Shown: positions 1 through 5,575 of the stretch, in pieces
Layout of the letters: every line of letters begins with the position of its first letter
Position numbering within the stretch: position 1 is the stretch's first letter
IMG/VR virus record: IMGVR_UViG_3300045988_000304
Location: 1-5,575 of that record
Direction: 5' to 3' (one strand)
Source of the DNA: a virus
DNA length: 5,575 bases
Notes under the pieces: model-generated
Databases searched by the model: none
The model's input: only the letters and a program-made list of their open reading frames with translations
Told to the model about the DNA's origin: nothing
Made by a program: the position numbers and the translations under genes

Positions 1-1183
1 CATAGATAACCCAGCAATCAACTCAGTAGACGACGCAACAGTGGACTACAGAGACGACCCGGAAAAAGGCATGGACGGAAAGACTCCAGACATTGACTAC
101 ATACTTCAAAACGCTTACAGAGGCGGCAGACCGTTGCCGGTCAATAAGTTCCATGACTACTTCACATCGGCGCTGCCGGGTCCGCAGAAAACGGGAGAAA
201 CGATAACAATTCCAATGGGCGGAAAAGCGCCGGTATACGGATATGAGTACAACGGCGACACGAAAACGCCGGGAACGTTAAATTTTGTGTCGCACCTCGG
301 GCAAAACTCAACAATAGAAAACACCGACGACGGGCGGTTACAAATTAACGCCTACAAAATAGACAAAGACAATGGAACATACGCATACGAAAGCATGGAC
401 CTATACACGGACATGAGCCAAGTACAGGCAACAACCATCAACCAACTGCGACAGGCATTCCAAGTACAAAAATATTACGAAGAGCTGGCACGCGGCGGCA
501 GCAGATACCGCGAGATGATTTACTCACTGTTCCATACCAAAATCAGTGACAAAACTGTACAGATTCCGGAATATCTCGGCGGTACACGTATCACTATCAA
601 CATGAGTCAAGTCATCCAAACCAGCGGAACAACTACCGAGAGTCCACAGGGTAACACGGCAGCAGTGAGCGTTACACCGTACAACGGCAGCATGTTCACA
701 AAGAGCTTCGAGGAGCACGGCTATGTTATCGGAGTATGCTGCATCCGGCATGACCATACCTACCAGCAGGGACTTGAACGGATGTGGAGTCGTAAAACAA
801 ACCTCGATTTTTACTATCCAGTTTTCGCAAATCTGGGAGAGCAAGCAATTCTCAAAAAAGAGTTGTATCTCACCGGGACGGCAACAGACGAACAGGCATT
901 CGGCTACCAAGAAGCGTGGGCCGAATACCGAATGAAGCCAAACAGAATCTGTGGAAAATTCCGCAGCAACGCAACGGGAACACTGGATAGCTGGCACTAC
1001 GGTGACAACTACAAGGAAACGCCGAGCTTAAGCCAAGCATGGATGAAAGAAGGATATTCAGAAATCCAGCGAACTCTCGCAGTAAGCGACGAACCGCAAT
1101 TTATCATGGATACTATCATTGACAATACCAGCGTAAGACCGATGCCCATGTACAGCATTCCAGGACTCGTAGACCATCACTAA
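1..1183 (+). CDS. VP1: major capsid protein VP1, C-terminal part (codon phase starts at base 2; base 1 is the third position of an AAC codon)
   Basis: The frame is open from base 2 to TAA at 1181-1183. The track's GVG start at 41 is a window-edge artefact, because the identical residues [19 protein letters not shown] end the 5012 ORF. Joined length is 509+1183 = 1692 nt, giving 563 aa, which is typical for gokushovirus VP1. Confidence 0.95.
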
Positions 1184-1195
1184 GAAAGGGGGAAA

Positions 1196-1224
1196 GCCCG
1201 GGGCAAAACCCCGGGCATATTTTT
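1196..1224 (+). terminator. intrinsic terminator/attenuator hairpin between VP1 and VP2
   Basis: A perfect 8-bp GC stem pairs GCCCGGGG (1196-1203) with CCCCGGGC (1209-1216) around the loop CAAAA. It is followed by ATATTTTT (1217-1224). The VP2 ATG follows immediately at 1225. Confidence 0.7.
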
Positions 1225-2103
1225 ATGGGATTTTTAGCAACATTCGGACTGGGGCTACTCAAAACAGCACTGCCAAGCCTAATAGGAGCAGCAGCAAATA
1301 AACTGTTTGGCACAAGTTCAAGCTACGGACAGCAAAGTCAAGCAAACAGTCAAAGCATCGGGTCAAGCTGGTCGCAAGGCTCAAGCGACAGCGCAAGTTT
1401 TAGCAACAGCGGCACAAATGACGCCATAAACCAAAGCATTGCAGCACTAGCAAACCAGTTAAGCCAAGGCAGTATGGCCAACCAGCAAAAATACAATCGC
1501 AATTCAATGCTTATGCAGATGGGATACAACACCTTAGGAGCAATCCAACAAGGCGTATACAATCACATCCAACAGCAAACAGCCATGAGTTACAACTCAG
1601 CAGAAGCGGCAACAAACAGAGCATGGCAAGAAAGAATGAGTAACACAGCATACCAAAGAGCCGTCGAAGATATGCGAAAAGCCGGGATAAATCCTATCTT
1701 AGCATACACACAAGGCGGCGCAAGCACTCCGAGCGGAGCACAGGGAACAATCGGGAGTGCAAGTATGGGCATGGCATCCAGCAGCGCACTAGGAGCAACA
1801 GCATTACCGGGCATAAAACAAGACGGAAGTTGGAGTTCCCATAGTGAAGCATGGAGTCACGCGGAAAACGCAGCACAGAGCATCCAGCAAGCTATCATGT
1901 CAAGCAGCTCAAACCCAGTAAGACTCAAAGGAGACATGGAAGCCATAGCCGAGACGGCGGCAGAAAACGCAGCCAAGCTAAAAGAAAAATTCGCAGCGTT
2001 GCCCGTAAAAGACAAAGCAAAGAAAGGGCTTGCGGAACAGTTCGAACAGGCAAGAAGATACTTGCCCACAGGATACATGAGTATAAATCCGAGAGGGAAA
2101 TAA
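1225..2103 (+). CDS. VP2: minor capsid / DNA pilot protein VP2 (phiX174 H analogue)
   Basis: This 292-aa ORF sits directly after VP1, as in gokushoviruses. It has a hydrophobic N-terminus ([24 protein letters not shown]) and a Q/S/N-rich low-complexity segment. It also carries the conserved block [31 protein letters not shown] (nt 1615-1707), which I recognise from microvirus VP2 proteins. Confidence 0.85.
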
Positions 2104-2104
2104 A

Positions 2105-3124
2105 ATGGGATGCAATAAACCGTTAATCCGGTTTTATGTACCTCATGACAGGGAGGCGAGTGGGCGAGTATACTCACTCGCCTCTTTTAACGAGATGCAT
2201 AAGACAAACCTTAGATACGAAGATCTAATGTACAGAAAAGATGTAATGTTGATACCATGCGGACAATGTACCGGATGTAGACTACGCAAACGAAAAGACT
2301 GGTCAACGCGAATGGAACTAGAAGCATACGGACACAGCAAAGAAACCATCTGGTTTATTACACTAACTTATGACGATGACCATGTACCGACACAGGACAC
2401 CGAAACAGGCGAAATCTATAAAGGCGGCATAAACATCTGGAAAGGCGTCTCAGAGCGTCCAAGAACAGCGCAAACTCTAAGCGTAGAGGATACCCAACTA
2501 TTTATAAAAAGGCTCAGAAAGGCCGTCAAAGAGCCTCTGAGATACTTTTTAGCGGGAGAGTACGGAGACAACACAGCGAGACCACACTATCACATGATAC
2601 TATATGGTTGGCATCCGGACGACTTAAAACCAATCCACAAACTGTCAAGACATGGTCATTATACAAGCGATAAGCTAGTAAAAATCTGGGGACAAGGCAC
2701 AGTTGACATCGCACAGGCAACACCAGAAACATATAATTATGTTGCAGGGTATGTGACCAAGAAACTATACGGCAACGACAAAAAGCGTTACCAGAAAATG
2801 GGTTTAATACCACCATTTTGCACCATGAGCCGCAAACCGGGACTCGGAGACAAGTGGTTCGAAGACAATCAAGAACGACTCTGGCAAAAAGGATACATAC
2901 AGCTTACCAACGGCAAGAGAGCAGCCATACCGGAATACTATTGGAGAAAACTGGAAGCTAAAAACCCAGAAAAAGCATGGAGAATCAAGAAATATCGACA
3001 GGGAAAAGCCATAGCGTCCCTAATCGAAAGAAACGCGGAAACCGACAAGCCATACGCAGAACAGTTAAAAGACAAAGAAGCATCCATGTCGAAGAAAATG
3101 AGCAAAGCCAAAGGCGTATTTTGA
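2105..3124 (+). CDS. VP4: replication initiation protein VP4 (HUH rolling-circle endonuclease, phiX174 A analogue)
   Basis: This 339-aa ORF starts 1 nt after the VP2 stop. It has the Cys cluster IPCGQCTGCRLRKRKDW, motif I FITLTYDD, the HUH motif PHYHMILYG (HYH at nt 2585-2593) and the catalytic Tyr motif YVAGYVTKK (nt 2738-2764). Confidence 0.93.
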   Translation: MGCNKPLIRFYVPHDREASGRVYSLASFNEMHKTNLRYEDLMYRKDVMLIPCGQCTGCRLRKRKDWSTRMELEAYGHSKETIWFITLTYDDDHVPTQDTETGEIYKGGINIWKGVSERPRTAQTLSVEDTQLFIKRLRKAVKEPLRYFLAGEYGDNTARPHYHMILYGWHPDDLKPIHKLSRHGHYTSDKLVKIWGQGTVDIAQATPETYNYVAGYVTKKLYGNDKKRYQKMGLIPPFCTMSRKPGLGDKWFEDNQERLWQKGYIQLTNGKRAAIPEYYWRKLEAKNPEKAWRIKKYRQGKAIASLIERNAETDKPYAEQLKDKEASMSKKMSKAKGVF

Positions 3125-3135
3125 CACTTTGGTGT

Positions 3136-3184
3136 CACTCAGCCAAGTAACTATCAAGTAAGCTACTTGGCTGAGTGTTTTATT
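3136..3184 (+). terminator. strong intrinsic terminator after VP4 (probable end of the genome-length transcription unit)
   Basis: CACTCAGCCAAGTAACT (3136-3152) pairs with AGCTACTTGGCTGAGTG (3161-3177). That gives a 17-bp stem with one mismatch and the loop ATCAAGTA, followed by TTTTATT (3178-3184). A small 6-bp hairpin, TGACAC/GTGTCA (3122-3137), overlaps the VP4 stop codon. Confidence 0.75.
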
Positions 3185-3193
3185 GATTTGTTA

Positions 3194-3237
3194 AATGCAC
3201 ACGCGCGCGCACGTAATCGCGCACGCGCACGTGCATT
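3194..3237. repeat. GC-rich imperfect palindrome made of alternating purine/pyrimidine tracts
   Basis: AATGCAC (3194-3200) pairs with GTGCATT (3231-3237), and inner pairs 3203-3207/3224-3228, 3209-3210/3221-3222 and 3212-3213/3218-3219 also form. In total 16 of 20 positions pair around the loop TAAT (3214-3217). Bases 3196-3215 and 3218-3236 are unbroken pyrimidine-purine alternations (TGCACACGCGCGCGCACGTA and CGCGCACGCGCACGTGCAT). Confidence 0.8.
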
Positions 3238-3259
3238 ATATTATTATTTTTATTATTAA
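3235..3259. other. 25-nt pure A/T tract (candidate DNA unwinding element)
   Basis: ATTATATTATTATTTTTATTATTAA contains no G or C from 3235 to 3259. It lies between the GC palindrome and the (TAG)5 repeat. Confidence 0.6.
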
Positions 3260-3266
3260 CTTGTTG

Positions 3267-3281
3267 TAGTAGTAGTAGTAG
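3267..3281 (+). repeat. (TAG)5 perfect trinucleotide repeat (DnaA-trio-like), followed by the G cluster GGAG
   Basis: TAGTAGTAGTAGTAG is read directly at 3267-3281. It is preceded by TTGTTG and followed by GGAG, then by the first TGTTGAA repeat. Confidence 0.9.
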
Positions 3282-3359
3282 GGAGTGTTGAAATGTTGAA
3301 TACTATGAATTTTTATCCTTGGAACGATATTTTTTGGCTAATTTTAATGTTGATACTTT

Positions 3360-3368
3360 TGTGGATAA
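3360..3368 (-). promoter_or_regulatory. DnaA box, perfect match to TTATCCACA
   Basis: The + strand reads TGTGGATAA, so its reverse complement is TTATCCACA, 9/9 to the strict consensus. Confidence 0.6.
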
Positions 3369-3394
3369 CTTGTTGAAATGTTGAAAGTATAGCA

Positions 3395-3403
3395 ATATGC
3401 ACA
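3395..3403 (+). promoter_or_regulatory. DnaA-box-like 9-mer in the opposite orientation, partly inside a hairpin stem
   Basis: ATATGCACA matches TTWTNCACA at 8/9. Bases 3398-3403 belong to the stem of the 3398-3417 hairpin. Confidence 0.35.
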
Positions 3404-3417
3404 AAAACCTTTGTGCA
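3398..3417 (+). other. 8-bp hairpin TGCACAAA / TTTGTGCA with loop AACC
   Basis: This perfect inverted repeat (3398-3405 and 3410-3417) sits between the second and third iteron clusters. Its stem carries the CACA half of two box-like 9-mers. Confidence 0.6.
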
Positions 3418-3420
3418 ACA
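3412..3420 (-). promoter_or_regulatory. DnaA-box-like 9-mer (one mismatch to the relaxed consensus), 3 nt from the 3424 box
   Basis: The + strand reads TGTGCAACA, against the reverse consensus TGTGNAWAA (8/9). Confidence 0.35.
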
Positions 3421-3423
3421 TTT

Positions 3424-3432
3424 TGTGGAAAA
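3424..3432 (-). promoter_or_regulatory. DnaA box, matches the relaxed consensus TTWTNCACA
   Basis: The + strand reads TGTGGAAAA, so its reverse complement is TTTTCCACA (9/9 relaxed, 8/9 strict). It has the same orientation as the 3360 box and the same position within the 33-nt repeat. Confidence 0.55.
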
Positions 3433-3502
3433 CCTGTTGAAAGTGTTGAAAGTGTTGAAAAAGCAAATAAAGGCCGACCGGCGACCGAGAGCGAGAAGCC
3501 AC

Positions 3503-3542
3503 GTCATGCTCTTCGTACGGCGCACCGCGCCTACCGCATGAC
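3503..3542 (+). other. GC-rich nested stem-loop just upstream of the promoter
   Basis: The outer stem pairs GTCATGC (3503-3509) with GCATGAC (3536-3542). The inner stem pairs GTA-C-GGCGC (3515-3523) with GCGCC-TAC (3527-3534) around the loop ACC. No T-run follows on either strand, so this is not a terminator. Confidence 0.6.
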
Positions 3543-3568
3543 CTCAAATAAAAAGTTTAAAAAACCTC

Positions 3569-3597
3569 TTGACAAATCGAAAAATCTGTGGTATAAT
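3569..3597 (+). promoter_or_regulatory. consensus sigma-70/sigma-A promoter with extended -10 and A/T-rich UP-like region
   Basis: TTGACA (3569-3574) and TATAAT (3592-3597) are separated by an exact 17-nt spacer. TG at 3589-3590 gives TGnTATAAT. The A-rich tract CAAATAAAAAGTTTAAAAAACC lies at 3545-3566. Confidence 0.75.
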
Positions 3598-3621
3598 GCA
3601 GATAGTAAAGGAGGTATAAAG

Positions 3622-3801
3622 ATGAATACCATCAATCATCTGAGCATCAAAGCCTTGAAGGAACTGGAAGAAGTAGGTTCCTACGATACCGCAAAATACA
3701 GATACATTATTAACCAGAGCAATGGAGGATGCTACCGCATCAATAAAGAGCTGCTAGGGACAACGGAAGCGCTCAACCCGGAAAATTGGGTGGAACAGTA
3801 A
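3622..3801 (+). CDS. hypothetical 59-aa protein, first gene downstream of the consensus promoter
   Basis: ATG at 3622 lies 7 nt after AAGGAGG (3608-3614), and TAA is at 3799-3801. The product is MNTINHLSIKALKELEEVGSYDTAKYRYIINQSNGGCYRINKELLGTTEALNPENWVEQ. It has no TM segment and no family I recognise. The track's longer form (3397-3801) would have to read through the promoter and the repeats. Confidence 0.6.
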   Translation: MNTINHLSIKALKELEEVGSYDTAKYRYIINQSNGGCYRINKELLGTTEALNPENWVEQ

Positions 3802-3812
3802 CAAGGTTAAAC

Positions 3813-3831
3813 AGCACAAAGTGCTTTTTTT
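3813..3831 (+). terminator. weak intrinsic terminator/attenuator after the 59-aa ORF
   Basis: AGCAC (3813-3817) and GTGCT (3821-3825) pair around an AAA loop, followed by a run of seven T (3825-3831). The stem is only 5 bp, so it is probably leaky. Confidence 0.45.
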
Positions 3832-3873
3832 ACAAACCATTTATACAAAATAATTTTTTAGGAGGTGTTTGCT

Positions 3874-3978
3874 CTGTCTCTCAAGGAAATTAACGCGCTG
3901 TTTAACAACATCCGCAAAATCTTAGCCATGTTGGATAAGATTTACCACGCAGTAGAGGGGAACAATCCCAAGGAGTAA
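3874..3978 (+). CDS. candidate 34-aa ORF with a non-ATG start (CTG 3874, or GTG 3865 giving 37 aa)
   Basis: AGGAGG lies at 3860-3865. The frame from CTG 3874 reads LSLKEINALFNNIRKILAMLDKIYHAVEGNNPKE and stops at TAA 3976-3978. Its last codons, AAG GAG, form the SD for the next gene, whose GTG is at 3983. The only in-frame ATG (3928) has no SD. The start codon is uncertain. Confidence 0.35.
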   Translation: MSLKEINALFNNIRKILAMLDKIYHAVEGNNPKE

Positions 3979-3982
3979 CCAA

Positions 3983-4204
3983 GTGAAAACGTGGAATATA
4001 CGAGACCAGACCGATACGACGCTAGCGATGACACTCGCCAAAACTTACAAGGAGATCGAGGCGACATACAAGCACGTAAGAGCAGCCGCCACGATAGAAG
4101 ACGCAAAATTTTACATCGACATGGCATTTCGGAAAAAAGCTTTTGCGAATAACATCGAGATGGAACAAATCCGCAGGAGAATCAACAATGGGGAAGAGGA
4201 ATAA
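3983..4204 (+). CDS. hypothetical 73-aa protein
   Basis: GTG at 3983 lies 7 nt after AAGGAG (3970-3975). The predicted product MKTWNIRDQTDTTLAMTLAKTYKEIEATYKHVRAAATIEDAKFYIDMAFRKKAFANNIEMEQIRRRINNGEEE looks helical and charged, and matches no family I recognise. Its 3' end overlaps the next gene by 17 nt. Confidence 0.6.
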   Translation: MKTWNIRDQTDTTLAMTLAKTYKEIEATYKHVRAAATIEDAKFYIDMAFRKKAFANNIEMEQIRRRINNGEEE

Positions 4205-4307
4205 AGTCCGCAAGTCCAAAGACGCAAAAATTTACAACAAGACCGCACGAAAGACCAAAGCTATTAACTTGGGAAGCGGCGCAATGCGAGGAGGCATCAG
4301 ATTATGA
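4188..4307 (+). CDS. small basic DNA-binding protein (phiX174 J / gokushovirus VP8-like), 39 aa
   Basis: This ORF is below the track's size cut-off. ATG at 4188 lies 8 nt after AGGAG (4175-4179). The product is MGKRNKVRKSKDAKIYNKTARKTKAINLGSGAMRGGIRL, with 13 of 39 residues K or R. Its C-terminal RGGIRL resembles the RGGxR(L/F) ending I recall for small DNA-binding proteins of SpV4 and gokushoviruses. Its stop overlaps the next start (ATGA at 4304-4307). Confidence 0.7.
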   Translation: MGKRNKVRKSKDAKIYNKTARKTKAINLGSGAMRGGIRL

Positions 4308-4543
4308 TTAACGTATATGGTATCTATGACCAGTGTGCTATGTGCTATATTACCACCTTTAACGAGCGCGACGACAAAGTCGCCGAGCGCAATTTTAAGA
4401 TTGCGCTGATGGACGAGCACAACATCATGAGCAAAACGCCGAGCGACTACCGGCTTGTGAGACTCGCAAAGTTTGACGAGCGAAACGGCGATTTTGAGGA
4501 AGCAAAGGAGAATATCTACGATGGCATTTCGATCGGTAAGTAA
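4304..4543 (+). CDS. small conserved microvirus nonstructural protein (VP5-like), 79 aa
   Basis: ATG at 4304 lies 9 nt after GAGGAGG (4288-4294). The product begins MINVYGIYDQCAMCYITTFNERDDKVAERNFKIALMDEH...DYRLVRLAKFDERNGDF. This fits my memory of the ~80-aa protein found just upstream of VP3 in gokushoviruses. The VP5 label is from memory, not from a search. Confidence 0.65.
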   Translation: MINVYGIYDQCAMCYITTFNERDDKVAERNFKIALMDEHNIMSKTPSDYRLVRLAKFDERNGDFEEAKENIYDGISIGK

Positions 4544-5015
4544 TTTCCGCGAGACAGCGGAGGAATGGCAGACCGAAGCCGGCGAAACCGTAAGACGGAC
4601 ATACCTCTGGGAACGAAACGAAAAAGGCGAAAAGGTGCTAAAGCTCGACCAAATCATCGACCAGCAAGCAGAAATCGACAGCTACCTGGAAGAAACCAAG
4701 ATCGAAAACATCATCCGACGGGCAAGCATCGACCCAAACATTGCAGCGCGAATCGCGCCAGACCTTGGCGGAGGCATCCAAGACTTTACCGAGATGCCGC
4801 AGACGCTGGCAGAGCTCCAAAATATCATGATCCGAGCTGAACAGATTTGGGATGAAATACCAAAAGAAGCAAAGCTCAAATTTGACAACGACGTCGATAA
4901 ATTTATCTCGTCGTTTGGTACAGCAGAATGGGCTAAAAATCTGGGAATTTACACCGACGAAAAAACCACAACAGAAGCAACCAAAGCAACCGAAACAACG
5001 GAGGCAACTGAATGA
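4521..5015 (+). CDS. VP3: internal scaffolding protein VP3, 164 aa
   Basis: ATG at 4521 lies 10 nt after AAGGAG (4505-4510), which I prefer over the track's TTG at 4473. The block DFTEMPQTLAELQNIMIRAEQIWDEIPKEAKLKFDNDVDKFISSF matches the conserved core of gokushovirus VP3. It sits immediately upstream of VP1, and its stop overlaps the VP1 start. Confidence 0.8.
   Translation: MAFRSVSNFRETAEEWQTEAGETVRRTYLWERNEKGEKVLKLDQIIDQQAEIDSYLEETKIENIIRRASIDPNIAARIAPDLGGGIQDFTEMPQTLAELQNIMIRAEQIWDEIPKEAKLKFDNDVDKFISSFGTAEWAKNLGIYTDEKTTTEATKATETTEATE
4968..5012 (+). repeat. five imperfect 9-nt (3-codon) tandem repeats encoding the TTE-ATK-ATE-TTE-ATE tail of VP3
   Basis: The sequence reads ACAACAGAA GCAACCAAA GCAACCGAA ACAACGGAG GCAACTGAA. 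The fourth unit contains the GGAGG SD of VP1. Confidence 0.7.
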
Positions 5016-5575
5016 ACAGAAACAAAGACGCGGGATTTAATCAAGTACCAAGACTAAACATCACGCGAAGCCGCTTTAAGCGGCGGCAGGACGTCAAACT
5101 AACAATGAACGCAGGCCAGCTAATCCCGTTTTATGTCGATGAAGTGCTTCCGGGCGATACCTTTAGCATCGACCAAGCGGCGATCATCCGCATGACAACG
5201 CCCATCTTTCCAGTGATGGACAACTGCTACATGGACATCTATTATTTTTTCACTCCTAACCGGATTTTGTGGAAAAACTGGAAACGATTTATGGGCGAAA
5301 ACGACAACGGACCGTGGGCACAGAAGCAAGAATACACCATACCGCAAATCGCATGTAACTACGGGACGGCAGAAAATCCACTGCCAAAAGAAGGAAGCAT
5401 CATGGACTACATGGGCGTCCCAACAAAAGTAAACAAAAGTAAAGAAACAGCATTTTACATAAACGCGCTGCCGTTCCGAGCATATGCAATGATATGGCAA
5501 GAGTGGTTTAGAGACCAAAACATAGATAACCCAGCAATCAACTCAGTAGACGACGCAACAGTGGACTACAGAGAC
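5012..5575 (+). CDS. VP1: major capsid protein VP1 (phiX174 F-like), N-terminal part; runs off the window end and continues at base 1
   Basis: The ATG at 5012 overlaps the VP3 stop (ATGA), with GGAGG at 5000-5004 seven nt upstream. My own translation is open to the window end: MNRNKDAGFNQVPRLNITRSRFKRRQDVKLTMNAGQLIPFYVDEVLPGDTFSIDQAAIIRMTTPIFPVMDNCYMDIYYFFTPNRILWKNWKRFMGEN... This is the conserved N-terminus of Microviridae capsid proteins. It is missing from the ORF track because it has no in-window stop. The frame is continuous with 1-1183 across the 55-nt duplication (5520 is divisible by 3). Confidence 0.95.
   Translation, partial: MNRNKDAGFNQVPRLNITRSRFKRRQDVKLTMNAGQLIPFYVDEVLPGDTFSIDQAAIIRMTTPIFPVMDNCYMDIYYFFTPNRILWKNWKRFMGENDNGPWAQKQEYTIPQIACNYGTAENPLPKEGSIMDYMGVPTKVNKSKETAFYINALPFRAYAMIWQEWFRDQNIDNPAINSVDDATVDYRD
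5521..5575. repeat. 55-nt exact terminal redundancy with bases 1-55 (circular-genome assembly overlap)
   Basis: CATAGATAACCCAGCAATCAACTCAGTAGACGACGCAACAGTGGACTACAGAGAC occurs at both ends of the window and lies inside the VP1 reading frame. Confidence 0.97.

Follow-up and report, generated by a model that had tools for sequence, protein, structure and literature searches.

Does the non-coding region of a gokushovirus genome hold the opening module of a bacterial chromosome origin, and what would such a phage do with it? Microviruses are textbook rolling-circle replicators that combine their own Rep protein with host elongation factors, and we know of no need for DnaA in a rolling-circle phage. 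In B. subtilis, Richardson and colleagues reportedly described, in 2016, a basal unwinding system (BUS) with DnaA-trios at bacterial chromosome origins. An earlier note, made from the DNA sequence alone, proposed that the same layout of AT-rich tract, TAG triplets, G cluster and DnaA boxes lies in a microvirus, where it might recruit host DnaA.

A candidate unwinding module downstream of VP4

The window (the whole stretch of DNA analysed, 5575 bases) is a complete circular gokushovirus genome in which every gene lies on the + strand. Using PHROGs, we identified the major capsid protein (5012-5575 plus 1-1183, split across the window ends), the DNA pilot protein VP2 (1225-2103), the rolling-circle replication protein VP4 (2105-3124), a VP5-like DNA-binding protein (4304-4543), and a scaffold-like protein (about 4521-5015). 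Apart from this rolling-circle Rep, PHROGs assigns names only to the structural proteins and to a single small DNA-binding protein; three small ORFs fall in no family, and no theta-type initiator was found among the genes of the genome. The closest GenBank records are gut gokushoviruses from the faeces of human, monkey, and pig.

A non-coding region of ~500 nt (3125-3621) separates the VP4 stop from a small ORF beginning at 3622, which is preceded by AAGGAGG. The module lies within this region, between VP4 and the small genes of a microvirus, and not in a chromosomal oriC beside dnaA. Three ORFs run over the box array (3313-3525 and 3344-3547 on the - strand, 3397-3801 on the + strand). We judged them to be spurious because they run through the repeats and because the real downstream gene is the one at 3622, with its strong ribosome-binding site. 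A sigma-70 promoter matching the consensus at 12 of 12 positions (3569-3597) is located ~110 nt downstream of the array. Strong Shine-Dalgarno sequences precede most of the phage genes and, together with this promoter, agree with a Firmicutes host.

Read on the + strand, the module consists of AT-rich sequence, TTGTTG, TAGTAGTAGTAGTAG, GGAG, TGTTGAAA, and TGTTGAATA; the A/T run, TTGTTG, (TAG)5, GGAG, and adjacent repeats listed in the earlier note were all confirmed at their positions. The AT-rich tract comprises 25 consecutive A/T (3235-3259) and lies beyond the trios, in the position of a duplex-unwinding element. Sequence at this position is also AT-rich in B. subtilis and in the five bacterial origins described below. 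The tract is followed by CTTGTTG (3260-3266), of which TTGTTG (3261-3266) is nearly invariant among relatives, is in phase with the TAG triplets, and may represent two further trio-like units. The (TAG)5 tract (3267-3281; TRF period 3, 100% matches) equals five DnaA-trios (3'-GAT-5'). A 4-nt G-rich spacer, GGAG (3282-3285), separates the trios from the first of two tandem, co-oriented boxes, TGTTGAAA and TGTTGAATA (3286-3302, + strand), in which an 8-nt proximal box (TGTTGAAA, 3286-3293) abuts a 9-nt distal box (TGTTGAAT(A), 3294-3302).

Two further box clusters follow on the + strand. The second cluster (3348-3387) contains TGTTGATAC, TGTGGATAA, TGTTGAAAT, and TGTTGAAAG. Its TGTGGATAA (3360-3368; TTATCCACA on the - strand) is a perfect E. 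coli-type DnaA box that starts 79 nt after the last TAG, at the distance given previously. The third cluster (3424-3461) reads TGTGGAAAA, CC, and then TGTTGAAAG, TGTTGAAAG, and TGTTGAAAA at 9-nt spacing; its TGTGGAAAA, at 3424-3432, is a second consensus-type box that the earlier note had missed. Between these clusters lies a palindrome, TGCACAAA-N4-TTTGTGCA (3398-3417, inverted repeat I11), and only its right half (TTTGTGCAAC) is kept in all groups when distant groups are included in the comparison. Ten TGTKGAWA boxes are thus co-oriented within 180 nt, eight of them in the two downstream clusters, and the region is composed of three related modules (repeat family D1). Exact TGTTGAAA is present six times, always on the + strand and confined to 3286-3460; the rest of the genome has no copy. 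When up to one mismatch was allowed, TGTTGAAA had 14 matches compared with 6.1 expected, a count reached in none of 200 shuffles. The box array is far beyond chance.

The AT-rich tract is flanked on its other side by a G+C-rich palindrome of alternating purines and pyrimidines (AATGCACACGCGCGCGCACG / CGCGCACGCGCACGTGCATT, 3194-3237, inverted repeat I2), which may form a cruciform or Z-DNA beside the element that unwinds, or may fold into a hairpin when the genome is single-stranded. The palindrome and the VP4 terminator hairpin, folded jointly as a single strand, form a very strong structure (z = -6.2). The GC palindrome character is retained in relatives that carry the module in the same orientation and is absent beside the module in the inverted group. 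The only Rfam match was a sub-threshold miRNA match on this palindrome (24 bits compared with a gathering score of 90, E = 0.79).

Constraint, orientation, and position among relatives

The region is common to 52 GenBank phage records and more than 180 IMG/VR genomes, and in several genomes positions 3346-3461 are the sole stretch that still matches the window by megablast (~87% identity). We gathered relatives by two routes that are independent of the TAG tract. VP4 yielded 80 IMG/VR loci, and the third box cluster (pattern AAACCTGTTGAAANTGTTGAAA, IMG/VR) yielded at least 119 loci, nearly all on contigs of microvirus size (4.0-6.3 kb). Three loci among the third-cluster matches listed (4.5, 4.8, and 11.3 kb) lack homology to VP1, VP2, and VP4 of the window, and one third-cluster contig is a double-length microvirus of 10.9 kb. 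Conservation within the module is highest in the third cluster (3424-3461). Bdellovibrio phage phiMH2K is devoid of box clusters and Chlamydia phage Chp2 carries no more than two TGTGCAAAA repeats, so the module is not shared by gokushoviruses in general.

Among the matches listed, 181 of 189 genomes have a triplet tract after TTGTTG. This tract is 15 nt long in almost all of the 181 relatives, with one sub-lineage having 18 nt (six triplets). Across 132 unique contexts, TAG makes up 92-99% of the first, third, fourth, and fifth triplets (92-98% of the three nearest the box), and variation is concentrated in the second triplet. In 100 of 131 unique contexts, 5 nt separate the tract from the GTKGA core of the first box, and a 4-nt spacer predominates. 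The phase and number of TAG triplets, the spacer length, and the adjacent boxes, on which the earlier note had staked its reading, are largely kept among relatives; the letters of the spacer vary despite its steady length (GGAG, GCAA, AGGT, GGCC, and others). The same note had allowed that (TAG)5 might be a product of replication slippage. We rejected a slippage microsatellite on the basis of the constant length and the strongly non-random point substitutions: copy number is not freely variable, and the pattern of tract and spacer indicates constrained geometry.

The substitutions within the triplets differ sharply by position. Relative to TAG, we counted 52 changes at the first base (T>A 12, T>C 18, T>G 22), 68 at the middle base (A>C 67, A>T 1, A>G 0), and 9 at the last base (all G>A), these being counts of sequences and not of independent events, uncorrected for shared ancestry. 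The A>C change occurs in at least six different triplet or variant states, A>T in one, and the A>G transition in none. DnaA captures the 3'-GA-5' dinucleotide of each trio and does not capture the 5' T; C, but neither G nor T, can take the place of the central A in vitro as well as in vivo, and single trios tolerate 3'-AA-5' (Pelliciari 2023, PMC10721633). Natural trio variation in these phages follows this substitution pattern exactly. The triplet farthest from the box and the TTGTTG before it vary as little as the proximal trios, which the B. subtilis model does not predict.

The sites of the two proximal boxes carry NGTGGAAAA or TGTTGATAA in relatives, and TGTGGAWAA and TGTTGAAAA swap at homologous sites, an interchange that implies one protein reading both. 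The trio-plus-box part is duplicated in tandem in one genome (L282). Two others (L283 and L309) lack the trio and proximal-box part and retain the other box clusters (B and C); the unwinding part may be dispensable, or those genomes may be defective.

The module is not tied to one orientation or position. Among the third-cluster matches listed, 44 of 118 genomes (37%) carry it opposite to the direction of the genes. Three configurations were found: gene orientation downstream of VP4 (72 genomes, VP4 43-97% identical to that of the window), inverted between VP2 and VP4 (37 genomes, VP4 33-42% identical), and inverted downstream of VP4 (3 genomes, VP4 56-57% identical). The inverted placement between VP2 and VP4 was confirmed in the annotated GenBank genomes KT264784 and KX513876. 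Microviruses package the coding-sense strand. Consequently, the packaged strand carries CTA, not TAG, in more than one-third of these phages.

We also folded positions 3230-3470 as single-stranded DNA and found no excess of structure (z = +0.74; 151 of 200 shuffles fold as well). A candidate 8-nt stem, AAATGTTG/CAACATTT, is broken in relatives, with no compensation. Hairpins that present DnaA boxes on single-stranded DNA were rejected on both grounds. The occurrence of both orientations and two positions, together with the lack of single-strand structure, suggests that the module functions on the double-stranded replicative form. The sequence AACTTG (3258-3263) was considered as a phiX174-like Rep nick site and rejected because it lies on the non-packaged strand in the inverted genomes (37%).

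Counterparts at bacterial origins

We scanned one genome per bacterial species for three consecutive TGTTGAAA units and obtained at least 120 loci. Many of the bacterial loci listed are unrelated simple repeats; several, labelled Ruminococcus sp. or Oscillospiraceae, hold mixed clusters of TGTTGAAA and TGTGGAAA in both orientations. At five of the matches listed (L127, L144, L145, L152, and L181), the box cluster fills the dnaA-dnaN intergenic region, with Pfam support for DnaA and DnaN in L127 and L145, for DnaA alone in L152, and for DnaN alone in L144, and with dnaA and dnaN of L181 named solely by the position of their ORFs and their N-terminal sequences.

At the dnaN end of these five origins, the trio strand reads AT-rich sequence, triplets, GGGG or GGTC, TGTTGAAA, C or A, and a second box, which is TGTTGAAAA, TGTGGAAAA, or GTTGAAAAA. 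The triplets are (TAG)5 in L127 and L145, (TAG)4 in L144 and L181, and (TTG)5 in L152, in which the middle base breaks the A/C rule; the tract of a further locus, L160, is TAGTAGTTGTTGTTG. The phage sequence TAGTAGTAGTAGTAGGGAGTGTTGAAA (27 nt) is 96% identical to L127 and L145. Directly after the module, ACTATG is shared by the phage with L127 and L144 only of the five origins. We regard the match to bacterial origins as the decisive result of this analysis: on sequence comparison, the phage and bacterial modules are nearly base-for-base identical. This resemblance to Ruminococcus/Oscillospiraceae dnaA-dnaN regions gives much stronger support than was available to the earlier note for its idea that the phage may recruit host DnaA.

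In the four origins for which boxes were counted (L127, L144, L145, and L152), we found 19-29 copies of TGTTGAAA and 4-8 of TGTGGAAA per origin, with no TGTGGATAA in any of them. The box that prevails at origins of the Ruminococcus/Oscillospiraceae clade is TGTTGAAA. The repeats next to the trios, previously read as partial matches to a DnaA box, thus stand as boxes but not as weak ones, since TGTTGAAA dominates the origins of the probable host clade. The bacterial origins also hold TTTCAACA-N-TTTCAACA-N-TTTCAACA beside TTTTCCACA, an arrangement that the other two box clusters of the phage repeat, with two or three TTTCAACA beside TTTTCCACA. Such box clusters are located away from the origin in two Ruminococcus genomes (L115 and L140). 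Spo0A boxes (TGNCGAA) were considered for the phage repeats, but these have T in place of the critical C and match the bacterial origin boxes instead, and the reading was rejected.

The DnaA proteins of L127, L145, L152, and L195 have the recognition helix GGRDHSTIVY. The usual helix is GGRDHTTV(I/L)HA, and that of B. subtilis and Aquifex is (G/K)RDHTTVIHA. The changed residues presumably correspond to E. coli T435 and H439. The helix that carries them reads the TnCACA half of the DnaA box (PMC5742627). An altered recognition helix fits the clade-specific box TTTCAACA.

We infer that the phage repeats are DnaA boxes tuned to the Ruminococcus/Oscillospiraceae clade and that the host of the phage is probably, on indirect evidence, a bacterium of this clade. 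A related microvirus, the free 5.8-kb contig L172, is binned with a Prevotella genome and is the only microvirus contig among the bacterial matches listed. This link is weak evidence because the binning of a 5.8-kb contig is unreliable. No integrated (prophage) copy was found among the matches listed from the bacterial genome scan.

Proposed function and comparison with known systems

We consider it likely that 3235-3461 is a compact bacterial chromosome-origin module for host DnaA, which would serve as a DnaA-dependent unwinding origin on the replicative form. Because the module is a near copy of the Ruminococcus-type opening module, the phages probably use host DnaA. In the mechanism that we propose, host DnaA-ATP would bind the boxes on the double-stranded replicative form through domain IV, oligomerise from the proximal box pair onto the TAG strand, and capture AG dinucleotides. 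The DnaA filament would open the AT-rich tract, and the opened duplex would permit loading of host helicase and primase. The phage would thereby gain DnaA-dependent, origin-like replication of the replicative form beside VP4 rolling-circle replication, and its replication would be coupled to the initiation state of the host. The architecture, its constraint, the match to bacterial origins, and the independence of orientation are shown by the sequences; that DnaA binds, that the duplex opens, and that helicase is loaded to the advantage of the phage is what we expect from them. Among the roles suggested earlier for the module, replication of the double-stranded replicative form fits best, and priming of the complementary strand fits worst.

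Ten co-oriented boxes within 180 nt might instead form a DnaA-binding array that does not fire as an origin. Such an array would sequester DnaA and so disturb initiation in the host, as datA does, or place nearby phage promoters under the control of the DnaA level, and the trios and AT tract would be baggage of a captured origin. The perfect sigma-70 promoter ~110 nt downstream would suit this role, as would the two phage genomes that keep clusters B and C without the trio part (L283 and L309) and the Ruminococcus genomes with box clusters away from the origin (L115 and L140). However, a sink or operator needs no trios, no exact 4-nt spacer, and no AT tract, yet these are the most specifically constrained elements, and the position of the module relative to promoters differs among the three genome configurations. 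We consider a binding array unlikely. A role on the incoming genome is a still poorer fit and, in our view, very unlikely. Here, the TAG repeats would nucleate a DnaA-ATP filament on the single strand, or an ABC-primosome-like hairpin would act there, and complementary-strand synthesis would follow once helicase and primase were loaded. The TAG strand of the window is indeed the coding strand, which microviruses package, and a DnaA box placed in a hairpin can drive synthesis of the complementary strand on an M13 derivative in vitro (PMC6127211, ABC primosome). The exposure of TAG on the incoming strand that the earlier note envisaged does not hold for the 44 of 118 genomes (matches listed) in which the packaged strand reads CTA. 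In addition, the boxes are all direct repeats in a region that folds no better than shuffled sequence, and the candidate stem is not kept in relatives. The boxes would therefore not be double-stranded on the single-stranded genome, as DnaA domain IV requires.

Contiguous direct repeats of 8-9 nt, such as those found here, are typical of iterons and of sites for ribbon-helix-helix proteins. The array could accordingly be read as iterons for a phage-encoded or other DNA-binding protein, with several small downstream phage ORFs of unassigned family, an incidental TAG run, and a coincidental likeness to DnaA boxes. Coincidence is hard to reconcile with bacterial dnaA-dnaN regions that are filled with the same boxes, trio tract, and spacer, or with a tract of constant length, which did not evolve by slippage. 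No self-encoded initiator of the theta type was found in the genome, the repeats equal bacterial origin boxes, and nothing similar was found in 72,556 plasmids; we regard iterons as highly improbable. A plasmid-derived origin was rejected because there was no blastn match in the same plasmids (PLSDB).

Literature on gokushoviruses, Microviridae, or microviruses with DnaA or DnaA boxes, and on oriC-like elements in bacteriophages, yielded no relevant paper, in line with the earlier note, whose author knew of no microvirus with such a module. Papers naming both DnaA-trios and phage described no such element. As far as we could determine, the type of element is known, and its occurrence as a mobile, conserved cassette in a clade of single-stranded-DNA phages is new. 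If our reading is correct, a major group of gut phages would have a second, host-initiator-driven mode of replication that is tied to the DnaA-ATP cycle of the host, and a mechanism for plasmid-like persistence without integration. Going further, and tentatively, gut gokushoviruses might be facultative origin-type minichromosomes that are replicated by DnaA in step with the host cell cycle, in an integrase-free, plasmid-like carrier state, with the captured module labelling the host (Ruminococcus/Oscillospiraceae). We think this extension possible but doubtful. Such a carrier state, if real, might be the reason why microviruses persist in the gut for so long. The module would also allow sequence-based prediction of Ruminococcus/Oscillospiraceae hosts for a large clade of uncultured gut gokushoviruses. 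More than 130 natural variants of a DnaA-trio module are now available, and their pattern independently supports the central A-or-C rule. On the bacterial side, a clade pairs TTTCAACA boxes with an altered DnaA recognition helix.

The closest known system is the BUS. In searches for this element, a box lies 0-16 bp from at least three NAN trios, with 12-13 bp being the commonest distance (Pelliciari 2021, PMC8287927), and a box has no more than two mismatches to the standard motif of the species. On the trio strand, 5' to 3', the B. subtilis BUS reads AT-rich sequence, TAGTAGAAGTAATAGTAG, GGCC, TGTGGATT, and TGTGGATAA (Pelliciari 2021, PMC8287927, supplementary table), and the Listeria and Staphylococcus elements have the same layout (Pelliciari 2021, PMC8287927). 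The phage module shares with B. subtilis the order and orientation of the elements, the 4-nt spacer, the 8-nt box abutting a 9-nt box, and the 12-bp distance between the distal box and the trios. It likewise shares five 3'-GAT-5' trios with A or C in the middle and a free 5' base, and an AT-rich tract on the distal side. The likeness to a bacterial unwinding module drawn in the earlier note thus extends to spacer and box pairing, and order and orientation are the same as in the published maps of B. subtilis, Listeria, and Staphylococcus. As in these species and the five origins, two co-oriented TGTGG-type boxes are directed towards the trios. A BUS calls for at least three trios with a central adenine, preferably 3'-GAT-5', and the window has five perfect TAG triplets; the gap is GGAG at 3282-3285 and the A/T run is 25 nt, at 3235-3259. 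The spacer is GGAG in the phage, GGGG or GGTC in the Ruminococcus-type origins, and GGCC in B. subtilis. The proximal TGTTGAAAT and distal TGTTGAATA, 4 and 12 bp from the trios, each have one mismatch to the host-type motif TGTTGAAAA. Compared with the E. coli consensus TTATCCACA, the same two boxes have three mismatches each and fail, so they pass only on the host-type motif, whereas relatives with TGTTGATAA or TGTGGAAAA at the proximal sites pass even against TTATCCACA. The phage version differs from the BUS in its boxes, which are of the TTTCAACA type, in the invariant TTGTTG ahead of the trios, and in its location, which is not chromosomal: it lies in a 5.6-kb single-stranded-DNA phage beside a rolling-circle Rep gene, not dnaA, and is mobile within phage genomes, with two positions and two orientations.

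Replication elements of other single-stranded-DNA phages are less similar. The phiX174 origin has the gene A nick site CAACTTG/ATATTAATAAC, with a PriA assembly site in the F-G intergenic region. Like the phage here, phiX174 has a cis-acting replication element in a microvirus non-coding region, and AACTTG is common to both, but phiX174 uses PriA, not DnaA, and has no box array. The A site of the ABC primosome (Masai and Arai; described in PMC6127211) resembles the proposed phage module in that DnaA acts on a single-stranded-DNA phage genome to load helicase and primase. However, the A site is a hairpin with one double-stranded DnaA box; the phage region is unstructured as a single strand, occurs in both orientations, and forms no stable hairpin on the packaged strand that would present a box.

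DnaA boxes are also known from plasmid and phage origins, including P1 oriR, pSC101, F, and RK2, which combine a few such boxes with iterons for their own initiator. Like these origins and like oriC minichromosomes, the phage is an extrachromosomal replicon with host DnaA boxes and an AT-rich opening region. It differs from P1 oriR, pSC101, F, and RK2 in that it lacks a second initiator gene, its repeats are all host-type boxes, and its trio module is complete. In these respects, the phage region resembles a cloned oriC more than a plasmid origin.

Sequences between VP4 and the AT-rich tract

Two features separate VP4, the gene for the rolling-circle replication protein, from the module. Directly 3' of the VP4 stop codon, at window positions 3136-3177, a hairpin with a 17-bp stem is followed by a T-rich run, and it looks like a terminator. 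Relatives carry compensatory changes on both arms of this hairpin, with CTCAGCC/GGCTGAG replaced by CTCGGCC/GGCCGAG or CTCCGCC/GGCGGAG. Because the changes are compensatory and affect both arms, they argue that the hairpin structure is under selection.

The second feature is a G+C-rich palindrome of alternating purines and pyrimidines with CA/CG repeats (3194-3237), which abuts the AT-rich tract. Such a sequence is prone to Z-DNA or cruciform formation. Where relatives have their module downstream of VP4, the character of the palindrome is retained. The breakpoints of three IMG/VR relatives with an inverted module (L069, L082, and L085) carry similar GCGCGCACGCGC stretches, and this location suggests that the stretches mediate the inversion.

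Downstream of the module, a 59-amino acid ORF with a strong ribosome-binding site (3622-3801) is driven by a predicted sigma-70 promoter at 3569-3597. The promoter is a perfect match (12/12), consisting of TTGACA, a 17-nt spacer with TG, and TATAAT. No PHROG match was found for this ORF or for two more small ORFs at 3865-3978 and 3983-4204. Short tandem repeats also occur elsewhere in the window: 2.4 copies of GGGCAAAACCCC between VP1 and VP2 (1189-1217), a 9-nt repeat encoding the TEATKATETTEATE tail of a scaffold-like protein (4975-4999), and the 10-nt repeat AACAAAAGTA within the capsid gene (5422-5447).

Module variants and boxes in other microviruses

The IMG/VR microvirus genomes include natural structural variants of the module. 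The unit formed by the trios and the proximal boxes is present twice, in tandem, in L282; it is absent from L283 and L309, which retain the other two box clusters. One microvirus contig (L320/L068; IMGVR_UViG_3300045988_007630) is 10,917 nt long, approximately twice the unit genome length, and could represent either a dimeric genome or a concatemer produced by assembly.

Among cultured gokushoviruses, no such DnaA boxes were found in Bdellovibrio phage phiMH2K. In Chlamydia phage Chp2 (AJ270057), TGTGCAAAA occurs twice directly 3' of VP3 (L325:2820-2840), at a distance of 12 nt. Both copies fit the relaxed DnaA-box consensus TGTGNAWAA perfectly, which hints that the non-coding regions of other gokushoviruses may also contain DnaA boxes.

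DnaA boxes in bacterial genomes

Several bacterial loci contain similar boxes or modules. An Acutalibacteraceae contig (JAZNWP010000115; L160) has a module-like stretch at about 3140-3180 comprising TAGTAGTTGTTGTTG, GGGC, TGTGGAAA, AGTTGAAA, and a box cluster. It is located away from dnaA and may be part of another mobile element bearing a host-type unwinding module. A 5,034-nt contig from a Ruminococcus genome (L149) contains three TGTTGAAA units in tandem. Judging by the N-termini of their products, one of its ORFs may encode a plasmid replication initiator and another a ribbon-helix-helix protein, and the contig may be a plasmid employing the same host boxes. In two further Ruminococcus loci (L115 and L140), TGTTGAAA and TGTGGAAA boxes are densely clustered in both orientations. 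Neither dnaA nor dnaN was found among the ORFs neighboring these clusters, which may be regulatory or similar to datA/DARS.

The DnaA proteins of four Ruminococcus/Oscillospiraceae loci (L127, L145, L152, and L195) have a DNA-recognition helix that reads GGRDHSTIVY, compared with the widely conserved form GGRDHTTV(I/L)HA. In the dnaA-dnaN origin regions counted among them (L127, L145, and L152), the dominant box is TTTCAACA, and no TTATCCACA occurs. Together, the altered helix and the box usage suggest that DnaA-box specificity has changed in this clade, a change that may be undescribed.

What the first reader, a model, noticed from the sequence alone, without database searches (positions are those of the whole stretch)
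3357..3432. Perfect and near-perfect DnaA boxes in the noncoding region of an ssDNA phage
TGTGGATAA (3360-3368) is the exact reverse complement of the DnaA box TTATCCACA. For equal base frequencies, a given 9-mer is expected about 0.04 times in 5.5 kb counting both strands. A second box, TGTGGAAAA (3424-3432, fitting TTWTNCACA), sits at the equivalent position of a 33-nt direct repeat 64 nt away. It is paired with a third box-like 9-mer, TGTGCAACA, 3 nt upstream. A fourth, inverted box-like 9-mer, ATATGCACA (3395-3403), lies partly in the stem of the 3398-3417 hairpin. Known Microviridae prime complementary-strand synthesis via PriA-type primosome sites (phiX174) or primase (G4), not via DnaA. 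However, a DnaA box inside an ssDNA hairpin is known to nucleate the DnaA-dependent ABC primosome (Masai and Arai work on plasmid single-strand initiation signals). These boxes could also regulate the downstream promoter or titrate host DnaA.
Basis: partly seen in the sequence, partly recalled or inferred. Interest (0 to 1): 0.75.

Follow-up and report, generated by a model that had tools for sequence, protein, structure and literature searches.

The report
Host-like replication origin inside a microvirus
The flagged "DnaA boxes" are two of about ten to twelve host-type DnaA-binding sites in a compact copy of a bacterial chromosome-origin unwinding module, matching the origin of gut Ruminococcus and carried by a tiny single-stranded DNA gut phage and over 100 of its relatives; no report of such an element in a virus of this family was found.

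Summary
In detail: all four 9-mers sit at the stated coordinates and are enriched.

**What the boxes are.** They are variants of an iteron, TGTTGAAA(A). In relatives whose VP4 is about 55% identical, the "perfect" box reads TGTTGAAAA.

**Match to the host origin.** In Ruminococcus genomes this iteron (TTTTCAACA) is the commonest 9-mer of the dnaA–dnaN spacer, that is, of oriC. About 80 nt upstream of the boxes the phage also has:
- a 25-nt pure A/T tract
- (TAG)5
- GGAG
- two tandem boxes

This is the architecture and polarity of the bacterial origin "basal unwinding system" (DnaA-trios), and it is 88-94% identical to the Ruminococcus version.

**Distribution.** The whole ~225-nt cassette (3235-3461) is present in 108 microvirus contigs whose VP4 is about 29-100% identical. 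It is more conserved than VP4 DNA. It is inverted in 13 contigs and relocated in one lineage. A separate lineage builds it from canonical TGTGGATAA boxes. As ssDNA it is unstructured.

**Best reading.** It is a portable oriC mimic that recruits host DnaA to the double-stranded replicative form to open the DNA. The ssDNA-hairpin primosome idea is not supported. No prior report was found. All function is inferred, not tested.

The parts
3235..3259 (.). 25-nt tract of pure A/T; candidate DNA unwinding element (DUE), on the side of the trios away from the boxes
   Evidence: Read directly. An AT-rich tract holds the same position in Ruminococcus oriC and in C. difficile oriC2, where the DUE follows the trio (PMC7561715).
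3258..3266 (+). AACTTGTTG, a phage-specific string immediately 5' of the trios; function unknown
   Evidence: Present in every TGTTGAAA-dialect relative shown (with 1-nt variants: TACTTGTTG in the VP4~35% lineage, AAGTTGTTG in L106). Absent from host oriC and from the canonical-box lineage L156/L158/L217.
3267..3281 (+). (TAG)5, i.e. five perfect DnaA-trios (3'-GAT-5' read on this strand)
   Evidence: Ruminococcus oriC has (TAG)3-6 at the same place. Trio consensus 3'-GAT-5' from PMC8287927.
3282..3285 (+). GGAG, the short GC spacer between trios and boxes
   Evidence: Hosts have GGGG or GGGC. C. difficile has a GC cluster (CACC on the other strand) before its trio.
3286..3301 (+). Proximal tandem DnaA boxes, TGTTGAAA and TGTTGAAT (TTWTNCACA-type orientation on the minus strand)
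   Evidence: Window 3266-3307, which spans the trios, the GC spacer and these two boxes, is 88-94% identical to the corresponding oriC segment of Ruminococcus loci L100, L094, L099, L086 and L095.
3348..3387 (+).
   Evidence: The wider segment 3340-3470, which holds both distal clusters, is about 77-87% identical in relatives whose VP4 is only ~55% identical.
3360..3368 (-).
   Evidence: TGTGGATAA in 32/43 close-clade sequences; TGTTGAAAA in 13/17 distant-clade sequences.
3398..3417 (+).
   Evidence: The left arm and box 4 are not conserved in the distant clade, where an unrelated CGTCAnnnTGACG hairpin sits instead.
3412..3420 (+).
   Evidence: TGTGCAA is kept in 41/43 close-clade and 14/17 distant-clade sequences.
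3424..3461 (+).
   Evidence: The 24-nt core TGTKGAAAACCTGTTGAAANTGTK recurs in Ruminococcus oriC.
3194..3237 (.). GC-rich alternating purine/pyrimidine inverted repeat abutting the A/T tract; it flanks the cassette and its role is unknown
   Evidence: region 3125-3240 folds with z = -6.19. Kept next to VP4 in most relatives; replaced by a different inverted repeat (GTGGGCCTAATC...GATTAGGCCCAC) in a sub-group (L103, L111, L112, L114, L120).

Best explanation
Window 3235-3461 is a compact, portable, virus-borne version of a bacterial chromosomal origin unwinding module (oriC 'basal unwinding system', BUS). Its dialect matches the DnaA of Ruminococcus-like Clostridia, which are the probable hosts.

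Proposed mechanism, acting on the double-stranded replicative form:
1. Host DnaA-ATP fills the two distal clusters of four boxes.
2. DnaA binds the proximal tandem boxes at 3286-3301.
3. DnaA oligomerises across the GGAG spacer onto the (TAG)5 trios.
4. This melts the adjacent 25-nt A/T tract.
5. The opened DNA gives the host helicase-loading and priming machinery access to the phage genome. The result is DnaA-dependent replication of the duplex form, alongside VP4 rolling-circle replication.

Titration of DnaA away from the host origin would be a side effect.

Shown here: the architecture, its identity with host oriC, its conservation, and its independence of orientation and position. Inferred only: DnaA binding, unwinding, helicase loading and any contribution to phage replication.
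For: 1. **The motif is the host oriC box.** Scanning 185,579 species genomes for the 24-nt core gave 21 loci. Only 2 are microvirus contigs; most of the others are Ruminococcus or other Clostridia contigs, and about nine of them carry 9-30 boxes, mostly clustered within ~1-1.5 kb.
2. **Location in the host.** In L086 and L095 the cluster lies between dnaA (Pfam Bac_DnaA 6e-63 plus Bac_DnaA_C) and dnaN, with rnpA/yidC upstream in L086 and recF downstream in L095. TTTTCAACA is the top non-homopolymer 9-mer there (17 and 20 copies), against 1 and 0 canonical TTATCCACA.
3. **The phage has the full BUS layout.** It reads A/T tract, (TAG)5, GGAG, two tandem boxes. This is near-identical to the host (for example L100: (TAG)6-GGGG-TGTTGAAAC-TGTTGAAAA).
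4. **It meets the published criteria.** These are at least 3 trios within 16 bp of a box, tandem boxes, and distal boxes (PMC8287927 and PMC6669920). Its polarity matches C. difficile oriC2.
5. **Conservation.** Every VP4-selected relative that extends far enough keeps the box module, and every one inspected upstream keeps the trio element. It occurs in 108 microvirus contigs with VP4 at about 29-100% identity, with a median of 8 boxes on the trio strand and a median of 0 on the other. The element is 75% identical to the distant clade, against 67% for VP4 DNA.
6. **Cassette behaviour.** It is inverted in 13/108 contigs and relocated in one lineage.
7. **No ssDNA structure.** z = +0.74, so it most likely acts on dsDNA.
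8. **Box dialects.** The proximal box-pair variants in phages mirror those in different Ruminococcus origins. Lineage L156/L158/L217 has the same architecture with canonical TGTGGATAA boxes.
9. **Host DnaA differs where expected.** Ruminococcus DnaA differs at 3 of 5 listed base-contact positions (P423A, T435S, H439Y in E. coli numbering). This fits a variant box.
Against: - No experiment links Ruminococcus DnaA to TTTTCAACA. That it is the DnaA box is inferred from position and copy number.
- The host assignment rests on this mimicry alone. There is no CRISPR or prophage evidence.
- Microviruses already have a complete rolling-circle system (VP4 is intact), so the need for a DnaA-dependent opening step is unexplained.
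- Boxes at 8-9 nt spacing abut or overlap by 1 nt, which is tighter than the 2-bp gaps of the E. coli arrays.
- Trios would not be needed for pure titration, but their conservation might also reflect recent cassette exchange between phages.
- Strong conservation across diverged VP4 could partly be due to horizontal transfer of the cassette among phages.
Confidence: 0.6

Rival explanations
1. DnaA sink or sensor. The cassette only binds and titrates host DnaA on the multicopy replicative form. This would shut off or retime host initiation, or couple phage development to the host's DnaA-ATP level. It would not fire as an origin.
For: About 10-12 boxes per genome copy. From general knowledge, DnaA-box clusters such as datA and the B. 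subtilis inc regions are known to titrate DnaA on multicopy DNA. Independence of orientation and position fits a pure binding site.
Against: Titration needs only boxes. Yet the trios, the GC spacer, the tandem proximal pair and the adjoining A/T tract are kept in every inspected lineage, including the canonical-box lineage. That is the signature of the unwinding function.
Confidence: 0.2
2. On the incoming single strand, a DnaA box held in a hairpin stem nucleates a DnaA-dependent (ABC-type) primosome for complementary-strand synthesis.
For: In this genome, 3357-3367 can pair with 3396-3406 (11 nt, 91% complementary), which would put box 1 in a duplex. The + strand carries the trios in the ssDNA-binding sense.
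Against: The region is not more structured than shuffles (z = +0.74). The pairing partner (box 4) is absent in the distant clade. All boxes are direct repeats, so they cannot pair with one another. The cassette is inverted relative to the genes in 13/108 genomes. The strongly structured ssDNA lies elsewhere, at 3125-3240 (z = -6.19).
Confidence: 0.07
3. The repeats are iterons for a phage protein (VP4 or a small DNA-binding protein) and mark the rolling-circle double-strand origin, as in geminivirus, circovirus or plasmid origins.
For: Direct repeats flanking a hairpin resemble Rep-binding origins. The origin of gokushoviruses is, to my knowledge, not mapped. A phage-specific AACTTGTTG abuts the trios, and, from memory, the phiX174 nick site is CAACTTG^A.
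Against: The same repeats, spacing and trio element fill the host dnaA-dnaN spacer, where no phage protein acts. The iterons are unchanged across VP4 proteins of about 35-100% identity, contrary to Rep-iteron co-variation. A nick-site origin should not be freely invertible. AACTTGTTG is missing in L156/L158/L217.
Confidence: 0.08
4. The sites bind another host regulator that shares origin sites with DnaA, for example Spo0A (0A box TGTCGAA, from memory). This would tie phage replication to sporulation, as in phi29.
For: TGTTGAA is one mismatch from TGTCGAA. From memory, 0A boxes overlap DnaA boxes in B. subtilis oriC.
Against: There is no exact TGTCGAA or TGNCGAA in the intergenic region (only one in the genome, at 3087 inside VP4). 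The trio architecture is specific to DnaA.
Confidence: 0.03

Closest known systems
Bacterial oriC basal unwinding system (B. subtilis incC boxes 6/7 plus DnaA-trios; C. difficile oriC2; the Ruminococcus dnaA-dnaN spacer found here)
   Same: Tandem DnaA boxes, a short GC spacer, at least 3 trios of 3'-GAT-5', then an AT-rich unwinding tract, plus distal box clusters. The polarity is the same, and the trio-to-box segment is 88-94% identical to Ruminococcus oriC.
   Different: It sits on a 5.6-kb ssDNA phage genome, not next to dnaA/dnaN. It is compressed to ~225 bp, against ~1.5 kb with about 20 boxes in the host. All its boxes lie on one strand. It is invertible and relocatable between genes. 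It coexists with an HUH rolling-circle initiator.
DnaA boxes in plasmid and phage theta origins (P1 oriR, pSC101, F, R6K, RK2; from general knowledge)
   Same: A mobile replicon recruits host DnaA through DnaA boxes.
   Different: In those origins DnaA assists a plasmid-encoded Rep bound to its own iterons. No DnaA-trio/BUS element is described for them. Here no theta-type Rep is encoded, and the 'iterons' are themselves the DnaA boxes.
DnaA-dependent ABC primosome at the 'A site' single-strand initiation signal
   Same: A DnaA box is used by a replicon that passes through an ssDNA stage.
   Different: It requires the box to sit in a hairpin stem on ssDNA. Here there is no conserved hairpin, the region is unstructured, and its orientation varies.
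DnaA-titrating box clusters (E. coli datA; B. subtilis DnaA-box clusters and inc regions; from general knowledge)
   Same: A dense array of DnaA boxes on DNA that can reach high copy number.
   Different: Those lack an adjacent trio/DUE unwinding unit.
phiX174 and G4 origins (the 30-bp gpA origin; the PriA n' site; the G4 primase origin; from general knowledge)
   Same: Cis-acting replication signals in the noncoding DNA of Microviridae.
   Different: None of them involves DnaA. They are strand-specific, and the complementary-strand signals are structured ssDNA.

Membership tests
oriC basal unwinding system (BUS) | One or, commonly, two tandem DnaA boxes matching the species-specific consensus | tested here: met
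   3286-3301 is TGTTGAAA-TGTTGAAT. The same motif is the dominant 9-mer of Ruminococcus dnaA-dnaN spacers.
oriC basal unwinding system (BUS) | At least 3 DnaA-trios (3'-NAN-5', consensus 3'-GAT-5') within 16 bp of the box, on the strand and side seen in characterised origins | tested here: met
   (TAG)5 at 3267-3281, 4 nt from the box. Criteria from PMC8287927. Polarity equals C. difficile 5'-CACC-CTACTACTATTACTACTA-3' followed by the DUE.
oriC basal unwinding system (BUS) | A GC-rich spacer between box and trios, and an AT-rich unwinding tract beyond the trios | tested here: met
   GGAG at 3282-3285. 3235-3259 is 25/25 A/T. Host equivalents are shown.
oriC basal unwinding system (BUS) | Distal DnaA-box subregion that raises local DnaA concentration | tested here: met
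   Two four-box clusters at 3348-3387 and 3412-3461. The concept is from PMC6669920.
oriC basal unwinding system (BUS) | Chromosomal location adjacent to dnaA/dnaN | tested here: not met
   The element lies between VP4 and small phage ORFs in a microvirus. It is therefore an oriC-like module, not an oriC.
oriC basal unwinding system (BUS) | DnaA-ATP binding and box- and trio-dependent strand separation | not testable with these tools
   Needs purified host DnaA and an unwinding assay.
Canonical (E. coli-type) high-affinity DnaA box, TTATCCACA | Exact 9-mer, maintained by selection | tested here: not met
   Exact at 3360-3368. However it reads TGTTGAAAA in 13/17 distant relatives and is canonical in none of the 17. 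It also varies within the close clade: 32/43 are canonical, and 7 TGTGGAAAA, 2 TGTTGAAAA, 1 TGTAGATAA and 1 TGTGGACAA are not.
ABC-primosome single-strand initiation signal | DnaA box held double-stranded in a stable, conserved ssDNA hairpin | tested here: not met
   z = +0.74 for 3230-3470. The box1/box4 pairing is confined to the close clade. The cassette is inverted in 13/108 genomes.
Rep-iteron rolling-circle origin | Iterons co-vary with the cognate Rep and are strand-fixed relative to the nick site | tested here: not met
   The iterons are invariant across VP4 of ~35-100% identity. The cassette is invertible and identical in type to host oriC.

The most novel reading that the evidence does not exclude
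These gut gokushoviruses use a captured host-type origin in one of two ways. Either they maintain and copy their double-stranded form as a DnaA-dependent 'minichromosome', giving a plasmid-like carrier state without an integrase. Or they let host DnaA melt the duplex so that the HUH protein VP4 can nick it. Either would be a replication mode not described for any ssDNA virus. The origin 'dialect' would then also serve as a sequence-only predictor of host range for uncultured microviruses.
Probability: 0.25. Interest if true: 0.92.

Novelty: new variant of a known kind. Interest (0 to 1): 0.85.

Why it matters
1. **Replication biology.** Microvirus replication is textbook rolling-circle biology with no role for DnaA. 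A conserved, portable oriC-type unwinding module in more than 100 gut microviruses implies an unrecognised dependence on, or manipulation of, the host initiator.
2. **Host prediction.** It gives a concrete, testable host assignment (Ruminococcus-like Clostridia) for a widespread human and animal gut gokushovirus group that has no cultured host. It also suggests a general rule: match the phage's box and trio dialect to bacterial oriC.
3. **A minimal natural BUS.** It provides a natural ~225-bp test case for the DnaA-trio unwinding model outside a chromosome.
4. **A variant DnaA box.** It points to a variant DnaA box (TTTTCAACA) with matching changes at DnaA base-contact residues in Ruminococcus.
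5. **Persistence.** It may help explain the long-term persistence of gut microviruses.

Tried and rejected
- **Literature searches.** Gokushovirus+DnaA gave 0 papers. Microviridae+oriC/DnaA box returned nothing relevant in the 15 listed. Microviridae+DnaA gave 19 papers, none relevant by title or abstract among the 15 listed. DnaA-trio+phage and gokushovirus+Ruminococcus found no report. The library is partial, so absence is not proof.
- **Sequence-string search.** Searching TTTTCAACA/TGTTGAAAA returned only unrelated primer hits.
- **Plasmids.** The PLSDB collection has no match to 3230-3470.
- **Spo0A-box reading.** Rejected: there is no TGNCGAA in the intergenic region.
- **AACTTGTTG as a VP4 nick site.** It has a phiX-like AACTTG, but only 6 nt match and it is absent in the canonical-box lineage. 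Kept as speculation.
- **Circularising the window.** Joining the ends to rebuild VP1 failed: the frame hits a stop ~25 nt before the end. I therefore used only the C-terminal VP1 ORF.
- **Large non-microvirus 'viral' contigs with the signature.** Most have isolated matches. L218 (142-kb contig) has a full BUS plus about 16 boxes, but its genes gave little annotation, so it was not pursued.
- **Assembly chimera.** Rejected: the cassette is at a conserved position in more than 100 independent contigs and in GenBank records from several studies.

Full report
**1. Observation**

The window is a gokushovirus-type microvirus. Its gene map is below.

| Feature | Coordinates | Evidence |
|---|---|---|
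| Capsid VP1, C-terminal part | 41-1183 | Pfam Phage_F, 1e-98 |
| VP2 | 1225-2103 | ORF; VP2 annotated over the matching stretch of related GenBank records |
| Rolling-circle initiator VP4 | 2105-3124 | REP_ORF2-G2P |
| Noncoding region, ~500 nt | 3125-~3620 | no credible ORF |
| ORF5 | 4304-4543 | Phage_ORF5 |
| Chp2-type scaffold | 4473-5015 | Chlamy_scaf |

The nearest GenBank records are gut Gokushovirinae from human, pig and monkey faeces, at 80-88% identity over parts of the genome.

TTWTNCACA occurs 4 times against 0.52 expected, and 0 of 200 shuffles reach 4. The hairpin at 3398-3417 is real. The direct repeat 64 nt apart is real, at 22 nt and 91% identity.

**2. What the boxes are**

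The region is dominated by a short iteron, TGTTGAAA. It occurs 6 times in 3125-3620 and nowhere else in the genome. With the degenerate form TGTKGAWA there are 13 hits against 0.79 expected. Nine of them lie in 3286-3460, all on the + strand.

I retrieved relatives through the VP4 protein only, so the noncoding DNA played no part in selecting them. This gave 80 loci in two tiers: VP4 86-97% identical, and VP4 about 55% identical. Every locus that extends far enough (61) has the module. The DNA identity is about 77-87% even in the 55% tier.

In the alignment:

|---|---|---|
| Box 1, TGTGGATAA | 32 canonical | 0 canonical; 13 read TGTTGAAAA |
| Box 2, TGTGGAAAA | 36 | 2; 14 read TGTTGAAAA |
| Box 4, ATATGCACA | 41 | absent |
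| Box 3, TGTGCAAC | 41 | 14 keep TGTGCAA |

Box 3 is the degenerate first repeat of the second half-cluster. The flagged boxes are therefore G-variants of the iteron. The anatomy is two clusters of four repeats each:
- starts at 3348, 3360, 3371 and 3379
- starts at 3412, 3424, 3435, 3444 and 3453 (3412 being the degenerate one)
- a spacer between them

**3. Where else the motif occurs**

I scanned one genome per bacterial species for the 24-nt core TGTKGAAAACCTGTTGAAANTGTK. This returned 21 loci. Only two are microvirus contigs. Most of the others are Ruminococcus or other Clostridia contigs of up to 275 kb. About nine of them carry 9-30 copies of the box, mostly clustered within about 1-1.5 kb; the others have only 1-6.

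In L086 (a Ruminococcus flavefaciens MAG) the gene order is yidC, rnpA, then dnaA, the box array and dnaN. In L095 it is dnaA, the box array, dnaN and recF. Pfam supports each gene call. That array is the chromosomal origin.

Unbiased 9-mer counts in those two spacers put TTTTCAACA first among non-homopolymers, with 17 and 20 copies. The canonical TTATCCACA occurs 1 and 0 times.

The DnaA proteins of five such loci share A, S and Y at the positions equivalent to E. coli P423, T435 and H439. D433 and H434 are kept (the shared GGRDH motif). R399 appears to be kept as well, read by eye from the L086 protein. The list of base-contact residues comes from PMC7561715. I mapped the positions by fixed spacing from the GGRDH motif, which is an inference.

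**4. The decisive extra piece**

A second phage segment, 3266-3307, matched the same oriC loci at 88-94% identity. Side by side:

| Source | Trios | Spacer | Tandem boxes |
|---|---|---|---|
| Phage | (TAG)5 | GGAG | TGTTGAAA-TGTTGAAT |
| L100 | (TAG)6 | GGGG | TGTTGAAAC-TGTTGAAAA |
| L086, L099 | (TAG)5 | GGGC | TGTGGAAAA-GTTGAAA |
| L095 | (TAG)3 | GGGG | TGTTGAAAG-TGTTGAAAA |

In every case an AT-rich tract precedes the trios. In L086, L095 and L094, whose fetched DNA includes dnaN, the unit lies at the dnaN end of the array.

This matches the published basal unwinding system. The definition calls for a DnaA box, often a tandem pair, within 16 bp of at least 3 DnaA-trios of consensus 3'-GAT-5'. 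These elements are necessary and sufficient for DnaA-dependent strand separation. Distal boxes raise the local DnaA concentration (PMC8287927 and PMC6669920).

The polarity also agrees with C. difficile oriC2, which reads boxes, GC cluster, 5'-CTACTACTATTACTACTA-3', then the unwinding element. The phage minus strand reads box-box-CTCC-(CTA)5-A/T.

**5. Conservation and behaviour**

- Every relative inspected upstream of the box cluster keeps TAG-nnG-TAG-TAG-TAG (or all-TAG), a 4-5-nt spacer and two boxes.
Of these, 108 are microviruses with VP4 about 29-100% identical to this one.
- The cassette always has 3-10 boxes (median 8) on the trio strand within 260 nt, and a median of 0 on the other strand.
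- It is co-oriented with the genes in 95 contigs and inverted as a unit in 13. In one lineage it sits on the other side of VP4.
- Against the distant clade, the 224-nt element is 75% identical. The adjacent essential VP4 gene is 67% identical.
- The proximal box-pair variants found in phages include exactly those of different Ruminococcus origins.
- A separate lineage (L156, L158, L217) has the same architecture written in canonical boxes: (TAG)6-7, GCAT, TGTGGAAATGTGGAAA, then 4-5 copies of TGTGGATAA.
- As single-stranded DNA, 3230-3470 is no more structured than shuffles (z = +0.74). The neighbouring 3125-3240 is strongly structured (z = -6.19).

**6. Mechanism**

The best-supported reading is a portable oriC mimic that works on the double-stranded replicative form:
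1. DnaA fills the distal clusters and the proximal pair.
2. DnaA extends onto the trios.
3. This opens the 25-nt A/T tract.
4. The opened DNA gives host helicase-loading and priming proteins access.

Trio conservation argues for unwinding and against mere titration. Independence of orientation and position, together with the lack of ssDNA structure, argues for action on dsDNA. Identity with host oriC, and invariance across very different VP4 proteins, argues against a phage-protein iteron.

Every functional step is inference; nothing here tests binding or unwinding.

**7. Comparison and novelty**

The element works like, and is built like, a chromosomal BUS. It fails only the criterion of chromosomal location. 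I therefore describe it as an oriC-like module, not as an oriC.

DnaA boxes are known in plasmid and phage theta origins. To my knowledge those act with a plasmid Rep and have no trios.

I found no paper connecting Microviridae, or any phage, with DnaA-trios or an oriC-type module. The matching GenBank records carry no origin or repeat annotation there: either no feature, or the end of VP4 or a 'hypothetical protein' CDS overlapping the match. PLSDB plasmids have no match.

Noticed in passing
window 3125-3240: Two very stable hairpins; the ssDNA fold has z = -6.19. Hairpin A (3136-3177) has 17-nt arms followed by TTTTATTG, so it looks like a terminator right after the VP4 stop codon. Hairpin B (3194-3237) is an alternating purine/pyrimidine CACGCGCGCGCACG inverted repeat, prone to Z-DNA or cruciform formation, and it abuts the A/T tract. 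Either could be the complementary-strand origin or the VP4 origin.
   Followed up: partly
window 3258-3266 (also 3367-3375): AACTTGTTG lies immediately 5' of the trios in all TGTTGAAA-dialect phages shown (with 1-nt variants in two lineages). It is absent from host oriC and from the canonical-box lineage. It contains AACTTG, as does the phiX174 gpA nick site (CAACTTG^A, from memory). It could be a VP4 nick site placed next to DnaA-opened DNA, but the evidence is weak.
   Followed up: partly
L081, L086, L095, L099, L100 (Ruminococcus dnaA loci): These genomes appear to use a variant DnaA box, TTTTCAACA. Their DnaA carries A, S and Y at E. coli positions P423, T435 and H439. This would be a lineage-specific change of origin recognition, not described in the papers I could search.
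   Followed up: partly
L156, L158, L217 (4.65-4.72-kb microvirus contigs): A different microvirus lineage has the same trio-plus-box cassette built from canonical TGTGGATAA boxes. This implies a different host and suggests that oriC mimicry is a wider microvirus trait. The cassette sequence has partial matches (73-97% identity over 20-88% of it) in KT264804 and several rodent-faeces microviruses; only KT264804 is covered over most of its length.
   Followed up: partly
L218 10960-11360 (end of the 142-kb viral contig IMGVR_UViG_3300029692_000002); L194 2315-2461 (140-kb contig): Large non-microvirus 'viral' contigs also carry a trio/box signature. L218 has A/T-TAGTAGTAGTAG-GTGG-TGTTGAAAG-TGTGGAAAA plus about 16 boxes in both orientations, with no dnaA or dnaN nearby. 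It may be a large Ruminococcus phage with an oriC-like origin, or host contamination.
   Followed up: partly
L063/L104, L076/L205, L079/L147 and 9 other contigs: The whole cassette is flipped between GC-rich flanks (CGCGCACGCGCG-type on both sides). This suggests inversion by recombination between flanking inverted GC-rich repeats.
   Followed up: partly
window 3569-3597: A perfect sigma-70 promoter with extended -10 (TTGACA, 17 nt, TGgTATAAT; 12/12 matches). It lies upstream of a 59-aa ORF (3622-3801), which has no family match. This is typical of Firmicute-style strong promoters.
   Followed up: no
window ends (5550-5575 / 1-41): The window does not close in frame as a circle. The VP1 reading frame meets a stop ~25 nt before the window end when wrapped. 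The window is probably a few tens of nt short of the full genome; the relative L010/L186 with an identical module is 5617 nt.
   Followed up: partly
L090, L092, L099 (genome contigs): Microvirus contigs are binned into Prevotella and Bacteroides MAGs. A contig whose dnaA is Ruminococcus-type (85% identical to the L086 dnaA) is labelled Alistipes. These are likely binning errors, so MAG labels are unsafe as host evidence.
   Followed up: no

Follow-up and report, generated by a model that had tools for sequence, protein, structure and literature searches.

Which protein binds the short direct repeats that lie downstream of the VP4 gene of a gokushovirus, and what could such an array do for a phage of this kind? 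The window (the whole stretch of 5,575 nucleotides that was analysed) corresponds to a circular gokushovirus genome of 5520 nt with a terminal redundancy of 55 nt. Microviruses encode their own rolling-circle initiator, and phiX174 needs no DnaA. Hence, the need for an additional unwinding module is not obvious. A preliminary description of the region interpreted the repeats as iterons for an unknown protein, and listed host DnaA, VP4 and small proteins encoded just downstream as possible binders. Its recognition of an origin-type array beside an AT-rich tract was borne out, and its guess of host DnaA is favored by the occurrence of the same arrays in bacterial origins, but the notion of iterons for an unknown protein did not hold. 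We consider it probable that the TGTTGAA repeats are DnaA boxes and that, with the elements around them, they make up a copy of the basal unwinding system (BUS) of bacterial oriC, carried by the phage, at which host DnaA would open the phage DNA. This tiny ssDNA phage thus appears to have borrowed the origin-opening module of its host. The elements of the region are as follows.

Positions 3136..3177, + strand: hairpin followed by a T-run (terminator-like), directly 3' of the VP4 stop codon
Positions 3194..3237: imperfect G+C-rich palindrome of alternating purine-pyrimidine (CG/CA)n, inverted repeat I2 with 20-nt arms, 80% complementary
Positions 3235..3259: A/T-only run of 25 nt, placed like a DNA-unwinding element relative to the trios and boxes
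Positions 3259..3266, + strand: phage-specific insert ACTTGTTG, between the AT tract and the trios
Positions 3267-3281, + strand: (TAG)5, DnaA-trios reading 3'-GAT-5' on this strand (from the sequence and TRF)
Positions 3282..3285, + strand: G-rich 4-nt spacer GGAG, between the trios and the first box
Positions 3286..3302, + strand: trio-proximal DnaA-box variants TGTTGAAAT and TGTTGAATA, forming a pair with 8-nt spacing
Positions 3348..3387, + strand: distal four-box cluster, TGTTGATAC, TGTGGATAA, TGTTGAAAT and TGTTGAAAG, spaced by 12, 11 and 8 nt
Positions 3414..3420, - strand: lone partial box in the opposite orientation, TGTTGCA, within the conserved TTGTGCAACATTTTGTGG
Positions 3424..3461, + strand: distal cluster in which three TGTTGAAAN come after one TGTGGAAAA, spaced by 11, 9 and 9 nt
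Positions 3569..3597, + strand: sigma-70-type consensus promoter TTGACA-17-TATAAT with TG, 12/12 matches

Three Clusters of Probable DnaA-Box Variants

The preliminary description of the array was confirmed. Seven exact copies of TGTTGAA start at 3286, 3294, 3371, 3379, 3435, 3444, and 3453, accompanied by TGTTGAT at 3348, and all eight are found on the + strand. This number compares with 0.94 copies expected on both strands together, and none of 200 dinucleotide-preserving shuffles contained seven or more. The spacing is 8 nt in the pairs 3286/3294 and 3371/3379 and 9 nt in the triplet 3435/3444/3453, as claimed. Likewise, the neighborhood is AT-rich (GC 26-27% over 3250-3400, with the lowest-stability duplex beginning at 3235), the consensus promoter at 3569-3597 lies 110-283 nt downstream of the repeats, and the two "good" DnaA boxes, TGTGGATAA at 3360-3368 and TGTGGAAAA at 3424-3432, are oriented like the repeats. 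What had been overlooked is that the functional unit of the repeat spans 8-9 nt (TGTKGAWAN) rather than 7 nt, and that (TAG)5 directly precedes the first repeat pair on its 5' side.

The TGTTGAA repeats, together with TGTGGATAA (3360), which is the exact reverse complement of TTATCCACA, and TGTGGAAAA (3424), form three clusters of TGTKGAWAA variants. E. coli box arrays have an 11-nt spacing, and the phage spacings of 8-9 nt are tighter. The reverse complement of the phage variant is TT(T/A)TCA/CACA, and TT(T/A)TCAACA was proposed as a DnaA-box variant in mollicutes (PMC3322544). The proximal boxes TGTTGAAAT and TGTTGAATA, located 4 nt and 12 nt from the trios, each differ at two positions from TTWTNCACA and at three from the strict E. 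coli consensus TTATCCACA, but at only one to two from the Oscillospiraceae-origin motif TGTKGAAAA (manual count). Consequently, a box with at most two mismatches within 0-16 bp of the trios is found with the relaxed or the lineage-specific motif only. The units had been called degenerate boxes, a label that no longer applies, as they represent the variant that predominates in Oscillospiraceae and Ruminococcus origins. Two further same-strand box clusters are located 60-170 nt away, resembling in this the distal boxes of B. subtilis incC.

Alignment of related genomes, which had been suggested to follow copy number, revealed that the 3424..3461 cluster differs by whole 9-nt units, from 2 to 4. 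The consensus of the trio-proximal pair among relatives is (N)GTGGAAAA-GTTGAAAA, and the consensus box TGTGGATAA of the window is replaced by TGTTGAAAA at the same position in relatives.

Trios, Spacer, and AT Tract

On a single strand, the AT tract, (TAG)5, GGAG, and two boxes follow one another in this order. (TAG)5 provides the run of at least three consecutive DnaA-trios (NAN with a central A; consensus 3'-GAT-5') that characterizes such elements, and on the + strand of the window the boxes lie 3' of the 5'-TAG-3' trios and read like TGTGGATAA. The three box-proximal TAGs are retained in nearly all of 159 genomes; the second triplet varies, and in relatives is often NCG, without the central A. 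In 130 of 155 genomes, the GTK core follows the last trio at a distance of 5 nt, which corresponds to a 4-nt spacer ahead of the 9-mer. No duplex in the 5520-nt genome is less stable than the AT tract, starting at 3235-3237, whether windows of 20, 30, or 50 nt are used, and the stability of the tract falls approximately 3.8 sd under the mean with the 20- and 30-nt windows.

This layout fits the published search rules, which ask for three or more NAN trios with a box no farther than 16 bp from them and a gap of approximately 4 bp adjoining the trios (PMC8287927). In these rules, the gap is the one formerly called the GC-rich region, with a mean length of 4 bp (PMC8287927). The C. difficile element described in the literature displays the same arrangement of trios and boxes as the window, its trio being the reverse complement of TAGTAGTAATAGTAGTAGGTG (PMC7561715). 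Moreover, incC of B. subtilis requires trio-proximal boxes as well as distal boxes, the latter working at variable distance (PMC6669920). Unlike a chromosomal origin, the module is not located beside dnaA or dnaN; it lies between VP4 and small phage ORFs. The module would therefore work like oriC without being oriC, since it sits in a 5520-nt circular microvirus genome.

Counterparts at Clostridia Chromosome Origins

A scan of 185,579 species genomes that presupposed no particular binder and looked for TGTKGAAA in three tandem copies, a pattern devoid of trios, returned at least 120 loci. In 18 of the 120 matches listed, the array falls within or adjoins an intergenic region next to dnaA, in most cases the dnaA-dnaN spacer, for which we estimate a chance expectation well under one; at a 19th locus among the matches listed, there is only a weak partial DnaA match, approximately 1.8 kb from the array. 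According to a manual count of record titles, about 57 of the 120 matches listed are Clostridia. The dnaA-dnaN spacers carrying the same arrays belong to Oscillospiraceae, Ruminococcus, and other Clostridia, and these regions contain no phage genes. Besides the boxes, ten origins among the matches listed present the complete order of an AT-rich stretch, five to six TAG-like triplets, a 4-nt G-rich spacer, TGTKGAAAC, and TGTKGAAAAC. In L204, L210, L214, L223, and L257, the dnaA-dnaN spacer has (TAG)4-6 on the 5' side of the boxes, and the 4-nt spacers of host origins read GGGG, GGTA, GGGC, GGCC, or GTGT. An AT-rich run occupies the place of the phage AT tract.

The phage module is nearly identical to these origin cores. 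Positions 3267-3293 of the window match the origin of L204 (Oscillospiraceae) at 26 of 27 bases and those of L214 and L223 at 25 of 27, while positions 3424-3453 match the dnaA-dnaN spacer of L214 (Ruminococcus) at 30 of 31 bases. In addition, TGTTGAAATGTTGAAA from the 3348..3387 cluster has an exact match in the L204 origin. The proximal boxes are 9 nt apart in host origins versus 8 nt in the phage. Because the same arrays occur at chromosomal origins, the binder is likely a host protein rather than an element-encoded Rep.

The box variant differs between lineages. Clostridium-like origins are rich in GTGGAWA, whereas Oscillospiraceae and Ruminococcus origins are, like the phage family, rich in GTTGAAA, with GTTGAAA:GTGGAWA counts of 23:0 in L244, 26:7 in L214, 14:7 in L204, and 6:0 in L282. 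The phage host is accordingly predicted, from box type and trio core, to be a member of Oscillospiraceae or Ruminococcaceae.

Two side observations concern the boxes of these bacteria. Triple arrays of the same boxes also occur at many non-origin sites of Clostridia, often just 5' of genes. Separately, the recognition helix of DnaA carries Y or T in place of H in GTTGAAA-rich lineages, and a spirochaete with Y has G-type boxes; the coincidence of the recognition-helix change with T-type boxes is a lead only.

Distribution Among Microviruses

The module was found in 159 distinct gut microvirus genomes, and it is located downstream of VP4 in every record checked. Median box numbers in these genomes are 9 for the same strand and 0 for the opposite one. 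The conservation of the module is pronounced: the core is 77-100% identical while VP4 identity spans 33-96%. Among 1209 GT?GAAA box cores in the 159 genomes, the variable base at position 4 is T in 1009, G in 197, A in 2, and C in 1, and T and G exchange at the same box positions between relatives. L005 carries a minimal version consisting of AT tract, trios, spacer, and two boxes only. The loss of the module in L036 and L044 is merely apparent, as the contig ends inside the region.

A distant 4.7-kb microvirus clade, whose VP4 is about 29% identical, has four perfect TTATCCACA after VP4; additional boxes come next, then a spacer, (CTA)5, and finally an AT tract. The module is inverted relative to genes and promoter in this clade, which disfavors a mechanism dependent on the strand that carries the trios. 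No module was found in the classical gokushoviruses phiMH2K, Chp2, and SpV4. Beyond microviruses, DnaA-trio modules were also detected in contigs of tailed phages, where the neighboring genes code for a DnaB-like helicase, a beta-clamp-like protein, and a nuclease; such further viral hits suggest that several kinds of phage share the origin-module trick.

Alternative Interpretations

First, the arrays could act as a DnaA sink, titrating or sensing the host initiator instead of opening phage DNA. At the high copy number of the replicative form, such a sink would shut off host initiation or couple the phage to the DnaA-ATP level. With approximately ten same-strand boxes per genome and distal clusters devoid of trios of their own, the array has some of the traits of a titration site, and the B. 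subtilis box regions incA, incB, and incC were first defined through plasmid-borne incompatibility. However, titration requires neither ordered trios nor a fixed spacer nor an AT tract, all of which are conserved, and L005 retains the unwinding core but not the bulk of the boxes. We therefore regard the sink as unlikely.

Second, DnaA, which is a known transcription factor, or another host factor could bind the repeats as a transcriptional operator regulating the 3569 promoter or VP4 read-through. The location of the array 110-283 nt upstream of a perfect promoter is compatible with such a role, as are the triple arrays at many non-origin Clostridia sites, often just 5' of genes. Nevertheless, the boxes overlap neither the -35 nor the -10 hexamer, the array-promoter spacer is of variable length and has different sequences in different subgroups of relatives, and the module is inverted with respect to the promoter in the 4.7-kb clade. 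An operator would also leave the trios and the AT tract unexplained, and this explanation is improbable. Operators of the WalR type (TGTWAH-N5-TGTWAH) and tandem operators of the CtsR, Rex, and RHH types were discarded as well: core and spacings of 8, 9, 11, and 12 nt do not fit, and the origin match superseded them.

Third, phage-specific iterons could be bound by VP4 or by a small phage protein (the 73-aa protein or the VP5 product), in which case the region would resemble the bind locus of pMV158 RepB or the Rep iterons of CRESS viruses. The direct repeats lie near a possible nick motif, ACTTG at 3259, and the module always adjoins the VP4 gene. Furthermore, the 73-aa ORF is detectable in 113 of 150 related genomes, and the PHROG family matched by VP5 bears the label "DNA binding protein". 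Yet identical arrays, in the same context of trios and spacer, are found in bacterial dnaA-dnaN spacers free of phage genes, the boxes remain constant across VP4 proteins just 33% identical, and the distant clade has perfect TTATCCACA. Of 150 genomes, only 22 encode the 59-aa protein and 41 the 37-aa protein; the 59-, 37-, and 73-aa ORFs received no function from PHROGs or Pfam. Thus, the VP4, 59-aa, and 73-aa proteins put forward earlier as binders find no support, and phage-specific iterons are very unlikely.

Fourth, the repeats could be Spo0A boxes (TGTCGAA), with the sporulation regulator silencing the phage in sporulating Clostridia as in phi29. TGTTGAA is one base away from TGTCGAA, and many Oscillospiraceae sporulate. 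In B. subtilis, moreover, the origin contains 0A boxes that overlap with DnaA boxes (PMC7561715, citing Boonstra 2013). This reading was nonetheless rejected because C, the Spo0A base, occupies position 4 in only 1 of 1209 box cores and is thus avoided. Moreover, host origin spacers contain 0-1 GTCGAAA, the trio context would have no role, and TGTCGAA is absent from the intergenic region of the window, its sole copy being at 3087, inside VP4. A Spo0A array is thus highly implausible.

Finally, it is scarcely credible that the repeats are codons of a small ORF reading QHFVENLLKVLKVLK across the third cluster: although a frame is open over 3413-3541 and some relatives have a GenBank "hypothetical protein" there, such ORFs lack a conserved start (the ATG is missing in the window type and is ATA in others) and a ribosome-binding site, vary from 16 to 86 residues with frame-shifted tails, and exclude clusters 1 and 2, and the same arrays occur in non-coding host origins.

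Proposed Mechanism and Comparison with Known Origins

We thus return to a phage-borne unwinding module opened by host DnaA. On the double-stranded replicative form, host DnaA-ATP would occupy the box clusters and then, starting at the trio-proximal pair (3286-3302), oligomerise onto the trios of the + strand (3267-3281). The oligomer would melt the adjoining AT tract and ACTTGTTG (3235-3266). The opened DNA would start phage synthesis, either by offering ssDNA to the HUH nickase VP4 or by allowing entry of the host helicase-loading machinery. DnaA binding, unwinding, and use of the open complex are steps that we infer from the sequence architecture. VP4 itself has a Pfam REP_ORF2-G2P match and a weak Phage_GPA match, and belongs to the same initiator superfamily as phiX174 gpA. 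A bolder possibility is that the replicative form can be started as a minichromosome by the host machinery (DnaA, DnaD, DnaB, and helicase loader), independently of or alongside VP4 rolling-circle replication. Such initiation is conceivable since the module is of the oriC type, with distal boxes, proximal boxes, trios, and unwinding element; we hold it to be possible, although doubtful.

The closest known system is the BUS of oriC (B. subtilis incC boxes 6 and 7, C. difficile oriC2), which is identical to the phage module in order and orientation, and shares with it an AT-rich element, three or more 3'-GAT-5' trios, a spacer of approximately 4 nt, and tandem plus distal boxes. The phage module differs by its setting, a 5.5-kb rolling-circle ssDNA phage, by its location downstream of VP4 instead of between dnaA and dnaN, and by the extra ACTTGTTG. 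The theta origins of P1 (oriR), F, pSC101, RK2, and R6K combine their own initiator with host DnaA boxes near an AT-rich region, and contain Rep iterons of 17-22 bp with one to few DnaA boxes; to our knowledge, no DnaA-trio element is known in theta plasmid or phage origins. By comparison, the phage has no separate Rep iterons, its whole array is probably of the DnaA type, and its initiator is an HUH rolling-circle nickase. Iteron-type origins in general resemble the phage region in their same-strand tandem repeats, AT-rich tract, and non-coding location beside an initiator gene, but their units are typically 17-22 bp versus 8-9 nt in the phage. The phiX174-type origin consists of a 30-bp gpA recognition and cleavage site, CAACTTG^ATATTAATAAC, located inside gene A. 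The phi29 Spo0A boxes and datA/DARS are, like the phage array, clusters of short sites for a host regulator that link replication to host state; datA and DARS are without trios or unwinding element.

DnaA-trio unwinding modules have hitherto been described at bacterial chromosome origins only. A full-text literature search yielded no prior description of a gokushovirus or Microviridae member with DnaA, a DnaA box, or oriC, and literature naming both DnaA-trios and phage contained nothing relevant by title. If our reading is correct, a rolling-circle ssDNA phage with its own nickase also relies on the host chromosomal initiator, and the textbook view of microvirus replication derived from phiX174 changes. 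Given the match of its box variant and trio core to the origins of Oscillospiraceae and Ruminococcus, the module would also make it possible to predict from sequence the hosts of gut gokushoviruses, an abundant group that is uncultured, and would provide natural compact test substrates of approximately 70 bp for origin opening. In addition, TTTTCAACA would emerge as a lineage-specific DnaA-box variant at Oscillospiraceae and Ruminococcus origins that coincides with recognition-helix changes. Should minichromosome initiation take place, gut microviruses could adopt a plasmid-like, cell-cycle-coupled carrier state in Oscillospiraceae, and DnaA-trio modules would constitute a widespread, undescribed class of phage origins.

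Flanking Elements

The 3569 promoter is a neighbor of the module. Downstream of it come a ribosome-binding site, AGGAGG, and a first gene that varies, and relatives have a similar promoter with different first genes. On the other side, the (CG/CA)n palindrome borders the AT tract, is present in most relatives, and forms conserved columns in an 88-sequence alignment. Rfam, run on the whole window in E-value mode, returned only a chance-level miRNA match over the GC palindrome; hence, no known RNA family explains the region. A single-strand role, with a hairpin rendering a box double-stranded, is unconvincing, as only an 8-bp pairing of AAATGTTG with CAACATTT (I18, I19) was found.

The insert between AT tract and trios is specific to the phage: its motif is not found in host origins, where the AT-rich run passes straight into the trios. 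It is kept as A[AC]CTTGTTGTAG in 76 of 88 anchor-selected relatives; the remainder mostly show a one-base change (AATTTG or AAGTTG), and in two the contig stops at this place. The TTGTTG of the insert is nearly invariant among relatives. AACTTG at 3258 (ACTTG at 3259) is the sole match to a phiX174-like cleavage sequence on the + strand, and the resemblance of ACTTGTTG to the phiX174 origin core CAACTTG^A makes it a candidate VP4 nick site.

The hairpin directly downstream of VP4 (inverted repeat I1, 17 nt, 94% complementary) is another candidate nick or recognition site for VP4. It is highly conserved in the alignment, the loop core (C)TATCAAG being constant while the stems vary, with 44 distinct 5' arms across 123 genomes. 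On the minus strand, the loop reads CTTGATAG, and ACTTGATAG lies within it at 3149-3160. The candidate VP4 nick sequences are thus TATTAACTTGTTGTAG on the + strand and CTTACTTGATAGTT in the minus-strand hairpin loop.

Organization of the region downstream of VP4

The genome is that of a circular gokushovirus (Microviridae) of 5520 nt, with a terminal redundancy of 55 nt and all genes on the + strand. The replication initiator gene VP4 is followed by a non-coding region in which the features listed below succeed one another.

Genes and elements of the genome (+ strand coordinates)
5012 to 1183, across the join, +: VP1
1225-2103, +: VP2
2105-3124, +: VP4, replication initiator (PHROG 942; Pfam REP_ORF2-G2P)
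3125-3621: non-coding region, 497 nt
3136-3177: hairpin, then T-run, directly after the VP4 stop
3194-3237: G+C-rich alternating purine-pyrimidine imperfect palindrome, (CG/CA)n
3235-3259: A/T-only run, 25 nt
3259-3266: ACTTGTTG
3267-3281: (TAG)5
3282-3285: GGAG
3286-3302: first box pair
between first box pair and four-box cluster: AT-rich DNA, about 45 nt
3348-3387: four-box cluster
3398-3417: small hairpin
3424-3461: cluster of one TGTGGAAAA and three TGTTGAAAN
3465-3545: G+C-rich stretch between last box cluster and promoter
3569-3597: perfect TTGACA-17-TATAAT promoter
downstream of 3621, +: small ORFs, then VP5 (Pfam Phage_ORF5) and VP3 (Pfam Chlamy_scaf)

The preliminary description had singled out a same-strand array of TGTTGAA repeats, read as iterons for a DNA-binding protein. 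The repeats themselves are as described: seven exact copies, all on the + strand, start at 3286, 3294, 3371, 3379, 3435, 3444 and 3453 (shuffle expectation 0.94; seven or more in 0 of 200 shuffles), a TGTTGAT is located at 3348, and the 8-nt and 9-nt spacings hold. The better DnaA boxes noted beside them, TGTGGATAA at 3360 and TGTGGAAAA at 3424, are likewise real and share their orientation. The A/T-only run is the genome-wide minimum of duplex stability in windows of 20, 30 and 50 nt. No Rfam family matches the non-coding region. Most relatives have kept the palindrome, which is prone to Z-DNA or cruciform formation, immediately 5' of the AT tract; none of its type was found in the host origins inspected. 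The G+C-rich stretch at 3465-3545 exists in two sequence types among relatives, with short hairpins such as GCGCTAAAGCGC in the type other than the one found here.

Similarity to bacterial replication origins

Read along one strand, the region presents an AT tract, 5'-TAG-3' repeats, a short G-rich spacer and boxes reading like TGTGGATAA. Judged by its motifs, this order is that of the bacterial basal unwinding system, in which DnaA, once bound to a pair of boxes, extends along the DnaA-trios (3'-GAT-5') and melts the neighboring AT-rich DNA (PMC8287927; PMC6669920); in reverse complement, the published C. difficile trio 5'-CACCTACTACTATTACTACTATGA-3' reads TCATAGTAGTAATAGTAGTAGGTG (PMC7561715). 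All sequence features of such a system, namely trios, a box within 16 bp, spacer, orientation and AT tract, are found in the module, the proximal boxes matching only a relaxed or lineage-specific box motif.

A binder-agnostic scan of a 185,579-species genome collection for three tandem TGTKGAAA, 0-4 nt apart, with trios outside the pattern, returned at least 120 loci; about 57 of the 120 listed are from Clostridia, mostly Oscillospiraceae, Ruminococcaceae and Ruminococcus, as counted from record titles. According to tblastn with B. subtilis DnaA, DnaN and RpmH (E-values down to 1e-146), at least 18 of the 120 listed loci have the array within or next to intergenic DNA that flanks dnaA, in most cases the dnaA-dnaN spacer; a 19th shows just a weak, partial match to DnaA, about 1.8 kb away from its array. 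These counts are lower bounds because only 8-kb blocks were covered. By our estimate, the chance expectation for dnaA-linked arrays is far below one. Ten of these origins are built as AT-rich DNA, (TAG-like)5-6, a 4-nt G-rich spacer, TGTKGAAAC and TGTKGAAAAC.

Cores of host origin loci and of the window
L204, Oscillospiraceae: ATATATGTT-(TAG)5-GGGG-TGTTGAAAC-TGTTGAAAAC
L214, Ruminococcus: (TAG)5-GGTA-TGTTGAAAC-TGTGGAAAAG
L223, host origin: (TAG)5-GGGC-TGTTGAAAC-AGTGGAAAAC
window: (TAG)5-GGAG-TGTTGAAA-TGTTGAATAC

Positions 3267-3293 agree with L204 at 26/27 bases and with L214 and L223 at 25/27 each, 3424-3453 agrees with the L214 spacer at 30/31, and L204 contains an exact copy of TGTTGAAATGTTGAAA. 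The module differs from the bacterial system in lying away from any chromosome origin, and from the DnaA-box theta origins of P1, F, pSC101 and RK2 in having trios and no separate Rep iterons. It would thus work like the opening module of an oriC without being one itself.

Many Oscillospiraceae, Ruminococcaceae and Clostridiales genomes share a recurring triple array, TGTKGAAAAC-TC-TGTKGAAA(G/C)-TGTKGAAAAC, at sites other than the origin (loci L191, L193, L213, L227, L228, L273, L290, L300, L302, L303, L304 and others); in 4 of 14 loci inspected it lies near an rlmB-like methyltransferase gene. These arrays are possibly DnaA-box clusters or DnaA-regulated promoters.

Conservation among gut microviruses

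BLAST against GenBank phages revealed the non-coding region in many human, pig and monkey gut gokushoviruses, directly downstream of VP4 in every record inspected. In several GenBank records, 3346-3461 is the sole stretch that megablast still aligns, at about 87% identity, which indicates slower evolution than that of the coding sequence. Two pattern scans of IMG/VR (84 loci in the first, at least 120 in the second) yielded, once pooled and cleared of duplicates, at least 159 distinct microvirus genomes with the module. Across 159 genomes, the 260 nt after TTGTTG hold a median of 9 boxes on the same strand and 0 on the other, and the trio string is TAG-NNG-TAG-TAG-TAG, its three box-proximal triplets being nearly invariant; the distance from last trio to box core is constant in 130 of 155 genomes. 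The 159 genomes contain GTTGAAA 1009 times, GTGGAAA 197, GTTAAAA 63, GTTGATA 55 and GTGGATA 34, the same box position being T in some relatives and G in others. In most relatives, TGTGGATAA is replaced by TGTTGAAAA and the first box TGTTGAAA by GTGGAAAA. Repeat copy number, whose comparison had been proposed at the outset, varies in steps of whole 9-nt units in the last cluster. VP4 is 33-96% identical to that of the window (median 55%), and the 43-nt core at 3258-3300 is 77-100% identical, the genomes with the most diverged VP4 included.

Two related contigs, L036 and L044, at first sight lack the trio module, but each of them stops exactly in the interval from the hairpin to the second box cluster, which is no evidence of loss. 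Assemblies seem to break in this repeat-rich origin region, and circular-genome calls for such viruses may therefore often be truncated there.

Box type and predicted host

Bacterial origins split into two classes by their GTTGAAA : GTGGAWA ratio. Clostridium-like loci are G-rich (L210, 1:10; L298, 0:11), and those of Oscillospiraceae, Ruminococcus and related Clostridia are T-rich (L244, 23:0; L214, 26:7; L204, 14:7; L223, 9:4; L282, 6:0; L287, 7:2), with boxes strongly concentrated in the dnaA-dnaN spacer relative to the rest of the locus. Boxes of the phage family are 84% T, as computed from the two commonest variants; by composition this usage is of the Oscillospiraceae and Ruminococcus type, and the host is therefore predicted there. 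In this way the module allows hosts to be predicted for uncultured gut microviruses. We take the promoter and the AGGAGG ribosome-binding site to be compatible with a Firmicutes host.

The DnaA recognition helix reads RDHSTIVY(S/A) or RDHSTMTT in the T-type lineages (L204, L214, L223, L244, L282, L287), RDHTTVIHA in B. subtilis and RDHSTVMH(A/G) in G-type Clostridium-like origins. The T-type lineages have Tyr or Thr for the helix His, presumably H439 of E. coli. The spirochaete locus L301 combines the helix Tyr with G-type boxes; the link between helix and box type is thus not strict and is a lead only. TT(T/A)TCAACA, the reverse complement of TGTTGA(A/T)AA, was proposed earlier as a mollicute DnaA-box consensus (PMC3322544), and TTTTCAACA was previously used as a 'non-perfect DnaA box' (PMC2671203).

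Modules in other phages

A third viral scan (TAGTAG, 3-8-nt spacer, two TGTGGAWA) returned 76 viral contigs (L308-L383), with no dnaA, dnaN or rpmH in the stretches fetched. Five of them (L328, L336, L337, L366, L374) are microviruses of 4.0-4.8 kb, whose VP1 and VP4 are about 37% and 29% identical to those of the window. After VP4, L336 carries at 4130-4300 four perfect TTATCCACA, then CACATTTCCACATTTCCACA (three more boxes), an ATGC spacer, (CTA)5, an AT tract and a promoter, which reads unmistakably as an oriC-like module with canonical boxes. Relative to the genes, the module of this clade is oriented opposite to that of the window. The remaining matches are phage contigs of 14-160 kb: in L309 (about 4491) the module directly follows genes for an HTH protein and a DnaB-like helicase, and in L364 (about 11896) it adjoins a PD-(D/E)XK nuclease, a methylase and a beta-clamp-like gene. 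Trio-type DnaA modules may therefore be a general kind of phage origin that has so far gone undescribed. Full-text literature searches for DnaA, DnaA box or oriC together with gokushovirus, Microviridae or microvirus found no publication, and of 16 papers naming both DnaA-trios and phages none appeared relevant by its title.

No such module was found in the classical gokushoviruses phiMH2K, Chp2 and SpV4. Chlamydia phage 2 (L306) has, at 2815-2880 after VP3, phased A-tract repeats with a period of about 12 nt (TGTGCAAAAAAG, TGTGCAAAAAAT, GCCCAAAAAAAG etc.); these include two TGTGCAAAA, fitting TGTGNAWAA, with no trios nearby. About 25 of the larger viral contigs form one family with TAGGTAGTAGATAGTAGGCACCTGTGGATATGTGGATAACCCC in common.

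Other readings of the array

It is plausible that the array is a DnaA sink devoid of origin function, but this would account for neither the trios nor the fixed spacer nor the AT tract, and the minimal version in the relative L005 retains the unwinding core only. An operator array for the 3569 promoter is improbable: no box overlaps this promoter, subgroups differ in the sequence between array and promoter, and the other (4.7-kb) microvirus clade has the module inverted. Coding across the third box cluster might also account for its repeats, as an open frame at 3413-3541 (and 3397-3801) spans it, encodes QHFVENLLKVLKVLK and is called 'hypothetical protein' in some GenBank relatives. This frame, which has no ribosome-binding site, is probably not a gene because its start is unconserved, its length ranges from 16 to 86 residues and its tails are frame-shifted. 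Iterons for VP4 or a small phage protein, as the preliminary description had envisaged, are contradicted by the presence of identical arrays in host origins and by the array being conserved even where VP4 identity drops to 33%; the 59-aa ORF is present in 22 of 150 genomes and a 37-aa ORF in 41. Spo0A boxes are contradicted by position 4, which is C in 1 of 1209 boxes.

Proposed mechanism and candidate nick sites

What is directly observed is how the module is built, that it is conserved and that it is nearly identical to the cores of host origins; from this, a DnaA-dependent opening can be proposed. Host DnaA-ATP would bind the box clusters on the double-stranded replicative form and, from the proximal pair, oligomerise on the + strand trios, thereby opening 3235-3285. 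The two distal clusters may act like distal incC boxes, which tolerate varying distances, probably by DNA looping (PMC6669920). The inverted module of the 4.7-kb clade speaks for a role of duplex opening itself and not of the strand that carries the trios. The open complex could then expose single-stranded DNA, the substrate cut by HUH nickase-type enzymes, to the VP4 HUH nickase, or else admit the host helicase-loading machinery for theta-type initiation.

Exactly between AT tract and trios lies ACTTGTTG, which is phage-specific and conserved, and resembles the phiX174 core CAACTTG^A; it is a candidate nick site for VP4. The loop of the 3136-3177 hairpin is a competing candidate. Its core (C)TATCAAG is conserved while the stems vary freely, with 44 distinct 5' arms among 123 genomes. 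The minus-strand reading of the loop (3149-3160) is ACTTGATAG, with CTTGATAG as the phiX174/pC194 nick motif. Chp2 (L306, about 2915-2960) has a + strand hairpin with the loop CTACTTGATC, containing ACTTGAT. Should VP4 nick in the hairpin loop, which strand is packaged becomes a question. Alternatively, the hairpin could serve as an origin for the complementary strand, or be no more than a terminator.

Neighboring small ORFs

The 73-aa ORF (3983-4204) has no match in Pfam or PHROG. Since it is detectable in 113 of 150 related genomes, we consider it a conserved accessory gene. A 39-aa basic protein (4188-4307, PHROG 10695), probably the VP8/J-like DNA-binding protein, starts within this ORF.
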